Sequence record: NC_102531.1
Direction: 5' to 3' (one strand)
Origin: a phage
Length of the DNA: 64,000 nucleotides
Shown: one piece after another, positions 1 through 64,000 of the stretch
How the letters are laid out: each line of letters begins with the position of its first letter
Numbering within the stretch: position 1 is the stretch's first letter
Notes under the pieces: model-generated
The model's database searches: none
What the model was told of the DNA's origin: nothing
What the model saw: the letters and a program-made list of their open reading frames with translations, nothing else
Program-made: the position numbers and the translations under genes

Positions 1-867
1 CTCTTGGAATCCACCATCGTCGTGCCCCTCTATGGTCCATTCGCGCCCAGGATTAATATTGCAATCCCCGATAGGGATCTCTACACAGATTGCAGGGTAG
101 TCTGTCAATGTTTCCAGAAACTTAGAGCGGTAAGGTTGGTGTCCCATCACCACACGGCTCTCATCAGAGCTGGTATAACCTTTCAGGATGGTCATTTTCC
201 AACCATCTTTCTCGTAGCGATACTGCGCCTCAACCTTGTCACCTTCCAGCATCTTACTGGTCATAGGGTCGGTAACGGTAAACGGAAACTTTGCATAGCG
301 TAGGCATGACGCAATAGCAGTGCGATATTTCAGAACATGCTCTTTCTTAACATGGAACTGAACTTTTACCCCGTTGTGCTCTTCAGTCTTCCGCTCGCGG
401 ATCTTGGTAACGTTTGGGATACCCTGATCCAAGAACAACAGATATGTGCTTTCAACACCGTTGTGCACACTGATCACATCGAAAGTGTCCACCATGCTGA
501 ACGGGGCCTTTGAACCTACACCTTTATTACCTACCAGAGCGTTGCTGTTGCGCTTGGTTGACTCCCCGAGGTTCATGAAAGTGTTGCGGACCATCTCTTC
601 CGACATGCCCAATCCAACGTCCTGCACAAAGAAGTATGGTTCAAGGTCTGTAGGAGAGTGAATGATGATCGGTACATCACCCCGTCCAGACTCAACATGG
701 GAGTCCACAGCATTGAAGATTGGTTCACGGCAGCTTGCCAGCACCTTATCTTCGTAAATCCCTTTAATGATTAGCCCAAAAGTCTCTTTGTTCAGAGAAA
801 TTGAGCCCCTGGTGACCTCCATATTTCCGGTTAGTACTGCTTTAGTTTCATTACTGTTTACAATCAT
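1..867 (-). CDS. HSP90/MORC-like GHKL ATPase, N-terminal ~289 aa; gene continues beyond window start
   Basis: Absent from ORF track because truncated by the window edge. Minus-strand translation from ATG 867..865 (ATGA overlap with upstream stop) is open to position 1: MIVNSNETKAV... Bergerat-fold motifs REPIFNAVDS, VQDVGLGMSEEMV, GNKGVGSKAPF. Confidence 0.5.
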   Translation of the reverse strand, partial: MIVNSNETKAVLTGNMEVTRGSISLNKETFGLIIKGIYEDKVLASCREPIFNAVDSHVESGRGDVPIIIHSPTDLEPYFFVQDVGLGMSEEMVRNTFMNLGESTKRNSNALVGNKGVGSKAPFSMVDTFDVISVHNGVESTYLLFLDQGIPNVTKIRERKTEEHNGVKVQFHVKKEHVLKYRTAIASCLRYAKFPFTVTDPMTSKMLEGDKVEAQYRYEKDGWKMTILKGYTSSDESRVVMGHQPYRSKFLETLTDYPAICVEIPIGDCNINPGREWTIEGHDDGGFQE

Positions 868-1364
868 TTATTGCGCTCCTTGTAGTAGATATGACTCCCG
901 AATTGAGCTGTCCTCTGCATCTTTTTTGCCCATTTCGGTCGTACTTTGGTTGTATGGTAGTGTGTTGCTCCACCTGTTATGTCCATAGCCATGTATGCAA
1001 CATGGTTGTTATTATAGACCTTTAGAAGCATCTTTGCAAGACTTTTAGCGTGATCCCATGAATCTTTTTCTGTCACCTTAAAAGTTTTGCCGTGGTTTGT
1101 CCACGAAAACTGGTTAGGTTGGTAGACAATCTTTCTTATAGTGTCTGGGTATTTGGGGTGAGATTTCCTGTTTAGTGTGGCAAACCCTGATGCCAGCATA
1201 CCCATCGTGCCATCCCCTCTAGCCTCCCTGTAGATATTGCATGCCAGAATGTTTTCCTTAGTATCTGAGGGCTTGCAAGTATGATATACTTTTTGTTTTG
1301 GTGCTGCAACAACAGGCAGCGATAAAAGTGCGCTCAAAATAATAGCAAAGATCTTAATTTTCAC
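864..1364 (-). CDS. secreted cell-wall hydrolase, SleB/Hydrolase_2 family (candidate signal-peptide endolysin)
   Basis: GTG start with GGAG 5 nt upstream. N-terminal signal peptide MKIKIFAIILSALLSLPVVAAP; motifs ILACNIYREARGDG...ATLNRKSHPKYPDTIRKIVYQPNQFSW and GGATHYHT match the SleB-type fold. Confidence 0.6.
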   Translation of the reverse strand: MKIKIFAIILSALLSLPVVAAPKQKVYHTCKPSDTKENILACNIYREARGDGTMGMLASGFATLNRKSHPKYPDTIRKIVYQPNQFSWTNHGKTFKVTEKDSWDHAKSLAKMLLKVYNNNHVAYMAMDITGGATHYHTTKVRPKWAKKMQRTAQFGSHIYYKERNK

Positions 1365-1384
1365 AATGACTCCAAATAGAAAAT

Positions 1385-1400
1385 CCCCGCCGAAGCGGGG
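1385..1400 (-). terminator. rho-independent terminator, UUCG-tetraloop hairpin plus U-tract
   Basis: Plus strand ccccgccgaagcgggg preceded by an A-run; on the minus transcript this is ccccgcUUCGgcgggg followed by auuuucuauuu. Sits between the 1413 and 1364 genes. Confidence 0.5.
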
Positions 1401-1412
1401 AGGTCTTAGAAA

Positions 1413-1793
1413 TTAATCGTAGTGTGCCAAAATCTCTCCATCGTTGCAAGTTCCCTCTACAAAGTTATGAAGATTCATGCACTCATCTTGATAGAAGAAT
1501 TTACCGCTTTTCAGCCGTAGGCCAAACAACTCCGCATCTCCACGATGGCAAGCCTCTACAAGTTCATAGATTTCATACGGCAACTCTCCGTCGTCATGGA
1601 AGAATCCAGCCTTATCGTTGACATAAATGAAGAAATAATCACTGCTATCGCAAGCATCCAATATTTTAAACCAGATTTCATCTACATCTTTTTCTCGGAT
1701 ATCGATCACGCAAGTGGAGCTGCATTCGTACTCCTTCTCCGGCTCCTCGGTCAATACCACCAGGTAGTTTCCCCGCTTACCTACTTTAGCCAT
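1413..1793 (-). CDS. hypothetical protein (126 aa from internal ATG)
   Basis: ORF track 1413..1841; ATG at 1793 has SD GGGGGG 4-5 nt upstream and overlaps the stop of the AAA gene. No recognisable domain. Confidence 0.45.
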   Translation of the reverse strand: MAKVGKRGNYLVVLTEEPEKEYECSSTCVIDIREKDVDEIWFKILDACDSSDYFFIYVNDKAGFFHDDGELPYEIYELVEACHRGDAELFGLRLKSGKFFYQDECMNLHNFVEGTCNDGEILAHYD

Positions 1794-1803
1794 ACAACCC
1801 CCC

Positions 1804-2988
1804 TTAAGCTTTAGCCAAAATGGCGCTAAACTCTTCACCAAACTCTTTTACAATCTTCATCAGGTTTGGGTATGCTTTGATCAGCTGAGCAACAATCTTG
1901 TCACGCCCTTTACCGATAAGCAAGGCATTTCCTAAGGCATTAGGTTTCATCATCGCCATAAAGACTGAGAATACAAAATCTCGGTTCTCGTCCTTGAAGT
2001 TTTCCCAAAGGAAATCGAGGAAGTTTGCCACGCAGCTGACAAGATCTTCGTCTGAGATACTTGCATTTTCCATCATATTACGAATAGCGATACAACCTTC
2101 AGATCCAAGAATCCACAAAATGTCTGGCTGCTTAGGACCTACGTATTCTTTGCAGCCACCTGCCATAATCCGACCGATTTCCGGTAAATTGCGTTTCTTG
2201 GTGTGGTATGTCCAGATCTCTACCGCTGCAGTGTGACCAATAGCACCTTGCAGAAGAATACGGGACATAGCGTCAGAAATAATACCGCTGTCAAAATCGT
2301 GCAAGATGTCAGATGCAGCAACCCAAGATCGTGGTGTGGCAAAAGATGGACAATTAATCTCAGCCATAGCCTCATAATTATCAATAGCTGATGGAACTCT
2401 TTTCAGATACCCAATTACAGAGGAGTGAACCCCGTTGAGGAATGCGTAGTCCTCAATAAACACCTCTGCATTGCTTGTAACCTCTACAATGATAAAGCGG
2501 TTAGCCAGAGGGGCTTCGAGCGCCGAAAGAACCGCACCATCTGTAGAACGGTTACCCGCAGCCACAAAAACAGAACCCTTAGGGAATGCATAGGTGCCGC
2601 ACTTGTGGTCAAGCATAATTTGCATTGCAACCTTTTGCAGGTAGTTATCTGCATGAGTGAGCTCATCCAGAAAGATAATTCCGCTCCAGTCAGGATCCGC
2701 AGGCCAAAATTCTGGAATTGCAAACACTGTACGTGTAGTTCCATCCGCTTCTACAGGGATAGGTAGCCCAGATAAGTCGGCAGGATCTTTATCTGACAGT
2801 CGCACGTCAACAAGGTTGTCATCTCGCTCACCGAACATATTATCAGCGATCTGCTTCATCACCTGGCTTTTACCCACACCCATTGGTCCCAAAATTAGGA
2901 CAGATCGGCTATGACGTTGGGCAAACTGAATAATAGCTGGCAACTCACGGACAGTGATTTGACCACTTTCGAATACGTTTCTTGACAT
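1804..2988 (-). CDS. MoxR-like AAA+ ATPase (AAA_5/CbbQ-type)
   Basis: 394 aa. Walker A GPMGVGKS, Walker B IIFLDELTHA, single AAA core with C-terminal extension. Family assigned from motifs only. Confidence 0.65.
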   Translation of the reverse strand: MSRNVFESGQITVRELPAIIQFAQRHSRSVLILGPMGVGKSQVMKQIADNMFGERDDNLVDVRLSDKDPADLSGLPIPVEADGTTRTVFAIPEFWPADPDWSGIIFLDELTHADNYLQKVAMQIMLDHKCGTYAFPKGSVFVAAGNRSTDGAVLSALEAPLANRFIIVEVTSNAEVFIEDYAFLNGVHSSVIGYLKRVPSAIDNYEAMAEINCPSFATPRSWVAASDILHDFDSGIISDAMSRILLQGAIGHTAAVEIWTYHTKKRNLPEIGRIMAGGCKEYVGPKQPDILWILGSEGCIAIRNMMENASISDEDLVSCVANFLDFLWENFKDENRDFVFSVFMAMMKPNALGNALLIGKGRDKIVAQLIKAYPNLMKIVKEFGEEFSAILAKA

Positions 2989-3257
2989 TAGTAAAAGTCC
3001 TCTACTTGTGTGTAAGTGTTTTCAAAGTTTTCCAAAACAGATATCACATCGAATCTGTCAATATCATACGTGACTCTCCAGTTGTACGCAACCCTTTCTG
3101 CTGTTGCCTCTTCTGGCGCTAGTCGTCTGCTGGCATAAAAGAGTGTTGGAGTACACTTTCTTGCTTGCCCTCTAACTTTCCCATAATAATATCTGTGAAT
3201 ATCTTTGTCAAAATTTAACTCTTTTTCTGCACGAAGTTCATATTGCTGGTATAACAT
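2988..3257 (-). CDS. hypothetical protein (89 aa)
   Basis: ORF track; tightly packed in the minus-strand operon; no recognisable motif. Confidence 0.45.
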   Translation of the reverse strand: MLYQQYELRAEKELNFDKDIHRYYYGKVRGQARKCTPTLFYASRRLAPEEATAERVAYNWRVTYDIDRFDVISVLENFENTYTQVEDFY

Positions 3258-3301
3258 CTCTACTACTCCTTAAGCAGCATCCTTGCCGCCATTCCTGCCC
3301 A

Positions 3302-3682
3302 CTAAAATGCAGTCCGAATCCAGACAAGGTTCTTATCTGCCCAATCATAGAGGCAAGTCATTGCACTATTGAATTGCTCACACGGAGGATAATCTTCTTC
3401 CATCTGGCGCATAGCAGAGCCTTGTGGGTAAAGCTCCCGTGCTGCAAACCACGCATCGTAGTCATCCACGGTATCGAAGTAGTATACAACATCCTCCAAC
3501 TCAGGATCGAACTTTGAACTATCAGGATCCAGTTGTTCAGGGAACTTGGAGCGTAACTTGCCAGCCACAATACTTGCCAACTCGCTAACATGCTTATTGT
3601 CCCACTCCACTAGCTTCCCGTCTTCAGTGATGCGTCCTAACCACTGATCATGAAGGTCAACTGTTGTCTTCCACTGAGCCAT
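3302..3682 (-). CDS. hypothetical protein (126 aa)
   Basis: ORF track; start immediately downstream of the 3685 gene stop; acidic; no recognisable motif. Confidence 0.5.
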   Translation of the reverse strand: MAQWKTTVDLHDQWLGRITEDGKLVEWDNKHVSELASIVAGKLRSKFPEQLDPDSSKFDPELEDVVYYFDTVDDYDAWFAARELYPQGSAMRQMEEDYPPCEQFNSAMTCLYDWADKNLVWIRTAF

Positions 3683-3684
3683 TA

Positions 3685-3942
3685 TCAGTCCACCTCTTCT
3701 TCTCGTTGTAGTTCAAGATACCCGTAGGTCTGGACATCTTGAAGGGTGTGGAACTCCCCCTCTGCCGCTAAGGCACGAACAACTTGGCACAAAACCTTAT
3801 GAGGAACTTCATCCAAACCTAGATTCAGTGCAGGAAACACCTTATCTAAGTCAACAAAATAAACGAACTGTAGCTCACCAGCTTCAAAAGGTGTATCTTC
3901 AATAAACATCTTCTCGGCATTAGTCAAGATCTGCACTTTCAT
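3685..3942 (-). CDS. hypothetical protein (85 aa)
   Basis: ORF track; start overlaps stop of upstream gene at 3942. Confidence 0.45.
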   Translation of the reverse strand: MKVQILTNAEKMFIEDTPFEAGELQFVYFVDLDKVFPALNLGLDEVPHKVLCQVVRALAAEGEFHTLQDVQTYGYLELQREEEVD

Positions 3943-4298
3943 TATTCTACCTCCTCTTCTTTTTCTTCGGCATTAGTTTCATGGCTACTCCACTCGGGAG
4001 TTTCTACCTCGACAGTAAACTCACGCACTACACGGTAATTGCCCATGAAGCGCTCTACTTCGTCAAGGCTTATGGAGAGGCCATTGGCAACCAGGTCTGC
4101 AGCACCCTCTTCTACCAGGTAGTCCAGATTGGCTTCCAGAGCCTCAGGTTCAAACCCTGTCAATGCAATCAGATAACCTTCCCCTTCATCAGGGAGGACA
4201 ATACAGCCCAATTGATTTTCTTTAAAAAGGCAGTGACCATCATTATTGATTGGGTGTTCATTGCAGTAAATAGCTGCACGATAAGTAACTTTAGACAT
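3942..4298 (-). CDS. hypothetical acidic protein; start inside a 29-bp inverted repeat
   Basis: ORF track 3942..4319; ATG at 4298 has SD AAGGAGA 8 nt upstream, giving MSKVTYRA... First codons lie inside the repeat shared with 6137..6165. Confidence 0.45.
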   Translation of the reverse strand: MSKVTYRAAIYCNEHPINNDGHCLFKENQLGCIVLPDEGEGYLIALTGFEPEALEANLDYLVEEGAADLVANGLSISLDEVERFMGNYRVVREFTVEVETPEWSSHETNAEEKEEEVE

Positions 4299-4311
4299 CG
4301 GTAAGGTCTCC

Positions 4312-4590
4312 TTAGGCAATTGTCATTTTACATTCTTGAAATTTTAACACAAGACGGTGATTGTGTCTAGTGTCTAAAAAGATTTTTTCAACCATCAGGC
4401 ACACGGTATAACCGTCCATCTTGTTGACAACAAAATCTCCAGGATGAGGGAGGATGTCTCCCGGATTGGGGAAACATAGTCCACTCAGAAAGGCATCGTC
4501 AGTGGTGGACTTAATAGATTTCCACACACTGTCTGCCTGAACATGTTCGCCGACGTAATATACATTACCACATGCCTTCATCATAGTCAA
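4312..4590 (-). CDS. hypothetical protein (92 aa)
   Basis: ORF track; start overlaps stop of the 4587..5486 gene. Confidence 0.45.
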   Translation of the reverse strand: MTMMKACGNVYYVGEHVQADSVWKSIKSTTDDAFLSGLCFPNPGDILPHPGDFVVNKMDGYTVCLMVEKIFLDTRHNHRLVLKFQECKMTIA

Positions 4591-5486
4591 ACCCTCGCAT
4601 AAATTAAACTTGTATCAGTATACTTCTTTAATGGGTAAATATCCTGTCCATAGATGCAATCATTAAACACCTCATCTACCCAAAGGCTACACTTATATCC
4701 CATCATTTCTAAAACACCCATCTCTTCTTCGGTAAACTTATCACCGCTCTTGCAAGATGTCAATACCTCATTCTGAACTCTTGCTACCTCGAAGCGGTTA
4801 TTGGCAATATCGCTATTGGCGATCAAATACTCACCTAGAGGGTGTGCGGCATTAAAGATGCACAGTGGACGGCTGACGTAATAGTCTCCGGGTGTATAAA
4901 AATTGTTGAGGTCTTTCACTAGAACATTCTTATCAGTCACTTCATTTATAACATCATGCATATCGCACATCTTTATATGTTTGAGGATTCCATCCCCCAT
5001 CACAAAATAAAAACTTGCTGAGACACTTTCGGCATAGATCTTACTAGATCCGTTGTAGTTGTATTTTACTCGGATGCTAACGGGGGTTTTTCCTGTCGCG
5101 TTAGCCATCATCCAAAGAAATGGCAGCTCATACTTCTCCTCTGAGGAAACAAAAGGTGAGGTAGCCAGAGATCGAAAACCTCCAGAGAAGTTGAAAGTTA
5201 CAGAACCGCTCCGGCGGTATGATACCGCGTATTCTACTTTTATATCGACGTACCCATTGGAATAGGTGTGTCCTTCATTATCTAAATATGTCCACTTATC
5301 AGACCCAGATACCAATCTACGCTCAATAACCTTCATCACTACAGGAATTAGTGGGTTGGTACAAACCGCTTTTGAAGTAGCTTTATCATCTAAAGCCTCG
5401 TAAATTGCAGAAAGGATGTCCCCAGCTGAAAGATTGGTTGTTATGTCCTGTTTCCACCGCGTACTAAAACTGTTAAGATTTGCCAT
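4587..5486 (-). CDS. hypothetical protein (299 aa), first gene of minus-strand early operon
   Basis: ATG at 5486 with SD AGGAG 9 nt upstream and a sigma70-like promoter further upstream. No recognisable domain. Confidence 0.55.
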   Translation of the reverse strand: MANLNSFSTRWKQDITTNLSAGDILSAIYEALDDKATSKAVCTNPLIPVVMKVIERRLVSGSDKWTYLDNEGHTYSNGYVDIKVEYAVSYRRSGSVTFNFSGGFRSLATSPFVSSEEKYELPFLWMMANATGKTPVSIRVKYNYNGSSKIYAESVSASFYFVMGDGILKHIKMCDMHDVINEVTDKNVLVKDLNNFYTPGDYYVSRPLCIFNAAHPLGEYLIANSDIANNRFEVARVQNEVLTSCKSGDKFTEEEMGVLEMMGYKCSLWVDEVFNDCIYGQDIYPLKKYTDTSLIYARV

Positions 5487-5526
5487 AAGTAAGTGCTCCT
5501 ATGTTAGTTTTCTTTCGAATGGGTGC

Positions 5527-5555
5527 ACTATATTGTGGAGTTAGAGTAAAGTCAA
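5527..5555 (-). promoter_or_regulatory. sigma70-like promoter for minus-strand operon
   Basis: Minus-strand reading: TTGACT (5555..5550), 17-nt spacer, TATAGT (5532..5527), then leader with AGGAG before ATG 5486. Confidence 0.5.
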
Positions 5556-5568
5556 CACGTTTTTGATG

Positions 5569-5597
5569 TTGACATCTGTTGAGACAATTGATACGAT
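5569..5597 (+). promoter_or_regulatory. sigma70-like promoter for plus-strand operon
   Basis: TTGACA 5569..5574, 17-nt spacer, TACGAT 5592..5597. Lies inside the TTG-initiated N-terminal extension of ORF 5563. Confidence 0.45.
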
Positions 5598-5628
5598 TTC
5601 TTCACTTACAGAGCACGAGAGACGACTC

Positions 5629-6606
5629 ATGAATCTTGAAAAATATTATACACCAGAAGAGTTAGAGCGCTTGCTCAAAAAATATAGACGCAAACAGAAT
5701 AACGCACGGAAACGAGATATAGAGTTCGACCTGTCATGGGAAGAATACCTCCTATTTGGTAAAAAACTTTTAGGAGATGGAGTATGCGACTATACCCTTA
5801 TACCTTTTGACATGCACACAGATGAAAACGGGCTGGGAAATCCTTTCTACCCATCTCTGGAGCGGATAGATGATGAAGGTCCTTATGCGGTTGATAACTG
5901 TTGTGTGGTGGGATTGAGATGCAACTCTCTAAAGGACTGTCTGGTAGATAAAAAGACTGCAGTCTTGATTAAAGACGAAACTGATCGAAAAATTGTCCAG
6001 CAGATGATGCTCCACCTGAGCGAAGAGCGTATGGAGAAATTGAAAGGTGATTATACTTTTGAAGATTTCATCTTGCAATATGGAACGGAAGAGGATAAAC
6101 TAGCACTCTTTGACGAAGAAGAGGAGGAAGATATGCTACCGATGTCTAAAGTTACTTATCGTGCACCCAAGAAGCACATTTCCGACATTGTAAACGAGCC
6201 TATCACAGAAGAGATTGAAGAAATGACGCAACAGGTGCATGAAGAGGAAAAAGAGACTCAGGAGGTCGAAGAGGAGCTTACAGAAGAGGTTCCTGCACTA
6301 CCTGATGATGTTGAGATTGCCAAAGCTTACACTTTCTATTGTCAAACGTTCTACGATGTAGGTATGAAAGTTGATCTGTCGTTCAGCCAATTTAAGAGTT
6401 CGTATATTCGCAAATGCTGTGCTTTAACTGGTGAACGTCTTGAAGCTGGACTTAAACCTCTGTTGGTGACCGACTGGAATAAAGGTTTCACTAAAGGAAA
6501 CTTTATGGTAGTATCTCCAATTATGGAGAAAGCTATGACAGATCTTATGAAGACCACCCGCATGACAATGACCGAGTTGGCAGGTATTTTCAAACACGTT
6601 AAATAA
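5629..6606 (+). CDS. HNH-like (His-Me finger) domain protein with acidic linker
   Basis: ORF track 5563..6606 (TTG start); ATG 5629 lies downstream of the promoter. Motifs CDY...DMH...SLERID...NCCVVGLRCNSLK; second half starts MSKVTYRA inside the 29-bp repeat. Confidence 0.4.
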   Translation: MNLEKYYTPEELERLLKKYRRKQNNARKRDIEFDLSWEEYLLFGKKLLGDGVCDYTLIPFDMHTDENGLGNPFYPSLERIDDEGPYAVDNCCVVGLRCNSLKDCLVDKKTAVLIKDETDRKIVQQMMLHLSEERMEKLKGDYTFEDFILQYGTEEDKLALFDEEEEEDMLPMSKVTYRAPKKHISDIVNEPITEEIEEMTQQVHEEEKETQEVEEELTEEVPALPDDVEIAKAYTFYCQTFYDVGMKVDLSFSQFKSSYIRKCCALTGERLEAGLKPLLVTDWNKGFTKGNFMVVSPIMEKAMTDLMKTTRMTMTELAGIFKHVK

Positions 6607-6639
6607 TAACAGGGGCCAATGGCCCCTTCTGGAGTTTTA

Positions 6640-8100
6640 ATGGATAGCAGAAGTTCAGAAATCATTGCCTCGCAGAAAGATGATGCCCTGAGAATGTTGC
6701 AGGCTGCACGTATGTATCTCCTTGAAAAGCTGCCGTTCTATGGCACACTACTGTCAGGGTTGCAGTTCGTAGAAAACCACACATGGTGCTCCACCATGGC
6801 AACCGACCATAAACGCATCTATTACAGTCCTGAGTTCATTATGGGATTGGCTGATGAACGCAAGGCTATTCTTAAGGCTTCTCTAACTGACGAGCAGTTT
6901 GAGATGGCTGAAGTTTTCTATTCCCCAAAATCTGTGAAAGAGGTGGCCTTCCTTCTGTCACATGAGGTGGGGCATATTATCTGTGATCACCTAGTCCGTG
7001 GTAAAAGCTTTGAGCCGGAACTGTTCAATATTGCTTGTGATCACGTTATCAACACAGGCCTTGTGGTTGACTTTAGCAAACCTCCTTGTGTTTTCTTCCC
7101 GAAGGGGAAAAGCACTACGTTCGTGAAAGGTAAGCCTTTTGGCTTCTTAGCCAGCTGCTACTGCGACATGAAGTTTCATGGATGGATTGCTGAGAACGTT
7201 TATGCAGTTCTTGATAAGCAAAGAGATCAGAATAACGGTAAAAGTAAGAACGGTAAAGGTGAGAACTCTCAAAGTGATAAGCGACAAACCGATGATCACA
7301 TGAGTGGGAACGGTGGCACCAATGATAATCTTGGAAAGGCTATGGGGTATGATCAGCCACAACCTGTAATCAGCCAATCTGATAAAGATCAGGCCATGCA
7401 GGACTCTGGTGATATGCTGGAGGCAGCAATGCAAGCGTCCGGAGGCCGTTGCCCTGAGGCGGTGCGTGAGTTTGTCAAGAACAGAGGTAAACCTGTAATC
7501 AACTATATAGACATCATTAAGCAACGCATGTTGTCTAAAAGAAAGGCCGAACTGACCTACAGAAAACCTGGTCGCCGATCTGGGTCTTTGACCAGCACAA
7601 TGCGAAAAGTTGGGGCTATAAACAAGAACCAGCACGTTATTGTTCCTGGTCGTAATCCGGAAAACACTATAGATATTGTGGTGGCTTTAGACGTTTCTGG
7701 CTCGATCTCTCAAAGAACTTTAAAGAAAATGTTCAATGAAATCACCGGATTGTGCAATCTGTATAAAGAGTTTAAGGTTACAATGTTCTGTTGGTCAACT
7801 GAGGTTGGAGAGGTTAAAGTATACACTCGCGGCAACATAGACGAGATGATCAACTATGAGGTCCACTCAACATGGGGCACAACAGCTGCTTGCGTGTTCG
7901 AGTATCTGGATGCCAACATACCTAATGCAAAAGATGTCATCGTCCTGACCGACCTATACTTTGAGCATAACTTTGAACAAAAGGTTGTTGACAACAAGTG
8001 GAAAAAGTACGATACTCTATGGGTCCTCACTGAGGGGTATAATAAAAATTATATCCCGAGCTTTGGGAAAACTGTGGAATTAATCGAGTACGCTAAGTAA
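6640..8100 (+). CDS. vWA-domain protein with N-terminal HExxH putative metallopeptidase domain (DUF2201-like)
   Basis: ORF track 6619..8100; ATG 6640 has SD GGAG 5 nt upstream. N-terminal PFYG...TMATDH...LSHEVGHIICDH...FNIACDHVIN; C-terminal MIDAS-like DVSGSIS. Long Asn/Gly/Ser/Asp-rich linker. Confidence 0.6.
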   Translation: MDSRSSEIIASQKDDALRMLQAARMYLLEKLPFYGTLLSGLQFVENHTWCSTMATDHKRIYYSPEFIMGLADERKAILKASLTDEQFEMAEVFYSPKSVKEVAFLLSHEVGHIICDHLVRGKSFEPELFNIACDHVINTGLVVDFSKPPCVFFPKGKSTTFVKGKPFGFLASCYCDMKFHGWIAENVYAVLDKQRDQNNGKSKNGKGENSQSDKRQTDDHMSGNGGTNDNLGKAMGYDQPQPVISQSDKDQAMQDSGDMLEAAMQASGGRCPEAVREFVKNRGKPVINYIDIIKQRMLSKRKAELTYRKPGRRSGSLTSTMRKVGAINKNQHVIVPGRNPENTIDIVVALDVSGSISQRTLKKMFNEITGLCNLYKEFKVTMFCWSTEVGEVKVYTRGNIDEMINYEVHSTWGTTAACVFEYLDANIPNAKDVIVLTDLYFEHNFEQKVVDNKWKKYDTLWVLTEGYNKNYIPSFGKTVELIEYAK

Positions 8101-8115
8101 GAGAGGAGGTTATTT

Positions 8116-8379
8116 ATGGCAACAGAGTTAAAATTTGCATCAAACCGTAAAACTAAGAAGTATCTGTCCTCAGTAGCTCCAGGCACTGTGGTGATGTTTG
8201 TTGATGAACTTGGGGATGTGAATACAGCACTTGTTGTAAAATCACATCCTGCAAACATATATGTTGGGGTATTTGACCTGTTCAGAAAGGTGTTTGTAGA
8301 ACTACCTCACAGTTTGGTTGTTACAGAAATGGATGCCTGCATAGAAATTCTTGGCGAAGTTATGGTGGAGGAACAATAA
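8116..8379 (+). CDS. small protein, paralog 1 of a tandem four-gene family
   Basis: 87 aa; SD GAGGAGG upstream; shares MAT..F.S..K.KK...GTVV...VK...FDL...LP...VTE.D..I.ILGE pattern with the next gene. Confidence 0.6.
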   Translation: MATELKFASNRKTKKYLSSVAPGTVVMFVDELGDVNTALVVKSHPANIYVGVFDLFRKVFVELPHSLVVTEMDACIEILGEVMVEEQ

Positions 8380-8642
8380 TGGCTACCAGCATTGTATTCA
8401 ATTCTAAGGTGAAGAACAAAAAGCGTGCAGACAGCTTTCCGTGTGGGACCGTGGTAAGTTGCGACGGAGACGGCATTCAAAACATAGTTATGATTGTCAA
8501 AACAGGAGAACATTGTGTGTGGGGGTTCGATTTAGAAAATAATGAGTTGTACGATCTGCCACCAAACATGAAAGTTACAGAGCTTGACACCAAAATTACC
8601 ATCCTTGGAGAGACAAGCTATTCAAAAGAAGGAGGAGAATAA
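8379..8642 (+). CDS. small protein, paralog 2 of tandem family
   Basis: 87 aa; TAATG stop/start overlap with paralog 1; SD GGAGGAA upstream. Confidence 0.6.
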   Translation: MATSIVFNSKVKNKKRADSFPCGTVVSCDGDGIQNIVMIVKTGEHCVWGFDLENNELYDLPPNMKVTELDTKITILGETSYSKEGGE

Positions 8643-8905
8643 TGACCACAAAAATCACTATCGCAGAACCGAAAGCTAACACTCAACCTATCGAAAAGTT
8701 TAAGTGCGGTGAGGTGGTAACATTCACACCAGATAATGAAGATGCTAAGATTTTCGCAATGGTCACAGCTGAGTGGATGTGTGACAACACCACACAGGTT
8801 CTGCGTTTTGACACCTATCTTACCGATGAAATCAGGAACGACAAGATTGTGACTGGTGTGGATACTGAGATTGTTTTCTACAAGAGCTTTTTAGAGGGTT
8901 TCTGA
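8642..8905 (+). CDS. small protein, paralog 3 of tandem family (more diverged)
   Basis: 87 aa; TAATG overlap; KFKCGEVVTF and RFDTYLTDEI...VTGVDTEIVF align to paralogs 1 and 2. Confidence 0.55.
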   Translation: MTTKITIAEPKANTQPIEKFKCGEVVTFTPDNEDAKIFAMVTAEWMCDNTTQVLRFDTYLTDEIRNDKIVTGVDTEIVFYKSFLEGF

Positions 8906-8906
8906 T

Positions 8907-9140
8907 ATGGCAAAAATTCGTAAATTATCTAGTAATCAGGTTGTGAAAGACTTTGAATCTGGAGAGATTCTTTATGTTCGTGATGCAGATGACGAAGGTG
9001 AAGATCTCGTTATGTTGGTGGGGCACGCTGAGGACGGATGCATCCAAGCTGTTTTTCTTGAAACAGCTATGGTGCACTGGATAGAGCTGGACCTGAAAGC
9101 ACGAAAACCTAAAGCAGAAATCCTGATTTACGAAGATTAA
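8907..9140 (+). CDS. small protein, paralog 4 of tandem family (diverged, 77 aa)
   Basis: Starts 2 nt after paralog 3; GEILYV...LVMLVGH...AVFLE...WIELDLK follows the same pattern. Confidence 0.45.
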   Translation: MAKIRKLSSNQVVKDFESGEILYVRDADDEGEDLVMLVGHAEDGCIQAVFLETAMVHWIELDLKARKPKAEILIYED

Positions 9141-9155
9141 TAAAAGGAGAGAGCC

Positions 9156-9605
9156 GTGTTGAGCAAACGTGAATGCGACAGCATTAGCCTGAATTCTTAT
9201 AAGAAACAATGGTTTGGGGTGGAAGTTTGCCGACTGCGGCTAGGCTCCTACCTGAACTTCGTTTATTATGAGAGCGACAGTCGTATCGTTTCTTATGAAG
9301 TGTTCTACACTAAGAACACATTCGAACTGCGCCGTAAAGTAGAGGGAGGGAGAACTACCGCCCAGAATAATTGGGAAACTATTCTGCCTCCAGATGTTAT
9401 AGGAAGCCCCCTGAATGTATCTGAAGATGAAAATCTTATGGTTCATGCTATGATGGGACTTGACAGCTTAGAGCTGGCGATCTATGATATGTCCATCGAA
9501 GCAGTTAAGCTGGACTACATCGAAAACACTTTAGAGGAAGGTATCAAGAAGTTTCTCAGTGAGAAATTAAAAGACCACTTTCATAAGGAGCTATATCTGT
9601 TATGA
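9156..9605 (+). CDS. hypothetical protein (149 aa)
   Basis: GTG start with SD AAGGAGAGAG upstream; no recognisable domain. Confidence 0.5.
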   Translation: MLSKRECDSISLNSYKKQWFGVEVCRLRLGSYLNFVYYESDSRIVSYEVFYTKNTFELRRKVEGGRTTAQNNWETILPPDVIGSPLNVSEDENLMVHAMMGLDSLELAIYDMSIEAVKLDYIENTLEEGIKKFLSEKLKDHFHKELYLL

Positions 9606-9847
9606 AGACCCGTAAAGAACGTAACAAAATTTTACCTGGAGCTCTCGAACACCTGATGAAGTGCAGATCTATTTGGCACTCTGCCAAGGAAGGGCAGAAG
9701 GTGGTTGTGGTTAGTGACAATGCCAACCCGTTTGGAGATTATACCACCATGATGGCCCCATATGTCCGTGATGGCGTTGTAGAAGTGGTCCCTTACAACG
9801 GTTTGCATGAACGGCACTTTGAAAGCACTTTGCTAGTGGAGCTATAG
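9602..9847 (+). CDS. hypothetical protein (81 aa)
   Basis: ORF track; ATGA overlap with upstream stop. Confidence 0.45.
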   Translation: MKTRKERNKILPGALEHLMKCRSIWHSAKEGQKVVVVSDNANPFGDYTTMMAPYVRDGVVEVVPYNGLHERHFESTLLVEL

Positions 9848-9849
9848 TC

Positions 9850-10416
9850 ATGGCGGTCAATGTGGCTTACAACACAGGAAAGCTTGACAGAGACATTGGG
9901 TGTCTTGTCCTTTCAGATACAGAAGAGTATTGGGGTTATGGGTTGCTGTCAGACCCACACCCGAGCAACCTTGTATCAACAGTGCTATACCGCTACGACC
10001 CTGTGCCAACGGTACACGACAAAGACATTCACGACCTTCGGATCAAGTGTCTGGAAGATCTGCTGAACAATGGTTGCAACGATCTGCAGGTAGCCAAGGA
10101 GAAGCTTACAAACATTCACAAAGAGGAAGTGATGAGTACCCTCAGTAAAAGATCAGTGCACAAAAAGATGATGCTGAACTTTGCAATGGGTATCTACATG
10201 GATGGGTATAAGGGAGGGGATCCGATCCTCAAGCTTCGCTGCCCGACACTGTGGGAAAGAGTGGTTGACAGTAAGGACGGTACTGCCCTGCTCGAACTCC
10301 ACACTGCAGGTTGGATTTGGCGGTATGTAGACGGATACCCTCTGTGGGCATGTGGACCTGGGGAATTTGTTGACAGACCTAGCGCGGTGGTGGACTTACT
10401 ATTGCAGTTTGAATAA
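9850..10416 (+). CDS. hypothetical protein (188 aa)
   Basis: ORF track; starts 3 nt after upstream stop; no recognisable domain. Confidence 0.5.
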   Translation: MAVNVAYNTGKLDRDIGCLVLSDTEEYWGYGLLSDPHPSNLVSTVLYRYDPVPTVHDKDIHDLRIKCLEDLLNNGCNDLQVAKEKLTNIHKEEVMSTLSKRSVHKKMMLNFAMGIYMDGYKGGDPILKLRCPTLWERVVDSKDGTALLELHTAGWIWRYVDGYPLWACGPGEFVDRPSAVVDLLLQFE

Positions 10417-10473
10417 AAAGGTGAGGTATAAGGTATTCATACACCTACCAACAATACAACAGGAGAGACTAAG

Positions 10474-10749
10474 ATGACGAAAGAAGAGGCCGACGTATTA
10501 GATTTTGCACTAGAGGCTACGCAGGAGGCTTTGGTGTTAGCTTGGAAAATGAACCAGCGTGCTGCAGAATGCAACCGCCGCATCAATGAGATCTTGGGCA
10601 TGTCTATGTATGATTTCACCATGCATGCCGGAGAGATTCCTGAATTAACTGCCGAGATGAATGATCTTGACGATAAAATTAATATCATTCTGAAGACAGC
10701 AGAAACAACTCACCAAACCGCCCGTAAATTTATCAACGAGAAGGTGTGA
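10474..10749 (+). CDS. hypothetical protein (91 aa)
   Basis: ORF track; SD GGAGAGA upstream; predicted helical. Confidence 0.45.
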   Translation: MTKEEADVLDFALEATQEALVLAWKMNQRAAECNRRINEILGMSMYDFTMHAGEIPELTAEMNDLDDKINIILKTAETTHQTARKFINEKV

Positions 10750-11216
10750 ATATGGACTACAGCTACTGCGGGGAAGAAGTCCCTTTTAATTACAGCAATC
10801 TTACAACGAGCAATCCATATGAGACTCGCCACGGCACGCACATCATTGCCATCGACTTTGATGGAACGTTTAATGCGAGCCCTTTCATCTTCTCCCGCCT
10901 GATCAGGGATCTGAAGAAGGAGGGGTGGACAGTCTACCTTGTGACTTTCCGATTCATTACTCAAGACAATGTAGACATTGAGTATTGGCGCAAGGAGCTC
11001 GATGTTGGTGTGTTCTACACAGGTGGTGTTCAGAAGGCAGCCTACCTGGCGCAGTTTGATATCTACCCAGATATCTGGATTGATGATTCTCCGGCATGTA
11101 TTCCGGCTAAGAATCAGTTAGAGTTTGCAATGAAGGAGATTGAGTATAAGTCTGAGGCTAAGCGGAACGGATGGCCCTTTATTATTGAAGATTACCCAGA
11201 TCCTGAACCGGAGTAA
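10746..11216 (+). CDS. HAD-superfamily-like small phosphatase/nucleotidase (tentative)
   Basis: 156 aa; HIIAIDFDGTF matches HAD motif I (DxDGT); possible motif II VYLVTFR. Weak, motif-only. Confidence 0.4.
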   Translation: MNMDYSYCGEEVPFNYSNLTTSNPYETRHGTHIIAIDFDGTFNASPFIFSRLIRDLKKEGWTVYLVTFRFITQDNVDIEYWRKELDVGVFYTGGVQKAAYLAQFDIYPDIWIDDSPACIPAKNQLEFAMKEIEYKSEAKRNGWPFIIEDYPDPEPE

Positions 11217-11221
11217 GAGCC

Positions 11222-11392
11222 ATGAGGCGAAGATATCATTACCTGATGTGGAAGTTATATCAAAATGCTGCCAAAGCCTATCATACCATGTTTGGCAATG
11301 ACGATCACTACATCATGTTACATCTCACCGCTATTGAGCATCACAATGAGTGGATTCATGCAATCGTGGCAGGTGATAAAGACTTTAAGTAA
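11222..11392 (+). CDS. small hypothetical protein (56 aa), below ORF-track cutoff
   Basis: ATG 11222 with GGAG about 9 nt upstream, read by eye: MRRRYHYLMWKLYQNAAKAYHTMFGNDDHYIMLHLTAIEHHNEWIHAIVAGDKDFK, stop 11390..11392. Confidence 0.35.
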   Translation: MRRRYHYLMWKLYQNAAKAYHTMFGNDDHYIMLHLTAIEHHNEWIHAIVAGDKDFK

Positions 11393-11442
11393 AGTATACC
11401 TCAAAAACGTATAGTGCGGCTTTCTAGACGGAGACTGATTAA

Positions 11443-11823
11443 ATGTGCAAGTGTAAATCCTATAATTGGAAAGTGAAAGGTGCCAAGCATCCAAATGTTA
11501 TCGTTGATGTGCCTAAAAATCTTCGTGACGGCAAAAAACGTGTGTGCCTTGATAAGTGTATGGCTAAGCCTATCATGAGTTTGTGGGCAGCAGGTTTGAA
11601 AACGCTAAACTGCTGCTGTGGTCATAACAAAGATATTCCAAGCATCATTATCCCAGAAGATGCAGATCCTAAAGCTTATGCCAAAATACTGACCCGCTAT
11701 CCCAGCACCTTCCTGATCGGAAAATGGTGTCACGATGAACTCCAATGGTGGATAGCCTATGGTAGTATAGGCACTACTTTTGGCTTCCCAGCTTTGTCAG
11801 AGCGCTATGTCAAAGTGTCATAA
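11443..11823 (+). CDS. Cys-rich small protein (126 aa)
   Basis: ORF track; clustered cysteines MCKCKS...CLDKC...NCCCGHNKD...WCHD suggest metal binding; family unknown. Confidence 0.5.
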   Translation: MCKCKSYNWKVKGAKHPNVIVDVPKNLRDGKKRVCLDKCMAKPIMSLWAAGLKTLNCCCGHNKDIPSIIIPEDADPKAYAKILTRYPSTFLIGKWCHDELQWWIAYGSIGTTFGFPALSERYVKVS

Positions 11824-11832
11824 TAGAATTTA

Positions 11833-11850
11833 AGGCCTCAAACGAGGCCT
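11833..11850 (+). terminator. stem-loop downstream of 11443 gene (weak terminator candidate)
   Basis: aggcctc-aaac-gaggcct hairpin right after the stop; trailing U-tract is poor. Confidence 0.3.
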
Positions 11851-11927
11851 GTGCCTTCATAAATTTCCCCACCCTGTGCGATTGCCTTCCTGAATAAAAT
11901 ACCCTCTCAGATCTCTTAAAATTAAGC

Positions 11928-11956
11928 TTGACACCACCACCAGATCTATATATAAT
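11928..11956 (+). promoter_or_regulatory. consensus sigma70 promoter
   Basis: TTGACA 11928..11933, exact 17-nt spacer, TATAAT 11951..11956; then AGGAG and ATG 11985. The ORF track's TTG start at 11928 is the -35 box. Confidence 0.6.
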
Positions 11957-11984
11957 TCTCACCAACCAAACAGAGGAGATCGTC

Positions 11985-12389
11985 ATGGATAATCTTGCAG
12001 ATGTAAATGTCGAAATTGTTAAACTAAAGTTCTTGGGCTTTCGAGACCATTCTTTAACAGCCATACTAATGGATACTCACTTCACACCAGGTAAAGAGTA
12101 CACTGCCTTCCGTTATATTTGCGGAGATCACGAATCAGCTTACAGTGTGAATACAAACCTCGGCGAGGGATATTTCATCAGAGATATCACAGATCACTTG
12201 TGGGGCATGTGGGAGTTGGTGGAGGAAGAGAATAAATCCCTTCCTAAAGAGATTTGGGTGCACACCTTCCACACAGGTAAGTTTGGAGGTACGGAACATA
12301 AGTCTATCCACTATGATGAAGAAAGTGCCATCAAACAACAAGCTGTGCTTGGTGGATCTATAGAAAAATTTGTTAAATGCGAGGACTGA
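11985..12389 (+). CDS. hypothetical protein (134 aa)
   Basis: ATG 11985 with SD AGGAG 7 nt upstream, downstream of the consensus promoter. Confidence 0.55.
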   Translation: MDNLADVNVEIVKLKFLGFRDHSLTAILMDTHFTPGKEYTAFRYICGDHESAYSVNTNLGEGYFIRDITDHLWGMWELVEEENKSLPKEIWVHTFHTGKFGGTEHKSIHYDEESAIKQQAVLGGSIEKFVKCED

Positions 12390-12392
12390 GAA

Positions 12393-12593
12393 ATGGCTGA
12401 TTTTTGTAAAGATTGCTCTGAAGAGTTGTTTGGCTTTGACTGCAAAGATTTGGAAGGTCTGATCACTGAGGATCAGTGGAAGGAAGGCTATGCAGCACCT
12501 GTTATTTGTGAAGGTTGTGGCTATACCTATGTTGACCATAAAGGTAAGCGCGTCAAGCCGTCTGAAGATGGGGCATGTTGGGAGTATTACTAA
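12393..12593 (+). CDS. small zinc-ribbon-like protein (66 aa)
   Basis: Two CxxC pairs (CKDC ... CEGC); last plus-strand gene before the convergent terminator. Confidence 0.45.
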   Translation: MADFCKDCSEELFGFDCKDLEGLITEDQWKEGYAAPVICEGCGYTYVDHKGKRVKPSEDGACWEYY

Positions 12594-12603
12594 CTATAAA
12601 AAG

Positions 12604-12627
12604 AAAGGGGCCGTTTGGCCCCTTTTT
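12604..12627. terminator. bidirectional rho-independent terminator between convergent operons
   Basis: aaaggggcc-gttt-ggccccttt hairpin flanked by A-run on one side and T-run on the other; sits between the plus gene ending 12593 and the minus gene ending 12641. Confidence 0.6.
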
Positions 12628-12640
12628 ATTTACCCCCTTG

Positions 12641-15600
12641 TTAACGAGAAAAGGTTGCGTAGGCTTCTAGACGATACTGCTGGTCACCAGGGAACATAAC
12701 ACCTATAGAGGCTGTCCCTAGAATCCTGCCTTCCTTTCCAGACTCCATTCTGAACCCTACCCATCCTGAACTCCTTGCAGCCTCGATGTTGTCGCTATAC
12801 CCGAAAGTGGCAAGATCGTCAACACCAGCCCCAAACAGCAACTGAAGCTGACTTCTCGGAAGCCCTATAATTTCAGGAATATACGCACCAAAGTACACCA
12901 TCTGCCCTACCTTAGGACCGCTGCCGTACTCCATCGGTTTGCTTGTAGAGAAAGTCTTCATACCAGAAGTACCTGCCGGATTAGGGTATGCCCCGTTTGT
13001 TGCTGTACCTATCCACATTCTCCACTGTGGTGCCATCTGTTTGACAGTAAAAGATGTTGAAGACGTTTTGCGCCCTGCATCATCTGTAACTACAAACTTT
13101 ATGGTGACATTCCCAGTAGCTTTAAATGTTACCAGTCCTGTGGTGGCATCCACTGTTGCAATGTTGGTATTACTACTTTCCCAAGTCTTTCTAATCCCGG
13201 ATACGTTGGAAGGGGTAATAGAAGGTTCCTGCATCTGCAGTTTACCCCCAACAATCCCTATGCCGTTGCCCGGATTATACAGCACACCAACCTCGTCTAT
13301 AATGTTCCCTGCTTTGAGACTATACTTCCTTGAGAAGTTGTAGGTTCCGTTATAAGTGTGTGTCCCCGAGAAGGTGACATCTGCCTTCCCGTAAGAGATG
13401 CAAACCAAAGCATACTTCCTGTCAGGCAACGTTTCTCCAGTCTCTGGGTGAGTTTTACCTACCTGGAACACACTCGGGTCAGTAGAGTCGTGACTATCAC
13501 TAACGGAGCTTGGACCGCCCATCAACTGTGACAAACAATTCCTTACCCATGTCCAGTTATTATCGCTGGAGAAGTCCACAGTCAAATCAAACACAACCCA
13601 CTCATTTGGCTTCCACACAGGTGTTGTAATGGACTTGCCTACACCACCTCCTTGGAGTGTTGCCGACTGTTCAGTGATCAGGGCCGCATAGGCCAGAGTT
13701 CCTAAACTCAAAGTCTGGCTTGCTGTCCTCACTACCTTAGAATCAGCATCTGTGAAGTTGTTGATGATCTGGAATGTGCCATAAGTGTTTTTACAGGTAA
13801 TTCTGGCGTTCAGCGTGTCAATCTTCCTCACATCTGCCATAGCAGTGTTAGACACAGAGAAGTCAGAAGCTTTAGCTGAGTTTGCCGCAACAGCAGGATC
13901 AACGTTAAGAGTTGCGTTGAACTGACAGGCAGGGGTAACCAGCAGCTTGTTATCACCTATTTGCTTCCATGAAATACTTTGGACAGGTAGATTCCATTTA
14001 ATACCTGAGAAAACTTTAGCAACCCTTGGCCCCAAAGCTCCAGTCCTGTTGTCTTTACAGCACATAGACATGGTGATCGTTGACGGAGTTGCTTGACCAA
14101 ATAATTGCTGTGCTTTTGCAGAGGACATAGTGTAGAAATTGTCCTTAACAAACTCATCAGCAGCTAAAGATCCATCAGCTCTCCACCACTGAACCTGGTA
14201 CCCTGTTTTGTCCCAACCACCGACCTGCTTCAAGTCCTCCCAGGAGATTTCTAGATCCCCAGTGGTAGGGTTGATTGCAGCAGTTCCCGGTGTTCCGGGT
14301 GACCACAATGGGATATCGAACCACGCTGGTTTAACAGATTGTACTGCGTTCGGTCCTATTGCAGCAGCAAGTTGCTGACCCATCAACACACGAGCATCTT
14401 TTACCAAGCCCCATTCAATCATGGACCCGGAGTAGCCTTCTTTCTTATAGGCCGAAGATCCGTTCAAATGGATAAGTCTGCTGCAGTCGAAACCATACGC
14501 CCCGCCACCGTTAGGATCTGCAAAGTTAGTTATGATTCTATCCCTTATATTTTTCCATGCCCTGCCTCCAATCTCATAGTCATGGTCATAACATCTCTGC
14601 AGCGTTGTCCAGCAAATGATTGCCATTCTTCTGCCACCAGTAAACCCGAAAGCGCCGTCATTCAACTCTTTCCACAGATAGCAGTTAGTTGCCCACATAG
14701 CTCTGTGGATATTGAACCAGTTTATAGACTTAGCAGAATTGTCCCACTGAGTTCCAGGTAATTCAGGCCACACCGCATTCACCAGCATATCCTCTGTGCC
14801 AGCATCGACCAGGAAGCCTCTTACCTTCCTACCCATCCCTTCTCTGTCTTTAGCAATCCAATTGCCAAACAGCCTCAGTTTTGGACCATAAACAACATCT
14901 TCAGGGTGCTCAAAAGAGACATACTTCAAGTATACCGTAGGATCACCGTAGGTGCCATCACAAACACTTTTATGCATGTTCTCACCCAGGTCTAGACGAA
15001 GTCCTGTCACCACTTTAGATGTGTCGGTGAATTTGTCTGTTAAATCAAATTCATACCACCACCATCCGCCACCAAGCATAAATTTCTTGCACCGCGCAGT
15101 GTCTGTATCTGATATTCTCTTATCCCCTGCAAAAGGTGAATCAGCAAACTGATAGTGCAGAGCAGTCTCAAATAGATGTGTTGAGGTTCCGTTTTCTGCA
15201 AGAACTTGCTTACCTATTAAGTCACACTTAATAATCATCACAACACGCTTGTAGCCGTTTGTTATCGGAACCTGCATAGATATGGATGTTCCGTCCATGT
15301 TCGATCTTAGTGCGGTCATGATGATGTAAGGATCAACAGCATTACCCAAAGTTTCAGGTCCTGGAATTATCTTGTACTTCTTGACCTGCCCCATGAATCT
15401 GTCACTGGCGTAAGTTGCAGCCTCGAAGCAAGACCCACCTCCAGGTAGTTCCCCCGGACCCCAGAAAAATGCGCCATAACAGTTATAAAACCATTTGTTA
15501 GGGTCATATTTATTCTTGAAGGTCTGAACCTCGTTGGCCTGTTTTGTCAAGAAAACCTGCGTGTCTGTGAAGATTGCAGGGTTTACTCTCGCCTGTCTTG

Positions 15601-18277
15601 GAGGGTAACCTGTAGTTTGGTTAAACCACAAATTACAAGAGTAATCCCTCATATAGTCATAATCAGAGTATTTGTTTACATCTTCGTTCCAACACATGTT
15701 TAGGTTGGTACCGCCCATGCATACAATATATTCTGCGACATACTTATCACTTCTGGTAGGAATACCTATGAACCATCTGTTAACAGGCTCATCCCAAGCT
15801 GTGCGCTCATCTTTAACGCAGATAGCAATCCAGTCATGTGTTCCTGTTTTCTTGCACACATCTCGCTTCATACCATAGTAGAACTCTTTAGTATTCGGCT
15901 CAGGTGCATTTATCAGGTAACTCCATGCCTGATTTGCATAAGTTCCATTGGTGCGTGGATCATGATCAAAGGCATACATGATGATCCTTTCCCCACCAAG
16001 ATGTTCGCCAAGAGTAACTTTGACATTCACATCGCCGTAACCATTGCGAACAACCTCCATATTATCAATAGAGATACCTCTGGGCGTGTAGGCAATTTTC
16101 AGCGAGTTATCTTCACTAGTGCCGCCAAGTGTAATCCCTATGTTGTTTGTTGTCCCGTCGACATATCTTACTGTAGCTTCCCAGCGTATTCCGAAATATC
16201 CTGCATCATGGCTGACAATTTTCAGTGTACGAGCTCCCGGGTGAGGTTTTCCAGGATCAGGCCAAGGGTCTGGGTGTTCGTGAACAGTCAACGACGTTCC
16301 GTTCTGCTCATTAACCTGCAACATTTTACCACCCTTGCCATTAGGATTGAACTCCCACAAGGCTTGTGTTTTCACAATATTGTCATACGTGGCGCGTCTT
16401 TGATCGTAGATCTCTTGGGTCACATCATAAGTTACTGATCCAGCATCCATTCTGTGGAGTCTGACCATATACGATGTATCCCCTTCTACTGCAGGCTGGG
16501 TCCCATTCAGCCCAAAGTATACAGTATCGTTAACATGGAACTGCTTGTTTCTACCAACGGTATGCCACTTGCCGTTGGACGGATACGCAGGAACTATGGT
16601 GTTCCAGTTCAAAGTCCTTGTCGTGTGAGTTCTGCCTGTGCCATGCTTGTCATGATAGGTTATTTTTACAGAGTACAGGCCACGTCTGTTAACATTTCTG
16701 TTATACTGGGTAACAACAACTTCGTTGGCCCCGCCGTGGTTCCAGTTGGTGGAGAATTGGTAATTTGCATCTGTAACAACCGTACCTGCAGCATTCACCA
16801 GTTCAATCTTGTCAATGATGAACGTAGCTCCCTCTGGCTGAGGCTTCAATTTCATCTTGACCGTGTCACCAATGTAGATATTGCTAACACTGCTAACACC
16901 ATTAACGTCGAAAATATCATCAACGCCCCAACTGTCTACTGGGACATTTTTATACCAATTCTCAGGAACCTCTGTGAACCCCTGACTATTAAGTCTGCCG
17001 CCAAACAGGTTATTAGAGCCTGTAAAACTTCCCCTTGGGATACCTGACCACCAAAGTTTACCATTAACAACAGTAAAGGTCCCTAAGAAACCTTCTCTGT
17101 GGATGCCTTGGAAATAAACACTCTCTGTCCAGCTGACTGGCAGGCGTTGCTCAACATATTTAGCTGTAGCAAGAGCTTGATAGTGGATAAAATCGGCCCT
17201 AGGACTATTGTTTGCAGATTGTGCACCAATATCATTACATAAGTTGCGAGAGAACCCACGATACTGCTTAGTGCCATTATTGAAGAAAATGCCACTTGTG
17301 CCGTACCCACGAGCCATCATTACCTCATGGGTGTAGGTGATATTCAGTTCCCGCCATGTATCATCTCCCCAAATGTTTTGACCATAAAATACGTTAACAA
17401 GCTGCTGGTCATCGGGTCTATGCATCCTCTGTGTAGCAATTACTGCCCCGTTAGGACCACACATAAACCCTTTCCACTCCTCATCTGCAGGAATGCCCCT
17501 CAAATCGTTACGAGTAATCTGCACAGGAGGCCAAACAAGGTCGTTTCTACTGTTATTTCTCAGAAAGTCGTATCCAGCAATCCAGAAACCCCTAGGACCA
17601 CCGAAAATAACAGAGTTGTCATGCACCTCACAGTTGATGCTTGGGTTTTTCCAAGGGCCTGTTTCAGGATTTTCCGATGTCTCACCAATCTTTACAGGGG
17701 TTGCATGCTGATTTTTATCTACATGCAAAGATCCGTAGGTGTTGTTACCAGATCCATACAGGTTAAGTATGCCAGTACCTTCTGCCTCTGCAATAACCCA
17801 GACAGTGTTGTTAATACCGCCCATCACCTCAATAAGGCGTTCTGGGTGGGTGTCAAGGTGCAATCCTTTAACAATCTGCTCTGGGAGTGGTGTCCACTCG
17901 TTTACGCAAACATCATTACCGCCTGCCGCAGTGGATCCGATAAGACCTGCAGTGCAGCCGATGTAGAAAAACTGGTTATCAAAAGTCCGGATCACAAACG
18001 CGCGGTCTGCTCTCCACACATGATCAACATTCCAGGCTGTTTCGCTCGGATAGTTTATAGGGCTACGATCCCCAGTGCGGCACTCTCCGAACTTGTTATA
18101 GCCAGTAATATTAAGCTGACCATCATCAAAAAGTATAGCTAAGCTATTTACATAGGATACTGTGTTGCTTGTACCATCACTGTTGTCTATTGGGTATGAC
18201 AGAACAGCAAGTTCCTTAATTCCACCCCTCTTATCGAGGAAATGACGACCAAGTTTTAGCAAAGGGATTGGAAGCAT
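12641..18277 (-). CDS. giant tail fibre/adhesin (1878 aa) with C-terminal Ig-like domain
   Basis: Single 5.6 kb ORF at the distal end of the tail-fibre block; Ig-like segment IRKTWESSNTNIATVDATTGLVTFKATGNVTIKFVVTDDAG near the C-terminus; Gly/Asn/Thr-rich. Confidence 0.55.
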   Translation of the reverse strand: MLPIPLLKLGRHFLDKRGGIKELAVLSYPIDNSDGTSNTVSYVNSLAILFDDGQLNITGYNKFGECRTGDRSPINYPSETAWNVDHVWRADRAFVIRTFDNQFFYIGCTAGLIGSTAAGGNDVCVNEWTPLPEQIVKGLHLDTHPERLIEVMGGINNTVWVIAEAEGTGILNLYGSGNNTYGSLHVDKNQHATPVKIGETSENPETGPWKNPSINCEVHDNSVIFGGPRGFWIAGYDFLRNNSRNDLVWPPVQITRNDLRGIPADEEWKGFMCGPNGAVIATQRMHRPDDQQLVNVFYGQNIWGDDTWRELNITYTHEVMMARGYGTSGIFFNNGTKQYRGFSRNLCNDIGAQSANNSPRADFIHYQALATAKYVEQRLPVSWTESVYFQGIHREGFLGTFTVVNGKLWWSGIPRGSFTGSNNLFGGRLNSQGFTEVPENWYKNVPVDSWGVDDIFDVNGVSSVSNIYIGDTVKMKLKPQPEGATFIIDKIELVNAAGTVVTDANYQFSTNWNHGGANEVVVTQYNRNVNRRGLYSVKITYHDKHGTGRTHTTRTLNWNTIVPAYPSNGKWHTVGRNKQFHVNDTVYFGLNGTQPAVEGDTSYMVRLHRMDAGSVTYDVTQEIYDQRRATYDNIVKTQALWEFNPNGKGGKMLQVNEQNGTSLTVHEHPDPWPDPGKPHPGARTLKIVSHDAGYFGIRWEATVRYVDGTTNNIGITLGGTSEDNSLKIAYTPRGISIDNMEVVRNGYGDVNVKVTLGEHLGGERIIMYAFDHDPRTNGTYANQAWSYLINAPEPNTKEFYYGMKRDVCKKTGTHDWIAICVKDERTAWDEPVNRWFIGIPTRSDKYVAEYIVCMGGTNLNMCWNEDVNKYSDYDYMRDYSCNLWFNQTTGYPPRQARVNPAIFTDTQVFLTKQANEVQTFKNKYDPNKWFYNCYGAFFWGPGELPGGGSCFEAATYASDRFMGQVKKYKIIPGPETLGNAVDPYIIMTALRSNMDGTSISMQVPITNGYKRVVMIIKCDLIGKQVLAENGTSTHLFETALHYQFADSPFAGDKRISDTDTARCKKFMLGGGWWWYEFDLTDKFTDTSKVVTGLRLDLGENMHKSVCDGTYGDPTVYLKYVSFEHPEDVVYGPKLRLFGNWIAKDREGMGRKVRGFLVDAGTEDMLVNAVWPELPGTQWDNSAKSINWFNIHRAMWATNCYLWKELNDGAFGFTGGRRMAIICWTTLQRCYDHDYEIGGRAWKNIRDRIITNFADPNGGGAYGFDCSRLIHLNGSSAYKKEGYSGSMIEWGLVKDARVLMGQQLAAAIGPNAVQSVKPAWFDIPLWSPGTPGTAAINPTTGDLEISWEDLKQVGGWDKTGYQVQWWRADGSLAADEFVKDNFYTMSSAKAQQLFGQATPSTITMSMCCKDNRTGALGPRVAKVFSGIKWNLPVQSISWKQIGDNKLLVTPACQFNATLNVDPAVAANSAKASDFSVSNTAMADVRKIDTLNARITCKNTYGTFQIINNFTDADSKVVRTASQTLSLGTLAYAALITEQSATLQGGGVGKSITTPVWKPNEWVVFDLTVDFSSDNNWTWVRNCLSQLMGGPSSVSDSHDSTDPSVFQVGKTHPETGETLPDRKYALVCISYGKADVTFSGTHTYNGTYNFSRKYSLKAGNIIDEVGVLYNPGNGIGIVGGKLQMQEPSITPSNVSGIRKTWESSNTNIATVDATTGLVTFKATGNVTIKFVVTDDAGRKTSSTSFTVKQMAPQWRMWIGTATNGAYPNPAGTSGMKTFSTSKPMEYGSGPKVGQMVYFGAYIPEIIGLPRSQLQLLFGAGVDDLATFGYSDNIEAARSSGWVGFRMESGKEGRILGTASIGVMFPGDQQYRLEAYATFSR

Positions 18278-18298
18278 TGTGTTCTCCAGATAAGAAAA

Positions 18299-18316
18299 CC
18301 GCCCCGTCAGGAGCGG
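18299..18316 (-). terminator. hairpin plus U-tract between fibre genes
   Basis: Minus transcript ccgcucc-ugac-ggggcgg followed by uuuucuuaucu; located between the 18326 stop and the 18277 start. Confidence 0.4.
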
Positions 18317-18325
18317 TTAGATATA

Positions 18326-20071
18326 TTAACGTTGTGCAATTACTACGTCTACGATATCACCAACACCACAATACGTTAATTGCAGCAAGGTAACACTGTT
18401 AGCCTTGTTGTTAATAACAGGTGTTGCCGACAGGATAGCATACTTATCGTGCAAAGTCACGTTGTGACCTACAGCATCCTGAATTACATAGATAACCGCA
18501 GTGAATGGATAAGGTTTATCTTCCGCTGATGTCCCAGGCCACTGTCCTATTGTAAAATCCCCTTTCGCGTGAACAACATACATACTGGCCTGCCCGTTAG
18601 GTGTCCATGTCCCACTGGACGCGTCAACCTCCTCTAAATCAAAATCTACCTTTCCTGCGTGGAAAGTAGGGGCAGTAATGGTTTTACCCGCCTCAATTTC
18701 TTGAGAGGTGGTTATCTTGCCACTGGAGTTAATGCCATTACAGACAAAGTTGACATTAGAGAAGTCAGGCAACCACCCAGTCACCGTGCCGGATATTTCA
18801 AGGTTGTGAACAGAGGTGGTGCCAGTCCCTGCTGCGTTTAAACTGACATCTCCATTTACCTGCAAGTTGCGGGTAACGTTGCAGTTTTCAGAGTTTGCAG
18901 TTGTTGCAGTTAAAGTGGTTGTTGTCAGCTCGGTAATTACACCTTTGTTGGCTGTAAGCCCTTCTCCTTCAAAAGTTGCACGCTCATTGACTCTTAAGGT
19001 ATTCAGAGCTATGTTTTGGATAGAGGCCGTACCTCGAATAACTACAGACCCGCCAACCTCCAAATCGCCATTTATCAATGCATCACCAGTGCTTTCAATA
19101 TAGCTAGGGTAGATCATGGTGCCATCGACAGAGTATGTTATCCCTGTAACGGTACCTGTCACCTCAAGGTTCTTAACCCTGGTGGTCCCATCTACCTGCA
19201 ATGTCGGTTCGGTTGCTGCCTTCATGGCATTACCACGAATGTACACGTAGTCAAAAAAGTTATTACCCAGGCCATCAAAATGCACATCGTTATTATTAGC
19301 CACTGGTTTCCCAGAAGTTATAGTGTCAGCTATAACCCTGTGGGTGGACACTTCATGAGGTTGCAGCTCTGTACTTCTCCAGTCTGCATGCTTAGGATCG
19401 CTCCACGCAAAAGTAAGTGTAGAAGTATTTGCCGTGAGGATTAGATTCCTAAAGCGTGCAGTAGAATCTGCCCCATTAACAGGTCCATGTAAGGTAAGGG
19501 TGCCACCAACTATAGTGTTAGCGAGTTCTGTAAGACCTTTTACCACCAAAGACCCTACAGTAACTTTCATCCCCTCCATGGCTTTAAATATGCTATCAAC
19601 ATAGTCAACAACAAACTCTGTGTTTGCTATGGACTCTGACTTATCGTCCATTGGAGGTGTAGGTACTCGTGGGTCACCTTCGAACCTCGGGCTGTTAAGT
19701 TTTGCGTAGTATTTTGCCATTACTGCAGAGTCGGTGTATAATCTCCAGTTTGGAGATTGTGAAGGATCTGCTGGCATTCTAACCGGGTTAGATTTTGATG
19801 CTGCGGGAGCGTACCACCATTGAGGGCCTGTGTCCCCTTTAAACTCATACAGCTGGTTAAAAACTGTTGTGGATGCACCATACGCCCAAGGGATCGGTGG
19901 CGTTTTAAAATAAAGGTTGTCAAGCATGGCTTTTCGTACCGTAGGGATGGTGGTCCCATCCTCTACGACAACTTCATCCACAGCGTTACCGTTGACAACC
20001 AAGTGCAAACGTTCAGAATCAACAATTACTTGATCTACCGCCTGCTCAAAGCTTGTCATGTCTTGCGCCAT
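18326..20071 (-). CDS. tail fibre protein (581 aa)
   Basis: ORF track; Thr/Gly/Asn-rich beta-repeat composition (TGTVTGITYSVDG, NLEISGTVTG) typical of fibre shafts. Confidence 0.5.
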   Translation of the reverse strand: MAQDMTSFEQAVDQVIVDSERLHLVVNGNAVDEVVVEDGTTIPTVRKAMLDNLYFKTPPIPWAYGASTTVFNQLYEFKGDTGPQWWYAPAASKSNPVRMPADPSQSPNWRLYTDSAVMAKYYAKLNSPRFEGDPRVPTPPMDDKSESIANTEFVVDYVDSIFKAMEGMKVTVGSLVVKGLTELANTIVGGTLTLHGPVNGADSTARFRNLILTANTSTLTFAWSDPKHADWRSTELQPHEVSTHRVIADTITSGKPVANNNDVHFDGLGNNFFDYVYIRGNAMKAATEPTLQVDGTTRVKNLEVTGTVTGITYSVDGTMIYPSYIESTGDALINGDLEVGGSVVIRGTASIQNIALNTLRVNERATFEGEGLTANKGVITELTTTTLTATTANSENCNVTRNLQVNGDVSLNAAGTGTTSVHNLEISGTVTGWLPDFSNVNFVCNGINSSGKITTSQEIEAGKTITAPTFHAGKVDFDLEEVDASSGTWTPNGQASMYVVHAKGDFTIGQWPGTSAEDKPYPFTAVIYVIQDAVGHNVTLHDKYAILSATPVINNKANSVTLLQLTYCGVGDIVDVVIAQR

Positions 20072-20080
20072 GATTTCTCC

Positions 20081-20347
20081 TTAAGCTTTTTGCTCTTCGT
20101 TTTTAACGTGGTCAGGGTGCTGGCAACCCCACCGGAGCGAGATGAATTTGCTAATAAGCTGGGGGCAAGCTACTGAAGGCGCGTATATCCACGCATACCA
20201 TTCAGGAAGCGTATCATTATACCCCATATGAATAAACACCCCAGTCATCACCGCCATGCCTATGTTCGACCATAGCTTAGATTGGGATACTTTCGTAGGG
20301 TCATCAGATGCCGCAACCAGTCCCCATAAAAACTGAGTTAGTTTCAT
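20081..20347 (-). CDS. small hydrophobic protein (88 aa), possible fibre chaperone or membrane protein
   Basis: ORF track; hydrophobic stretches FLWGLVAA and IGMAVMTGVFIHM; immediately downstream of the 347-aa fibre gene. Confidence 0.4.
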   Translation of the reverse strand: MKLTQFLWGLVAASDDPTKVSQSKLWSNIGMAVMTGVFIHMGYNDTLPEWYAWIYAPSVACPQLISKFISLRWGCQHPDHVKNEEQKA

Positions 20348-20358
20348 TTACCCTCTTT

Positions 20359-21402
20359 TTAAGCATAAGATATAGTGATCCATTGACCATTTACAAGTTT
20401 TTGGATAGCACCTGTCCAGTAATCACCTTGATAAGGGTGTTTATAAGCGTAGTTACCAGAGCACATCACATGTCCAGGGTAGACTCTTGACTCTCTGTAG
20501 GTGGTTTTGAAACGGTTTGCTATCCTTACATCATCAACACCTCTGCTGGGCATAGGGATAGTAAGGTTACCACTACCGTCTGCGCTGTTACCATTTACCC
20601 TACGGACCACGTTTCTTCCACCAACTGTTGCATATTGGCCCCTGACGGTTTCATCGTTACAATCAACTCTTCCACCTATTTGAGCGCTTCCGCAGGATTG
20701 TTGTCCGTTAACAGTGGCTCTTGGTATCGTAACTGCATTGGCATTTGCAGAGGAACTTTTTGCGTCGTTGCATTCAAGATTTCCTTGGATAGCCAGTCTT
20801 GCACGGTTGGCAGTTATAGCATTGAGCTTCATAGCTGAAAACACAGGCTGCCCACCAGAAGGTTGAAATCTCCAACGGAACCCGTCTATTTGGTGAGAAG
20901 GATCATCAAGATCTGTGCCGTCAGCACCACCGATGTTGTCCATAATCCAGAAATCCATCATCGTCTTGTCTGAGGTTATGGTGGTATATATTGCCGCACT
21001 GTCTGTTGACGCAGATGCAAACTCGATTCTTTGGAGACCTAAAGTTTGAGTCTGAATCATTATGTCTCCAGACTTGTCAACATATAGATCGTCCATTTCT
21101 TCAGGTGAATATACATTGAGAACTTGACGTGCAGCAGCTTTGTCTGGAACGTCTGCTAGATTATTAGTGACCCTTAAGAATCTATTATCCCATCCTGGGA
21201 CAACATCTTCTGTTAAATGCTTTAACCACGCAGAAAGCATGTGAAGTTCAAAGTTAACAACTTCACATGCCACTCTTTGTGTCATATCCCAACCTTTCAA
21301 TCTCTCTTCTTTTTTTGGTTGAGACTTATTCAATTCTCCCGTATTTTCAAGCACAACATCCTGATTGGCCCAAATATCAAGAGGGATAACTGGTTTAGTC
21401 AT
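20359..21402 (-). CDS. tail fibre protein, paralog B (347 aa)
   Basis: Shares N-terminus (M.KP..PL.IWA..D.VL.NT) and C-terminus (QKLVNGQWIT.SYA) with 22417..23457; central region diverged. Confidence 0.6.
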   Translation of the reverse strand: MTKPVIPLDIWANQDVVLENTGELNKSQPKKEERLKGWDMTQRVACEVVNFELHMLSAWLKHLTEDVVPGWDNRFLRVTNNLADVPDKAAARQVLNVYSPEEMDDLYVDKSGDIMIQTQTLGLQRIEFASASTDSAAIYTTITSDKTMMDFWIMDNIGGADGTDLDDPSHQIDGFRWRFQPSGGQPVFSAMKLNAITANRARLAIQGNLECNDAKSSSANANAVTIPRATVNGQQSCGSAQIGGRVDCNDETVRGQYATVGGRNVVRRVNGNSADGSGNLTIPMPSRGVDDVRIANRFKTTYRESRVYPGHVMCSGNYAYKHPYQGDYWTGAIQKLVNGQWITISYA

Positions 21403-21491
21403 CGCGTTCTCCTGAGAAAATTCCTTAGGACTATTTTAACACTTTAGAGAACAAAATGCAAGAACGGAGTCCTTTCCGTTCTGACCTTTGT

Positions 21492-21806
21492 TTACCTTTT
21501 ACTATGCTCTACGAGCATGTGCAAAATCTTTTGTACATCAGCTCGGATACCGGAGACATCTGTCCTGACATCCTGCTTAAGGTCGTTAATATCGGCCTCT
21601 AGCTTGCTTAACCGGGTCTCGATAACGGAATCAAGTCTATCTTTTGTAACCATACTGTTTTTCACTAAGATGAGGTCTTTCTCCAGCTCATCTAACCTCT
21701 TGGAAATGCCTTTCCATTTGGTGTGCCACTGGTTGAAAGCCCATACACAGATCGGGACAACGGTACCCATGCAGATACCGTACAATGCCGCCAAATCCAA
21801 CTCCAC
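21492..21806 (-). CDS. small membrane-anchored coiled-coil protein (104 aa)
   Basis: N-terminal hydrophobic helix LAALYGICMGTVVPICVWAF followed by heptad-like sequence; function unknown. Confidence 0.4.
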   Translation of the reverse strand: MELDLAALYGICMGTVVPICVWAFNQWHTKWKGISKRLDELEKDLILVKNSMVTKDRLDSVIETRLSKLEADINDLKQDVRTDVSGIRADVQKILHMLVEHSKR

Positions 21807-21817
21807 AACACCTCCTC

Positions 21818-22402
21818 TTAGAGGGTAGGTCGCTCCGGGAAGAAAATGTCAGGGGCTTTAGATGTATCTATTTCAAGAAGTTTTACCCTGTACATTTTCA
21901 AATCTCTGATGTTACGTTTCTGGTCATCAGTAAGATCATATTCAAGGTCAATCATGTCTTGATAGGCACCAATTCTAGCAGTAGCCCAAGCAAGTTCTGT
22001 CTCTATGACACCCTCTGCCTGTTGAACAAAGAATTCATTGTCTGTGACAAATTCATCACCAACTAAACGCAAAGCGTCGTGGTGAAGCATAATGTTTTCT
22101 GGTACCTCTTCTTTTTTGGCGATAACCACACGAAGACCTGGAGCAGGCCATAAGGCATCAGGTTCTTCTGTAGATGTCTTAAGAATTCCCTTTTCGTCAA
22201 CAAGTAGGAAGATACAACCCGGATTTTCTTGTCGTAATGTTCGTGACTGCACATACCAATCGCCATCATCATTACGTAAAAAATACCCAGTGTATGCGGT
22301 GTAATCCTCAACCTCTTGAGGGGTCAGCTCTTTGGTTTCCTTGTTGGCGTGGTATTCGCCAGATCCCGGTTGGTAAAGTTTAAACTCTTGAAGTATTTTC
22401 AT
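21818..22402 (-). CDS. tail fibre assembly chaperone (Tfa-like)
   Basis: 194 aa directly downstream of fibre paralog A; C-terminus ...QKRNIRDLKMYRVKLLEIDTSKAPDIFFPERP resembles the conserved Tfa C-terminal motif. Confidence 0.5.
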   Translation of the reverse strand: MKILQEFKLYQPGSGEYHANKETKELTPQEVEDYTAYTGYFLRNDDGDWYVQSRTLRQENPGCIFLLVDEKGILKTSTEEPDALWPAPGLRVVIAKKEEVPENIMLHHDALRLVGDEFVTDNEFFVQQAEGVIETELAWATARIGAYQDMIDLEYDLTDDQKRNIRDLKMYRVKLLEIDTSKAPDIFFPERPTL

Positions 22403-22416
22403 GCTAGTCCCCCGAT

Positions 22417-23457
22417 CTATGCATAATTAACAGTGATCCATTGACCATTTACAAGTTTTTGTAAAGGTCCTGCCCAGTAAGTTGAACCACGCATCTCTTT
22501 TTTGTCACCGAAATGCCAGCCTGTGACAACGTAGCCGTTGCGGATTGGGGATTCAGAAACGCCGTCCACAAGTCTTGCACCGATTCTGATGTCTTGCACA
22601 CCTGTCTGCGGGATGGTGATCGTTACATCACCGTTACCGTTAGCCGTCACTCCGTTCACAGAGCGAACCACATTTCTGTTACCGACAACACAGTGCTGGC
22701 TTCTTACAACCATACTGTCACAACTTGCACCACCATTAACATATACTGACCCAGCCGTCAATTGACTAGCCACATTACAGTTGGTGAATGTTGCTGTATT
22801 GCTGATAGTAAGGTTATTACACCTCATGTTATCGACAACTTCAACATTGCCTACCACTTTCAACAGCGCACGGTTAGCCGTGATCGCGTTAAGGTACATC
22901 AAAGTGAACTCTGGATTAATATCCGGCTGAGTTGGCTGGAATCTCCAACGAAACGCATCTATTGTAGATGTGCCACCATCATCAAACGACCCAATATTAT
23001 CACTTAACCCAAAGTCGAGAGTTGTCTTATCTGGGCCAATAGTTGTCTCTATCCAAGCCTTATCTGTATCGGCAGCTTTAAAGTTGATACGTTGCAAACC
23101 CAATGGGCCTGTCATTGTATCACCTGTAACTTTTACATACCTGGCGTCTGCCTCTTCCTTAGTAATAATCCCAAGGTTTCTACGGGCAACAGGGATGTTC
23201 AAAAGATCACTCAAGTTATTATCACGTACCAGATAACGGCCTTCTTGAGCGGGGATCTGCTCGTCAGCAATGTATTTTGCCCAAGTTCCGAGCATATTGA
23301 AAATATAGTTAAGTTCTTCACATGAGGGCTTTTGACCAAGATCCCAACCTTTTCTCCACAAATCATCAATCGGGCGTAGCCTGTTCTGTCTGTGGGTGTT
23401 AGGCAGAACCTGATCCTCCTCTGCCCAAATCTCTAATGGAAAACTAGGTTTTGACAT
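22417..23457 (-). CDS. tail fibre protein, paralog A (346 aa)
   Basis: See paralog B; C-terminal ...QKLVNGQWITVNYA resembles P2 gpH-type fibre tips (from memory, not searched). Confidence 0.6.
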   Translation of the reverse strand: MSKPSFPLEIWAEEDQVLPNTHRQNRLRPIDDLWRKGWDLGQKPSCEELNYIFNMLGTWAKYIADEQIPAQEGRYLVRDNNLSDLLNIPVARRNLGIITKEEADARYVKVTGDTMTGPLGLQRINFKAADTDKAWIETTIGPDKTTLDFGLSDNIGSFDDGGTSTIDAFRWRFQPTQPDINPEFTLMYLNAITANRALLKVVGNVEVVDNMRCNNLTISNTATFTNCNVASQLTAGSVYVNGGASCDSMVVRSQHCVVGNRNVVRSVNGVTANGNGDVTITIPQTGVQDIRIGARLVDGVSESPIRNGYVVTGWHFGDKKEMRGSTYWAGPLQKLVNGQWITVNYA

Positions 23458-23469
23458 TTTATCTCCTGA

Positions 23470-25542
23470 TTATGAGAAGTCTGGCGGGACAACATCTTCT
23501 ACATACCCTTTCAGAGCAACCTGCCCCATATGAAGCACGGTAGAATCTCTAGCGGTAACAGTGATGCTGTCAGACATTACTTGCGGGTATGCCCACACAT
23601 ACTGTTTTACCTCAGGATATCTATACTCTATAGTTGCCATGTTTCCGCAAATACATCTCCATAAAAATTCTTGGTAATTCCTAGTTGGGTCGTAACCATA
23701 TACCGGAGCAAGCTCTTTACTAGGAACGAACCCTGCAAGGTATTGTATTTCAGACGGTTGCCAACCTAACTTAACGATAGGTATGTTTACAGACTCTTTT
23801 GCCTTTTCAATACCTCCCTGCATCACCCAATCGTAGCACTCGGTGCAGAAGAAATCAAGAGCACCTGCTTCCTTTTTATATTGGTCAGCAAGGTTCAGCT
23901 TTTGCGTAAGCTCAGTTTCCATAATGGTTGGGAAAAACAACAAAGCTGTCATCTGAGCTGATGCAGCGTGTGCCTTTATTGCCTTTGAAATAGCCGCAAT
24001 ACGAGCGCCAAGCTTACCACGACAAAATGCTACATACTTGTCGTAAACACCGCCAGTTTTAGGATCGTCAATAGTCCCAATATCTAATGCATACTCACCT
24101 GTCTCATCATAAAACGCCTGCTTTGTAGGGTAATCATAAATACAAGGTCTACGAGTATCGGTATTGTACCACCACCACGGTTCACCAACCTGCATAATCA
24201 CTGGCAGGTTGTTTCTCATAGCGGCTGATGCAAAATTCTTAAATACTGCAGTAAGGAAATTCATACCCTCTTCAATGGTTGGAGACAGGAGGTAGCTACA
24301 AGGTGTATACCCTGTTTTAGCGTAGTTATCGTTCCAGTCTCTTTGGGTCCATTCCAACGGGCAGGCATCGCTGAAAAGCTCAAAACTTACAGACTGCATA
24401 ACGTCGAAGTTATGTCGTTTGGCATTGTACATAAAATCATCATGCCATTTATAGGCTGCAGCGTTTAGCGCTCCTGTTCTGTTTATAGACCATTGGGTTC
24501 CTGACCATGTGTAGTCATAATAATGACTCATACCAACATAATGGTTTATGGTTCCGGTATAGCCCAGACGCTTGATATTGTTCAACACCCTTAAAGGAGA
24601 TACGTTCCACATATCGTCATATGCGGTGCAGATCCCAACGTCGTGCTCTCTCACCTGAATATTGTTAAGTTGCATCATTTTCCAGCCTGTGTCTGGCTGA
24701 AGCAGATCTAGGCGCAACTCACACTCTACGTTTTCCGTTCTCGGGTCTGTGCTGTTACTTACCCAGTCTTTAGGCATGAGCGGTATTAAAATCCTTCTCA
24801 CCTGCCGAGGATCAACACCCATCATGTTGTTGTTCTGGTCCATCCCAACGCAGTCCTCAAAATCAATATGAATTTCTGCAACATTCTTATCCTCTGAGAT
24901 GCTGACAGCATATTGAGCTAAAGGAACATAGATGATTGTGCCATCAACAAGGTCTACAGTCATAATCATCTTTTCAGGGGTGGAGAAGTTGCTGGCGTTG
25001 GTTATTGACATTCTGAACCAAAGCTTGGTGTTTCTCATCTCATAATGATCATCAAATCCAATACCGAAATGGTCATACTTGTCAACTGTTTCCCAAATGC
25101 ACCCAGCCATACCCCCATATGTTCTTGACACTAAACGGTTAATACAACAGTTGTTATCTGCAACAATACAGGTACTTTCAGTCTGCTGAGTAGTTGTAAC
25201 CCAATATCTTGGGTGAAACATTCTCTCCTCAACAGTATCCCAAGATATCCTGTCAAGATTCTCATCTGAAACTATTGTACATTTCGCCCTTTGTGTCCCG
25301 ATCATCACCCCTTGGGATTTTGATGAAAACTCCATAAAGAAGCTTCTTGGCAACCTGTTGGGTAATTTGTCAACAATTTCCACCGGGATCTCAATACTGG
25401 TTGCCCCAACTGGGATAGTTACATCGCCCTCAACATGATCATAATCCCTACCCGGAACGGCAGTATCCTGAACTGTGCGGTAATGAAACCGTGCAGCCAT
25501 TGTAGAGTAATCACGGTAAGGTTTAAAAACAGCTGTTGCCAT
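23470..25542 (-). CDS. tail/baseplate-associated protein (690 aa), possible carbohydrate-active domain
   Basis: Large ORF between baseplate genes and fibre genes; Trp-rich MQVGEPWWWYN segment; no firm family call. Confidence 0.45.
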   Translation of the reverse strand: MATAVFKPYRDYSTMAARFHYRTVQDTAVPGRDYDHVEGDVTIPVGATSIEIPVEIVDKLPNRLPRSFFMEFSSKSQGVMIGTQRAKCTIVSDENLDRISWDTVEERMFHPRYWVTTTQQTESTCIVADNNCCINRLVSRTYGGMAGCIWETVDKYDHFGIGFDDHYEMRNTKLWFRMSITNASNFSTPEKMIMTVDLVDGTIIYVPLAQYAVSISEDKNVAEIHIDFEDCVGMDQNNNMMGVDPRQVRRILIPLMPKDWVSNSTDPRTENVECELRLDLLQPDTGWKMMQLNNIQVREHDVGICTAYDDMWNVSPLRVLNNIKRLGYTGTINHYVGMSHYYDYTWSGTQWSINRTGALNAAAYKWHDDFMYNAKRHNFDVMQSVSFELFSDACPLEWTQRDWNDNYAKTGYTPCSYLLSPTIEEGMNFLTAVFKNFASAAMRNNLPVIMQVGEPWWWYNTDTRRPCIYDYPTKQAFYDETGEYALDIGTIDDPKTGGVYDKYVAFCRGKLGARIAAISKAIKAHAASAQMTALLFFPTIMETELTQKLNLADQYKKEAGALDFFCTECYDWVMQGGIEKAKESVNIPIVKLGWQPSEIQYLAGFVPSKELAPVYGYDPTRNYQEFLWRCICGNMATIEYRYPEVKQYVWAYPQVMSDSITVTARDSTVLHMGQVALKGYVEDVVPPDFS

Positions 25543-26228
25543 TAACCCTCCTGTCTAGTTGCGTTTACTGTAATACTTTCACAATAAATGGTTGTGGTGT
25601 CCCAATCAGGTCTTACGTCAGGAACATACAGCAAAGTAGCCAGCCCACCAACTCCGAACTGGTTTTCTTCCCATACTGATCCGAAGCCAAGAGCTGTGGA
25701 GTCCCCTTCAAAACCAAAAGCTTGCCCTTGCGATTCTGTAAGGCGCAAATGACAAGGCAATGGCAGCATATCTAAGATCTGATCGATAGACTGCAATATG
25801 TCAAAGCAAGTTTTTCTAATGTTTATGTCAAACCTGAAGTTGTCTCCTTTCCACGTATCGAAATTGTTTCTTCCGAACAATTGTCGCAAGGTGGAGATGA
25901 CATCTTCGCGAGTCCCTCCCCTTGATGCTGCGGCCTGCTGAATAATTAGTGTGGCACGAAAATCAGCATCTGAGAGTCCATTCCTAAGAATACCAAGTTG
26001 ATTACCAACTTCGTCAAGGTATCTTCCGCTGGCATTGTTAAGCAATCTTCCTTCAGCCAAACCTACCAGCATCTTATCAACATCCTCCAACCTTTTAAGG
26101 TACACGGTTAAGAATGTGACTAAATTAACCTTCTCAGCCAGAAAATCTCCAGGCAGGTAGTCAAGACCTCCCTGAACAAAATCTGGCAGAGTGTGGATGT
26201 GGTTAACATCCGACTTAATCTCTGCCAT
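25542..26228 (-). CDS. baseplate wedge protein (P2 gpI-like, tentative)
   Basis: 228 aa immediately downstream of the baseplate J-like gene, the J-I order seen in P2/Mu-type baseplates. Confidence 0.4.
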   Translation of the reverse strand: MAEIKSDVNHIHTLPDFVQGGLDYLPGDFLAEKVNLVTFLTVYLKRLEDVDKMLVGLAEGRLLNNASGRYLDEVGNQLGILRNGLSDADFRATLIIQQAAASRGGTREDVISTLRQLFGRNNFDTWKGDNFRFDINIRKTCFDILQSIDQILDMLPLPCHLRLTESQGQAFGFEGDSTALGFGSVWEENQFGVGGLATLLYVPDVRPDWDTTTIYCESITVNATRQEG

Positions 26229-26239
26229 ATCTCGCCGCC

Positions 26240-27730
26240 TTAAATAGTTTGTTGGAAAGTTATATTACTTTCGTCGAGGTCAAACACCTCGGTCATGTTC
26301 GCAACAATATCGTTTGTAGTGTAAGCTTCATCAGAAGCTCCTACTGGTTTAACTTGAATTACCAGTCTATTAAATCTGCCTATAGACACAGCAGCAGATG
26401 CAGCACCGACCAATTGGATATTGTACAACGTATCTGCAACATCCAGTCCGTTAACAACCTGCAAAAGAGCCTCTACAATGGCATCTTTTTCGGTTGTGGA
26501 AAGCGCAGCACCGGAGTAGGTAATTCTTACATCCAGGCGGTAGGTATTTGCCTTGGAATAATAAATTCTTTCAGTTTGACCGTCAGATGTAGTGACATCG
26601 TAGAAAATATTACCATAAGTCCTGTTCGTACAGGCTATAGTTTGGTAAAGTGCTTGGCAAATGTCCTCCGTTGCACCACCAAACACAACCACTTGGAACT
26701 TGTAAGGAGGTATACCTTTAGCATCAGTTTTATCGGTGTTGTTGGAGAACACTCTCACTTTCTCAACACCTTTTACCTCGCTTACAGCGCTAAGGATTGC
26801 AGGACGGGTAGCCTTCGATGTTAACTGTTTTGTGCTGGAAGCTCTTAAGCGATACTCTGAGTCTTTTTCAACATCCCTTCCCTCATTGAATCTTTCTCGG
26901 TTGGTAAGCTTAATAAATCCACTGGGGGTAGGCGACATTGTTGTCACGGTTTCTGCCTCTCTTGACAGCTCACCAGCCTCGTTAGCGATAACATCTAGGG
27001 TGATAGTTCTTTCCCCTACAATCGGGGATACTCTGAAATCTACCCTACTATTAAGTCCAACTTGATCAAGATTCGAATTGTACCCTATCCACAACGTTCC
27101 TGTCAACATATCGATTTGAATCAAATCGTCGTTCAACAGAGTTGTATTATCGACAATGAATTGCTTAATCTCTCCGTAAAAGCTTGGCAGATCAGAAGAG
27201 TCCAGAGCCTTATCTGTTAAAACCAGACTTTTTGTTTTGATACTTCCATCTGTCTGGTTGGTAATTTGAAAGTTGTATTTCCCAATTCTTAGATCTGGAG
27301 CGTTTATCCTGTGAGCAATAAGATTCCCTGCTACCTGCACGTCGTTGCTAAGAACAAAGTTCCCACTGTCTAATGTGTAAGTTTTGGAATCGTAAATCAT
27401 GTTGTACGGCACAGTTGTGTTGATCGTCAACTGGCAGGTACCTGATGATTTAGAACGGCCTCTTCGGTAAATACCCTGTCTTCCAAGAAGTTCATCTAGG
27501 TAAATACCTTCTGCCCCATACAGCGTCTGCGATGCGTATACAGATGCTGCCATAAGAATAAGTTGATACTCTCGCTCGTTGAAGATAGTGGTCAGCTTAT
27601 CTGCAACGGAGTTACTCTGTACGTTGAAGTTTTCGCCAAAAGCACGGATCAGGCTTTGCTTAGTTTCAACGATTAGGTCATTTAGGGTTGGTATAACGAA
27701 ACCAGCCTCTGTCAATCCATACTTAGCCAC
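26240..27730 (-). CDS. baseplate J-like protein
   Basis: 496 aa; N-terminal region ...SQTLYGAEGIYLDELLGRQGIYRRGRSKSSG fits the Baseplate_J pattern (A.G..LD...G..R). Confidence 0.5.
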   Translation of the reverse strand: MAKYGLTEAGFVIPTLNDLIVETKQSLIRAFGENFNVQSNSVADKLTTIFNEREYQLILMAASVYASQTLYGAEGIYLDELLGRQGIYRRGRSKSSGTCQLTINTTVPYNMIYDSKTYTLDSGNFVLSNDVQVAGNLIAHRINAPDLRIGKYNFQITNQTDGSIKTKSLVLTDKALDSSDLPSFYGEIKQFIVDNTTLLNDDLIQIDMLTGTLWIGYNSNLDQVGLNSRVDFRVSPIVGERTITLDVIANEAGELSREAETVTTMSPTPSGFIKLTNRERFNEGRDVEKDSEYRLRASSTKQLTSKATRPAILSAVSEVKGVEKVRVFSNNTDKTDAKGIPPYKFQVVVFGGATEDICQALYQTIACTNRTYGNIFYDVTTSDGQTERIYYSKANTYRLDVRITYSGAALSTTEKDAIVEALLQVVNGLDVADTLYNIQLVGAASAAVSIGRFNRLVIQVKPVGASDEAYTTNDIVANMTEVFDLDESNITFQQTI

Positions 27731-27810
27731 GTCACTCCTCCGGTATGAAAATCTCTACAAGGTATTTTACCAAATTTTGTAACAATAGTCAATCTGAGCA
27801 TAAAAATAAA

Positions 27811-27826
27811 CCCCGCCGAAGCGGGG
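27811..27826 (-). terminator. rho-independent terminator, UUCG-tetraloop hairpin
   Basis: Exact ccccgccgaagcgggg copy (same 16-mer as at 1385), A-run on plus side; directly downstream of the 27836 stop. Confidence 0.5.
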
Positions 27827-27835
27827 CTTTAAAGG

Positions 27836-30800
27836 TTAGTCGTGAGACTCGTTCCAAGGTCCTTGGAAGCTTGAGTTAGAACGGCTTACCACAACAGTAG
27901 GACAGGATATTGCGACCCCTGTTACAGAAGACGTTGACCATGGTGTGTAGATTTCAACAACAATATCTATGGTTTGTTCACCAAGACCTGTTATCCCTAC
28001 CGCACACATGCCGTTGTTGTCGTTTCCGTACTTCTTACCTGCAAGGATTTGATGTCCGGCTATCCAAACGTTGAGCTGGGAGCTGGCAAGAGTACCATTC
28101 AGTTTAAAGAAGAATGTTACGTTCTTACCCTGACCTGAAACGTTATCTACGTATCTCCACCTCCAACGGCAAACCCTTTGCTGGGAGTTATATACTGGAG
28201 CACAATCCCCGTAAGTCCTATGTGCAACAATTGCACCTTCGAACTGGTTAGCACGGATAACAGAAGCTTCTACACGACCACGGAAGGTACCTCCGGTTGC
28301 ATCTATGGTGCCCCTAAAGCTACCATTATTGGCATAAACATCCCCACGGAAGGTACCACTAGTGGCGTTAACTGCCCCTGTGAAGTTACCAGAACTAGCG
28401 TTGATGTTGCCTTTCACCCACACATCCATAAATTGGGCGTGCCCGTTCTTGTTAATATACCAACCGTATTTATGGTACCCGTTGCCATCGTAGTTGTTTG
28501 ACGAGATTTCTTGTGCGATCTTGGCAGAGGAGATCGTGCCATTCTCTATAAAAGCGTCTTTCAAGAACGCTTGGTTGTTCTTGATTGCGAAAGCAAGGGT
28601 TGCTGTTCCATTTCCTGGGTTGTATACCGCAAAATTGTTTGCACTAACCATGAAGTAGGATTGAACTTGGCCTCCAGACCCTTCCATCCCCAACTGAATA
28701 CCTGCAACATATTTATTCCCTGCGGAGTCTACCTGTATTTTTGTGCCCCATTGAGCATTTACTTTACCCTCTAAGTCGGTTACAGCCTTAGATGTTGTAG
28801 CTACTGCAGCCCTGATCTCAGACACATCCCCAACATCATCCATGATCTCCTGCTTAGCAACAGCAAGTTCTTGACGAATAGCTGACGCTGTGCCGTTGAT
28901 AAGGTCCACAGTGGCTTTGTTGGTATCGGAAATTGTAGCATCCAGCGCTGTTTTTGTGGAGGTCAGTTTTCCATCCAAAGCATCAATCGCTTGCTTGTTG
29001 GTAGAAATCTCCCCACGTGCAGAAGTTATCTGCTCTGACAGTGCAGATGTTTTCTGATTAAGCAGGTCAGTGGTGGCCTTGTTGGTATTGGCAATCAAGG
29101 TGTTGAGGTCAGTTTTTGCGGTAGTTATCTTTCCGTCAAGGGTGGTATAGTTTTTAGATACCGTCGCGTTTGTCTGACTAATCTTTTGATCCAGAGTTTC
29201 AGATGTCCTGTTCAGAAGATCTACAGTGGCTTGGTTAGTGCTCAAGATGCTTGCGTCAAGTTCTGTTCTCTGAGTATTGATCTTACCATCCAGAGTTTTA
29301 TCTCCGGCTAAATACCCGCTCTCAACTCCATCTATCTGCTCTACCAGCTCACCTTTGGCGGCAACCAATTTCTCATCTAAAGCCTCTGTCTTTTTGTTCA
29401 GAAGATCAGTAGTTGCTTTATTGGTTGTCTCAATCAGAGATGCCAATCTTCCACTTTCAGTGTTCAGATCGTTGGTGAACTTGTTCTGTGCAGCAACAAG
29501 TTTCCTATCCAGCGCTGTGATATTGCCATTGACATCCTCAAACTTCTGAGTTGTCTCTGTAACTACCGCACCTATTCTGTCTCCAAGTTGCTGGAATGCC
29601 TCATCTACCCTACCATCCATGTATTTATTAAGCTCTGTGACACGATTTTCAACCTCTTCAATAGAGGAATCCAAAGTGCTCATCAACTCTTTATAAGTTT
29701 CTGTCTTTTTGAATTCAGCATCTATCTGAGGCATCAAATCCTCGATAGAGGTGTAGCAGCGTGCAGCGCATTCTACAAACTGAGAACTACCAAAAGCGTT
29801 TGTGGTTCTAATATACCAATAATAAACCTTATCGTTCTGCAGACCTTCAGATGTCCAAGTTGAACCAACACCCATACGAGTGGCTTTTGAAGTAACAGTT
29901 GCATCACTGGTGTCGGGCAACCTTGTCATACCAGATGTCCAAAAGTCATACTGGGTACTTACACTTGCCAAATCCCTGCTGTGTGGAATCAAGGTGATAG
30001 CAAAGTATCCCTGCTTAACCTCTACAGAAACCGGAGCCTCAGGTGCCTGAATGTTAAACTCGCAGTACGCTTCTGGAGATACACCACCTTTATAAGATGT
30101 TGCAACCACGGTTGCTGTGTATGACCCTTTGGTCAAGCCTTCTACTCGGACAAACTGCTCAACTGTTTGTGCTGTCCAAACAATCTCTCCGTTCTTTCTT
30201 ACCTGCACAATATTTTGAGCGTATGTCCCAACGTTGTCCCAAGCCAAAACACCGTGAGTTACTTCTCCAGCTTGGAGAACGGAATATCTGAAGTTTTGCG
30301 GTTGAGCTACACCAGATGGAGATATTGGAATATCTACATCGCCAGAATCCGGAAGTTGCCCTGTGGCATCATTCCACTCTTTAGCATCTTGACGAAGTTT
30401 TACCTTGACACCACCCTTTTTAGTAAACTCCCATTCAAGAACTCTCATTTCTTGGCCCACTATACCAATACTTGGGAGGTCCATTGTAACGTAACGACCA
30501 GGTTTAAATTTGAAACCTCGCATATTGCAGGTGACTTCAATAATCCTGCCAGCTCTGGCACGTCTTAGGAAGATTGCAGAAACACGCTGAGCTTGATAAG
30601 GGCTGGTAACAAAGCGATAGTCTATATCGATTATCTTTCTTTCTCCATCCTTCTCTATCCACTCTGGGACAAACACTGATGGGAAATCTGTTTCAGAATA
30701 CCCTTTGGTCGGACTAGTGAATCTGCCAGTTATTGTGTTAGATCTTTTGTCAAATGAGGCTTCCGGATAGATCTTAACCTCACCACAGACACAGTCCTCA

Positions 30801-31675
30801 CTAAGTGTCATTGTTGCTGGGCCATAGTATGCACCAACCAGCAAACCATACTTACCAGCAACATAACTAAGATCTGCACCGCAAGCTTTCAGCATTTCTG
30901 CCATAATACTTGCTGGGGCCTCATCCATGTCAAACTCACCGTTAATGGTGTAACGGCGCTCACTGGTTCCGTCTGCGTTTTTTACCGCCTCGTCGCATAT
31001 GTTGGCAGCCTCCTTAAAGGACTCCCAGTTGATGGTTTCGTCAGGACATTTAAGGTACGTTCTTAAATAGTCTAGGATCACCAAGGCAGCGTTATTGGTA
31101 TACACCTCTTTACTGATGCGAGGATCATAGCATTTTTTACCAACCTTGACGAGTGTAACGTTTGGCAACCCAAAAGGAAACTTGTTAGGGTCAAACTTGA
31201 AACTGGCACGTAGCCAACTGATCCCTCTACCTATCATGTCGGGTGACCATGATGGGCAGTGTGTACCCATGAAAGGATCAGATGTTTTTCTGTCGTTATG
31301 TAGCTCCCACGATACCAGATCTCCATACGAGGAAATAGGATTACCGTCGATAAGTATGTCTTCTATACCTTCCAGAGGATGATTAGCAAGAACAATGGCA
31401 CAATGGAGGGTTCTGTCTCTGTCCTGCTCCAAAAACGCAAGCAGTCCAGACGTGCGTGTCTTCCCATACACTACAGAGCAAGGTGCAGCAGAAGATCTGA
31501 GAAGCTTTTGTCTATCTTGCTGACTTCTGTAAGATTTGTTGCCCTCAAAAATCTTATCCAGAGTTCTGGTGGTAACAGTGTTCAGGCTGTCAGCCAGAGC
31601 TGCCTTGGATGCGTTCCAGTCATAACTTGAAGATCTTGCAGAAGCAACGATGTTATCAATCATTGCAATTGGCAT
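27836..31675 (-). CDS. tail tip/central fibre protein (1279 aa) with FN3-like segment, coiled-coil repeats and C-terminal Gly-rich repeats
   Basis: QGYFAITLIPH...YYWYIRTTNAFGSSQFVE resembles the FN3 region of lambda J; repeated TDLLN.KT..L...I heptad blocks; C-terminal (S/T)G.FRG repeats. Confidence 0.5.
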   Translation of the reverse strand: MPIAMIDNIVASARSSSYDWNASKAALADSLNTVTTRTLDKIFEGNKSYRSQQDRQKLLRSSAAPCSVVYGKTRTSGLLAFLEQDRDRTLHCAIVLANHPLEGIEDILIDGNPISSYGDLVSWELHNDRKTSDPFMGTHCPSWSPDMIGRGISWLRASFKFDPNKFPFGLPNVTLVKVGKKCYDPRISKEVYTNNAALVILDYLRTYLKCPDETINWESFKEAANICDEAVKNADGTSERRYTINGEFDMDEAPASIMAEMLKACGADLSYVAGKYGLLVGAYYGPATMTLSEDCVCGEVKIYPEASFDKRSNTITGRFTSPTKGYSETDFPSVFVPEWIEKDGERKIIDIDYRFVTSPYQAQRVSAIFLRRARAGRIIEVTCNMRGFKFKPGRYVTMDLPSIGIVGQEMRVLEWEFTKKGGVKVKLRQDAKEWNDATGQLPDSGDVDIPISPSGVAQPQNFRYSVLQAGEVTHGVLAWDNVGTYAQNIVQVRKNGEIVWTAQTVEQFVRVEGLTKGSYTATVVATSYKGGVSPEAYCEFNIQAPEAPVSVEVKQGYFAITLIPHSRDLASVSTQYDFWTSGMTRLPDTSDATVTSKATRMGVGSTWTSEGLQNDKVYYWYIRTTNAFGSSQFVECAARCYTSIEDLMPQIDAEFKKTETYKELMSTLDSSIEEVENRVTELNKYMDGRVDEAFQQLGDRIGAVVTETTQKFEDVNGNITALDRKLVAAQNKFTNDLNTESGRLASLIETTNKATTDLLNKKTEALDEKLVAAKGELVEQIDGVESGYLAGDKTLDGKINTQRTELDASILSTNQATVDLLNRTSETLDQKISQTNATVSKNYTTLDGKITTAKTDLNTLIANTNKATTDLLNQKTSALSEQITSARGEISTNKQAIDALDGKLTSTKTALDATISDTNKATVDLINGTASAIRQELAVAKQEIMDDVGDVSEIRAAVATTSKAVTDLEGKVNAQWGTKIQVDSAGNKYVAGIQLGMEGSGGQVQSYFMVSANNFAVYNPGNGTATLAFAIKNNQAFLKDAFIENGTISSAKIAQEISSNNYDGNGYHKYGWYINKNGHAQFMDVWVKGNINASSGNFTGAVNATSGTFRGDVYANNGSFRGTIDATGGTFRGRVEASVIRANQFEGAIVAHRTYGDCAPVYNSQQRVCRWRWRYVDNVSGQGKNVTFFFKLNGTLASSQLNVWIAGHQILAGKKYGNDNNGMCAVGITGLGEQTIDIVVEIYTPWSTSSVTGVAISCPTVVVSRSNSSFQGPWNESHD
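28880..29450. repeat. degenerate in-frame tandem repeats inside the 1279-aa gene
   Basis: Recurrent DNA blocks aaggtccacagtggctttgttggtatc / aagcaggtcagtggtggccttgttggtattggc / cagaagatctacagtggcttggttagtgct / cagaagatcagtagttgctttattggttgtctc. Boundaries approximate. Confidence 0.4.
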
Positions 31676-32112
31676 TAATACCTCCAGACATCAACAACGA
31701 TAGAATCTTTCATGTCGAACATAAAGACCCCTTTATCACCTTTAGCCCAAATCTGGTTGTTCCAGAACACACCAGCGGTGAGCCCGTTCAGACCTTCGAA
31801 AATGACAATATCTCCACGCTGAACCTGTTTAGGAGTATCCAGCCGAGTCATAAAGAGATCAAAAATAGTGGGCAGGTGTGTGGTTTTGAAACGGAGCATG
31901 CACCATCTTTTGCTTTCCAACTCTGTTTTATACGTTCCTTCAAAATTAGAAAGAAAATCTGTTCCGTATTGGGCATCAACACACTTAGCTGCAAAGGTGC
32001 AACAATCGTGGAATCCCCATTCAAAAGGTATGGTGGCCTCTTCGTCAAACACTTTCCACAATCTTTCTTGCCAATCCACTAAACGAGGGTGTGTGCTCAT
32101 TAAACCTCCCAA
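31675..32112 (-). CDS. tail-associated protein (145 aa) with conserved HDCC motif
   Basis: ORF track; WGFHDCCTFAAKC hints at a Cys/His active site (peptidase-like), unverified. Confidence 0.4.
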   Translation of the reverse strand: MGGLMSTHPRLVDWQERLWKVFDEEATIPFEWGFHDCCTFAAKCVDAQYGTDFLSNFEGTYKTELESKRWCMLRFKTTHLPTIFDLFMTRLDTPKQVQRGDIVIFEGLNGLTAGVFWNNQIWAKGDKGVFMFDMKDSIVVDVWRY

Positions 32113-32666
32113 ATGATCGGGCGGCTCGCCACCTGATCCACATATTTAAAAAATCTGTCGTTATCGTTTCTTGAACTGTGGCTTTCCTCCGTGTATCGAT
32201 AAGGAAAACCTCTTAACCAGCTGTTGAAGATAGAAGAGATGGATATGGACAAAGCGCTATTCTCCCCTGTCTGAATAGCCATATCTGTTATAAGGCCGTC
32301 AAACAAGCCATTAGTTGTAACAGGCAGACCATTCTCCATAGCGGTAATGTACAGTGTGGCACGACAACCAGAATACTCTGTCTTCAGCAGATCACCCACA
32401 TACTTAGGATCAAACCCGTTCAATGTTGCTACCACAGATCCGAAGTTGGTGGCATCTTTCTCAGACACAGCAGTCAATGTTGCTGATCCACCTATCCCTA
32501 TAAAATGTTGCCCCTCAATTACCACAACACCAGTGCCTGAGCACACCCTGACAGTTCCTGTCGGTAGCTCCAGCTTTGCAGCAATTAAGATCTCAACACC
32601 ATCAAGCTCCAGCTTTTCAAGAAATAAATTATCTAATGGCGCTCTGATCATCTTAGAAATCCTCAA
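32100..32666 (-). CDS. tail tip structural protein (188 aa), hypothetical
   Basis: ORF track; Gly/Thr-rich beta-type composition; position upstream of the J-like gene. Confidence 0.4.
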   Translation of the reverse strand: MRISKMIRAPLDNLFLEKLELDGVEILIAAKLELPTGTVRVCSGTGVVVIEGQHFIGIGGSATLTAVSEKDATNFGSVVATLNGFDPKYVGDLLKTEYSGCRATLYITAMENGLPVTTNGLFDGLITDMAIQTGENSALSISISSIFNSWLRGFPYRYTEESHSSRNDNDRFFKYVDQVASRPIIWEV

Positions 32667-32678
32667 AGAAGTTGATAA

Positions 32679-33242
32679 CTATATTATCACCTTTTTGCAT
32701 AGCATCGACTTTTTGCTTAATTTTATAAATATCTCTGATATGAAACCTACCCTTTGGGGATTGGTTATTATCTTCATAGTATCCCCTGCGGCAATAGGTT
32801 TTCTAAGTCTTGGAGATATGCTTATAACAGCAGACCCAACACCATCGCTGCGCACTGGAGCTGTTACCACTTTCAATTCATCATTGACAGATATTTTATC
32901 TCCAGCTCTGGCTATGTCTCTGTTCGGCTCCCACCCGACCGTCTTCAAAAAATCGTCGTTACCAGTAGGCCCAAGGGCGATTGGCTCATTAGCTGTTACC
33001 GAGTGACCATAAGTTTTAATAAGAAAGATGTTTCCATCTTTATACACCTGATCAACAAAGCTCTTAAGCTCTAGCAACTGTGACTCGCTGATATTGGAGA
33101 CCGTCAAAGTGCCTTTCCAGTTAGGTGTGGCATAGGTTACTTTTTGCGTTTTACCTGTAAACGGACTTTTAAACGTAACAATATCTGCCAGCAGCTCCAA
33201 TCTAATATCTGGAAGGTATCTAGGCCTTTCCCATAAAAACAT
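32679..33242 (-). CDS. tail tip structural protein (187 aa), hypothetical
   Basis: ORF track; first gene after the 33316 terminator. Confidence 0.4.
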   Translation of the reverse strand: MFLWERPRYLPDIRLELLADIVTFKSPFTGKTQKVTYATPNWKGTLTVSNISESQLLELKSFVDQVYKDGNIFLIKTYGHSVTANEPIALGPTGNDDFLKTVGWEPNRDIARAGDKISVNDELKVVTAPVRSDGVGSAVISISPRLRKPIAAGDTMKIITNPQRVGFISEIFIKLSKKSMLCKKVII

Positions 33243-33315
33243 TGTGCCTCCAGGTTAAACAATCATGATAGCTATTTTACCAGATTTTGAGTTAATACGC
33301 AATACAAACAAAAAG

Positions 33316-33333
33316 CCCCCGCCGAAGCGAGGG
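33316..33333 (-). terminator. rho-independent terminator, UUCG-tetraloop hairpin variant
   Basis: cccccgccgaagcgaggg (one-base variant of the 16-mer at 1385 and 27811) with A-run on plus side; downstream of the 33341 stop. Confidence 0.45.
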
Positions 33334-33340
33334 CAATACT

Positions 33341-33673
33341 TTAAAGTGCTTCCAAGGTAGATACTGATTGGTCGAACATGTTCAACCTTATCGGATCTAC
33401 AACTTTTCCGCTTTTCGAGACGATGTTTTCTGCATTCTCGTCCAAGGCCAGAACGTTGACATAAAACAATTTACTTTTCTCGCAAACTGGATAGACAACC
33501 ATGTTGCCAAACTCATCCTCGGCCTCATAAGTGTCTTCAGTTTCTGTGTAAATGAACCCGACAACCTCTACAAGAAGGGTGTTTTGCAACACCTCATTCT
33601 CGTAAAAGCCAATTTCGTCCATGAAACCGTTAAAATCCTCCCTGTCAGTAAACCCAAGGGTAAAAGTATTCAT
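33341..33673 (-). CDS. hypothetical acidic protein (110 aa), possible fibre chaperone
   Basis: ORF track; start overlaps stop of the 1481-aa gene. Confidence 0.4.
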   Translation of the reverse strand: MNTFTLGFTDREDFNGFMDEIGFYENEVLQNTLLVEVVGFIYTETEDTYEAEDEFGNMVVYPVCEKSKLFYVNVLALDENAENIVSKSGKVVDPIRLNMFDQSVSTLEAL

Positions 33674-36600
33674 TATTCAACACTCTCCATCATAAGCTGG
33701 GTATCTGTCAGTGCAGAGTTCCAAACTCTTATGTCCTTAATATGACCAAATAAGTGTCTTTCACCTGTCGCCGTTTGCCCACCAATGCGGATGAAAGCGC
33801 CTCCTGCTAGGAATTCCCAAGAAGACTGCGTTTCCGTGCTCACCAGTCCGTTAGCAAAAGAGCAGGTTTTACCGTCACCTTTTATCCTGAACCCGATTTT
33901 CAATTTACGGGCTTTAGCCATTTCGTAAACACGTCTGTTTGACCCTCCAATATCACAGTATGGATAGCCATCATCCGCAATATTTGTTGCAGAGCCAAAC
34001 CCCATGATAAATGCAGCACCAGATTGATGACCCTCTGTATCGATAACCCTAGGAGCTGCGTTAGGAGCTTTACCCCAACCTCTCCAGTTGGCATCCACCG
34101 TAGCAGCGATAGTGAATGGTCTAGGCGCTAAGTTATCCGTCATTGGGAATTTACAAAGATCTGCCGCCCTGGTTACAGATGAAGACCCTGTAGGGATAAA
34201 CGAGGACTCACAGGACCCTAACTCAAATTGAGGTATTGCAACATCAACCCAATCTCCTACGGCATGTTGAGCACCTTCTGGTGGAGCAATTTGGAACTGG
34301 CACCCGATCTTATTGTCAGAGGCCACTGCTTCAAACGTAGCAGCAATCCTTATCCAAGCAGGACCTGCTGTTTGCCATCTCTCAGCTTTTACTTTAATTC
34401 TCCCAGCTGCATCCCCTGTTGTTTTAACTTCAAGTGTTGACAGGTTAACATAAGCGTCACCTTGGAACACCGTGGTGGATCCATTGTACATGTCGAATCT
34501 TACACGCAGTCTCTGGTGGGCTTTACCACCTCTTGCAATAATAGACCCAGTACAGAATTTCTCAGCACCTGTCACATCGGCACCCCTAGTGGCTGGAACA
34601 GTGGCAAGGTTTAACGCTGTTGTTTCTACACCGGATGTGGTGTTTACTGTAAATCTTGCGCCTTTTGTGCCGTTAGTATTTGTTACAGTGCTACCGACAG
34701 TAATCGCTTGCTGTGCACCCCACTTGCTTGGGTCCTCACTGTTGAGCATGAGGTTTGTCCTTTGCCCCTCGATAAGCAACCCATCTCTTTCAAAACGTGG
34801 TTGGTTTGCTTGTGCAACAGCCATAACACCCCGCTTAGTGAAATAGGTTGCTGTGGAAGGTCTGGAGAAGACCATCTCACCTTCACCCAATGCAGGTTTT
34901 AGGTTAGAGGTTAAAGGCAACCACAAGTCAGGCATAACTGGAGCAGTTGTGTTTTCTGGGAAGCTTGTTCTCTTCCAAGGACTCCAAGCCATTCCGCTGC
35001 CAAGGTTATTGTAATACCTTTCCCATGTTCCACCAAGATACATTTTATATATCTGGATACAACCTGTTCCTTCATTAGCGGAGTTTCTAAGAACGATCAG
35101 CGTACCAGCCATCTGCTGTCCTGGTGGGTAATTTCTTTCCGCTGTGGCGTTGGCATTTGCCTCTTGATGGTAAATCCCTTCACGATCTGCCTTGTAGTCG
35201 TTAAGGTCATTAGTTCCCAACCCTTGACCACGGTGCTGAATAACTTTGTTCCACGCTCTGTGGTCTCCCTGCTCTATGGAACGAGTATACAGCTGGTCTA
35301 AACGACCTGCCATCTGGAAAGCGTAGTTTCCAGAAAATGCCACAGACAACCCGCCAACAACCATTGAACCTTCAGGTCCGTTGACGTTGCCAGCCAGTAT
35401 TTTGGATGGGTTGTTAGGCCCAAACTGGTTGTTCCAGTCTGCACCAGTATGACATACAAAACCACCCGGTGCTGAGAAAGTGCCATCTTTGTTGAAGTTG
35501 TAGAATCTATGAGCTGTGCCTACAACATCGCGAACGATAACTTGACCAGCTTCCGGAGTAGATCTGAACTCTGCCTGGCCTTGCAGTCTTGCACCATTAC
35601 CACATTTAGAGGTAAAGGTGTTGTTGATCAGATCCTCTGTTCCTTCCGATGCAGCTTGGAACCCTGCGTTAGAGAACAGTGCTTTTCTAGTGGTCTGACT
35701 ACCAGGACAAATGTAGTCAATACCGTCTGCCCAAAGCTCGACTTTGGGCATGTTCATTTTGCTCATCACTGCATAGCGTTCAGGAGTCCCCAGGTAGTGC
35801 CACATAGTTCCACCACCAGTGTAGAAACCTGATGTTCCTTTGAACTCAACCAGAGGTCTGGTGTTTGTTACATCATCACCTTTGATTGCAAGACTCAAAT
35901 CTGCAGATTCCAGAGGAGCACAGAACTTGACACCATCTTGGTTACCTGTCACGTTGCCTACCTGCCAATCAGCCTCCCTGGTTGACACTTCTATTACAGT
36001 AGCGCCAGCATATACTGTAACAGGGAATGCACGTGCCTCTACATAGAATGCAACATACTCCTGCTTACCTCTGGTTGGAGATACACATCCGAGGATTGCT
36101 TGCTCGTTTTGGTAGAAATTAATAACCCCTTGGAAAGAATCACCTCTGTCTGTCCAGCCACCAGTTCTGTAGTGACACTGTAGTGTAGCACAGTTCATTG
36201 GGTCGCCGCCAGAAGAAGATCTGGTGACAATGGTTAAATCTGTCCCGATAGTTGCTGCAAAGTTGGGGTCAGTTCTGACGATAATAGGATAATACTTACC
36301 GTCCTGCATAGCTGCAGTTCTAGGCAGGTTTACATATGGTCTAGCACCTGCTGCCAGAGGGATTCTGAATTGTGCTTGAGCATCCCCTACAGTCCTGGCA
36401 CTGGTACCACCACAAGCTATCGGTAGTGGTTCCCATTTGGCTTTCCGGTTGTTATAAACACCCCACTCAAGCGTTCCTTCACCTTGCTCGTCCATACCGC
36501 CATCCCAGATGACCATCTTGGCGGCTTTCTTGGACCCCCAGAAACCTCTTTCTGCCCCTGAACTACGGATCCACTCTCCAAGTCCCCAGTTTGTCAGCTG

Positions 36601-38118
36601 ACCAGTAAGATCCCCAACTTGCATATATTTAGGGCAGTCTAATACACCGTCTTCGCGGAAACCTAAATATCTATGAGTTTCAGATCCTTTTGCACCTTTG
36701 TGGAGGTGGATTGTCAACCAAGCCTTATTGTCGTTTCTTACCTCAGAGTAGATCCTATATCCATGCTCAAGGACACCGTCAGCGCTGTATTTGTCCCCGT
36801 TAACAATACCGGATGCTGACTTAACATCAGCAGAACTTTGAGACAGGTAAAGGTGCCCGAAGGTAGGAGAATTTCTAGACCCGAGACCGATGTGCGATCT
36901 AAAGGTATCATCGTTACGAGGTCTAACCATCGGCTGCCATGCAGTCCACTGATTTGTGTTGGCCTGATAGGTTCTCAAATACCAAACATCTACGTTAGAG
37001 AATGGGTAGTATTCCTGACGACAACCTGTACCGCCGTTAGCATTGTTCTGCCAAACAATCAAGTGACCAGCACCAGAACCTGCAGGGTAACCATTTGCCT
37101 CAGTTGCATAAGCAGTCATCGGCTGGTAGTATACACCATCCTGATTACCAGTCAAGTTATTGATATTGAAATTTGGCTCAAGGGCTGCACGTTGCTTATA
37201 GAAAGCACCGATATTGATACGGACTCCAGCGGCATCTCTAGCCCCTGTGCCGCCTTGCTCTATAGCAAGAGGTTGCCACGAAGCTGTTTGTTGGTTCCAC
37301 ATACCCCAACGGCCTGTTGCATCAAGCTGCAAGTACCCTGCCGTATTTAAATCATCTCCAGCACGGATAACTGTTCTTGTTGGGTTGTTTGCCTCTAGGC
37401 GTTTAAATTCATCACGAAGTGCTATTCTTTTCGTTGTTGCTACACCGTTGGTTACTGCAATGGTGTACATGGCTCCGGTGGTAGCGCCACGGAAAATACC
37501 ATCAACAGTTGTAGTATCACGGCGAGATACCACACCGTTCAGAAATTTTTCACCAGCTGCTACAGAAGGGTAGTTGGTGGTTCTTCCCTCTTCAATAACT
37601 GCAGGGCCAACAAAGTTATCAAGGTGAATAACATCGCCTACGGTGTGCACTGTACCAAAATCTACACGCTGTGCAAGTGCTTTAGCATCGTTAGCTGTCT
37701 GAACAGTAACATCCATTACATCCTGGACAGACTGCCCTTCGGCTGTCATGATCATAGATGCGCCAATGGTAGATTCCAGCTCCTCCCTTAGGGACGGGTC
37801 AGTATATACCATCCATGCAGCGTCAGTAATCCCACCATCAGCGTACGGTGAAGACAGTGCAGGAACAGTGTGCGGAAATTCGCCTTTCCAACGCAGGTAG
37901 AGGTCTTCCTCTTCGAAGTAGGCAAAATCCATTGGGCCGTTTAACTTACCACCTTCCTTAAAGGAGATTACATGAGAAACAGTCCCATCCACATGGACAA
38001 CATCGCCAATTTTTACACGACGGGTCAGGTCTGGTTGCTGAACAACCAGGTAATCATCCTCTGTCACTGCGGTAGTGGCAGGAAGAGATTCAATTCTGAC
38101 AACTTTAATATCAGCCAT
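33673..38118 (-). CDS. tail fibre/tailspike (1481 aa) with conserved N-terminal anchor module and internal duplications
   Basis: N-terminal ~85 aa (DDYLVVQQPDLTRRVKIGDVV...FKEGG...DFAY) homologous to the N-terminus of the 222-aa protein at 40754; internal repeats GGTGARDAAGVRINIGAF / GGTSARTVGDAQAQFRIPLAAG. Confidence 0.55.
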   Translation of the reverse strand: MADIKVVRIESLPATTAVTEDDYLVVQQPDLTRRVKIGDVVHVDGTVSHVISFKEGGKLNGPMDFAYFEEEDLYLRWKGEFPHTVPALSSPYADGGITDAAWMVYTDPSLREELESTIGASMIMTAEGQSVQDVMDVTVQTANDAKALAQRVDFGTVHTVGDVIHLDNFVGPAVIEEGRTTNYPSVAAGEKFLNGVVSRRDTTTVDGIFRGATTGAMYTIAVTNGVATTKRIALRDEFKRLEANNPTRTVIRAGDDLNTAGYLQLDATGRWGMWNQQTASWQPLAIEQGGTGARDAAGVRINIGAFYKQRAALEPNFNINNLTGNQDGVYYQPMTAYATEANGYPAGSGAGHLIVWQNNANGGTGCRQEYYPFSNVDVWYLRTYQANTNQWTAWQPMVRPRNDDTFRSHIGLGSRNSPTFGHLYLSQSSADVKSASGIVNGDKYSADGVLEHGYRIYSEVRNDNKAWLTIHLHKGAKGSETHRYLGFREDGVLDCPKYMQVGDLTGQLTNWGLGEWIRSSGAERGFWGSKKAAKMVIWDGGMDEQGEGTLEWGVYNNRKAKWEPLPIACGGTSARTVGDAQAQFRIPLAAGARPYVNLPRTAAMQDGKYYPIIVRTDPNFAATIGTDLTIVTRSSSGGDPMNCATLQCHYRTGGWTDRGDSFQGVINFYQNEQAILGCVSPTRGKQEYVAFYVEARAFPVTVYAGATVIEVSTREADWQVGNVTGNQDGVKFCAPLESADLSLAIKGDDVTNTRPLVEFKGTSGFYTGGGTMWHYLGTPERYAVMSKMNMPKVELWADGIDYICPGSQTTRKALFSNAGFQAASEGTEDLINNTFTSKCGNGARLQGQAEFRSTPEAGQVIVRDVVGTAHRFYNFNKDGTFSAPGGFVCHTGADWNNQFGPNNPSKILAGNVNGPEGSMVVGGLSVAFSGNYAFQMAGRLDQLYTRSIEQGDHRAWNKVIQHRGQGLGTNDLNDYKADREGIYHQEANANATAERNYPPGQQMAGTLIVLRNSANEGTGCIQIYKMYLGGTWERYYNNLGSGMAWSPWKRTSFPENTTAPVMPDLWLPLTSNLKPALGEGEMVFSRPSTATYFTKRGVMAVAQANQPRFERDGLLIEGQRTNLMLNSEDPSKWGAQQAITVGSTVTNTNGTKGARFTVNTTSGVETTALNLATVPATRGADVTGAEKFCTGSIIARGGKAHQRLRVRFDMYNGSTTVFQGDAYVNLSTLEVKTTGDAAGRIKVKAERWQTAGPAWIRIAATFEAVASDNKIGCQFQIAPPEGAQHAVGDWVDVAIPQFELGSCESSFIPTGSSSVTRAADLCKFPMTDNLAPRPFTIAATVDANWRGWGKAPNAAPRVIDTEGHQSGAAFIMGFGSATNIADDGYPYCDIGGSNRRVYEMAKARKLKIGFRIKGDGKTCSFANGLVSTETQSSWEFLAGGAFIRIGGQTATGERHLFGHIKDIRVWNSALTDTQLMMESVE

Positions 38119-38154
38119 TCTTTCTCCTGAAAGGGGGCAAACAGCCCCCCTATG

Positions 38155-40752
38155 TTAAAGGTACAATCCACGGTATTGAGCATAAAGGCCCAGACCGCGA
38201 AGGATTTCGCCAGAGTGATAGCCAACCGGATCAGAAACTGCCCAGCAGCCGTTTAAAATATTATCCCCATTAATGAAGTGGTGCTTTTGCAGTAGCTTCA
38301 CACAGGCTTCTACAACAATATCTATTTGAGGTATTGTCTCTGAATACCCGCACAGACCTAGCCAGCAGCAACCTGCAAGCCATTCACCTACCACCCACAT
38401 CCTGTCCCCTCTGTCTTGATAAGAGTATCCCCCAGAGGTGTTAAAGTCTGTAGGCAGATTTCCTGAATGAGATGACTGGAATCTGTTGAGGAACCATGCC
38501 CATTTCTGGCAGAACAGGAATAGTCTTTCATCAACAGGTTCTTTATGTTTCTTGAGCTCATATATTGTGCGGCACGCAGCAACAAAAGATCTTGACTGTA
38601 GTTTAGAGTTATCTACCATCTCCCACCAACCAGTCAACCCTTCATTGCCTCTCTGCCATACATAACGCGAGGCAACTGGACCTTCTGTCTTAAATGTATT
38701 GTTATACCAGACTTGAGCGTCATACAGAAAGCCTATTGTATTTGACAATCTATGGCGATCTATGTTTTCTGCACCCATGCAGTAGACTGCTGGGTATTGC
38801 ATGCCAGGGTAGGGCCAATTTGGCCTTTCCTCCAAGAGATAGTTTTCCTTATCTATCACCTTTCCGGCAGGGAACACACCGGGTGTGTGCCTGTATGCAC
38901 CTTGCTTGTAGTTTCTGACATAGCAATCGCCAACCTTAGCGGTTGATTCTGTCTTGCTTGCCATCCATACGCTAAACCAGATTAGATAAGCATCCCTATC
39001 TGCAATATAAAATTGCGGCAGTGTGTTGACGCAATACAGATCAAACAAGCCATTACCTATCTGCCTGTCGCTTAGGCTGAAATCTACAGAGGTGAGCCCC
39101 TTAGGATTAGCAAAGAAAGGTTTAATCTCTTCTTCGGCGTGATGAGGCTGTGTCGGATCTAGTTTGAAATCTCCTAGAGTAAGAGTTTCTGTTATCCATT
39201 GTCCATTAGTGGCATATAGATCAGCATACCATAACCACCTGTCTTTGTCAAGAAATTTGACCCTTACCATCTCATCATCTGATCGATAAGTTACTGAGTT
39301 TAAAGAAATCTCTCTTCCAAAATTGAAAGTTACTTTACCTCTTGCTATATTACAACGGGTGAAGTTGTCAGAGTGGTTGTAAATGTCGGTATCATACTGC
39401 ATACTAACACTAGCACCACCGCTTACGGCAATGTTTTCCTCTTTAGGTAAGAGATACGGATTACCGTCTTTACCAACTACCTCTACGAAATCAGTAACCT
39501 TGGCAACTATTTCTGTTACCTCTGCACCTCCAAAAGGGACACCTATCCTGTACTGTTTTTTGTTATTGTTGCCATCATTAAGGATGAAATGCGGCTGGAA
39601 CAGAACACCTTCTCCTCCGAAATTCATAACAATTTCAGCATCTCTGCCTATTTTGTATGTAGTCCCTTTTTGAATTATTTCGCAAGGCTGGCGTGCGTTC
39701 ATTCTAAAATTGATATACCCGTCACTGTCCCTGCTCATGACAGGAACTGTTCCTGCAACAAGACAAGTACCATCTGTGAACGGTGCCTTAATCAACGTGG
39801 TCTTTCTAAACAGTTTGTCGTAGGCGTTTATATCACTGAAATTAAGCAACTTGTTGTAAGACTGTTCAAACGCGGTGTAATACTTTTCCTCACCTGTCAA
39901 GGTGTAGAGTTGATAACAAGCGTCACACCACATCTCTTCCCCGTCCAACTCCGGGGCTTGATTATCTGCAATCACGTTTATAGGATTTACAATTACAGGG
40001 GATCCTGCAGGTATCACCGATCCACCCTGCTCTTGAGGTAATCTTACACAATAGGTCACCTTGTGGCTGCCTGTAACACCCTTATCTTGTAATTGGATTG
40101 TGCCGAACTCTACAGACGTATGACCACTGTCGGCTATGCTACCGTTAGCCCAATAGCGGTTACCATCCCATGCTATGTACCACTCAACCCACCAACTTAA
40201 TCCGGATGTTGTCCAATCTGGGTTAGCATCTGTGCCACCGTAAACATCAGAGTCTACAGTGTTTCTTCCTAACACACCGTTATACGCTTGGAATGCCTTG
40301 TCCAGATATTCCCCCCATGTCGGAGATCCGGCTGGGATTTTTCCTCTACCGTTGGTAAAAGACACCACCACATCTTTAAACCCACCGTGTGATGGAACCC
40401 CATCTGTGGATAGAGGGTAGTGGGACAATCTTTGCATTTTACTTTCTACGGCATATGCACCCAGAAGATGACTATTGTAAGCTTCCCAAGCATCTTTTGC
40501 CCTATCCAGATAGAAATCGCTTTTCGATGCCCTATATGCTTCAATGTATCCCAGAATCAACACAGCTTGGGACTCATGCATTGCCCAATCATTATTTATC
40601 TTATTACCTGCCCACCCTGCAGCTATAAGACCATCAGGGTTTACTAGCTTATTTTGTGTAGGGGTGTTGGTAATACCTGTGTTGTTATCGAGGCACTTCC
40701 TGTGCCCCTCAATCATCTGAAATACGTTATCAATGTTGTGTTGAATACGCAT
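38155..40752 (-). CDS. tail-associated protein (865 aa) with putative polysaccharide-degrading domain
   Basis: Follows the 222-aa anchor protein by 2 nt. N-terminal GLIAAGWAGNKINNDWAMHESQAVLILGYIEAYRASKSDFYLDRAKDAWEAY loosely resembles (alpha/alpha)6-barrel glycosidases. Confidence 0.45.
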   Translation of the reverse strand: MRIQHNIDNVFQMIEGHRKCLDNNTGITNTPTQNKLVNPDGLIAAGWAGNKINNDWAMHESQAVLILGYIEAYRASKSDFYLDRAKDAWEAYNSHLLGAYAVESKMQRLSHYPLSTDGVPSHGGFKDVVVSFTNGRGKIPAGSPTWGEYLDKAFQAYNGVLGRNTVDSDVYGGTDANPDWTTSGLSWWVEWYIAWDGNRYWANGSIADSGHTSVEFGTIQLQDKGVTGSHKVTYCVRLPQEQGGSVIPAGSPVIVNPINVIADNQAPELDGEEMWCDACYQLYTLTGEEKYYTAFEQSYNKLLNFSDINAYDKLFRKTTLIKAPFTDGTCLVAGTVPVMSRDSDGYINFRMNARQPCEIIQKGTTYKIGRDAEIVMNFGGEGVLFQPHFILNDGNNNKKQYRIGVPFGGAEVTEIVAKVTDFVEVVGKDGNPYLLPKEENIAVSGGASVSMQYDTDIYNHSDNFTRCNIARGKVTFNFGREISLNSVTYRSDDEMVRVKFLDKDRWLWYADLYATNGQWITETLTLGDFKLDPTQPHHAEEEIKPFFANPKGLTSVDFSLSDRQIGNGLFDLYCVNTLPQFYIADRDAYLIWFSVWMASKTESTAKVGDCYVRNYKQGAYRHTPGVFPAGKVIDKENYLLEERPNWPYPGMQYPAVYCMGAENIDRHRLSNTIGFLYDAQVWYNNTFKTEGPVASRYVWQRGNEGLTGWWEMVDNSKLQSRSFVAACRTIYELKKHKEPVDERLFLFCQKWAWFLNRFQSSHSGNLPTDFNTSGGYSYQDRGDRMWVVGEWLAGCCWLGLCGYSETIPQIDIVVEACVKLLQKHHFINGDNILNGCWAVSDPVGYHSGEILRGLGLYAQYRGLYL

Positions 40753-40753
40753 C

Positions 40754-41422
40754 TTAGATAGCTCCTGCGATAATCAGTGCCCCGTACCAAGTTAACCCGT
40801 TGTCGTAGGTTTCCAACTTGAAAATGTCTGTTGCACCAGCTGTAAATGTTAGGATAGGATCTCTTCCGTAGGACCATTTAACATTACCAGGCCAATAGAC
40901 TTTGTTGCCGCCAGAGGTCTGAGTAATGCATACGGTTATAGTTCTCGCCACCCCTTCAAGACCTTCTGTTTGATTTTCAAAAGAGATTGTGGTATTTGAA
41001 GTTAGTCGAACCTTAAAGGTATCCGCAACTTCAAGATCCATATCAAGCTGACCACCGATAGATCCGTAATCAACTATTCTGCCAGAAGAAGTTGCAGCAA
41101 GCTCACCAAAAACAGACCAGGCATTTGCAGACACACCCCCAGCACCCTCTACAGTGGAGTCTGGGAGGATTATTTTAGGATAATCCCCGTTCCACGTGTA
41201 GTAGCGCTTAGTTTCTGGATCATAAGCAAAGTCCTTCTTGCTCTTAAGATAACCACCCTCTGTGAAATAGACTATTTTAGTAATGCTGAGATCGTTGACA
41301 ACATCATCAATCTTAGCCTTTCTTGTCCCATCAGTCTGGTTGACAACCAAGAAGTCATCACTCAGGACTGTTTCTGCATCTTCAAGATCTGGAATTGGTA
41401 TTGTAGGATAAGCTACAGCCAT
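40754..41422 (-). CDS. tail fibre anchor/adaptor protein (222 aa) carrying the shared N-terminal module
   Basis: N-terminus DDFLVVNQTDGTRKAKIDDVV...FTEGGYLKSKKDFAY aligns with the N-terminus of the 1481-aa protein. Confidence 0.5.
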   Translation of the reverse strand: MAVAYPTIPIPDLEDAETVLSDDFLVVNQTDGTRKAKIDDVVNDLSITKIVYFTEGGYLKSKKDFAYDPETKRYYTWNGDYPKIILPDSTVEGAGGVSANAWSVFGELAATSSGRIVDYGSIGGQLDMDLEVADTFKVRLTSNTTISFENQTEGLEGVARTITVCITQTSGGNKVYWPGNVKWSYGRDPILTFTAGATDIFKLETYDNGLTWYGALIIAGAI

Positions 41423-41431
41423 GATTTCTCC

Positions 41432-42148
41432 TTAGTTAACATCAATAGCACGACCAGACTGGTTGGCAATAGCCTCATCATTGGAGGTAGCAATAACACC
41501 AGAGTATTCGCGCTCATCTGGAGCAAGCGTCCAGGTATTGCGGTTAATGGTTTGTTCTGCCTCAGTCATCAGCAGATCTTTATCCTGAGTCAACAGAGAG
41601 CCTACAGGGATCGGGTTTTCCATCTCAGGACCAGCATACTGGTTCCACCATGTGGCATCTCCGGTTCTAGGCAATCTGAAGTTGATCAGGTAGTACAGTT
41701 TATTAGCCCACTTAATCCAACCTTCATCATCACAGAGAGAGGTTGTCCCAGAATCAGGCTGTGGGTAGGTAAACTGATCAAGACCTACAAAAGCCAGCCT
41801 TACAATCTCGTTCTCTTTGGTAACAACCTCAAAGAACGCTTGGTATGTTCTCGATCTTCGATCCATGGTAGACTGGAAGTTTACGATGTTTAGTACATCC
41901 GGCTCTTGTCTTGCCACTTCCATAATCTTGTTATCAAGAACAGTCTTCATGACCTTCTTACTGAGAAAGTCCATATAAGGGAAGCCAAACAACTCGTCAA
42001 AGTACCAGCTCCCCTTCCACGTATTAAACCTCATCCACAAGCGCTGGCGTAGACTTACCTGGTTTGAATCTATCAACTCAAGACCTTTGTCTATCGCCAA
42101 ATCGCCTGTCTGTGGGTCCATCAATATATCACTATAAAGCGTAGCCAT
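41432..42148 (-). CDS. baseplate protein (238 aa), hypothetical
   Basis: ORF track; located between the spike gene and the fibre anchor gene. Confidence 0.4.
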   Translation of the reverse strand: MATLYSDILMDPQTGDLAIDKGLELIDSNQVSLRQRLWMRFNTWKGSWYFDELFGFPYMDFLSKKVMKTVLDNKIMEVARQEPDVLNIVNFQSTMDRRSRTYQAFFEVVTKENEIVRLAFVGLDQFTYPQPDSGTTSLCDDEGWIKWANKLYYLINFRLPRTGDATWWNQYAGPEMENPIPVGSLLTQDKDLLMTEAEQTINRNTWTLAPDEREYSGVIATSNDEAIANQSGRAIDVN

Positions 42149-42160
42149 GAAAGCCCTCTA

Positions 42161-42838
42161 TTAGTGCGGTCCACTTGTCTCGCCATCAGGGCAAGAGTGG
42201 GTATGACCTTTATATTCTGCATAGAATGAATCCAAATCCACACCAGCAGCAGTTATAATTCTACCAGATGGGTCTATTGTGGCACCATTCATTCTGATAT
42301 TTCCATCCACAGCAGCTCGCAAATTGGCAGCACCGTTAGTGAAAGAAAACTCCCCGCTGCTGTCGCACCGTAATGTCCCACCCGGTGTTTGAAGCTCAAA
42401 ATCTCCAGAAGGTGTCAGTTTAAAATAGACCTTATCATTCCATAACTCTACGTTATCAGGATCGATCTGTAAAGCGTTTGAGTCTGAATGAACAGAGGTT
42501 ATTGCCCACCCAGGAAACAGGCCGTGAGTTTGTTGATCGTCGTTATTGTTTTCATTTCTCTCTGAAAACTGCAATCCTACAACATCACCAGCTTTAATAG
42601 GAAGTGTTAACCTTGCCTTTCCACTGTTTGCAGACATCACCTGAATTGGAACGTCATAGATAAGAGGGTATCTCTCCACATCTCCGTCATCAAACGTGGT
42701 TTCAGCTATTGGCTGCACGGCTGCAGAAGGGATACTGTAGTCTACACTGACAACTCTGGCCCTGATACTGGTGTGGTAGTCCCTCATTATTTTTTCTATA
42801 AAGGATCTTACAGCAGCATCTTTCCTATTTATTGCCAT
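42161..42838 (-). CDS. baseplate central spike protein (gpV-like, tentative)
   Basis: 225 aa; C-terminal YKGHTHSCPDGETSGPH (HxH apex) resembles the tip of P2 gpV-type spikes. Confidence 0.45.
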   Translation of the reverse strand: MAINRKDAAVRSFIEKIMRDYHTSIRARVVSVDYSIPSAAVQPIAETTFDDGDVERYPLIYDVPIQVMSANSGKARLTLPIKAGDVVGLQFSERNENNNDDQQTHGLFPGWAITSVHSDSNALQIDPDNVELWNDKVYFKLTPSGDFELQTPGGTLRCDSSGEFSFTNGAANLRAAVDGNIRMNGATIDPSGRIITAAGVDLDSFYAEYKGHTHSCPDGETSGPH

Positions 42839-43842
42839 TATACCTCCTCAGTTTTGTCAACAACCCCACCGACTGTTTCCCCAAGGCCAAGCTCTGTGAT
42901 GTAATCACCTCCTTCTATGGTTCCTTTATGATGCACCGTGATCACCTTATAGAAGCCTGTATATTGCTTGCTTTTAAGATAAATAGTGGACTCTGGGAGG
43001 ATAGCTCCGTTAAGGCATGTGGTTACAGTAAGGCCAACATCCTCTCTCGGGTTTTTCTTTTTCTTTTTAGATGTCGAACCACCTTTGGCAGCAGCTTTAG
43101 CTTTTCGTTTTTTAGCAGGTTCTGGATTTTTAGGGGTAGGAGATCCGTGCATCCCAGACTCTGCACTTATTTCAAACACAGAGTCTTTGAACCTTTTTCC
43201 AACCTTGGTCCAATACAAAGCCCCATCCTGAACGCTAAATGTGGAGTTGGTCAGCCTTGCAAACCTGCGGAGGTTCTCTGCAGTGTTTCCAGAGAAAGCC
43301 ATAGAGTATTGCAAAGTCTGGTTTCCAAAACCAACAACCCTACCTTTTGGCAAGTTCATATCCTTCAGCAGGTCATTAAGCACAGAGTTCAGAGGTGTGC
43401 CTTTCTGATAAGATCTTGTGCTTTGGCACTTAATGATGTTCTCAGTGCCATCCCCGAAGATGAACTTAGTTTTTCTGGTCGGACCTTCCCATCTGTCTTC
43501 AACAAACTCCACAGTTCCGGAGAATATTAACTGGTTCTCATTATCATAGCCAGCTTCAAACATAACTGCAAGGGCATCAGCCTGATGCATATCCAAATAG
43601 TTAACTGTATCGTCAGACAGGTTGTAAACTGTCACATAACCTTTGTTTGGCTCTTTGGTATTGTCCTTTTGTATGTCAAACTCTATATTGGCAGCACCAG
43701 TGTCCGAGCTAACTTCATAAACTCCGGAATCACTCTCCCCTTTCTTTTCAACAGATTTTGGGATATTGGTTTTTGATTTACCGCCATGTTCTACAGGACG
43801 ACCAAACAATAATCGCCATGTTCTACGTCTGTACTCTGCCAT
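42838..43842 (-). CDS. baseplate hub-like protein (334 aa)
   Basis: ORF track; Lys-rich patch KKRKAKAAAKGGSTSKKKKK; position between tape measure and spike. Confidence 0.4.
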   Translation of the reverse strand: MAEYRRRTWRLLFGRPVEHGGKSKTNIPKSVEKKGESDSGVYEVSSDTGAANIEFDIQKDNTKEPNKGYVTVYNLSDDTVNYLDMHQADALAVMFEAGYDNENQLIFSGTVEFVEDRWEGPTRKTKFIFGDGTENIIKCQSTRSYQKGTPLNSVLNDLLKDMNLPKGRVVGFGNQTLQYSMAFSGNTAENLRRFARLTNSTFSVQDGALYWTKVGKRFKDSVFEISAESGMHGSPTPKNPEPAKKRKAKAAAKGGSTSKKKKKNPREDVGLTVTTCLNGAILPESTIYLKSKQYTGFYKVITVHHKGTIEGGDYITELGLGETVGGVVDKTEEV

Positions 43843-44222
43843 TATTCTAACCCTTGCTGTTCCTTGTAAAGATCAACCGGGGTGCCGTATACAAGTTGTA
43901 GCTCAGATCTCGCCCCAAGGTTATATCTTCCAACCCTGCCCCAATATTGATCGTCTTTAAACGACAGCGCCATCAGTCTACCTTTCGGTAAATCATCTCG
44001 GTAATGCAGTCCGTCTAAAATATCTTGACAAGCTGTTACTTTTCTGGTTACTAAAGGGCTGTCACCTACTGGACCAAGAGATAACCACCAGGACTCATCC
44101 CTCTCATTCCATTGCATACGCATTTCATACGTTTCATTGTCTAAAACAACACGCATGGTTTGATCAGGAAAGCCGTCAATGTCCCACACAAAGGTAATTA
44201 TGCACCAATCTTTAAGCTCCAT
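43842..44222 (-). CDS. hypothetical tail protein (126 aa)
   Basis: ORF track; start overlaps downstream gene stop. Confidence 0.4.
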   Translation of the reverse strand: MELKDWCIITFVWDIDGFPDQTMRVVLDNETYEMRMQWNERDESWWLSLGPVGDSPLVTRKVTACQDILDGLHYRDDLPKGRLMALSFKDDQYWGRVGRYNLGARSELQLVYGTPVDLYKEQQGLE

Positions 44223-44234
44223 TATACGCTCTCC

Positions 44235-45146
44235 TTATTTCCCGTTAACTTTGTTGTAGTTTCCCTGCTCAGAGGGGACTATGGTAGAAGGTCTTCCATA
44301 TTCCTGATAATACCAATCCGCAGCCGATTTGGTAACACCGTTTTCATCTGTCCACATCATAGATTTGTATGGCTGCCACTCCTCTGCAGCGTTTGTGGAT
44401 GCAGTGTCTGCGAATGCTCCTGTGTCCCTCTTGTTACCCACGTTACTGCCATTCTTACAGTCGTTGACAGCACCTTTTTGCTGGGTTTTGCCTACTTTCT
44501 TAGGATTGCTGTATACAGTTGCATTAACAACCTTATTCAAGTAGAATGTGCGGAACTCTGTAAGCTCTACATCAAACACCATTGCAGCGCCTTCACCAAC
44601 AGACTTGTTGGCAGAAAGACTGGTTATGATGTAGTTCTCAAGAAGTCTCTCCTCGGTAACCAAAGAAACCAACTGTCGCTTATTGATAATCTCAGTCAAA
44701 GCCTCCAATGCAGCGCCTGGTCGCATAGATGCTGCAGGGTTTTTAGAGTCAGTATTCCTATCAATGTAGTTTTGCTCATAAATTATGTGTGGAGATGTAT
44801 TTACCCTACCAGTAAAAGAAAATACACCATCTTTAATTACAGCGTGGTCTGACAGGGTAGATTTATCTTCCACCGCAAACCCAGTCTTATCAACAGAATG
44901 TTTGAAAGAGTAATTCTCAACCTGATCGAAGATAATGGCAAGATCGTTAGTAAAGTTTTTACCCTTCATCTCCGTATTGCGACCGCCATAGTTAAGACCG
45001 CTGACAAACATAGTGTACTTTACATCGCTTTCAGTTTGCTGCTCTGCCTTTTCAGCCTTTGGAGATTTAACCTCTTGAGGCTTGTACAGGTCTTTTTCAT
45101 CAACTATATTGCTTGGCATAACCTCTCCAGGACACTCCGATACCAT
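44235..45146 (-). CDS. tail protein downstream of tape measure (303 aa)
   Basis: ORF track; first gene after the 45197 terminator. Confidence 0.4.
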   Translation of the reverse strand: MVSECPGEVMPSNIVDEKDLYKPQEVKSPKAEKAEQQTESDVKYTMFVSGLNYGGRNTEMKGKNFTNDLAIIFDQVENYSFKHSVDKTGFAVEDKSTLSDHAVIKDGVFSFTGRVNTSPHIIYEQNYIDRNTDSKNPAASMRPGAALEALTEIINKRQLVSLVTEERLLENYIITSLSANKSVGEGAAMVFDVELTEFRTFYLNKVVNATVYSNPKKVGKTQQKGAVNDCKNGSNVGNKRDTGAFADTASTNAAEEWQPYKSMMWTDENGVTKSAADWYYQEYGRPSTIVPSEQGNYNKVNGK

Positions 45147-45196
45147 CTAGATATTGTATCATAAAATAGCCGTTTTTACAACACCGATAAAATAAA

Positions 45197-45214
45197 GGGG
45201 GGCCGGAGCCCCCC
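45197..45214 (-). terminator. rho-independent terminator after tape measure gene
   Basis: ggggggc-cgga-gcccccc hairpin with A-run on plus side (U-tract on minus transcript), 12 nt downstream of the 45226 stop. Confidence 0.5.
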
Positions 45215-45225
45215 TGCACAGTTTA

Positions 45226-47562
45226 TTACCAAAGGTCGGTAGACATGAAGTTGATATCTTTATTGTTCTCCCACTCAAGTTTTGCATCAAATATTTTGTT
45301 AAACTCACCCTCATCTATTGAAATCGTGATTTTCCCATCACTGATCTCTAAAGGTAGCATTTCCATAGTTCTTAATTGAGAAGCAAAACCAGGTCCACCC
45401 GGCAACGGAAGAGTCCCGCCCGGTAAGGTGTCCAAAGGATTAACAAGCCCGTTACCTCCCGATATGATATCTTTGCGAATCATATCGCTGATAGTATCCA
45501 GCTGCTGATTTCTTTCACTTAGTGGGTTGTAACGGTCATTAAATAATTCCCCGGCGCTTAGTATTGTACCGATAATGCCCAGCTTACCGAGCAGACCAAC
45601 TTTGCCACCAGGTGTCTTGAGGCCACCTCCACCTTTTCCTGCCGGAGCTCCACCACCAGATCCTTCTGTAGTAGCGGCACCCGCTGCTCCAGCTGCACCC
45701 CTTAGAAAGTTAAGGAATTTAAAGGTTTTTACAAGCATAGATGCCATGACAAAACCTTTTGTTAGGGCGTTGACGACCAGCATGATGGCAGCAGCAAACC
45801 CTGCCCATTTAGCGTAGCTAAAGGTGTCATGAAGCTCTTCAGAATATTCCTTCGTCTTGGCTGTTATGAACCCCCATTTAATCCCCCATTCAAGGAAAAA
45901 CATGCGGATCTTGACTATAGTGTTGTTTAGTTCACCAACTACCCAGTTAAGGCCTCTCACAAACCCGCTAACAAAATCACCAGAGGCATCCCACACAAAT
46001 TGCAGAGTCTCACCAGTGCGGATTAGTGTATAATAGAACTCTGTTAGTTCGTCAGACCAACGGGTGAACAGTTTCTGACGAGTCAGTTCGATAAAGGTTT
46101 TCAGTCTGTTTTCTGCCAGCACGTTAGACTTCTGCATTCTTTCATAACCAGCTGCAGATGCCTCGTTCATGTACTTAGCCACATACTTCATGATCTTGGC
46201 TGTTTTAACCTCGCCTTTCTTCATCATATCCATGAACTGATCCATGGAGAGTTCAGAAAGACCAAAAGCCTCTTTGGTGGCCTTGATAAAAGGTTCGTAT
46301 GCACCAGGCAATGCTTCAGCAAGCTGTTGCTTCAGTTCCTCGGACATTACTTGTCCCTTGCCAAGCATCTGTTGGATTGCCATAATACCGCGCTGGTATT
46401 TTACCTCATCGGCACCATAAGCAGCAGCATACTGGGAGTATGCAGAAAACAGCTCATGCACTTCCTGATTTGTCATCTGGTTTTTGGCGTTTACCGACAT
46501 CTGGGCGTAACCTTGAAGACCAGATTTGAGATCAAAACCAAGACGCATAGCCTCTTGCTGGACAAACGCAACCTCACTGTTGGCTTTGTTTGGATCTCCA
46601 GTAACAGCAGTAAGAGCAGCACTTGCCCCCTCCATCATGTGACCGGATCTGTTAACCGCAGCAAATCCAGAAAAAGCTGTATACGCAGCTGTTGCATTAA
46701 TAACAGATCTACGTAAGTCTCTCATGGCATCGCCTAGTGTAAGCGTTTGGCTGGTGGCGCTTTTAAACCCAGACTGCAGCGCTGACAGGTGGGCGTTAAA
46801 GGTTGACTTCTTCATCTCCCCGCGAGCAAACCTGGACTCTAACTCTGAGTATCCTGGCAAGCTTCCACGGAATCCGGCCCCATACTTGGCAGAAAGTCTT
46901 ATCGCGGAGTTGTAGAGGTGGGTTCTCCTTGCCTCACGATCCGACATAAGCCTATTATCCATACCAGCTTTACTGTCTCTTCTTAGCTGTCTATGATAAC
47001 GATTCATAGCGGCTGTCTGAGCTTTCACAAGGTTAGGGTCGGAAGCCACACCACCCATATTAGGGTTACCGGGGATATATTTGAAAGATTTGGCATTAGC
47101 CAAAACTCTTGCCTTAGGTGCCTTATAACCACCGTAAGACACTGGTGCAGATTTGGCAGCCTTTTTGGCCTCTTTAGCTTGCTGCTGGTAGAACTTACGC
47201 ATCCTAGCCATTTCTGGATTTTTAGCGGTAAGATTACCTACAGCTTGTTTACGTCTCGCATTCTCCCTACGTTCTATTGCAGCCCTTACTGCAGCCTCTT
47301 TCTTGGCCTGTGCTACGCTCTCTCTGTGCAGTTTAGCATTTGCCTGAGATTGCTGTCTGGCAACCCTCTGCATTGTCTGCTGGGTTTTAACAGCTACCGC
47401 CTGCCATCTACTCATGGGGTTGGCTGAGTTAAAATCCTCGCCCAGTTTCCTGAACTCCCTCCCAATACTGCGAATTTTCTCTACAGCTTTTTTGTAGGAG
47501 GAGTTCTCTATCTCAAAGCCAATCTTGTTGACTGTTGTGGCAACTATTTTGTTTGTAGCCAT
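45226..47562 (-). CDS. tail tape measure protein
   Basis: 778 aa; long helical Ala/Gln/Lys-rich sequence; Gly-rich C-terminal region GAAGAAGAATTEGSGGGAPAGKGGGGLKTPGG; follows the chaperone pair. Confidence 0.65.
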   Translation of the reverse strand: MATNKIVATTVNKIGFEIENSSYKKAVEKIRSIGREFRKLGEDFNSANPMSRWQAVAVKTQQTMQRVARQQSQANAKLHRESVAQAKKEAAVRAAIERRENARRKQAVGNLTAKNPEMARMRKFYQQQAKEAKKAAKSAPVSYGGYKAPKARVLANAKSFKYIPGNPNMGGVASDPNLVKAQTAAMNRYHRQLRRDSKAGMDNRLMSDREARRTHLYNSAIRLSAKYGAGFRGSLPGYSELESRFARGEMKKSTFNAHLSALQSGFKSATSQTLTLGDAMRDLRRSVINATAAYTAFSGFAAVNRSGHMMEGASAALTAVTGDPNKANSEVAFVQQEAMRLGFDLKSGLQGYAQMSVNAKNQMTNQEVHELFSAYSQYAAAYGADEVKYQRGIMAIQQMLGKGQVMSEELKQQLAEALPGAYEPFIKATKEAFGLSELSMDQFMDMMKKGEVKTAKIMKYVAKYMNEASAAGYERMQKSNVLAENRLKTFIELTRQKLFTRWSDELTEFYYTLIRTGETLQFVWDASGDFVSGFVRGLNWVVGELNNTIVKIRMFFLEWGIKWGFITAKTKEYSEELHDTFSYAKWAGFAAAIMLVVNALTKGFVMASMLVKTFKFLNFLRGAAGAAGAATTEGSGGGAPAGKGGGGLKTPGGKVGLLGKLGIIGTILSAGELFNDRYNPLSERNQQLDTISDMIRKDIISGGNGLVNPLDTLPGGTLPLPGGPGFASQLRTMEMLPLEISDGKITISIDEGEFNKIFDAKLEWENNKDINFMSTDLW

Positions 47563-47583
47563 GGTTTCCTCATAATAAAAAGG

Positions 47584-47613
47584 GCCAGATCCCAGAAAAG
47601 GAATCCGGCCCTT
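47584..47613 (-). promoter_or_regulatory. stem-loop plus U-tract ~20 nt upstream of tape-measure start (possible attenuator)
   Basis: Minus transcript gggccgga...ucuggccc (8-bp stem with one G-U) then uuuuuauuaugaggaaacc AUG. Confidence 0.35.
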
Positions 47614-47616
47614 AGA

Positions 47617-47865
47617 TTATCCTCTCCTGCGCTTAGCTTTCGCAGCAGCTGCGGCAGCCTTCTGCTCCCGCTCCATTTCCCTGTTTTGGACGGTATCTAG
47701 GAATTCTTCGATATCAAGATACTCACAGAGCTTCAGGAAATACGCCATATCTGCAAGATTTAGCGATTCAAAATTTTCCCCTTTGAAATTCTTGAGCACC
47801 CTGCACCAAAGAAAGTCGAACCAGTTGAGTGAACTGTTCTTGGCTGCCCACTCACTGGCCCTCAC
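47617..47865 (-). CDS. tail assembly chaperone, downstream (-1 frame) segment; possible GT-type frameshift extension
   Basis: 82 aa from GTG; its frame is -1 relative to the 47877..48350 ORF and stays open for at least 25 codons upstream across that ORF's stop. Confidence 0.4.
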   Translation of the reverse strand: MRASEWAAKNSSLNWFDFLWCRVLKNFKGENFESLNLADMAYFLKLCEYLDIEEFLDTVQNREMEREQKAAAAAAKAKRRRG

Positions 47866-47876
47866 AACAACCTTGC

Positions 47877-48350
47877 TTATTCCTGCTCTTCCGGAGTCTG
47901 ATCCAGGTTGTTCACCTGCTGAATCATACCCATCTGCTGTAACATCTCCAGAAGGCTTCCTAAACCGTCTTGTGTGAAAAAACAGCCGTAGTTAACCTCC
48001 AGAACCTTACCTGCCAGCTTAATCATCCCCAGCAGATGCCCTGCAAACACAACATCCGGGTTAAGCTTATCCACACCATCTACGGTAATATCTTCGAACA
48101 AGATTTTAAATAGCTCTTCAATAGAGTTATCATCAAGTTCTTGGAACAGGTAAGCCAGAGCTGTAGGAAGGACCTCTGCCATGTTCTGACCGCCTGAGAT
48201 AATAGATCCACCGATAGCACCTAGCGGGACAGCCACAATCTTACCGATTTTAGGCATGTTTTTCATTGCTTTCATCGGTCCCCAGTGGGTGATCACAAAG
48301 TTGTGCCCTGCTAAATCAATCTCTGTTGTAGGTCTAAAGTTTATAGCCAT
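47877..48350 (-). CDS. tail assembly chaperone (G-like)
   Basis: 157 aa between tube and tape measure, the canonical chaperone position. Confidence 0.5.
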   Translation of the reverse strand: MAINFRPTTEIDLAGHNFVITHWGPMKAMKNMPKIGKIVAVPLGAIGGSIISGGQNMAEVLPTALAYLFQELDDNSIEELFKILFEDITVDGVDKLNPDVVFAGHLLGMIKLAGKVLEVNYGCFFTQDGLGSLLEMLQQMGMIQQVNNLDQTPEEQE

Positions 48351-48474
48351 TTTATAGCATCCTTATTAGTCATGTTGTGCACCATATTTGTGTATTTTAC
48401 CATGATTATGGTGCATTGTCAATTTAACCTTTCAAGCAATTCAAGAACGTGTGTCAAAACCATAAAAGCAAAAA

Positions 48475-48494
48475 GCCCCACCCGAAGGTGAGGC
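48475..48494 (-). terminator. rho-independent terminator, UUCG tetraloop, after tube gene
   Basis: gccccacc-cgaa-ggtgaggc with A-run on plus side; on minus transcript gccucacc-UUCG-gguggggc then cuuuuugcuuuuau. Confidence 0.5.
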
Positions 48495-48512
48495 TTATGC
48501 TAAAGTGTGCCC

Positions 48513-48986
48513 TTAGATAATACCTGCAAGACCTGCGAGGCCAGTAAGAGCACCAGTGATGTTATCACGGTTGAGCCATGCATCCAGAATACCGATATCC
48601 CAGTCCAGCTGACCTACTTCGGTTCCGTAAGTCAGGTCAGGCTGTTTCTGGATCCAACCAATTGTGGAAATACCAGGGCCCTGGCTACCTTCCAGCAGAA
48701 CCGGGAAGAATACCAGGCCAGTAATCGATGCCTGTTTCTGCCAGTCAGAAAGGTAAGCGTTCCATACAGAAGTGTTCTGCAAAGATACAGTCATAACACC
48801 AGATTGGTTACGAGACAGGGCAGCAGACATTTCGCCATCCACACCAACGTGAGGGTAGATGTTGTCTTCGTTTCTTGAAACAACGATCTTGGTGTCAGCA
48901 GCGAAGCCAGTGACACGCTGCTGCATCAGATACAGTTTGACCTTTTTAGGGTCATACGCATAAGGAGTTAAAATTTGAGTTTCCAT
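48513..48986 (-). CDS. tail tube protein
   Basis: 157 aa immediately downstream of the sheath-sized gene and upstream of the chaperones. Confidence 0.5.
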   Translation of the reverse strand: METQILTPYAYDPKKVKLYLMQQRVTGFAADTKIVVSRNEDNIYPHVGVDGEMSAALSRNQSGVMTVSLQNTSVWNAYLSDWQKQASITGLVFFPVLLEGSQGPGISTIGWIQKQPDLTYGTEVGQLDWDIGILDAWLNRDNITGALTGLAGLAGII

Positions 48987-48996
48987 CTAGTCTTCC

Positions 48997-50373
48997 TTAT
49001 TCAGTCATTGCAACAGCATTGGTGGATTTAGAACCAACTTTGTCCAGAAGAACGTTGATCCGGATACGAACGAAGTGCAGGGCGTTGTTATACACCAGTT
49101 CTACTTTCACACCTTCCAGAACACGAGCAGCCAACTGATTGGTTGGGATTTCTGCACGTTTAGGAACTGTGATGATCGGGTCGTAGAATACATTATTGTC
49201 TTCGTCGAAACCTGTCAGGATCGCACCATTCTTAATGCCAGTGTTGATTGGGTTGTTCATCAGGACAGACTTGATAACCGGAAGATCATCATCAGACATC
49301 TTCATGCTTAAACCCATGTTGGAGCGACGATGCATGTACCCAAACATAGATTCTTCAGATCTGAACTTGATCCAGTGTGCAAAACGAATAGCGTCTGCAT
49401 ACTGACCTGAAGCACACTTACCTTCCCAGAAAGCGCCAACACCGTTAATCATTCTGTAGAAGTTAACGTGGTTTTCCCAAATAGCCATACGCTGAGTTAA
49501 AGTCAGAGACGGTGCAATCACACCTGGCATCTGTTTTAAGTGCAAGCTGTCGCCGTAAGACGGATCGTTGGATGCCATAGCACCTATGATACCACCCTCC
49601 GGGAAGTCCTTATCTGCACGAGGATCGTACATGCCGACACTGTCATATTGTGCAGCTTTCAGTTTGGTGGCGATGTTATTATCTTTACCAGTCACATCTT
49701 CTGCAGTAGAGTAGACATGCAGCTTGTAGTTAGCCTGAGCCCACTTAGCACATGCTTCGATGTCGGTGTGGTCTTCATGGCACAGGAAGTACCAATTGTC
49801 ACGCTCAGCATTGATCTTATCAACTACTGTAGAAGGTTTTTCAGCATTGGCGATATTTTTGATTGTATAGTTACCAGTATGATAACCAACGGTACAGTCA
49901 CCAGTGATGGTGAGAACACCTTCAGCAGCCTCTACAGTGATATCGTTCAAGCTGTCATCTGCTTCAATTTTAGTCTTCATTGACTCTGCAATCTGAGTTG
50001 CACCTGTTCCACCAGAGATAGGCACTATCAAAGAAGTATTGTAGCTACCTTTTGCAATAGTCATTACGACATCGGTATCAGCTGCGGCAGCAATACCTTT
50101 AAAATCTACAGTGGTCTTTTCTTTGGCCTGTCTGCCGATCATAACGTATTGTGGAGGGAATACACCACCAAAAGCTTTTGCTGCAAACTCATACGCTGCA
50201 GAGCCTTGTGCGAAACCATCTTCCACCATCTGATCCAGCTCTGCATATACGCGAGCTCGCTCAGTAAAGTTGTTGTGGATAGCGATGAACAGGGGAGTTT
50301 CGAAACCTACAGTGTCAATAGGCTGGGTTCCGAGGTTAACTGTAACATCTACCACTTTATCTAAATATGGCAT
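48997..50373 (-). CDS. tail sheath protein
   Basis: 458 aa; sheath-tube-chaperone-tape measure order as in P2/Mu-type contractile tails. Confidence 0.5.
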   Translation of the reverse strand: MPYLDKVVDVTVNLGTQPIDTVGFETPLFIAIHNNFTERARVYAELDQMVEDGFAQGSAAYEFAAKAFGGVFPPQYVMIGRQAKEKTTVDFKGIAAAADTDVVMTIAKGSYNTSLIVPISGGTGATQIAESMKTKIEADDSLNDITVEAAEGVLTITGDCTVGYHTGNYTIKNIANAEKPSTVVDKINAERDNWYFLCHEDHTDIEACAKWAQANYKLHVYSTAEDVTGKDNNIATKLKAAQYDSVGMYDPRADKDFPEGGIIGAMASNDPSYGDSLHLKQMPGVIAPSLTLTQRMAIWENHVNFYRMINGVGAFWEGKCASGQYADAIRFAHWIKFRSEESMFGYMHRRSNMGLSMKMSDDDLPVIKSVLMNNPINTGIKNGAILTGFDEDNNVFYDPIITVPKRAEIPTNQLAARVLEGVKVELVYNNALHFVRIRINVLLDKVGSKSTNAVAMTE

Positions 50374-50445
50374 TTGTTTCCTCTTAATATCTGTGCACGG
50401 ATATCAAACACGCAGTGTAATCATTACACTACACAATTATAACGA

Positions 50446-50997
50446 TTACTGACCACTGTCTGTAACCGCTTTACCAGAATTGGGTGAAGGGAAGTGTGTG
50501 GTTATTTCAGCCTTAATTCCCTCAAGATCCTCAAAAGCCCCAATGTCTGTTTCAACAAACCTTACGTTAAATGTCAGCATCACAGTGGCTCTATTTTCAT
50601 ACGTCTGCTTATTCAACGGCACTCTTTGAGGTGAGATTGTTGAATTGTTAGAGTAGGCAAAGCACGATCCCAGAGGGAAATACTTGTCATAAAACATTGG
50701 AAGGTTTATTGCTTGCAATACTCTGCTAAGTGCAGCATATGCCCTGCCACGATAAGCTGTTAGCAGATAGGTAACAGTGTAGCTGTGGGTGACGTAAGCA
50801 TTACCCTCCGCATCTTGAAACTCATTATCTTCCCAAGTGGTGGGATTGATCGCCAAGGTTTGTAAGAGTACAAACTCACCTTCCGGCTTCGGTATGGTAG
50901 AGCTTTCTGCCAGAACTACAGTTCTTCCTGTGGCAACCTTGACAAGCTTAGCAATGGCTGTTTCAAGATCAGAAAAAACTTTTTCGAAAGCTTCCAT
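50446..50997 (-). CDS. neck/tail completion protein (183 aa), hypothetical
   Basis: ORF track; between head genes and sheath. Confidence 0.4.
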   Translation of the reverse strand: MEAFEKVFSDLETAIAKLVKVATGRTVVLAESSTIPKPEGEFVLLQTLAINPTTWEDNEFQDAEGNAYVTHSYTVTYLLTAYRGRAYAALSRVLQAINLPMFYDKYFPLGSCFAYSNNSTISPQRVPLNKQTYENRATVMLTFNVRFVETDIGAFEDLEGIKAEITTHFPSPNSGKAVTDSGQ

Positions 50998-51422
50998 CAG
51001 TTTTCTCCTTCAGGCTCTTCTACCACAAAAAATCTATATCTCCCACCACCAGAGGTAACATATGCATCGCATTTTAAAACGGTAAACCATTTCAAGTCAC
51101 CACGGATGTTAGGAAGTTGAATTTGATCAGCCATTGCATATGTTCCTTCATCCGGACTATACAACTTGGTTGAGGAGTAAACTGTAAAAGCCTCGTACTG
51201 TCTGTCACCTTCAGGGTTTATTTGAGAGGAGTAATCTTTGGCTGCCCTTCCTGTCAACGGCTGCACAACACACTCTAAGACATCAAACTCTTCATACTCA
51301 AGTTCTAACCCCTCGTTGGCAAAAGGGCCACCAACTGTTTTGTTATACACTCTGTGGCGACCTTTGAATGTTTTACGAGGTATTAGTCTGTTCTTTCCTA
51401 TCAGCTTATAACCTGCTGCCAC
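50997..51422 (-). CDS. head-tail joining protein (141 aa), hypothetical
   Basis: ORF track; start overlaps downstream stop. Confidence 0.4.
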   Translation of the reverse strand: MAAGYKLIGKNRLIPRKTFKGRHRVYNKTVGGPFANEGLELEYEEFDVLECVVQPLTGRAAKDYSSQINPEGDRQYEAFTVYSSTKLYSPDEGTYAMADQIQLPNIRGDLKWFTVLKCDAYVTSGGGRYRFFVVEEPEGEN

Positions 51423-51437
51423 TCAACCCCCTTATTT

Positions 51438-51908
51438 TTACTGTCCGATTTTAAAGGTTGCAGATTCAAGCAGCACATCGTAATGCCGCATAGCCTCGTT
51501 GAAGCCTTTCTCTTGTGCCCACTGCTCGCTAACAGTAGGATTACTAAACTGCCCAGCCTCAATAACAAACTGGATAGCTTTGGCCCCTGTGTCCCCCATC
51601 TGCTTAAGAATAGCCTCTGCACTTGATCCTCTAGCCATAGCTCTCAACAATTTTTCTGTCAAGGTCTGTAATTGAGTGCTGTGAAATGCAAAGGCTGTCT
51701 CCATGAAATTGCGAACAGGCAGCCCGTTCCAACCGAAGTTGTGAATGGCTGCCAATGTTGCCATATTTAAGCCTGACGGGTGAGGTTCGTCATAAAAGCC
51801 GTAGGTTATTGTTTTACTTTCAAGTCTCACAAGTTCTTTGTAGAAGCGATCTAAACGCTTTAGGTTGAACCTTGTTTGACATTTAACCTTTAGCATTATA
51901 TCCCTCAC
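51438..51908 (-). CDS. head-tail connector protein (156 aa), hypothetical
   Basis: ORF track. Confidence 0.4.
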   Translation of the reverse strand: MRDIMLKVKCQTRFNLKRLDRFYKELVRLESKTITYGFYDEPHPSGLNMATLAAIHNFGWNGLPVRNFMETAFAFHSTQLQTLTEKLLRAMARGSSAEAILKQMGDTGAKAIQFVIEAGQFSNPTVSEQWAQEKGFNEAMRHYDVLLESATFKIGQ

Positions 51909-51949
51909 TAATGTATTTTACCACAAAGATACATCAAAAGCAACAATTT

Positions 51950-52570
51950 TTAAAAACTGCGTTTGCGTCTTGGGTGTCGAGGAGGTTGGTTATTTAGACC
52001 ACTGATAGGTGTAATCCCCTGGACATCGAACGGTCCGTTGCTGTTTTCATTAAATTTAACCCGAATTCCTTCGTCTACACGAACACCACCAATGATAATC
52101 ATTCTGCTGTAAGCATCTAGCTCAGAATCTACATAGTCTGGGTGTGCCAGCAGCCAATCAAGGAAATCCTTCCATTGGGCGTAGGAAGATCCACCACGAA
52201 TCTCTATGGTCTCATCACCTATTTTTTCCAGACGGGAAGTTATACTTGCATTACCACTGGACACTTCCTGCATCATCAGCCACCGCACAAGCTGCACAAG
52301 CACATTGTACTTAAGCAGAGGTAGCTTATCAGGGTCTGCTGGATAATTTAGTTTCAGCTTCTCCATGTCAAGGAATGTTTTAATTACCTCGTCAGGGAGG
52401 GTTTCCTCATCAACATTGCCAAGCAACAACCTCATAATATTAATAAGGGGTTGGTCTGGATCAGGTTCCGGAGGTACAGGGTCTTCTTTTGGTGGTTCTT
52501 CTGGGGTATCAACTACACCATCATGGTTAGGCGGGGACTGGATAATCTCTTCATCTTCATACCATGCCAT
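51950..52570 (-). CDS. head completion protein (206 aa from internal ATG), hypothetical
   Basis: ORF track 51950..52627 begins at a TTG; ATG 52570 (MAWYEDEE...) has GAGG 9 nt upstream. Pro/Glu-rich N-terminal linker. Confidence 0.4.
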   Translation of the reverse strand: MAWYEDEEIIQSPPNHDGVVDTPEEPPKEDPVPPEPDPDQPLINIMRLLLGNVDEETLPDEVIKTFLDMEKLKLNYPADPDKLPLLKYNVLVQLVRWLMMQEVSSGNASITSRLEKIGDETIEIRGGSSYAQWKDFLDWLLAHPDYVDSELDAYSRMIIIGGVRVDEGIRVKFNENSNGPFDVQGITPISGLNNQPPRHPRRKRSF

Positions 52571-52629
52571 TTGAAAATACCTCGTAAAAATAAAGCCCCA
52601 TTCCTGATTTGGAAGGGGCCTTAACAAAA

Positions 52630-53478
52630 TTATGCCAGTGCAGCCTCAAAATCTTTCATCATATTTTGGAAAGTTTTTGCCTTACTTAAGGTAACACCGT
52701 ACTCTTTGGCGAAGGTTTGGAGTGCATCTTTTGAACCACTTTTGTCATCTTCGTTGTTAAGAGCTGCGGCCTGCTGTAGTATGGCATCAACATCACTGCG
52801 AGAAGATCTTGATTCTTGTGCCTGTTCAGGATCCTGCTCAGTGCCTTCCTCCGGTGCAGTCGGGCCTTGGGATTCTTCACCACCACCACCAGGTTCAGTA
52901 GGACCTACAGGCGGCTCCGGCTCTGGTTCAGGCGGTGGAGCTATCGTAGAGACCAGTCCAAGATTTACAACCTGAGAACGTTTCTTAGGCCACTCAATGG
53001 TGAAAGTTTGGGTATCTTCTTCATAAACAATGCTGCATTGCTCATCGTTTATGGTCACTTTTTTAGGCATCCCTACAGGGTCCCATAGATGGCCCTCTGC
53101 CACGGAAACTTGGAAAGCCGCATCTACCTCTTTAAACACTGACGGGGTGAGTGTGATATTGACATCCCCGCTTTGCAGTGTTAAAGTGCTTTCATCAAGG
53201 TTCTCTGTGAAGAACAGAAGAATAACACCCATACGGATAGTTGAAATACCAGTATCAATTGGCAGTCCTGTATGTTTTGCAATCTTCTCGAAGAAGTCTA
53301 CAATCGTTCTGCACGGATAGTGAACACTGCCGATAACGAATTCTGTTGGTGGCAGAAGGGCTGATAAGCCAACATTGATTTCTGGGTTATATTGTGCTAA
53401 AAATTGATAAAAACTTAACTGATTGTTGAAAACTCTTAATAGAGGATCATACTCAACTGGGTAGACGGTTCGCTTCAC
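52630..53478 (-). CDS. hypothetical head-associated protein (282 aa) with Pro/Glu-rich linker
   Basis: ORF track; PPPEPEPEPPVGPTEPGGGGEE linker; first gene after the capsid terminator. Confidence 0.45.
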   Translation of the reverse strand: MKRTVYPVEYDPLLRVFNNQLSFYQFLAQYNPEINVGLSALLPPTEFVIGSVHYPCRTIVDFFEKIAKHTGLPIDTGISTIRMGVILLFFTENLDESTLTLQSGDVNITLTPSVFKEVDAAFQVSVAEGHLWDPVGMPKKVTINDEQCSIVYEEDTQTFTIEWPKKRSQVVNLGLVSTIAPPPEPEPEPPVGPTEPGGGGEESQGPTAPEEGTEQDPEQAQESRSSRSDVDAILQQAAALNNEDDKSGSKDALQTFAKEYGVTLSKAKTFQNMMKDFEAALA

Positions 53479-53511
53479 GGGACACTCCTGTTAAACCCTA
53501 ATAAATAAAAA

Positions 53512-53535
53512 GGGGAGGGGGAGAACCCCCTCCCC
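53512..53535 (-). terminator. strong rho-independent terminator after major capsid gene
   Basis: ggggaggggg-agaa-ccccctcccc perfect 10-bp stem with A-run on plus side (uuuuuauuuauu on minus transcript). Confidence 0.6.
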
Positions 53536-53559
53536 ATATGGGATGAATCACCGTAGTGA

Positions 53560-54561
53560 TTATTCACTTTTCAGAGTTGCTTTAACAACCAGCTCTGGAC
53601 GGGTGTTAACTGCCAGCATAGAGGTTTCAGATTCGATTTTCTGTTCTCTCAGGTAGGCAGAGTGTTTATACCACATATACAGTTCTTGTGCTGGGGTATT
53701 TGCATCTTCCACAGTGTCAGCTGGAGCAAAGTGCAGCTGGAACATCTGATCGATACCCATAGGCATCAGGCGAGCCTCACCGTCCGGAATGTTACCAGAG
53801 ATGTCTTCGATGAAGGTCATGCCTTTGTGTTCGAACACACGGTAAATGCTCTGTTCGCCACCTGCACCCAGACGACGACGCAGCGGTTCCTGAGAAGAGC
53901 TGTAGTAGGTGTAAGCCAGCTCTACCAGCGGATGATGAACCAGTGCAGAGAAGAATTTCGGAGAGCACAGCGCGATGATGTTGTAAGCACCAGCGTTGTC
54001 GCCAGCCTGAAGAGCAATGTGCAGACGTGCATCTTCGATTACTTCCATCGGGTCCTGTGCTGCATTTTTAGGATCGATTTCGATAGATTTCTGGGAAACG
54101 CCCCACAGTTTGTAATAGTCATACTGACAGGTTGCATCACCAGGTGCATAGGATTTACCCAGAACTGCAGCAAAAAGAGCTTTTTCACGTAGGGTTTCGT
54201 GGCTCAGACGAATACGACGAACTACACGAGTAACCACGTCTTGCACAGTTTTCGGTGCATCCGGAGTGAAGTAGCGACGGAAGTTCTGAACGTCCGCAGC
54301 AGTGATTCCCTTATCCAGCGGGAAGAACGGGATGTTCAGGTTTTTGATCTGTGCACGTTCGCTATCAACGTAGTTACGTTCACCACCACGACGACGAGCG
54401 GCGATATCACCAACCACTTCATCAACACGTTCGATCTGTGCGATTGTTGAGGTGCCAAGATGGGTTTCAAACAGATCCATACCAGTGATCAGGCGATATT
54501 GGCGCGGAACCAGTTCAAGAGTAGCACCTAAATCAACAATACCAAAATCATCTTTACGCAT
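53560..54561 (-). CDS. major capsid protein (lambda gpE-like fold)
   Basis: ORF track 53560..54573 (TTG start); ATG 54561 has GGAG 6 nt upstream. ~333 aa, followed by a strong terminator and preceded by a decoration gene. Confidence 0.6.
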   Translation of the reverse strand: MRKDDFGIVDLGATLELVPRQYRLITGMDLFETHLGTSTIAQIERVDEVVGDIAARRRGGERNYVDSERAQIKNLNIPFFPLDKGITAADVQNFRRYFTPDAPKTVQDVVTRVVRRIRLSHETLREKALFAAVLGKSYAPGDATCQYDYYKLWGVSQKSIEIDPKNAAQDPMEVIEDARLHIALQAGDNAGAYNIIALCSPKFFSALVHHPLVELAYTYYSSSQEPLRRRLGAGGEQSIYRVFEHKGMTFIEDISGNIPDGEARLMPMGIDQMFQLHFAPADTVEDANTPAQELYMWYKHSAYLREQKIESETSMLAVNTRPELVVKATLKSE

Positions 54562-54608
54562 TATTTTCTCCAAATAACTTTAAAATTTTGTTTCCCAAAG
54601 ATCTAGGA

Positions 54609-54983
54609 TTATTCCTGAACTTTGTTGCCTTTGGCTTCGAGAGCTTCCAGAACTGCAGCAGGTGCAGCCGTGCCGCCAGCCACTTTAAGATGTTTTTTAG
54701 CGAAAGTAACGCCACGAACAGCAACAACCAGTTTATACTTCTCGCCAACTTTCAGAGGCTCTGCCAGATTAACTTTACCAGAATCGTCAGGCAGAAGAGC
54801 GCGGTCAACCAGTACACCAAAGGTATCTGAGCCATCTTGATTAGCCAGAGTGCCAGTTTTGGTAACTACTGCGCCAGCAACGTGATCAGCAGTAAGGGTA
54901 ATTTCAATCTCTTTAAAGTTGAAACCTGCATCGCTTGCATCTACTTTGCCGAGCACGATATCAGAATATTGAGTGGTGATCAT
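54609..54983 (-). CDS. head decoration protein (lambda gpD-like)
   Basis: 124 aa, Gly/Ala/Val-rich beta-type protein immediately upstream of the capsid gene; SD AGGGGA 6 nt upstream. Confidence 0.5.
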   Translation of the reverse strand: MITTQYSDIVLGKVDASDAGFNFKEIEITLTADHVAGAVVTKTGTLANQDGSDTFGVLVDRALLPDDSGKVNLAEPLKVGEKYKLVVAVRGVTFAKKHLKVAGGTAAPAAVLEALEAKGNKVQE

Positions 54984-55004
54984 TATTTTCCCCTATTACG
55001 CAAA

Positions 55005-55985
55005 TTATTTATTAGATTCTTTACGTGCACGAGCCAGAGCTTTAGCGACGTTTTCAGCAATAATATCTTCAGCAGATTTAGCAATGTCATCTACTACGAC
55101 ATCACCATCTTTGCCTTGCTCGGTAGTTGCGAACTCATCTTTAGCTTTTTCAACCTCAGCTTCCAGTTCAGCAATACGAGCTTGGGCTTTTTCCAGCAAT
55201 GCAACAACAGAAGCATTAGCTTTGTCCAGCATGAATTCGACCAGAGTTGTGTGATCTTCTTCAGTAGCGAAGCTTAACGCTTGAGCTTTTTCCAGCATTT
55301 TAGCTTTTTCAACTTCTACCTGAGCCTTGATGATTTCTTCAGCTTTTTCATTGGTAGCCTTCAGTTCTTCGAACTGTTTCAGCAGGTCCAGGTACTCTTG
55401 AGACTTGGTTACGTCTTCCACCGGATTCTCCTCGGTATTTGCGGATTTATCAACATTGTCCACAGCATCAGTAACAACCTCTTCTGTGGTTTCCTGTGCC
55501 GCTTTAATAAGTTTCCCTTCTTCATCGAAGAGATCAGCGGTCATCTGCTCAAAAACTTGTTGGGTTTTTAACAGGGTGTATTGGTCAACAATACTTAAAT
55601 CTTTACCTTCTTTAGCAGCTTTGTGAATGGTTACGTTGTCACAACGTTCTTCTAACCACCGCACACAAGCCTCTGCATCAGCCTGCGCCCACTCCCAATC
55701 TGGGTGTTCTTTTGCCCAAGCTTCTTCTTCAATCTCGAACCCGAGCAGGTGAGCCAGTGCCTTAGCATCGTCATACCACATATCGAAGAAACGACGAAGG
55801 TATTCTTCAAAGCTAAGTTCAACAGTAACTTGGCGAAGAGCCTTAACAATATCCTCTGTCAACTGCTCAGGCTGAAGATCGCTCTTCATTAAAAGAGATA
55901 CAGGTCGATTGTTAGCGCTATAGCCTTGCGCCTTATGGCACAGGGCAATCCCTTTCTCTTTAATAGTGATTGTTTTTTCAGACAT
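55005..55985 (-). CDS. scaffolding protein
   Basis: 326 aa, very acidic, C-terminal half with coiled-coil character; between portal region and decoration/capsid genes. Confidence 0.5.
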   Translation of the reverse strand: MSEKTITIKEKGIALCHKAQGYSANNRPVSLLMKSDLQPEQLTEDIVKALRQVTVELSFEEYLRRFFDMWYDDAKALAHLLGFEIEEEAWAKEHPDWEWAQADAEACVRWLEERCDNVTIHKAAKEGKDLSIVDQYTLLKTQQVFEQMTADLFDEEGKLIKAAQETTEEVVTDAVDNVDKSANTEENPVEDVTKSQEYLDLLKQFEELKATNEKAEEIIKAQVEVEKAKMLEKAQALSFATEEDHTTLVEFMLDKANASVVALLEKAQARIAELEAEVEKAKDEFATTEQGKDGDVVVDDIAKSAEDIIAENVAKALARARKESNK

Positions 55986-56404
55986 TACTCATTGCCCTCT
56001 TCTACAACACTGATCCCGAAGTTTACGTTGGTGATCTCTCCAGTTTCTTCATCAACATTACCAGTTGCCTGAATGCTTAGGCCACCAACAATGCCAGCCT
56101 TCTTAGCTTCCCATAACTCAGGATTATTGTATTTAACTTTAGCAACCCAAGAGCCAGCCTTGATGACCTGCTCAGTGCCAATTACTACAACATCAAACTC
56201 TTCTTGAATCCACGTCTTTTCAATAGTGAAAGCATCTGTAGAGGTCAAGTGAAAAAGGTTTTCAGAAACTAGGCCTGCGGCGTATGCTGCGTCCCAGTTA
56301 TCTTTAGCCTTTTTGATGGTGTCTTTACTCATCCACTCACCGTGAGCATCTTTAGTGTCAGGTTCGTAGATGATTTCGTAGGAAATCATTTCTTCCTGTG
56401 GCAT
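55985..56404 (-). CDS. hypothetical head morphogenesis protein (139 aa from internal ATG)
   Basis: ORF track 55985..56560 would overlap the portal gene by 89 nt; ATG 56404 has GGGGAA 6 nt upstream. Function unknown. Confidence 0.35.
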   Translation of the reverse strand: MPQEEMISYEIIYEPDTKDAHGEWMSKDTIKKAKDNWDAAYAAGLVSENLFHLTSTDAFTIEKTWIQEEFDVVVIGTEQVIKAGSWVAKVKYNNPELWEAKKAGIVGGLSIQATGNVDEETGEITNVNFGISVVEEGNE

Positions 56405-56471
56405 CTTATTCCCCATGTGGATTATTTTATCACGCCAAAGGAGGTTTTGCAACCCCCTGTGTTGATAATTT

Positions 56472-58028
56472 TTAATTTTCCATGTTGGATATGGAATTAT
56501 CTCTGGTTGATGACATCTTAGAAGTGCCGTTGCCAGTGGATCCTGCAGCCATTCCATCACCAGCCCTACTAATGTCCTGGCCCAAGAGCTTCATCAGCTC
56601 TTCCTGATCCATGTCCTCGTCAAATCTTTCATCAAACCCGCCTACTTCAAGAATCTTATTAATTACCGCAGGAGTTTTTGGCAAGTAACCTACAGCACCG
56701 ATCCTCTGGACAAACTTGGAGAAGCTCTCCATATCCACTTCTTCAATCAGACCAGGTTTCAGTTTAGGCATATCATCATCTTCAAGGATGATACCATTCA
56801 ATGCCAGAAGCTGTGGAATAAGATCTTTATTGAAGGCCTCAGTGATAATATCTATATCACGCTGAACAAAATGACCATGGATAGACTGTTTTGACTCAGA
56901 CAGAGAGAAGGATCCAACGTTATCGTTACCGAGGTTAATAAAGCCAGCACCGAAACGGTCAAGAATCGCCTTCTTACGGGCATCAATCAAATCTTTAGTG
57001 GAATACTGCTTACCCATACCGTCAACCCCCTTCAGGGTCATGGAGTAAAGCTCTTTACCAGACTTATCTCTATCAGACGGAAGTATAAAGAAACTTTGCT
57101 CACCACTATGGGCGTTTGCTGCGTCAAGCATAAGGTCTGCAACCATCCTCCCTTCCATTGAATTCGGGTCAATGCTGGCCTTGTTCAAAATATTGGAAGG
57201 AATTTTCAGCTCAAGCACACCACCAAGGTCTTTGGAACAGCCAACAACCTCAAGGTTTTCAATCAGAACTTTCTCACGGAAAGATCTGTAGCAACCTATC
57301 ATCGGTGACACACCTGCGGGGTTAGATTCTGTTCCTGACAGGGTCATGAGCATAAGCTTTTTAGCAGGGATGAAAATTTCAGGCTCATTAAAGCCTTTTG
57401 AAGGCATTGCAGCAAGAGGTCCAGCCCAGCGTGCATTCTGAGTGTTTAGAAATGCATTAGGTGATTGATAAATACCTGTCAGTGTTCTACTATTCTTGTC
57501 AAAGACAAACGGCTCTGATCTGGACAAACTGGCCTGAGGTCGGAATGCAATTTTATCAATAAGAAGCATCCCGGCATATTTACCTTCTTTCTCTCTGCGG
57601 TATACTTTCTCAAACAGTGAAAAACCATACTCGTTAAAGGTAGCCGCGCTTCTTGCAATATCTCGAAGAGTTTGTTGGTTTGCCAAATTACGCAAAGAAT
57701 ACTCTATAAGCTCGGCAGCTTTCTTAGAGTCTTCACTTTTAACATTATAAAGGATCTTAAAATCATTGAATGCTTTCGTGATGAAAACATATTTTGTATC
57801 TAAGGCAGTAGCAACTGTGGAATCACATTTCATAGTCTCCACTGTAGCAATCAGTTGAGGCCAACGCAATTCCTCAACCATCATAGATTGCGATTCTGCC
57901 ATAATTTGGGAAAGTGCGCCAGAACCGATCTCACTCATACGAACATTATGAGTTGGTGCGCCTGCGTTCCCAGATTTATTCACAGTTTTGGCTGTGGCGT
58001 TGTGTTTCCTGCGGTTCTTTTTGGACAC
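56472..58028 (-). CDS. portal protein
   Basis: 518 aa between terminase and scaffold/capsid genes; basic N-terminus and acidic C-terminus; positional call. Confidence 0.55.
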   Translation of the reverse strand: MSKKNRRKHNATAKTVNKSGNAGAPTHNVRMSEIGSGALSQIMAESQSMMVEELRWPQLIATVETMKCDSTVATALDTKYVFITKAFNDFKILYNVKSEDSKKAAELIEYSLRNLANQQTLRDIARSAATFNEYGFSLFEKVYRREKEGKYAGMLLIDKIAFRPQASLSRSEPFVFDKNSRTLTGIYQSPNAFLNTQNARWAGPLAAMPSKGFNEPEIFIPAKKLMLMTLSGTESNPAGVSPMIGCYRSFREKVLIENLEVVGCSKDLGGVLELKIPSNILNKASIDPNSMEGRMVADLMLDAANAHSGEQSFFILPSDRDKSGKELYSMTLKGVDGMGKQYSTKDLIDARKKAILDRFGAGFINLGNDNVGSFSLSESKQSIHGHFVQRDIDIITEAFNKDLIPQLLALNGIILEDDDMPKLKPGLIEEVDMESFSKFVQRIGAVGYLPKTPAVINKILEVGGFDERFDEDMDQEELMKLLGQDISRAGDGMAAGSTGNGTSKMSSTRDNSISNMEN

Positions 58029-58060
58029 AAGCTTTACCCCTCAAAACAGTATAACAAAAT

Positions 58061-58080
58061 AGCCCTCGTGTTAGAGGGCT
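58061..58080 (-). terminator. hairpin plus U-rich tract between terminase and portal
   Basis: agccctc-gtgtta-gagggct on plus; on minus transcript followed by auuuuguuauacuguuuu. Confidence 0.35.
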
Positions 58081-58130
58081 AGTATCTCCGATTACTCTAT
58101 TCTACCACATCTAATTAAGATTGGCAACAC

Positions 58131-59255
58131 TTAGATAAAACGCTTGAACATAGAAGGTGATGAGATTGATGGAATCACACAAGGAAGTGCTACCTCCTCT
58201 TTCTCCAGGAAATTAATCGCAGAAGCTACACAGTCAGCCCAGTCGTCTTTTCTGTTAAATGTTGATCTTTCCCCGTTGAATTTTTCAAGTTCGGTCAGAA
58301 ATGCTTCCAGAGTATCAGGATGGAAACTGGATTTTACAATCCTTACCATTCCTTGTTGGGCAAGATTGGCAAAAGGTGAGAACCTTGTCAGTTTAGACTT
58401 GTTGGAAGGCATTGGGTCTTCTTCAACCCTAAACCCTTCGGCAAGCAAGGATCTGGAGGAGGTTAAGAACTCACTCTTACCTGCCTGACCGGGGTCCACA
58501 GAGAATACGATTATACAATCATCACCATCAAACTGCGCCTGTTTCCTGATGATCACATCTCGTTCACCAGCCTTTTTACAGAACTTACCTTCCAGACCTG
58601 TGGAATACCTCCCGTCATCCACGTTCTCAGGACAATAATCCCCGGACAGGTAATAAAAGCCGTCGCTATCTTTACTTACCTTAACACTGGCGGTAAAGTC
58701 AGGAAATTTATTACCGGAAGTTCTCTCGGTTCCTGCTTTATCCCATGCCCTGCAAGACACTGATCCAAGGGGTACTCTATCGGCATCACGAAGGAAAGAT
58801 CTTTGAAAATAGTTTGCACCCTCAGGCTTTGCAAACCAGTTACCATGGAGAAGCTGAGCTTTTTCAAGCTCGGGCAGACCTTCAAGGAAAGCAAGGTATT
58901 CTGGGTTGTCTCTCAAGCAGACAGGATTATCGAATATTGTTGCGCCTATAAACGAGAATGACAACGGTCTCGGCTTGATCTCTACACCCAGTCCGTTAAC
59001 AGTGGTGTATTTCTCTATCAACTCTTCTTTAGAGTCTCCCCAGATAAATTCACCGTCGCGTCGGATAAAATATCTTTTCTTACCGCATTTCTCCGGATCT
59101 GGATACCCCTCATCGTCCAACCACCACCTAACCAGTTTGGCAAGCATGTGTTCTGAATCGGGGTTACAGCTGATAACCATTCTTGATGGATACTTTGACT
59201 GAGATCGCAGACGAGACATCAGGTAGTCTATCTGCTCCCATTCGAATTGTGTCGT
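58131..59255 (-). CDS. terminase large subunit, C-terminal part (exon 2 or second half of split gene)
   Basis: ORF track 58131..59219; frame stays open upstream to 59255 (..TTQFEWEQIDYLMSRLRSQSKYPSRMVISCNPD..), as expected directly after a Walker B motif. 5' boundary unresolved. Confidence 0.55.
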   Translation of the reverse strand, partial: TTQFEWEQIDYLMSRLRSQSKYPSRMVISCNPDSEHMLAKLVRWWLDDEGYPDPEKCGKKRYFIRRDGEFIWGDSKEELIEKYTTVNGLGVEIKPRPLSFSFIGATIFDNPVCLRDNPEYLAFLEGLPELEKAQLLHGNWFAKPEGANYFQRSFLRDADRVPLGSVSCRAWDKAGTERTSGNKFPDFTASVKVSKDSDGFYYLSGDYCPENVDDGRYSTGLEGKFCKKAGERDVIIRKQAQFDGDDCIIVFSVDPGQAGKSEFLTSSRSLLAEGFRVEEDPMPSNKSKLTRFSPFANLAQQGMVRIVKSSFHPDTLEAFLTELEKFNGERSTFNRKDDWADCVASAINFLEKEEVALPCVIPSISSPSMFKRFI

Positions 59256-60131
59256 TTATGTTCGGGCAAGGTCGCTAGTCTTGCCCCGCCATTTTCAGGC
59301 AGCTGCATGTCTCCATGCAGACCAGACTATATCTTATGAATGTGTAAATACTCTGCCGCTCTAAGAATAGTTTCCTCATCTTCTTGGAAGAAACCTAAAG
59401 CTCTGTTGCATTTATCACAAAGCAACCCTCTTACAGCACCAGTTTTATGGTCATGATCAACACAAAAGAAATCTCTGTACCCTTGCATCCTATACTCATT
59501 AAGAGATATTCTACAAATGGCACACTTATGATCTTGATCTGAGAGTAGACGATAGTATTCATCTTTTGTTATGTGAAATTTCTTCTCAATCTGATAAAAC
59601 TTTTCACACATCTTACACCTGTTCGTAACCAGATATACTTTACCATAGTCACGTTTTGTGTAAAAACTATCAGCGAGCATACTTTCATGACAAGATTTGC
59701 ATTCAAAAAGTTCACCTTTCTTCAGCAAGTCTTGAATAAACAATGCTGCGTCATCTCTCTTAACCATATTTTTATTTTTACGAGATCCACCCTTCCTGTA
59801 GTACATATAGCATTCCTTGCATGTACCTGAGTATCCATCCTTGCTCTTAGATGATAAAAAGAAATCATCAATAGGCAGAACTCTTTGGCAATCCATACAT
59901 TTTTAGTATTACACATTCACCCTCCCGTTTCGAATCGCTTGATTCTACGTCTTTCGACTAGTCGTTGAACGTTCATCCTCTCGGATGCTTCGCTGCGGAT
60001 TATCTAAATTAACACACTGTTACCCTACCTTCGATCTCTCTTCGAAGCCTCTATTATGTTACCATAACAGGTTGGTGGTGTCAATAATAAAGATTTCCCC
60101 GCAATTAGGGAGGTTTTACGAGAGCTACAAA
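59256..60131 (-). mobile_element. intervening sequence splitting the large terminase gene (putative group I intron or free-standing homing-endonuclease insertion)
   Basis: ~0.9 kb between the stop after Walker B (60132) and resumption of terminase-like frame; contains HNH ORF flanked by ORF-free, GC-richer segments. Splice sites not determined. Confidence 0.5.
59327..59896 (-). CDS. HNH homing endonuclease (endonuclease VII-like)
   Basis: 189 aa; Cys clusters CKECY, CKSCH, CKMCE plus FFCVDHDHKTGAVRGLLCDKCNRALG, a classic EndoVII/HNH zinc-finger motif. Confidence 0.65.
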   Translation of the reverse strand: MDCQRVLPIDDFFLSSKSKDGYSGTCKECYMYYRKGGSRKNKNMVKRDDAALFIQDLLKKGELFECKSCHESMLADSFYTKRDYGKVYLVTNRCKMCEKFYQIEKKFHITKDEYYRLLSDQDHKCAICRISLNEYRMQGYRDFFCVDHDHKTGAVRGLLCDKCNRALGFFQEDEETILRAAEYLHIHKI

Positions 60132-60560
60132 TTAACCCTCATCGAAGCAAACCATGGTGTACTCAAGACCCTGATGGTTAAGCTTATCTTGCACATACTC
60201 CATATGGCAGTATTTTACAACAGCTCCCTTTTTGCTTCTATCCCACTTACCAGTGTTCGGATCAAACCGTGGAAAAATGAACTTATGATCCTTCTCTCTG
60301 AACTTTGGCTTAATGTTTTCAGGCAGATCACTATAAATAGCTACTGCTTTAGGCCATAGTCCACCCTCACCTTCCAACTGTGGGGTTGTTCTTCGGAACA
60401 TAACCACAGAGCTGTGTGGGTCATCAATAATTTTAAGTGGCATCAACTGCAAGAGGAACGACTTGCCAGACCCTGCGGCACCGCCGATTACCAAGATATC
60501 TGCATCGTTTTCGAGGATCATCTTCTGCTTTTCAGAACACGGTCCGTAAATCTTAGACAT
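60132..60560 (-). CDS. terminase large subunit, N-terminal ATPase part (exon 1)
   Basis: 142 aa; Walker A VIGGAAGSGKSFLL; ends ...EYTMVCFDEG (Walker B) immediately before a stop codon. Confidence 0.6.
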   Translation of the reverse strand: MSKIYGPCSEKQKMILENDADILVIGGAAGSGKSFLLQLMPLKIIDDPHSSVVMFRRTTPQLEGEGGLWPKAVAIYSDLPENIKPKFREKDHKFIFPRFDPNTGKWDRSKKGAVVKYCHMEYVQDKLNHQGLEYTMVCFDEG

Positions 60561-60847
60561 TAACCTCTCTCCTTTGGAAACAGTGTTCTAATATAGTCTT
60601 GCAAAATGATCAATTTAGCTCTATCATTGCTACAAGACAGATTATTATCCCTCATAATGCCAGAATTCACTGCATCTGGCGCACCTTTCTTCAAAGGCAT
60701 AGCTTTAGCAGGTGGTTTCATGGCACCTTCTGGGGGTTTAACAATCAACCTTCCTACATCCGGAGGGTCAATCTTGTATTCTCTCTCAACGCTGGTTGCA
60801 CACCCACATAATAACAAGCACGCAATAAACAGTGTGGCAACTCTCAT
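60560..60847 (-). CDS. o-spanin (Rz1-like outer-membrane lipoprotein)
   Basis: 95 aa; signal with lipobox-like FIACLLLCGC; Pro-rich mature part; conserved Cys near C-terminus; overlaps i-spanin by 4 nt. Confidence 0.55.
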   Translation of the reverse strand: MRVATLFIACLLLCGCATSVEREYKIDPPDVGRLIVKPPEGAMKPPAKAMPLKKGAPDAVNSGIMRDNNLSCSNDRAKLIILQDYIRTLFPKERG

Positions 60848-61242
60848 CGATCCTCCTGATTGATACTCTCATTATAAATATCTATAAGCTGATCAGGAAG
60901 TGTTGACTTCTTACCTTCAGGTGATTGGAGGTAGATAATCTGCTTTTCTCTACCTGCCCTCTCAGCTATATTTAATTTATCCTGTAGATCAGAAAGGGAT
61001 TTTTCAAGGTTTTTAACCTCCTCTGCGTGGCCCATTTTAATTTTGTCGGCCTGCTTTTGTTGATGATCAAGGATCCGTTCCCACTTCAACTCTGTTGCTA
61101 ACACACCTTCTTGGTAGGCTTCATTAAGCTTAGAGTTAAACCAATACACGGCCCCAAGATAAGCTGTACCTATAGCCGCTGCAAAAACTAAACCTTTTAT
61201 GATCCCTCTATACCTACTCAGCCATGTTAAACCTGAAATCAT
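60844..61242 (-). CDS. i-spanin (Rz-like inner-membrane protein)
   Basis: 132 aa; N-terminal TM helix GLVFAAAIGTAYLGAVYWF followed by coiled-coil periplasmic region; directly upstream of the o-spanin. Confidence 0.55.
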   Translation of the reverse strand: MISGLTWLSRYRGIIKGLVFAAAIGTAYLGAVYWFNSKLNEAYQEGVLATELKWERILDHQQKQADKIKMGHAEEVKNLEKSLSDLQDKLNIAERAGREKQIIYLQSPEGKKSTLPDQLIDIYNESINQEDR

Positions 61243-61266
61243 TTTAAGGCTCCAGAAACGAAAAAA

Positions 61267-61296
61267 CCCCGCAGCTATACAGCTAACGGGGCGGGT
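61267..61296 (-). terminator. GC-rich hairpin plus U-tract downstream of the 61348 gene
   Basis: On minus transcript ccccg...cgggg stem followed by uuuuuucguuu; exact pairing ambiguous. Confidence 0.35.
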
Positions 61297-61347
61297 TAAA
61301 ATTTAGTAACCTAAATAGATCGAAACTAACTAAAAGGAGACTAATAC

Positions 61348-61617
61348 TTATCGAGGCACTCGGTGGATGATTCTAACAGTAACTGCGTTTTCATTCATCA
61401 AGTATGCATCTACATCTCTGTAAATATAAAACTTCTGCTCACTATCAACAACACAAGCTACCGCCCCTTCAGAGTTGTCTTCAAAAAAGACCACCACTGC
61501 ATCGCAGCTGAGTTCATGATATGACTCTCGAAGATTTACAGACAGAGGATTGAAATCGTCACGAAAATCTACGGTATGGGTTGGATTTACACGCTCTACA
61601 ATTTTAAGTGTATACAT
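61348..61617 (-). CDS. hypothetical protein (89 aa)
   Basis: ORF track; between tRNA cluster and spanins; no TM segment. Confidence 0.45.
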   Translation of the reverse strand: MYTLKIVERVNPTHTVDFRDDFNPLSVNLRESYHELSCDAVVVFFEDNSEGAVACVVDSEQKFYIYRDVDAYLMNENAVTVRIIHRVPR

Positions 61618-61663
61618 TTTAAAGGTTCCTTTTGTTTATATATGTTTAAAGTATAACTGAAAG

Positions 61664-61740
61664 TGGTCTCCACGGAGTGATTCGAACACTCGACCTCCTG
61701 ATCCCAAATCAGGCGCTCTACCAAGCTGAGCTACGCGGAG
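61664..61740 (-). tRNA. tRNA-Pro (anticodon TGG)
   Basis: Manual cloverleaf on reverse complement: acceptor CTCCGCG/CGTGGAG, D-stem GCTC/GAGC, anticodon loop TTTGGGA, T-loop TTCGAAT, CCA encoded. Confidence 0.7.
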
Positions 61741-61751
61741 TATTTACTATT

Positions 61752-61826
61752 TGGTGGCCCTGGGTGGAATTGAACCACCGTCTGGCGATTATGAGTCGCT
61801 TGCTTGAACCTTCCAGCTACAGGGCC
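61752..61826 (-). tRNA. tRNA with CAT anticodon (Met, or Ile if lysidine-modified)
   Basis: Acceptor GGCCCTG/CAGGGCC, anticodon loop CTCATAA, T-arm GGTGG-TTCAATT-CCACC, CCA encoded. Confidence 0.65.
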
Positions 61827-61827
61827 T

Positions 61828-61903
61828 TGGTGCTGATGGCAGGACTTGAACCTACAACCTATTGATTACAAATCAATTGCACTACCGATTGTGCTACATC
61901 AGC
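61828..61903 (-). tRNA. tRNA-Thr (anticodon TGT)
   Basis: Acceptor GCTGATG/CATCAGC, D-stem GCAC/GTGC, anticodon stem ATTGA/TCAAT with loop TTTGTAA, T-loop TTCAAGT, CCA encoded. Confidence 0.7.
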
Positions 61904-61910
61904 AAAAAGG

Positions 61911-62007
61911 TGCTAGGTGATGGAATCGAACCACCTATGTATTCAACGACTACCTCGTCTATTTTCAGGATTAAAAATCCTCGCCCTTGCCAAAGGGCTT
62001 ACCTAGC
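61911..62007 (-). tRNA. atypical 97-nt tRNA-like element (perfect acceptor and T arm, expanded core; identity unresolved, possibly anticodon TTT)
   Basis: Acceptor GCTAGGT/ACCTAGC 7/7, D-arm GCCC-TTTGGCAA-GGGC, T-arm GGTGG-TTCGATT-CCATC; only plausible anticodon loop is TTTTTAA, followed by a 30-nt region with hairpin GACGA-GGTAG-TCGTT. No CCA. Confidence 0.35.
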
Positions 62008-62105
62008 TCAGTATGTTGACCATGTTGCTAGTCGGCGATGACGACTGTAACATTTGATAATCCGGTTCTGCTTCCGGCTTTCGCTTAATTACAAGGTCAA
62101 CAATG

Positions 62106-62196
62106 TGGCGGAGAGTAATGGAATCGAACCATCATCGAGTCATACCCAACGGGACGGTTTTCAAGACCGCTTGAGCACCATTGCTCCCTACCCTCC
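62106..62196 (-). tRNA. tRNA-Ser (anticodon TGA), long variable arm
   Basis: Acceptor GGAGGGT/ACTCTCC, anticodon stem GCGGT/ACCGT with loop CTTGAAA, ~20-nt variable arm, T-loop TTCGATT, CCA encoded. Confidence 0.7.
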
Positions 62197-62310
62197 TTTA
62201 TAAATTATACTGATAATGACACTGATTTTCGAGCAGTTAGTGACTAGTATAAACGACGATAAATATCAATGCCATTATCTGTATTATTTATGCATCTAAA
62301 AATATAAATT

Positions 62311-62397
62311 TGGTGGGGAGTGGTGGAGTCGAACCACCCGAGTCGCAATGACAATAGATTTACAGTCTACACCGCTACCTCTACGGGATAACTCCCC
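62311..62397 (-). tRNA. tRNA-Tyr (anticodon GTA), long variable arm
   Basis: Acceptor GGGGAGT/ACTCCCC, anticodon arm GTAGA-CTGTAAA-TCTAT, variable arm ~15 nt, T-arm GGTGG-TTCGACT-CCACC, CCA encoded. Confidence 0.7.
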
Positions 62398-62401
62398 AAT
62401 T

Positions 62402-62476
62402 TGGCACCCCGTACTGGACTCGAACCAGTGTCAACGGCTTAGAAGGCCGCTGCTTTATCCACTAAGCTAACAGGGC
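62402..62476 (-). tRNA. tRNA-Arg (anticodon TCT)
   Basis: Acceptor GCCCTGT/ACGGGGT (two G-U), D-arm GCTT-AGTGGAT-AAGC, anticodon arm GCGGC-CTTCTAA-GCCGT, T-arm ACTGG-TTCGAGT-CCAGT, CCA encoded. Confidence 0.7.
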
Positions 62477-62572
62477 ACTGGGTGGCTTTCTTTTACACCT
62501 TAGCCGCCAGAAAAGGTGGGAGACCATGTTTACAATATTACACTGTTAAGCAAAGTTTGTCAAGAAAATATT

Positions 62573-62911
62573 TTAGCTATTGCCAACAGGCTGTATTTCT
62601 GTAGTAAATGGCATAAAAGGTGCTGGTTTTTCAGCCTCTTCCACTACCACCTCTTCCTCTTCACCAAACATCTCATCATATTCTTCCTGCATTCGGTCTG
62701 CCTTATCAAGAACATACTCTGCAATGCTTTGACGAATATTTTGTTTGGTTTTCGGGTCCAACATCAGCTCTCTTAAAACTTTGTGAGCTTCTGGAACCAT
62801 CGCTATAAAAGATTCCTTCATATCAAGGATGTTCTTCTCTAGCTGAATGGCGTTGGACTCCTCTTTCAGAGGTCTGCCTCTACGGCGACGCTTTTTAGTT
62901 GTATCCGCCAT
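62573..62911 (-). CDS. small basic protein (113 aa from internal ATG), possible DNA-binding
   Basis: ORF track 62573..63031; ATG 62911 gives MADTTKKRRRRGRPLKEES... with acidic C-terminal tail; the longer start would run into a GC-rich structured region. Confidence 0.4.
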   Translation of the reverse strand: MADTTKKRRRRGRPLKEESNAIQLEKNILDMKESFIAMVPEAHKVLRELMLDPKTKQNIRQSIAEYVLDKADRMQEEYDEMFGEEEEVVVEEAEKPAPFMPFTTEIQPVGNS

Positions 62912-63257
62912 GTTTCCTCCATTATCACGTGATAGGTGGATTTTATCATAGCAAATACTGATTGTCAAGTTCGCCGCAGGGTGGTATTCCCTGCGACTTG
63001 TCCAGCGTCCTGGACCAGCAAGACCCAACAAGTGGGTTACCAGAGGCCTATTACCCGCGCTTCGGCTCGACCTTGTTACAGGTTGGCTGGGGTCACATCG
63101 TCATGTGCTGGCTGCCCCTACCATTTTAAGTGTGGTGCACTATCAAGCCCTCTAAGGGGAACTCAGTCTTCTCTGAACCCTGTTTCAAAGCATCCAGAGA
63201 TAAAGCCATCAAATTCATCTTTAAATTGGATATTCATCATGATACACGAAAACAACC

Positions 63258-63500
63258 TCATTGTAAAGCACAAATAAATAAAACATACTTAATTTGTTTG
63301 TTATCAGGCTCAGGGTAGAAGTAGAAGATCTTGCTATCACCGATCTGAACACCACCATCCCAACAACATAGCCCATAACCTGTATTCATACAAGCTAAGT
63401 CGTTGGCAAAATCTATTGCATCATCCAGTGCACGAAATTCACCTTCATCTTCTAAATAATCCTCATTCATGGAACGAAAAACGAGCTTAACCTTAAACAT
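63258..63500 (-). CDS. hypothetical protein (80 aa)
   Basis: ORF track; no recognisable motif. Confidence 0.4.
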   Translation of the reverse strand: MFKVKLVFRSMNEDYLEDEGEFRALDDAIDFANDLACMNTGYGLCCWDGGVQIGDSKIFYFYPEPDNKQIKYVLFICALQ

Positions 63501-63576
63501 AGCATTACCTGTAGACCTCGTAAGTTAAAATTGTATAACATCATATTGCAGATCTTATCAGGTAACATTATTTTTG

Positions 63577-63765
63577 TCAACAGATTCCGGCCTTATCTCG
63601 CCTGTCTGCGTATTCTTTAATCGCAACCTCATCTGCATTAGTGACTAAATCTTCAAAGTAATTCTCAAGCTCCTCGTCAATGTCAGGAGACCAGCTCTTT
63701 TTCCTGTCAGTGTGAATCGCAGACTTGTTAAACTTATTACAGTTCTTTGCTACCGGATTGTTCAT
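63577..63765 (-). CDS. hypothetical protein (62 aa)
   Basis: ORF track; SD GAGGGGG 5 nt upstream; starts 9 nt after the stop of the partial gene. Confidence 0.4.
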   Translation of the reverse strand: MNNPVAKNCNKFNKSAIHTDRKKSWSPDIDEELENYFEDLVTNADEVAIKEYADRRDKAGIC

Positions 63766-63776
63766 TAATCACCCCC

Positions 63777-64000
63777 TCATCGTTCACAGTAAATCTTATT
63801 TAACATTACCTCATCATTTGCAGAAAGGATATCTAGATATGCATCACCAAATCTACCTGCAACAACCTCTGCATGATACATCACTTCGTTAATATCGTCA
63901 AGAGTGATAACCGGATGACCGTATCTCTCTGAGTATTGTCTCAGAGTGCGATGTAGAGAGTCGTCATCATAGGAAGACTTTTTAATATCACAAACACGAC
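63777..64000 (-). CDS. hypothetical protein, C-terminal fragment (gene enters from beyond window end)
   Basis: Minus-strand frame open from position 64000 down to TGA at 63779..63777: ...RVCDIKKSSYDDDSLHRTLRQYSERYGHPVITLDDINEVMYHAEVVAGRFGDAYLDILSANDEVMLNKIYCER. Confidence 0.4.
   Translation of the reverse strand, partial: RVCDIKKSSYDDDSLHRTLRQYSERYGHPVITLDDINEVMYHAEVVAGRFGDAYLDILSANDEVMLNKIYCER

Follow-up and report, generated by a model that had tools for sequence, protein, structure and literature searches.

An rIIA gene and a MoxR ATPase–DUF2201 vWA gene pair as probably unrelated neighbors in an rV5-like coliphage

Three genes within 8 kb of a phage genome encode a GHKL ATPase, a MoxR-type AAA+ ATPase and a vWA protein with a HExxH motif, which raises the question of whether their products form a single NTP-driven machine, as a sequence-only reading of this DNA had suggested, or whether separate functions lie side by side. 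The window, by which we mean the whole 64,000-nucleotide stretch analyzed (NC_102531.1), belongs to a Vequintavirus (rV5-like coliphage); its best match is 99.6% (phages naswa and C12), and 125 phage records match it at 90% or more. The three genes are the already annotated genes 1, 4 and 12 of rV5-like coliphages. Translations, profile matches and motifs agree with the three open reading frames delineated earlier, and the domain calls made for them (GHKL, MoxR-type AAA+, and HExxH plus vWA/MIDAS) are borne out by Pfam, PHROG, profile and Foldseek comparisons. The content of the region was already known: the rV5 paper (PMC3606486) had genes 1, 4, 11 and 12, and rV5 (Kropinski et al. 2013), together with about 125 sequenced Vequintavirus genomes, is the closest known system. 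We consider it likely that the region holds two unrelated, already described phage functions, rIIA and a two-component AAA+ machine, which are adjacent by chance in the non-structural part of the genome. The three proteins would not be a three-part machine because rIIA acts with rIIB, while the other two constitute a separate ATPase/adaptor-protease pair.

The GHKL gene occupies positions 1-867 on the minus strand (rV5 gene 1), where a stop-free translation from an ATG at 867-865 runs past the window start and covers the N-terminal 289 codons of rIIA, including the GHKL/Bergerat ATP-binding domain. Its identity was observed directly: the translation matches Pfam HATPase_c_3 (4.5e-9, above cut-off) and PHROG 612 'RIIA' (3.5e-100), and the Bergerat-fold motifs EPIFNAVD (703-726), DVGLG (607-621) and GNKGVG (514-531) are intact. 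The gene is not a pseudogene; the shortening is due to the window edge, and the full gene has 1983 nt in phage LL12. rIIB lies directly downstream of this rIIA, just beyond the window start, and follows it by 10 nt in phage nimi. Knock-down of RIIA or RIIB in phages EdH4 and N4 reduced the EOP only on lambda RexAB cells (PMC11879866), and EdH4 is 98.5% identical to the window over 1-8100. The window's rIIA, with rIIB, would enable plating on cells with the lambda RexAB exclusion system. The GHKL protein had been put forward as a third component of the machine; it is instead rIIA with its own neighbor rIIB, and RIIA/RIIB explain the RexAB phenotype. The T4 rIIA/rIIB system is similar in its N-terminal GHKL domain, adjacent rIIB and anti-RexAB role, as in the rV5-like EdH4 (PMC11879866), whereas sequence identity to T4 rIIA is low (less than 40% reported across the tested rII systems; PMC11879866) and the start of the window's rIIA is overlapped by a SleB-like hydrolase gene.

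The second gene (1804-2988, minus strand; rV5 gene 4) encodes a MoxR-class AAA+ ATPase of 394 aa with Walker A (GVGKS, 2866-2880) and Walker B (DE, 2662-2667) motifs. Searched alone against Pfam, this protein reached AAA_5 only below cut-off (16.7 vs 22 bits), and the MoxR label therefore required deeper tests. Homologs at 1e-44 carry AAA_3 and AAA_5, the family profile matched midasin in the PDB (5.2e-11), and for an AF2 model (pLDDT 82.4) Foldseek ranks 1-12 are NorQ and CbbQ2, so that the structural class could be observed directly. The catalytic residues are conserved, with Walker A/B, NR, R164 and R220 invariant among 19 aligned homologs. In the model, residues 64-101 form an insert that separates strands 2 and 3, and a small hairpin (129-134) precedes strand 4; these features appear to fit the helix-2-insert/pre-sensor-1 hairpin clade, although the helix-2 insert is modeled at pLDDT below 50 and this clade feature is consequently inferred from position only.

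The third gene (6640-8100, plus strand; rV5 gene 12), preceded by a GGAG ribosome-binding site upstream of its ATG at 6640, encodes a DUF2201 protein of 486 aa. It matches Pfam DUF2201_N (5.7e-28) and DUF2201 (7.1e-11), both above cut-off. Its N-terminal zincin-like HExxHxxxxH domain (HEVGHIICDH, 6961-6990) is joined through a disordered linker (residues 203-228) to a vWA domain at the C-terminus, whose MIDAS is complete (DVSGS, 7690-7704; T, 7879-7881; D, 7951-7953). Both HExxHxxxxH and DxSxS-T-D are invariant in an alignment of 20 sequences. Fold matches of the vWA domain include the NorD vWA from the NorQ complex; the N-terminal domain, as far as tested, has no relation to the N-domains of NorD or CbbO. 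Gene 12 is a single 486-aa open reading frame with a complete vWA in the window and in LL12, but is split into 441-aa and 81-aa frames in the rV5 record.

The ATPase and DUF2201 vWA genes are a widespread, conserved two-gene module, a linkage that we observed directly across lineages. Of 57 IMG/VR viral loci with sufficient flanking sequence, 55 have the two genes side by side in the same orientation, which supports the earlier proposal of a partnership between the ATPase and the vWA protein; gaps within adjacent pairs are mostly below 160 nt, with four of about 270-550 nt. Since 77 of 80 IMG/VR loci are one lineage at 50% identity or more, adjacency is independently supported by about six lineages rather than 55. 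The genes are also adjacent in a Certrevirus-like contig (L010), in jumbo phage Eneladusvirus Yen9-04 and in bacteria (Sulfurivermis-like), and three Schitoviridae subfamilies have them either side by side or parted solely by an HNH gene. Only the rV5-like clade splits them, on opposite strands with 3.6 kb and a divergent sigma70-like promoter region between them; a relative with 53% identity (L009) shares this layout, in which the vWA gene has Srd upstream. The N4 counterparts, gp24 and gp25, are 2 of the 14 N4-like core genes and middle genes in N4 (PMC4193335). They likewise encode an AAA+ ATPase and a DUF2201 zincin-vWA protein, with 22-28% identity to the window proteins, and are non-structural (PMC4193335), but unlike the split window pair they lie next to each other in one direction, in some cases with an intervening HNH gene. 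For no phage did our literature search find an experiment on the pair. In two unrelated phage families, rIIA/rIIB and the pair belong to the same non-structural module, an observation that is compatible with a functional link but is not evidence for one.

Back-to-back divergent promoters had been placed at 5527-5597, and candidate sites are present there. One reads leftward (TTGACT-17-TATAGT, 5555->5527, minus strand) and one rightward (TTGACA-17-TG-TACGAT, 5569->5597, plus strand); both are sigma70-like by consensus match only, at 10/12 each. They lie within a 142-nt divergent intergenic region, and their -35 boxes form the arms of a palindrome (5551-5573). Sigma70-like sites are no more frequent in 1-9000 than chance would give (21 against 17 ± 4.7), which leaves position as the sole argument for these candidates. 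A divergent sigma70-like promoter region was already predicted in the rV5 paper (PMC3606486).

For the pair we infer the formation of a ring, docking and proteolysis, as well as co-expression and timing. If NorQ/NorD and CbbQ/CbbO are taken as a guide, the MoxR-class ATPase would form a ring on which the vWA domain of the DUF2201 protein would dock, its MIDAS-bound metal gripping an acidic residue of the target; ATP hydrolysis would then remodel the target, which the fused HExxH domain would be positioned to cleave. In the NorQ/NorD system, a 'finger' of the NorD vWA inserts into the pore of NorQ, and the target is bound by the MIDAS (PMC9976466, PMC13036017). Structurally, the ATPase model is matched best by members of these systems, which also have a vWA with MIDAS and provide a template for docking and force transmission. 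They differ in that identity is 16-22%, the window ATPase extends at its C-terminus by some 130 additional helical residues, N-domains of the NorD/CbbO type are not zincin-like HExxH as that of gp12 is, and their targets (cNOR and Rubisco) are absent from phage. In the rV5-like clade the two genes would have been separated from the operon seen in most lineages; they lie 2.5 kb (ATPase) and 1.1 kb (vWA) from the same divergent sigma70-like promoter region, and the split pair would therefore still be co-expressed.

The target is probably not a virion protein but one that either belongs to the host or takes part in phage replication or nucleotide metabolism, given the non-structural genomic context of the pair in rV5-like and N4-like phages. 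In the rV5 gene table (supplementary Table S3), gp4 and gp12 are not among the proteins with MS evidence (PMC3606486). Absence from the virion proteome would be no obstacle to an assembly chaperone, which would fold or proteolytically mature structural proteins, as has been suggested for jumbo phages and demonstrated for Acidianus two-tailed virus tail development. The pair found in jumbo phages of group 2.2 (Iyer, Anantharaman, Krishnan, Burroughs, Aravind 2021, PMC7824862) shares the two-protein architecture and is described as a chaperone-cochaperone whose vWA protein bears a metallopeptidase at its N-terminus; virion assembly is proposed for it, whereas the genomic context in the window is non-structural. 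Our analysis confirms the Yen9-04 example, in which the pair comes after co-directional genes for tail tube, head completion and virion proteins. In rV5-like phages, however, both genes have rIIA/B, Srd and small early-type genes as neighbors, with predicted sigma70-like promoters, far from a late structural block that has its own T4-late-like motif; N4 gp24/gp25 are middle genes with RNAP2, replication and nucleotide-metabolism genes, and free-living bacteria have the same pair. We therefore regard an assembly role as unlikely.

A comparably low probability attaches to the reading that the pair serves some metalloenzyme of the phage or its host, such as one of nucleotide metabolism, by inserting a metal cofactor or activating the enzyme, as NorQ/NorD, CbbQ/CbbO and CobS/CobT do, and that the HExxH site serves metal handling rather than proteolysis. 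The closest structures are indeed NorQ, CbbQ and the NorD vWA, and thymidylate synthase and/or dCMP/dCTP deaminase genes lie a few kb from the pair in L002/L003, UE-M3, V13, YH30 and Yen9-04. This neighborhood evidence is loose, however, and may reflect a shared replication module only; no such enzyme gene is near the pair in the window, and, as far as tested, the gp12 N-terminal domain has no relation to NorD/CbbO N-domains. A MoxR and vWA core, with peptidase domains sometimes fused to the vWA component, also characterizes the vWA-MoxR ternary conflict systems (Kaur, Burroughs, Iyer, Aravind 2020, PMC7159879), but the window pair is phage-encoded and has no VMAP/third component, effector array or PADLOC match.

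Co-occurrence in related phages had been named beforehand as a test, and it holds for the pair but not for the trio. An rII gene no more than 10 kb from the pair is confined to rV5-like phages and 2 of the 3 N4-like phages examined, and in all three N4-like phages replication genes intervene (4-11 kb), with helicase, DNA polymerase, ThyX and deaminase genes separating the two. Among 25 IMG/VR loci flanked by 5 kb or more at either end, rII was found near the pair in 2, both rV5-like; it was near the pair in none of Yen9-04, L002/L003, L010 or bacteria. T4-like phages have rIIA/rIIB but are not known to have the MoxR-vWA pair. Although the three genes lie within 8 kb on two units leaving one divergent promoter region, are syntenic in the 53%-identity relative, and have N4-like counterparts in one middle-gene module, this distribution, the adjacent rIIB, a published phenotype that requires no other gene (PMC11879866) and a search of PADLOC known defence-system models in which no component matched make a single NTP-driven module, such as a membrane counter-defence or exclusion machine, very improbable.

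The surrounding small genes were said to lack recognizable domains, which stands for gp3 and gp5-gp10, where a Pfam search of those tested matched none, but not for two others. The SleB-like cell-wall hydrolase (864-1364, minus strand; rV5 gene 2; Pfam Hydrolase_2, 2.1e-19) is outside the MoxR-vWA module; its stop codon and the rIIA start codon overlap across 4 nt (864-867), and it is also directly upstream of rIIA in L009. Genes 5-10, placed from open reading frames and the LL12 annotation (2988-3257, 3302-3682, 3685-3942, 3942-4298, 4312-4584 and 4587-5486, all minus strand), sit between the promoter region and the ATPase gene in the leftward transcription unit, and among their products only gp6 is kept in L009, there directly upstream of the ATPase gene. 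Gene 11 (5629-6606, plus strand), annotated as an anti-sigma factor, opens the rightward unit directly upstream of the vWA gene. Its Srd-like product matches PHROG 3118, 4592 ('decoy of host sigma70', 3e-15) and 1400 ('Srd', 2.2e-10) and is an Srd homolog according to the rV5 paper (PMC3606486); the L009 counterpart has 39% identity and the same position.

The ATPase and vWA genes in the window form, judging by gene order in many genomes, a conserved pair of MoxR-class ATPase and fused zincin-vWA protein. The sequence-only reading had joined these two to a GHKL ATPase as a three-part module. The three members and their domains (GHKL, MoxR AAA+, and HExxH with vWA/MIDAS) were confirmed by Pfam, PHROG, alignments, and Foldseek, and the partnership it drew between the ATPase and the vWA protein was borne out; extending that partnership to the GHKL protein, however, was wrong or at least is unsupported.

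The Pfam searches called for in that reading upheld the GHKL and zincin-vWA assignments, with HATPase_c_3, DUF2201_N, and DUF2201 all above threshold, but the AAA_5 score of the 394-aa ATPase gp4 (1804-2988, reverse strand) fell below its gathering threshold (16.7 bits against a cut-off of 22) and AAA_3 was not listed. As gp4 has no Pfam AAA threshold match of its own, the MoxR label needed profile and structure checks. Homologs at ~34% identity (E 1e-44) carry both AAA_3 and AAA_5; a single-sequence search of the PDB with gp4 gave nothing beyond P-loop-level similarity to Clp and p97, and a family profile from a 19-sequence alignment found midasin as its best PDB match (5.2e-11). Residues G37xGKS41 and D108E109 (Walker A and B), N146R147 (sensor 1), R164, and R220 are invariant in that alignment, the last two being assigned as arginine finger and sensor 2 by position. 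An AF2 model of gp4 (pLDDT 82.4) retrieved the MoxR ATPases NorQ and CbbQ2 at Foldseek ranks 1-12 (E 2.6e-7 to 4e-6; target TM up to 0.64). The protein has an insert of ~38 residues (64-101) at the helix-2-insert position, modelled with pLDDT below 50 and containing conserved D71, G74, P92, P96, and P99, and a short hairpin (129-134) precedes strand 4; the two are candidates for the helix-2 insert and the pre-sensor-1 hairpin. Profile and model together identify gp4 as a predicted MoxR-class AAA+ ATPase.

In the vWA protein gp12 (6640-8100, forward strand) the Pfam scores were 98.7 bits for DUF2201_N (cut-off 23.2) and 42.7 bits for DUF2201 (cut-off 26.4). The residues on which the earlier reading depended are present: in an alignment of 20 sequences reaching down to 22% identity, H108, E109, H112, and H117 of the HExxHxxxxH motif are invariant, as are the DxSxS, T, and D of a complete MIDAS. 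A single-sequence PDB search with gp12 gave no match; in the profile search of its N-domain, the matches listed included no solved structure, and only weak similarity was found to the minigluzincin MJ1213 and to M48-type proteases. We found neither a solved structure nor a peptidase assay for DUF2201 zincin-vWA proteins in the literature. On these conserved residues and profile matches, the N-domain is best described as a zincin-like putative metallopeptidase. The DUF2201 family itself is large, with 13,793 clusters at 50% identity (E ≤ 1e-30).

Gene order was examined in 80 IMG/VR loci retrieved through their similarity to the ATPase, in which homologs were sought with a profile for each of the two proteins and with rIIA and rIIB sequences. 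The vWA gene lies directly downstream of the ATPase gene and on the same strand in 55 of the 57 loci that extend 1.5 kb or more past the ATPase gene; these loci amount to roughly one observation, since 77 of the 80 belong to a single lineage at 50% identity or more. Adjacency nevertheless recurs in about six independent lineages, among them a Certrevirus-like contig, the jumbo phage Yen9-04, three subfamilies of Schitoviridae, and Sulfurivermis-like Gammaproteobacteria. The N4-like counterparts, gp24 and gp25, are two of 14 core genes and are middle genes in N4 (PMC4193335).

Both exceptions among the 57 loci are rV5-like (97% and 53% identity) and have a split, divergent layout. In the window a 142-nt intergenic region separates genes 10 to 1, which are read leftward, from gene 11 and those after it, which are read rightward; the more distant relative at 53% identity is organized in the same way, with the Srd-like gene followed by the vWA gene on one arm and, on the other, gp6, the MoxR gene, and then SleB, rIIA, and rIIB. 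Because this relative is split as the window is, and the pair is adjacent in the Certrevirus-like contig, the split appears from comparative gene order to be a derived rearrangement of the rV5-like clade, in which the vWA gene shares an operon with an Srd-like factor and the ATPase gene sits on the opposite promoter arm. The 142-nt region contains two back-to-back sigma70-like sites (5527-5597) with 10 of 12 consensus matches each, such sites being no commoner over the whole 9 kb than in shuffled sequence; divergent sigma70-like promoters were already predicted here by the authors of the rV5 genome (PMC3606486). A common promoter region could preserve co-expression of the separated genes.

The rightward unit has several features of its own. 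In the 53%-identity relative, too, the vWA gene is immediately preceded by the Srd-like gene (5629-6606, forward strand, in the window; labelled "anti-sigma"), which is 39% identical there, and the two look like a conserved operon in the rV5-like clade. HNH and endonuclease VII PHROGs are further matches of the Srd-like product, which has an acidic, low-complexity middle. Between its stop codon and the vWA start, at 6611-6627, lies a perfect GC-rich palindrome (AGGGGCCAATGGCCCCT) followed by a weak T-run, a possible site of attenuation or RNA processing. Rfam reported no RNA family in 1-9000. Directly downstream of the vWA gene are four tandem ORFs of 77-87 aa (8116-9140, forward strand), of which the first two are paralogs with 38% identity and the remaining two are more distant.

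The GHKL protein is RIIA. On the reverse strand, 1-867 is an open frame that starts with an ATG, the gene being cut by the window edge (its length in phage LL12 is 1983 nt), and the product matches the RIIA profile PHROG 612 over residues 1-278 (3.5e-100), five further RIIA PHROGs, and HATPase_c_3 (36.9 bits against a cut-off of 25), with the Bergerat-fold motifs ExxxNAxD, DxGxG, and GxxGxG all intact. Gene 1 was given as rIIA with HATPase_c_3 in the rV5 genome paper (PMC3606486), and Iyer et al. 2021 classed rIIA as a GHKL protein (PMC7824862). Its regular neighbor is rIIB, which is off-window here but begins 10 nt past rIIA in phage nimi (99.4% identical) and adjoins it in two further loci (L008 and L009, the latter being the 53%-identity relative). 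A SleB-like cell-wall hydrolase gene (864-1364, reverse strand; Hydrolase_2, 2.1e-19) runs into the rIIA start codon (864-867) and immediately precedes rIIA in the relative at 53% identity as well, giving a conserved hydrolase-rIIA-rIIB string.

Knock-down of RIIA or RIIB in the rV5-like phage EdH4 and in N4 lowered plating only on cells expressing lambda RexAB (Adler et al. 2025, PMC11879866); a requirement for RIIA on RexAB cells is thus reported for a phage with 98.5% identity to the window over 1-8100. As neither the known partner rIIB nor the RexAB phenotype involves the pair, rIIA is accounted for without the other two genes. The three genes also fail to recur as neighbors across unrelated lineages: the only loci with an rII gene within 10 kb of the pair are the rV5-like ones and, of three N4-like phages examined, UE-M3 and YH30; in the third, V13, it is 11.3 kb away. 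In all three the distance is 4-11 kb, and genes for helicase, DNA polymerase, ThyX, or deaminase intervene. Cooperation of the pair with rIIA and rIIB would fit a module common to rV5-like and N4-like phages, and we regard it as very improbable.

Other genes were seen near the pair. In Sulfurivermis-like bacteria (L088, L089, and L091, about 1-7250), htpG, hsp15, and a thioredoxin gene precede the AAA_5-DUF2201 pair at a distance of 3-4 kb; htpG encodes an HSP90, itself a GHKL ATPase, so that its nearness echoes the proposed trio, though in one bacterial lineage only. In phages that are not related (loci L002/L003, L006, L007, L093, and L094), genes for thymidylate synthase (ThyA or ThyX) and/or dCMP/dCTP deaminase recur within a few kilobases downstream of the pair, and DprA-like genes are found near it in UE-M3 and Yen9-04.

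A mechanism for the pair can be drafted on the template of NorQ/NorD (PMC9976466, PMC13036017). By this analogy the ATPase would assemble as a hexamer with its ring plugged by the vWA domain of gp12; the MIDAS-bound metal would grip an acidic residue of a target, to which the force of ATP hydrolysis would be passed on, and the fused HExxH domain would be placed to cleave it. A target outside the virion is somewhat more likely, given the non-structural context of the pair in the window and in N4-like phages, the lack of an MS-evidence mark for gp4 and gp12 in the rV5 gene table, and the presence of the pair in free-living bacteria. The same context and bacterial carriage weigh against a role in virion assembly, which was proposed for the jumbo-phage pair by Iyer et al. 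2021 (PMC7824862) and is still a live alternative, as is metal insertion or enzyme activation. One specific version of a non-virion role is that the pair is an ATP-driven adaptor-protease, expressed early or middle, which through its MIDAS takes hold of a host protein at an acidic site and remodels or cleaves that protein for host takeover or counter-defence; we consider this rather unlikely. Were the adaptor-protease reading true, the host target could be a defence protein or a component of the machinery for transcription or degradation. The structural neighbors of gp4 and its fixed vWA partner exclude a role of the replication, packaging, or topoisomerase type.

PADLOC defence-system models gave no match to the vWA protein and only noise (E > 1e-3) for the others, with no significant family from NCBIfam or PADLOC among five proteins tested, and the third (VMAP/effector) component of ternary vWA-MoxR conflict systems is absent among the neighboring genes by Pfam and PHROG. 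Literature searches (DUF2201, MoxR with vWA and phage, anti-defence, N4 gp24/gp25, and Vequintavirinae transcriptome) turned up neither functional data nor expression timing for the pair, and no target or phenotype. For every element considered here an annotation or description already existed, in the 2013 rV5 paper, in Iyer et al. 2021, or in Adler et al. 2025; with the genes, domains, promoter region, and MoxR/peptidase-vWA pairing in the literature, and rIIA function tested in a near-identical phage, little is added as a finding. The role of the pair matters since it belongs to the 14 gene families of the N4-like core and is found again in jumbo phages, in rV5-like and Certrevirus-like phages, and in a large lineage of environmental phages; the target of a pair so widespread in phages and bacteria, with a fused zincin-vWA family exceeding 13,000 clusters at 50% identity, is a genuine question, and both rV5-like coliphages and N4 are tractable by CRISPRi-ART.

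Several observations concern record labels. Megablast of 1-8100 matched 125 phage records, and in 113 of these one match alone spans 80% or more of the query (90-99.6% identity). Apart from 16 labelled Campylobacter phage, every record is from a Vequintavirus (rV5-like) coliphage, and the ORFs of the window correspond one-to-one with the LL12 annotation. The 16 records (MG0656xx), whose host is given as C. jejuni, share 98-99.6% identity with Vequintaviruses of E. coli, which suggests mislabelled hosts or coliphage contamination in that data set. In the rV5 reference, genes 12 and 13 are separate ORFs of 441 and 81 aa where the window and LL12 have a single 486-aa ORF (6640-8100); a frameshift in the rV5 record probably truncates the vWA domain. 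We discarded the GenBank and PHROG labels "HNH endonuclease", "anti-sigma factor", and "DNA repair ATPase" for gp12 and "alpha 1-3 fucosyltransferase" for gp10, as Pfam support was absent, and "ATPase" for the 89-aa gp5, which has no Pfam match and whose sole match, PHROG 13164, is itself so labelled. Misleading names for these three proteins are spreading in public records and in PHROG 1314 and 13164. Lastly, a tRNA cluster in the window includes a tRNA-like gene of 97-99 nt (61909-62007, reverse strand) with a four-base anticodon (atcc), to which ARAGORN assigned no amino acid and which scores 35.5 bits against the Rfam tRNA model, barely over threshold.

Follow-up and report, generated by a model that had tools for sequence, protein, structure and literature searches.

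A perfect 29-bp inverted repeat linking gp008 and gp011 of a Vequintavirus genome: the probable scar of a templated copying event

The DNA analyzed here is a 64-kb stretch of phage sequence (64,000 nucleotides, record NC_102531.1; hereafter the window) that belongs to a Vequintavirus (rV5-like) and is 99.8% identical to Escherichia phage LL12. The locus under study consists of genes gp008 to gp011 and the two arms of an inverted repeat, arranged as follows.

3942..4298, minus strand: gp008, 118 aa, PHROG 12908 (open reading frame list, LL12 annotation CPT_LL12_008, PHROG E=1e-79)
4275..4303, minus strand: left arm of the repeat, donor; 5 nt of 5' leader and the first 8 codons (MSKVTYRA) of gp008
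4312..4584, minus strand: gp009, 90 aa, between the arms (open reading frame list, LL12 annotation, PHROG search)
4587..5486, minus strand: gp010, 299 aa, annotated 'putative alpha 1-3 fucosyltransferase', between the arms (open reading frame list, LL12 annotation, PHROG search)
5555..5527, minus strand: sigma-70-like promoter match TTGACT-17-TATAGT (consensus scan, pattern match only)
5569..5597, plus strand: sigma-70-like promoter match TTGACA-17-TACGAT (consensus scan, pattern match only)
5629..6606, plus strand: gp011, 325 aa, Srd/HNH-like (PHROG 3118 at E=7e-113; weaker Srd and endonuclease VII family matches)
6136..6172, plus strand: clustered differences of gp011 from the ancestral linker (DNA alignment, 18 loci)
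6137..6165, plus strand: right arm, derived patch, probably templated; (L)PMSKVTYRA in the gp011 linker, residues ~170-179

The divergent promoter matches together span 5527..5597, in the gp010/gp011 intergenic region. No Pfam domain was detected in gp006 to gp011, and gp012 shows metallopeptidase and VWA domains alone. gp011 begins with an endonuclease VII/HNH-like N-terminal region, continues with an acidic linker and ends in a C-terminal region that is conserved. The linker is variable among homologues, with indels, and is probably disordered: AF2 pLDDT is ~27-31 across residues 160-224, in a model (mean 51.5) whose confidence is too low for a fold search and which served here only as evidence of an unstructured or unmodelled linker. 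No solved structure was related in sequence to gp011. An internal duplication within gp011 was discarded because its N-terminal and C-terminal halves, compared by BLASTP, showed no significant similarity (E=1.5).

Exact search of the 64-kb window with the 29-mer TACCGATGTCTAAAGTTACTTATCGTGCA returned just two matches, at 4275-4303 on the minus strand and 6137-6165 on the plus strand, and no third copy was present in the window with up to 3 mismatches allowed. The pair is the top inverted repeat of the window, with 100% complementarity and 1833 nt between the arms, and its only perfect long repeat; all other inverted-repeat pairs are at most 90% complementary. Chance is excluded for the arms by their 29/29 nt identity together with the lack of any match in 100 dinucleotide-preserving shuffles. 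gp008 has its annotated start at the left-arm ATG (4298-4296), and the right-arm ATG at 6142 is Met172 of the 325-aa gp011. Each arm, read in the frame of its local gene, gives L-P-M-S-K-V-T-Y-R-A, and in this way two unrelated proteins, gp008 and gp011, share an identical 10-residue peptide. Between the arms lie gp009, gp010, the intergenic region with its back-to-back promoter matches and the first ~170 codons of gp011. A sequence-only reading had described a perfect 29-bp inverted repeat, both copies of which hold an ATG and MSKVTYRA, the left at the gp008 start and the right at an internal methionine of gp011, and which brackets ~1.8 kb with two minus-strand genes and divergent promoters; the repeat, the peptides and the layout all proved as described.

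Among related phages the two arms differ in distribution. The left arm, at the gp008 start, was found in all 115 related GenBank records (those matched by a 35-nt probe), with 0-2 mismatches in 21/21 relatives fetched. The right arm was found in just 27 of the 115 (25 phages): 27 records carry two copies, 88 the gp008 copy only and none three, and the gene set of the 88 is unchanged. In every patch-lacking relative fetched (14/14) the gp011 linker is 12 nt longer (DMSPMQDFKNFMADRAANKH) and encodes DMSPMQDFKNFMA(D/N)R(A/G)ANKH. The same longer linker type (MTPAQELREFMEKRAEKH) occurs in gp011 homologues at 64% identity, and MSKVTYRA is absent from those at 55-59% identity. On the gp008 side, the first 24 nt of the coding sequence are the most conserved stretch of the gene in a MAFFT alignment, with variable third positions numbering 0/8 there versus 38/119 gene-wide, a synonymous conservation suggesting that the donor sequence matters for initiation. 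Even a distant gp008 homologue that begins MSKVCRAMIY (in L023; start MSKVCRAMIYINEKP) keeps the motif MSKV..RA. An exact match to the repeat was found neither in IMG/VR nor in a GTDB genome scan; among JGI/ENA metagenome contigs two vequintavirus contigs matched, with parental flanks only. These comparisons establish the polarity of the presumed change, with the gp008 start as donor and ancestral sequence and the gp011 linker as recipient.

All patch-bearing genomes examined carry identical private flanking bases and, on this alignment evidence, the patch has a single origin. The linker allele of the window is unusual beyond the patch as well, being at most 89.5% identical to any non-patch allele, whereas the flanking parts of the gene are 95-98% identical. 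The arms have since drifted apart separately in ECP32 (2 nt) and nomine (1 nt). Leader positions vary independently in the two arms across genomes, and no covariation of the arms was seen at the -1 position (G/A/T).

Alignment with the longer linkers reveals a clustered change, in which a ~41-nt stretch is replaced with a net loss of 12 nt and multiple substitutions, and the flanks differ by scattered single changes. Read on one strand, the new sequence is the reverse complement of the arm at the gp008 start over 29/29 nt, and the gp008 copy is unchanged. Microhomology to the donor is present at both junctions in rV5-type and in FV3-type linkers. The rV5-type ancestral linkers share ACCGATG (7 nt) and ATCGTGCAGC (10 nt) with the gp008 start, in the same frame, and the FV3-type linkers share ACC(A/G)ATG and ATCGTG/AGC with it. 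Written in blocks, the ancestral gp011 linker reads …GATATGTCACCGATG-caggattttaaaaatttcatggctg-ATCGTGCAGCC… and the gp008 start, on the opposite strand 1.8 kb away, …TTACCGATG-tctaaagttactt-ATCGTGCAGCT…. The linker comparison establishes that these flanking microhomologies were in place before the putative copying event. Two-block inverted microhomologies are common by chance (12 in the window, 4-9 in shuffles) and, at 4-12 such matches per 64 kb, the ancestral 7+10-nt similarity needs no special explanation.

Three substitutions at or near the junctions, C6136, C6166 and G6172, are private to the patch allele, and neither the donor nor any ancestral allele sampled provides a template for them; at 6136 and 6166 the window departs from a base that donor and ancestral linker have in common. 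Judged from the alignment, these bases must be later point mutations or junction errors, the former being plausible since every non-patch allele differs from this linker allele by 10% or more. A search of the window for a second donor of the untemplated junction bases (CACCCAAGAAG, GATATGCTACC) gave chance-level 9-10-mers only. A slip to CACCCAA, 18 nt further into gp008, was also considered and dropped, as it adds only ~1 informative base.

Collectively, these data make it likely that a single templated copying event, in an ancestor of a Vequintavirus sub-lineage, left the right arm as its scar. The ancestral gp011 linker and the gp008 start, 1.8 kb apart, would already have made up a weak inverted repeat with imperfect arms. 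As DNA was replicated or synthesized in repair, a growing strand may have annealed at one microhomology to the complementary sequence of the gp008 start, copied ~13-30 nt from it and returned through the second microhomology. The predicted outcome is that a ~41-nt linker stretch was replaced by gp008 sequence with a net in-frame loss of 12 nt, that the linker changed from SPMQDFKNFMADRAAN to LPMSKVTYRAPK, and that the imperfect inverted repeat became perfect. The change was presumably tolerated because it fell in a variable, probably disordered acidic linker, and the patch allele would then have spread among related phages via ordinary homologous recombination, as its occurrence in the diverged backgrounds of inoa and ECP32 suggests. 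The sampled alleles do not include the immediate pre-patch allele, and the ancestral linker used here is that of relatives; the pre-patch form of the window's own allele is envisaged as PITEEIEEMTQQVHEEEKETQ / …PITEEIEEMTQQVH… with MSPMQDF…. We infer that the patch is neutral and that the route was either a polymerase template switch or short-patch ectopic gene conversion. A hairpin-type intramolecular switch across 1833 nt is, by analogy, unlikely, and a cross-fork or repair-synthesis switch must therefore be assumed. Among the possibilities raised by the sequence-only reading was a recombination footprint, which the lineage-specific, derived character of the gp008-start copy in the gp011 linker bears out. 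The repeat is best read as such a recombination or replication footprint; nothing found suggests a regulatory site or a DNA switch.

Template switching at quasipalindromes makes them perfect, or more nearly so, and produces clustered substitutions in coding DNA (PMC7202029; PMC8604942). Such mutation is credited in PMC7202029 to Ripley 1982, as first noted in T4 rIIB and yeast CYC1, and has been studied in E. coli reporters (PMC7202029) and yeast coding genes (PMC8604942). The gp011 patch shares with these cases the conversion of an imperfect into a perfect inverted repeat in one step, a substitution cluster with an indel whose new bases match the other arm exactly as its reverse complement, an intact donor arm, microhomology at both junctions and a change of several adjacent residues. 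It differs in scale. The arms are separated by 1833 nt, compared with a few nt up to the ≤70 nt surveyed; the yeast survey sought events at spacers of ≤70 bp only, with shorter spacers favored (PMC8604942). The copied tract, with ~13 new nt and 29 nt of identity, exceeds the arms of 11-16 bp in the yeast survey. In its working the event thus matches a template switch, but its spacer is not that of the classical quasipalindrome type; with a fold-back hairpin implausible, the growing strand would have to switch to the sister strand, to another strand or, in repair synthesis, to an ectopic partner. Break repair by error-prone synthesis offers a second parallel, in ectopic short-patch gene conversion and in template switching mediated by microhomology (bioRxiv 10.1101/2023.08.09.552703), and long-range template switches are mentioned in PMC7954356. 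Like those events, the present one involves a short tract from a non-allelic site at kilobase distance, very short homologies and an intact donor; unlike them, it is read from sequence, which shows neither a break nor a dependence on recombinase nor the context of repair. The 7- and 10-nt flanking homologies are well below the presumed need of RecA- or UvsX-type strand invasion.

The repeat does not reveal a new biological system. Its value is as a natural phage case of templated mutation for which comparative genomics fixes the donor, recipient, ancestral state and junction microhomologies. The reach of such events can be ~2 kb, from one strand to the other, and one of them can rewrite a dozen codons in a single step, leaving unrelated proteins with an identical 10-residue peptide. 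In genome scans they can pass for regulatory sites or for the ends of mobile elements, and they can make substitution rates or signals of positive selection look higher than they are.

Several other explanations of the repeat were weighed. That the arms are terminal inverted repeats of an IS- or MITE-like element carrying gp009, gp010 and the promoters verges on the untenable. Perfect inverted repeats do surround a 1.8-kb segment, but no transposase or other Pfam domain was found in the enclosed genes, there is no target-site duplication in the sequence flanking the arms (…aaatagc | cccaaga…), and both arms lie inside coding frames, with the first half of gp011 included in the segment. The segment is also syntenic in every relative, among them distant ones that lack the right arm, and the mobile-element reading is on this comparison already contradicted. 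An invertible segment (4304-6136), with the arms serving as sites for site-specific or homologous recombination, is extremely unlikely. Inversion would fuse the gp011 N-domain to the body of gp008 and place the gp011 C-domain under expression from the gp008 start, and since the perfect, inverted arms are each read in the same frame by their own gene, translation could run on across either recombinant junction. The Mu G and P1 C segments likewise work through inverted repeats within coding sequence and, as in the Hin/Gin/Cin/Pin systems, inversion here would swap protein parts in frame. In contrast to those systems, no invertase gene was found in the window and no alternative orientation was seen in any genome, the repeat lacks conservation across the genus, and none of the enclosed genes is an alternative C-terminal cassette. 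The repeat-bearing phages all align as a single collinear piece (25/25), metagenome contig L025 shows parental junctions only, and a gp011-gp008 chimera was found in 0/21 protein homologues. A Pfam search gave no recombinase domain or signature in gp008-gp011, and the best tblastn match in the 64-kb window to a Mu Gin query had E=1.1. Most relatives lack the repeat (no right arm in 88/115 records), and a length of 29 bp is poorly suited to homologous recombination. The earlier suggestion that the repeats are ends of an invertible or mobile segment is accordingly not upheld: collinearity extends over all the repeat-bearing phages and one metagenome contig, relatives without the right arm still have the 1.8-kb segment, and the comparison of related phages showed no inversion.

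Another reading is that the patch was kept by selection. The copied gp008 initiation region would have become an internal start in gp011, yielding a separate C-terminal domain possibly co-regulated with gp008 by a factor that recognizes the shared 29 nt, which we consider quite improbable. In its favor, the sense sequence is the same on the gp008 and gp011 mRNAs, ATG included, a GAGGAGG run precedes ATG 6133 by 5 nt and ATG 6142 by 14 nt, the start of the gp008 coding sequence is unusually conserved, and the patch allele has persisted and reached diverged backgrounds. On the other side, 88/115 related records have the same gene set and no patch, and the gp008 Shine-Dalgarno is not part of the copied tract. 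The SD-like run consists of Glu/Asp codons of the acidic linker and is present (GAGGAAGAT) in patch-lacking alleles too, and the Met is not conserved in more distant homologues (PA for PM in P0015 and P0016). RNA fold z-scores of -1.33, -0.43 and -0.05 disclosed no stable or shared structure, Rfam gave no match at E ≤1, and the arms diverge separately at leader positions. T4 RegA targets are translational operators common to several phage mRNAs, and the present arms resemble them in placing the same sequence over an AUG on two mRNAs; they differ in that the second site is internal to an open reading frame, lineage-specific and lacking conserved structure or a candidate binding protein. The coding part of the left arm is conserved and the right arm is missing from most relatives. 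A shared translational operator or RNA-binding site, as the sequence-only reading had also proposed, is thus disfavored by the absence of the right arm from ~3/4 of related genomes of identical gene content, by the independent drift of the arms in ECP32 and nomine, and by the lack of significant RNA structure or an Rfam match. Taken more broadly, a non-neutral patch, acting either as a working internal gp011 start co-translated or co-regulated with gp008 or through rare part-swapping inversion via the in-frame repeat, is very unlikely; if true, templated mutation would have made new gene expression logic in one step. Closer to the favored copying event is the improbable alternative that the patched linker was imported by recombination from an unsampled phage, itself the site of the copying event or of a gp008-like gene fusion. 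The 29/29 identity of the patch to Vequintavirus's own gp008 start and the clear homology of both patch flanks to Vequintavirus gp011 speak against import and mean that a short templated copy in a vequintavirus-like genome would still be required; the import reading alters where the event happened, not its nature. In its favor are the divergence of the window linker outside the patch, set against the closer flanking gene parts, and the mosaic exchange of the allele evident in inoa and ECP32, where the patch allele sits within backgrounds 85-95% identical elsewhere.

The 29-bp inverted repeat reported by the sequence-only reading was confirmed: TACCGATGTCTAAAGTTACTTATCGTGCA occurs at 4275–4303 (minus strand) and 6137–6165 (plus strand), with 1833 nt between the arms, and exactly two copies are present in the window. 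No further window matches were found allowing up to 3 mismatches, and 100 dinucleotide-preserving shuffles yielded 0 matches. A whole-window search returned this pair as the only perfect long repeat, with other inverted pairs being at most 90% complementary. Both copies also encode MSKVTYRA as proposed, each arm reading L-P-M-S-K-V-T-Y-R-A in the frame of its local gene. The repeat is real and non-random. The locus is 99.8% identical to that of Escherichia phage LL12, whose gene numbers are used here (LL12 position minus 1116 equals window position), and the 119 records matching it are all rV5-like Vequintavirus phages. Its features are as follows.

3942–4298, minus strand: gp008, 118 aa, PHROG 12908
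4275–4303, minus strand: left arm, a 5-nt leader plus the first 8 codons of gp008
Between the arms: gp009, 90 aa
Between the arms: gp010, 299 aa, labelled 'putative fucosyltransferase', no Pfam match
Intergenic region between the arms: back-to-back sigma-70-like promoter matches
5629–6606, plus strand: gp011, 325 aa, PHROG 3118 ('HNH endonuclease')
6137–6165, plus strand: right arm, gp011 residues ~170–179, in an acidic stretch

The arms enclose the first ~170 codons of gp011. Weaker family matches of this protein are to Srd anti-sigma and endonuclease VII, and a Pfam search of it detected no domains. The acidic stretch around the right arm is variable, with indels among homologues, and a poor AlphaFold model predicts almost no secondary structure there (pLDDT ~27–31). 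Product names for gp011 disagree between records (anti-sigma factor, HNH endonuclease, anti-termination protein, type II restriction endonuclease), and some records place its start 21 codons further upstream, giving 346 aa; a predicted plus-strand promoter (5569–5597) falls within this extension. The adjacent gp012 (6640–8100, plus strand) is named 'HNH endonuclease' by RefSeq and PHROG; Pfam assigns it a DUF2201_N putative metallopeptidase domain and a VWA-like DUF2201 domain. Together with a MoxR-type ATPase at 1804–2988 (minus strand), it resembles a MoxR/VWA pair.

Loci were taken from 21 relatives spanning 90–99.8% identity. The left arm was present in all fetched relatives with 0–2 mismatches; the right arm occurred in only 7 genomes of the set (LL12, FFH2, inoa, ECP32, nomine, MiataMamis and the window itself). 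Across the whole phage collection, a 35-nt probe matched 115 records at 142 places, of which 27 records (25 distinct phages) carry two copies, 88 the gp008 copy only, and none three. Relatives without the right arm have an intact gp011 with a linker 12 nt longer, reading …EEDMSPMQDFKNFMA(D/N)R(A/G)ANKHISDIV… where the patched form, bearing the 29-nt copy, reads …EEDMLPMSKVTYRAPKKHISDIV…. Protein homologues of 62–64% identity also have the long linker type (MTPAQELREFMEKRAEKH), and MSKVTYRA is absent from gp011 homologues of 55–59% identity. A contig from one member of this distant group encodes a gp008 homologue starting MSKVCRAMIYINEKP. Because relatives and homologues have patch-lacking linkers and gp008 starts this way even in a distant phage, sequence comparison clearly shows MSKV…RA to be ancestral to gp008 and the gp011 copy to be derived.

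Several database records at this locus were anomalous. Sixteen 'UNVERIFIED: Campylobacter phage' entries (MG0656xx, e.g. MG065662.1), with Campylobacter jejuni as listed host, are 92–99.6% identical here to E. coli rV5-like vequintaviruses; probably the host label is wrong or the isolates were contaminated. Phage V18 has a 976-nt, out-of-frame gp011, the YP-6 annotation splits gp008 into two short CDSs, and APCEc02 product names seem displaced by one gene, with gp011 bearing the 'fucosyltransferase' label. These oddities are likely sequencing or annotation errors.

The earlier suggestion of a recombination footprint proved essentially right, with a derived gp011 copy of single origin in a minority of relatives. 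We consider it quite probable that the repeat records a single act of templated copying, by which gp008 start sequence entered the gp011 linker in a minority vequintavirus sub-lineage. The stretch between two microhomologies in the linker was exchanged for donor gp008 sequence, the signature of templated mutation in which the two arms of an imperfect inverted repeat become fully matching.

Junctions of the proposed copied tract (all rows sense strand)
Donor gp008: left ggagaccT; core TACCGATG TCTAAAGTTACTT ATCGTGCA; right GCTattt
Window gp011: left gatatgC; core TACCGATG TCTAAAGTTACTT ATCGTGCA; right CCCaaga
rV5-type (patch-lacking) gp011: left gatatgT; core cACCGATG caggattttaaaaatttcatggctg ATCGTGCA; right GCCaaca

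The ancestral rV5-type linker and the gp008 start share ACCGATG (7 nt) and ATCGTGCAGC (10 nt), in inverted orientation and the same reading frame; FV3-type alleles have ATCGTG/AGC in place of ATCGTGCAGC. Such two-block inverted microhomologies number 12 in the window and 4–9 in shuffles; since they are frequent by chance, the ancestral quasi-repeat needs no functional explanation and is merely the substrate at hand. C6136 and C6166, just outside the 29-mer, and G6172 differ from the donor and every sampled ancestral allele, and a search of the window for a second template for them found none. The first is synonymous (donor TTA to CTA); the others replace Ala by Pro and Asn by Lys. Outside the patch, this linker allele differs by 10% or more from all non-patch alleles, so later point mutations suffice to explain these bases, which may instead have arisen as junction errors; the original tract may have extended up to 32 nt. 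Private junction bases are identical in all patch-bearing genomes examined, which indicates that the patch arose once. Its presence in inoa and ECP32, whose remaining background is only 85–95% identical, shows subsequent passage by homologous recombination.

Precedents for templated mutation that perfects imperfect inverted repeats are quasipalindrome template switching (PMC7202029) and the homogenisation of inverted-repeat arms in yeast coding genes (PMC8604942). The yeast survey covered only spacers of ≤70 bp and found shorter ones favoured (PMC8604942), whereas the phage arms lie 1833 nt apart. At this distance a nascent-strand hairpin is an unlikely intermediate, and another route must be assumed: candidates are a switch across the fork, a switch during repair synthesis or short-patch ectopic conversion. 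The mutation type is already known, with the 1.8-kb arm distance its main unusual feature.

The sequence-only reading had also proposed ends of an invertible or mobile segment. Neither was supported. The 25 repeat-bearing genomes all aligned collinearly in a single piece, only parental junctions occur in a 137-kb human-gut metagenome contig, and no gp011–gp008 chimeras occur among 21 database homologues. We detected no recombinase domain in gp006–gp012, no Gin-like match within the 64-kb window, and neither a transposase nor a target-site duplication at the bracketed segment, whose genes occupy syntenic positions in all relatives, distant ones among them. A shared translational operator or RNA-binding site fared no better: the right arm is missing in about three quarters of relatives, RNA fold energies are unremarkable (z −0.05 to −1.33), Rfam gave no match, and arm identity is not maintained, with 2 mismatches between the arms in ECP32 and 1 in nomine. 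It is very improbable that the patch gave gp011 a working internal start or provided a substrate for in-frame inversion. GAGGAGG does lie upstream of the internal Met of gp011; it is part of a Glu/Asp codon run with a counterpart in patch-lacking alleles, and homologues further away do not conserve the Met.

Among 22 genomes, the 5' 24–29 nt are the most conserved nucleotide stretch of the gp008 CDS. Its first 24 nt (4275–4298, minus strand) contain 1 variable site, where the average over the gene is 4.6 per 24 nt; of their third positions 0 of 8 are variable, versus 38 of 119 gene-wide; the 5 leader bases directly upstream are variable. A role of the donor sequence in gp008 translation is mildly favoured by this pattern, which probably reflects ordinary translation-initiation constraint and is uninformative on the gp011 copy.

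Other duplications were noted in the window. Three abutting plus-strand 87-aa genes lie at 8116–8379, 8379–8642 and 8642–8905; the first two are paralogues (39% identity, E=1e-12), and the third, taken from the LL12 annotation, is presumed a member from its equal length there. A G+C-rich hairpin, CCCCGCCGAAGCGGGG, follows an A-rich run at 1373–1400, 27799–27826 and 33305–33332 (a direct-repeat family) and resembles an intrinsic terminator used repeatedly, with the minus strand as the strand read. The 72-nt stretches 20351–20422 and 22409–22480 lie 2058 nt apart and form a direct repeat with 81% identity, probably because two paralogous genes share a conserved block.

Follow-up and report, generated by a model that had tools for sequence, protein, structure and literature searches.

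Four small genes, w1 to w4, lie side by side on the plus strand at 8116-9140 of the window, by which we mean the whole stretch of 64,000 nucleotides of phage DNA that was analysed (NC_102531.1). The ORF list and the sequence agree exactly with the first-pass annotation, which had placed here four consecutive ORFs of 87, 87, 87 and 77 aa. They are the third to sixth genes of a plus-strand operon, whose features are as follows.

5555-5527, minus strand: divergent promoter-like site (consensus scan)
5569..5597, plus strand: candidate sigma-70-type promoter (TTGACA, 17 nt, TG-n-TACGAT; consensus scan), ~30 nt 5' of the first gene
5629..6606, plus strand: first gene of the operon, Srd-like 'anti-sigma factor' / HNH-like (rV5 gp011 homologue), start taken from the Murica annotation
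6619..8100, plus strand: DUF2201 putative metallopeptidase with a VWA-like domain (rV5 gp012 homologue), directly 5' of the array
8116-8379, plus strand: w1, 87 aa, pI 5.0, A-family (w1 lineage), phrog_10698 (7.6e-43)
8379-8642, plus strand: w2, 87 aa, pI 4.9, A-family (w2 lineage), six-stranded SH3-like beta-barrel predicted
8642-8905, plus strand: w3, 87 aa, pI 4.5, remote paralogue, phrog_12861
8907-9140, plus strand: w4, 77 aa, pI 4.6, net charge about -8, most remote paralogue, phrog_12046
9156..9605, plus strand: rV5 gp017 homologue, 149 aa, GTG start, next gene of the operon and outside the array family

Between 6600 and 10500 the window shares 99.8% identity with Escherichia phage inoa and 97-99% with over 100 further rV5-like myoviruses (genus Vequintavirus); on the standard rV5/Murica genome map the array is found at about 9.2-10.3 kb. 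In Murica the four genes are CDSs annotated 'hypothetical protein', and matching CDSs are present in more than 100 phage records.

Operon context and gene junctions

The PHROG matches of the product of 5629..6606 are to phrog_3118, to 'decoy of host sigma70' and to 'Srd anti-sigma factor', and the product of 6619..8100 contains the Pfam domains DUF2201_N (5.7e-28) and DUF2201 (7e-11); the 'tail protein' label carried by the gp017 homologue is doubtful. A GC-rich palindrome at 6611-6627, between the Srd-like and DUF2201 genes, is annotated in Murica as a terminator and has no clear T-run on the plus strand, and the consensus scan also returned a weaker promoter-like site at 7988-8016. In rV5, bidirectional promoters and a transcription unit of genes 11-26 have been described (PMC3606486), and the bidirectional promoter region of the window agrees with that description; the same paper makes no mention of paralogy among gp14-16. 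The position of the array in an early operon, as first proposed, is thus upheld by an operon that starts at a candidate sigma-70-type promoter within a bidirectional region, and we infer from it that the array is expressed early.

A Shine-Dalgarno-like (GGAGG-type) motif stands 6-11 nt upstream of each of the four genes. The w1/w2 and w2/w3 junctions are TAATG, a one-base overlap of stop and start codons (8377-8381 and 8640-8644); junction alignments indicate that the TAATG before w3 is kept in the window, in rV5 and in the far more distant lineage L007, to which we return below. The overlapping stop and start codons that had been reported for the whole array are therefore true of two of the three junctions, because w3/w4 reads TGAtATG and has a 1-nt spacer with no overlap. 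The four genes show the layout of translationally coupled operon genes, that is an overlap or a gap of few nucleotides with the Shine-Dalgarno motif inside the upstream gene, and this arrangement makes tight translational linkage among them probable.

Paralogy of the four proteins

The first-pass annotation had also described a common sequence pattern with similarity falling along the array. The pairwise and profile alignments that it had suggested as a check bear this out: BLASTP suffices for w1 and w2, profiles recover w3, and w4 is reached by iteration. In BLASTP, w1 and w2 are 39% identical over 82 residues (E 1e-12), and every other pair among w1-w4 gave zero alignments. In PHROGs, w1 and w2 (4.8e-41) both match phrog_10698, w3 matches phrog_12861 (9e-62) and w4 matches phrog_12046 (5e-55), all three families being listed with 'unknown function'; membership of phrog_10698 is restricted to w1 and w2, because w3 has only a weak full-length match to it (E 0.078) and w4 has none. 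The absence of pairwise similarity and the three separate PHROG families speak for an alternative in which w4, and possibly w3, are not paralogues at all: unrelated small beta-barrels of similar size would have come to lie beside w1/w2, and the profile matches would be due to drift or convergence.

For w3 this alternative is opposed by the profile A3, an alignment of diverged alleles of the w1/w2 family, which matches the w3 family from end to end in hhalign (79 columns, probability 91%, E 1e-6). As a hidden Markov model, searched against all 410 ORFs of the window of at least 40 aa, A3 found w3 (E 5.6e-5, 17.9 bits) and, of the remaining 407 ORFs, put w4 first, though without significance (E 0.41); with w3 included in the iterated profile, w4 enters at E 1.5e-5 (19.7 bits). 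When the search was turned round and started from the w3 or the w4 family, the other array members came out on top. Out of 5000 composition-preserving shuffles of w3, none reached 17.9 bits (maximum 10.8), and out of 5000 of w4 none reached 19.7 bits. That this last score stands against a shuffle maximum of 11.4, and that w4 is the top non-member of the 410 ORFs in every search direction, argues against an unrelated origin of w4. Its links to single families give empirical shuffle p values of 0.003-0.006, and direct hhalign comparison of w4 with the A-family or with w3 is non-significant (E 0.03-0.05, probability about 1%), a point in favour of non-paralogy; the link of w4 is for this reason a transitive one. 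With w4 joined in this way, homology has statistical support for all four genes.

The common core in the final alignment consists of an N-terminal strand, the motif F-x-x-G-[TE]-[VI]-[VL], an acidic loop and alternating hydrophobic strands. An ORF at 61348-61617 was tried as a fifth paralogue and rejected, since it was never significant (E 0.04-0.6).

Predicted fold

The structure prediction that had been proposed as a further check gave all-beta models of w2 and w4 with matching strands. The AlphaFold2 model of w2, computed from an alignment of all A-family alleles and w3, has six strands (pLDDT 78, pTM 0.64); w4 was modelled with its own near-identical family only, so as to keep the test independent of w2, and is also all-beta (pLDDT 70, pTM 0.58). 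The two models have the same strand order, in a register that fits the sequence alignment, at moderate confidence (pLDDT 70-78) and from very shallow alignments. Searched against BFVD, the w2 model hit a w1-type protein from phage nomo (TM 0.86) as well as Pr121LW's gp014-type protein, and the w4-type protein of phage naam came in at rank 14 in the entire library (probability 1.0); reciprocally, rank 5 among the matches of the w4 model was taken by the gp014-type protein.

That small phage proteins very often have SH3-like barrels is a further point in favour of non-paralogy. Against that reading stand the predicted strands in register, the cross-matches of w4 at ranks 14 and 5, and the fact that the genes adjoin in the same orientation; together with the profile scores, they make non-paralogy of w4 or w3 quite unlikely. 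Common ancestry of w1-w4 as old tandem duplicates is strongly supported, and a single family of five lineages (w1, w2, gp014-type, w3 and w4) is firmly supported.

The origin by tandem duplication and divergence that had been suggested for the array consequently holds as regards paralogy, and fails as regards any recent amplification. The copies are 15-40% identical, not near-identical and varying in number as in a recent 'accordion' amplification. Moreover, the w1 and w2 lineages are both present in a diverged lineage with saturated synonymous divergence, and the amplification is not recent because the w1/w2 duplication predates that lineage, with which the window shares only 37-82% identity in the flanking proteins.

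The predicted model contains the five-stranded, strongly bent antiparallel barrel of SH3-like small beta-barrels, and from the models of w2 and w4 a fold of this type is predicted for all four proteins. Such a fold is generic and says little on the target. The absence of a catalytic motif or enzymatic signature from the array proteins is firmly supported. Foldseek also finds barrels similar to w2 in N4 (gp21), in the Kuravirus phages SU7 and 172-1, in LAMP, in Klebsiella phage Seu621 and in Erwinia jumbo phages (probability 1.0, TM 0.5-0.74, 70-90 aa, all uncharacterized); their identity to w2 is 10-20% and homology is not demonstrable. This likeness gives no mechanism, because none of these proteins has a known function.

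Tudor/KOW-like fold matches suggest a first functional alternative, namely host takeover and not counter-defence, in which the array proteins would be modules docking on RNA polymerase, the ribosome or the RNA-processing machinery together with the Srd-like protein. We consider it unlikely, if a serious contender. With w1-w4, Pfam returned no Tudor or KOW match at E<=1, and PDB sequence matches are sub-threshold only (KOW region of eS4, E 1.2; SelB, E 0.17). Compared with Tudor and KOW domains, the ribosomal uL2 barrel and domain I of EF-P, the array proteins lack a Pfam match, a KOW motif and an evident aromatic cage, and add an N-terminal strand and a long C-terminal strand; those barrels are domains of larger proteins, whereas the array proteins are stand-alone and acidic.

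All five lineages are in fact acidic (pI 4.5-5.0, net charge -4 to -8). This charge, the small size and the early expression that we infer would suit acidic DNA-mimic proteins with an anti-restriction role in the manner of Ocr/ArdA. A pI of 4.5-5.0 is merely moderately acidic, however, and the prediction is a compact beta-barrel, not an elongated helical mimic; it does not show the very acidic, elongated B-DNA-like surface of Ocr/ArdA, which protect from type I restriction-modification (RM). The Vequintavirinae, moreover, are reported to be exceptionally susceptible to RM, seemingly without protection against it (PMC8594841), which argues against such a role, and we regard DNA mimicry as disfavoured and very improbable.

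Distribution of the family

In a tblastn search of 50,697 phage records, each of w1-w4 was found only within about 117 Vequintavirus records. A search of 5.8 billion proteins returned 23, 6 and 13 clusters, respectively, for the array proteins, mainly on phage-sized contigs. With the A-family profile, HMMER was run exhaustively over 1.84 billion representatives and yielded three true ones; three further matches, to ankyrin, LRR and other repeat proteins, were discarded as multi-stretch artefacts. Nothing rose above noise when the array proteins were searched against Pfam, NCBIfam, PADLOC and the PDB sequences, and across these databases no homology to annotated proteins was detected.

Outside the genus, the DUF2201 gene served as a synteny anchor in Seunavirus GAP31, Mydovirus Mydo, Henunavirus Hena1, Certrevirus phiTE, Avunavirus 19-1-2 and A7_1. 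The array is absent at this anchor in all six phages, where no local ORF matches the array profiles. In GAP31, Mydo and 19-1-2, the gene directly after DUF2201 encodes 128-144 aa and is gp017-like in size and sequence, and in Hena1, A7_1 and phiTE the gene in this place is similar to it in size. A weak match of the w3 profile in GAP31 was discarded: the ORF is absent from the annotation, out of frame and of low complexity, and it overlaps GAP31_042. A conserved gene of 86-88 aa lies 5' of DUF2201 in other genera of the Vequintavirinae; we do not claim its homology, because hhalign gives only E 0.006 and a probability of 6%. Confinement of the family to the genus Vequintavirus is strongly supported by these searches.

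An exchangeable first slot

The comparison of copy number across related phages, which had been recommended, revealed that the first slot of the array is polymorphic in both copy number and allele: w1+w2 occupy it in 43 of 117 records, and a single gp014-type gene in the other 74. The exchanged segment is the following.

8131..8630, plus strand: swappable cassette, 500 bp (w1+w2) versus about 230 bp (one gp014-type gene), delimited by blastn breakpoints

The single-gene form, which encodes 84-89 aa, is that of the type phage rV5 (gp014), FV3, Pr121LW and the BASEL phage Bas54. The window is 92-97% identical to rV5, FV3 and Pr121LW up to 8130, 15 nt into w1, and identity to them resumes at 8631, the ribosome-binding site of w3. 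The gp014-type protein, w1 and w2 form three lineages that are 35-44% identical to one another. Formation of gp014 as a w1/w2 chimera by unequal crossing-over was considered and rejected: its identity to w1 and w2, about 40% in both cases, is even along the length, which marks it as an old lineage in its own right, the third of the slot. Another gp014-like allele (P0043) occurs by itself among different neighbouring genes, on a metagenomic contig that lacks w3 and w4.

Near-identical genomes can differ in the slot: a single ICTV species contains both states (Murica versus Pr121LW), as do BASEL phages that share their nearest relative (AlexBoehm versus MaxTheCat), so the cassette is exchanged by recombination. 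Recombination at conserved gene ends is strongly supported by the sequence comparisons, and the one-versus-two-gene polymorphism is an allelic cassette swap, not as the growth of identical units. For w1, dN/dS is about 0.2 (Nei-Gojobori).

A conserved downstream pair

The second half of the array behaves differently, w3 being 98-100% conserved across the genus. A diverged lineage (L005-L007), known from contigs of E. coli assemblies and of read archives, has the same four-gene array. Between the window and L007, protein identity is 37-82% for the neighbours, 58% for the w1-like and 64% for the w2-like protein, and reaches 97.7% for w3 and 94.8% for w4. The Nei-Gojobori estimates are dS 0.62 and dN 0.015 for w3 (ratio 0.024), and dS 0.51 and dN 0.022 for w4 (ratio 0.044); in most genes flanking the pair, synonymous sites are saturated. 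On the nucleotide level the same block stands out.

8640..~9250, plus strand: high-identity patch to L007, 88-96% nucleotide identity in a sliding window, flanks about 55-75%, spanning w3 and w4 and reaching ~95 nt into the next gene

Given the identity of this patch and its low dS against saturated flanks, w3-w4 must have been exchanged between lineages later than their surroundings. As the left edge of the patch is also the right edge of the cassette, the w2/w3 junction is a recurrent breakpoint. The dN/dS values of w1, w3 and w4 firmly support that these are real genes held under selective constraint, and a fixed pair under strong purifying selection is strongly supported for w3 and w4.

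That w3 and w4 travel jointly as one recombination patch is also what would be expected if the paralogues were subunits of one hetero-oligomeric complex, with the gp014-type protein or w1+w2 as exchangeable subunits. Equal size, tight coupling and conserved order point the same way; small beta-barrels frequently oligomerise, Sm/Hfq rings being an example, and a complex would explain stoichiometric, translationally coupled synthesis. By the marks of Sm/Hfq-like proteins, an N-terminal alpha-helix followed by an Sm1/Sm2 barrel and a homo- or hetero-oligomeric ring, the array proteins do not belong to that group. We judge a hetero-oligomer improbable. Its extension, a modular battery in which a fixed w3/w4 and an exchangeable cassette act in or alongside one complex, and in which the swapped subunit would retarget it to different immunity or takeover targets of the host and so help to set the usable E. 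coli strains, is a long shot.

Dispensability and published phenotypes

In HIDEN-SEQ, transposon insertions have been mapped across Bas54 (MaxBurger, MZ501093; 10.1101/2025.11.20.689424), a phage with the three-gene form, i.e. the equivalents of gp014-type, w3 and w4. On E. coli K-12 all three genes were scored Non-essential, with 17/17 TA sites hit in bas54_0054 (gp014-type), 13/15 in bas54_0053 (w3) and 12/12 in bas54_0052 (w4), and the gp017 homologue was also Non-essential (10.1101/2025.11.20.689424). The accessory status at first suggested for the array is borne out by these scores and by the restriction of the family to one genus, and dispensability on K-12 is strongly supported.

A conditional screen in the same study compared K-12 with one clinical isolate (input file named 311, sheet labelled CFE303). 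None of the array genes changed significantly: log2FC was +0.46 for the gp014-type gene, +0.33 for w3 and -1.32 for w4 (p 0.13). The DUF2201 gene was depleted in the isolate (log2FC -2.20, q 0.009), and so, significantly, was the MoxR ATPase (log2FC -7.23), an adjacent gene needed against the predicted defence system DS-28 (10.1101/2025.11.20.689424). Because of this requirement, the neighbourhood of the array can be said to hold counter-defence functions. For the array itself an anti-defence role is plausible; no homology to a characterised inhibitor was found, and the Bas54 orthologues were not conditionally essential on the one isolate.

As far as the account in PMC8594841 goes, the BASEL Vequintaviruses seem alike against 11 defence systems with either cassette, and the cassette is accordingly without known phenotype. 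Phages of the rV5 type go unmentioned in the accessory-gene screen of Silas et al. Virion association of the array proteins was considered and rejected, as no tryptic peptides of gp14, gp15 or gp16 appear in the mass spectrometry tables of the rV5 virion.

Proposed role of the array

The most likely role of the array proteins is that of non-enzymatic binders of host proteins, a mechanism suggested by their size, fold, charge, context and evolutionary pattern. They would be made early, from an operon that depends on host RNA polymerase and that they share with the Srd-like factor and the DUF2201/VWA protein, and would bind or inhibit host proteins stoichiometrically, with one target per paralogue. 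The variable slot would follow a target that differs between host strains, likeliest an immunity component or a competing mobile element, and w3 and w4 would bind targets conserved among hosts. As a whole, the explanation, in which ancient duplicates of an acidic SH3-like barrel of about 80 residues evolve modularly and serve as early binders of host proteins, has in our view an even chance of being right; its mechanistic part alone, that is stoichiometric early binders with a variable slot against a conserved pair, is offered tentatively and with less than even confidence.

Small, fast-evolving clusters of accessory and counter-defence genes are a feature of the early regions of virulent phages, as in anti-CRISPR loci and in the T4 internal-protein and dmd/tifA regions. 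The array shares with them the small gene size, the early operon, the dispensability in the laboratory, the narrow taxonomic range, the presence/absence and allelic polymorphism, and an anti-defence gene nearby (the MoxR ATPase). It differs from them in that counter-defence has been shown for no array member, in the ancient copies (15-40% identity) with no recent 'accordion', and in w3 and w4, which rank with the region's most conserved genes, whereas the known clusters are fast-evolving. In general terms it is a fairly ordinary phage accessory-gene cluster, clusters of small paralogous ORFans being commonplace in phage early regions.

Meaning for the rV5-like phages

The array genes were known before as hypothetical ORFs; the new points are that they form one family, that a fold can be assigned to it, that its cassette has three alleles, and that a fast half contrasts with a frozen one. 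The families phrog_10698, phrog_12861 and phrog_12046, unrelated in the database, are linked here as one diverged family, so that three 'unknown' PHROG families reduce to one small beta-barrel family, in which a hyper-conserved pair (w3 and w4) is set apart from a recombining cassette with three old alleles.

Among E. coli myoviruses, the rV5-like phages are some of those isolated most often, and they are candidates for use in therapy and in biocontrol, yet for most of the early genes no function has been assigned. The array offers a cheap experimental handle, as its proteins are tiny and dispensable on K-12, natural variants with one and with two genes exist in BASEL, and a transposon library exists for Bas54. 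If the cassette does not set sensitivity to host defence, the outcome would be a cleaner annotation of these phages; if it does, the family would provide a new inhibitor scaffold.

Recombination and gene content of the array's operon

Two independent recombination events break at the junction between the second and third genes (w2 and w3) of the four-gene array:

8631-8642, w2/w3 junction, ribosome-binding site and TAATG

One event is the cassette swap recognized by comparison with rV5; the other, recognized by comparison with L007, from a diverged lineage that has the same four-gene array, is marked by the left end of a patch of ~90% identity. Two genes follow the array:

9156-9605, gp017 homologue
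9602-9847, rV5 gp018 homologue, 81 aa

The gp018 homologue is a further presence/absence polymorphism within this operon; the diverged lineage (L005-L007) lacks it and shows a gap of roughly 250 bp in its place. The RefSeq label of the gp017 homologue, 'tail protein', was assigned via phrog_6790 and is doubtful because the gene lies in an early operon and its Bas54 counterpart is classed as Non-essential by transposon-insertion sequencing (30 of 33 TA sites hit; HIDEN-SEQ, 10.1101/2025.11.20.689424). For growth on the clinical isolate, the same study records a borderline loss of insertions in this gene (log2FC -2.28, p 0.028, q 0.195). The isolate behind the depletion values is ambiguous, CFE303 or 311, since in Extended Data Table 8 (supplement file 9) a sheet headed 'resampling_K-12_vs_CFE303' has input files named '311', and identical numbers stand on a second sheet.

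Candidate small beta-barrel genes

One ORF recurrently matched the array HMMs just short of significance (E 0.04-0.6), and it may encode one more small beta-barrel protein:

61348-61617, minus strand, acidic beta-rich ORF, 89 aa

In other Vequintavirinae genera, a conserved gene of 86-88 aa occupies the interval between the Srd-like gene and the DUF2201 gene:

L011 3668-3928, GAP31_032
L012 3697-3957, Mydo_041
L013 3687-3953, Hena1 gp133
L016 3692-3955, 19-1-2 peg.3

Its sequence pattern is SH3-like (F-K-V-G-D-x-V ... V-L-F ... W-G-F-R); aligned with the array profile by hhalign, it reached only E 0.006 and prob 6%.

Host labels

Sixteen GenBank records (MG0656xx) are named 'Campylobacter phage', with Campylobacter jejuni as host. 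Their array locus is 98-100% identical to that of E. coli rV5-like phages. These host labels look unreliable.

The region upstream of the array

Two features precede the array:

6611-6627, gp011/gp012 intergenic, perfect GC-rich palindrome AGGGGCCAATGGCCCCT
6619-8100 (rV5 L002 757-2218), DUF2201 metallopeptidase/VWA gene

The Murica record lists the palindrome as a terminator, but the minus strand has the clearer T-run; the palindrome could act in attenuation or processing of the operon transcript. The DUF2201/VWA gene is variously labelled 'HNH endonuclease', 'putative anti-sigma factor' or 'metallopeptidase', and the rV5 RefSeq record breaks it into gp012 and gp013, probably through a frameshift or an error in sequencing. 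The Bas54 counterpart is depleted of insertions in the clinical isolate (q 0.009), as is the MoxR ATPase gene (HIDEN-SEQ, 10.1101/2025.11.20.689424), and this joint depletion suggests that MoxR and the VWA protein form a pair countering the predicted defence system DS-28.
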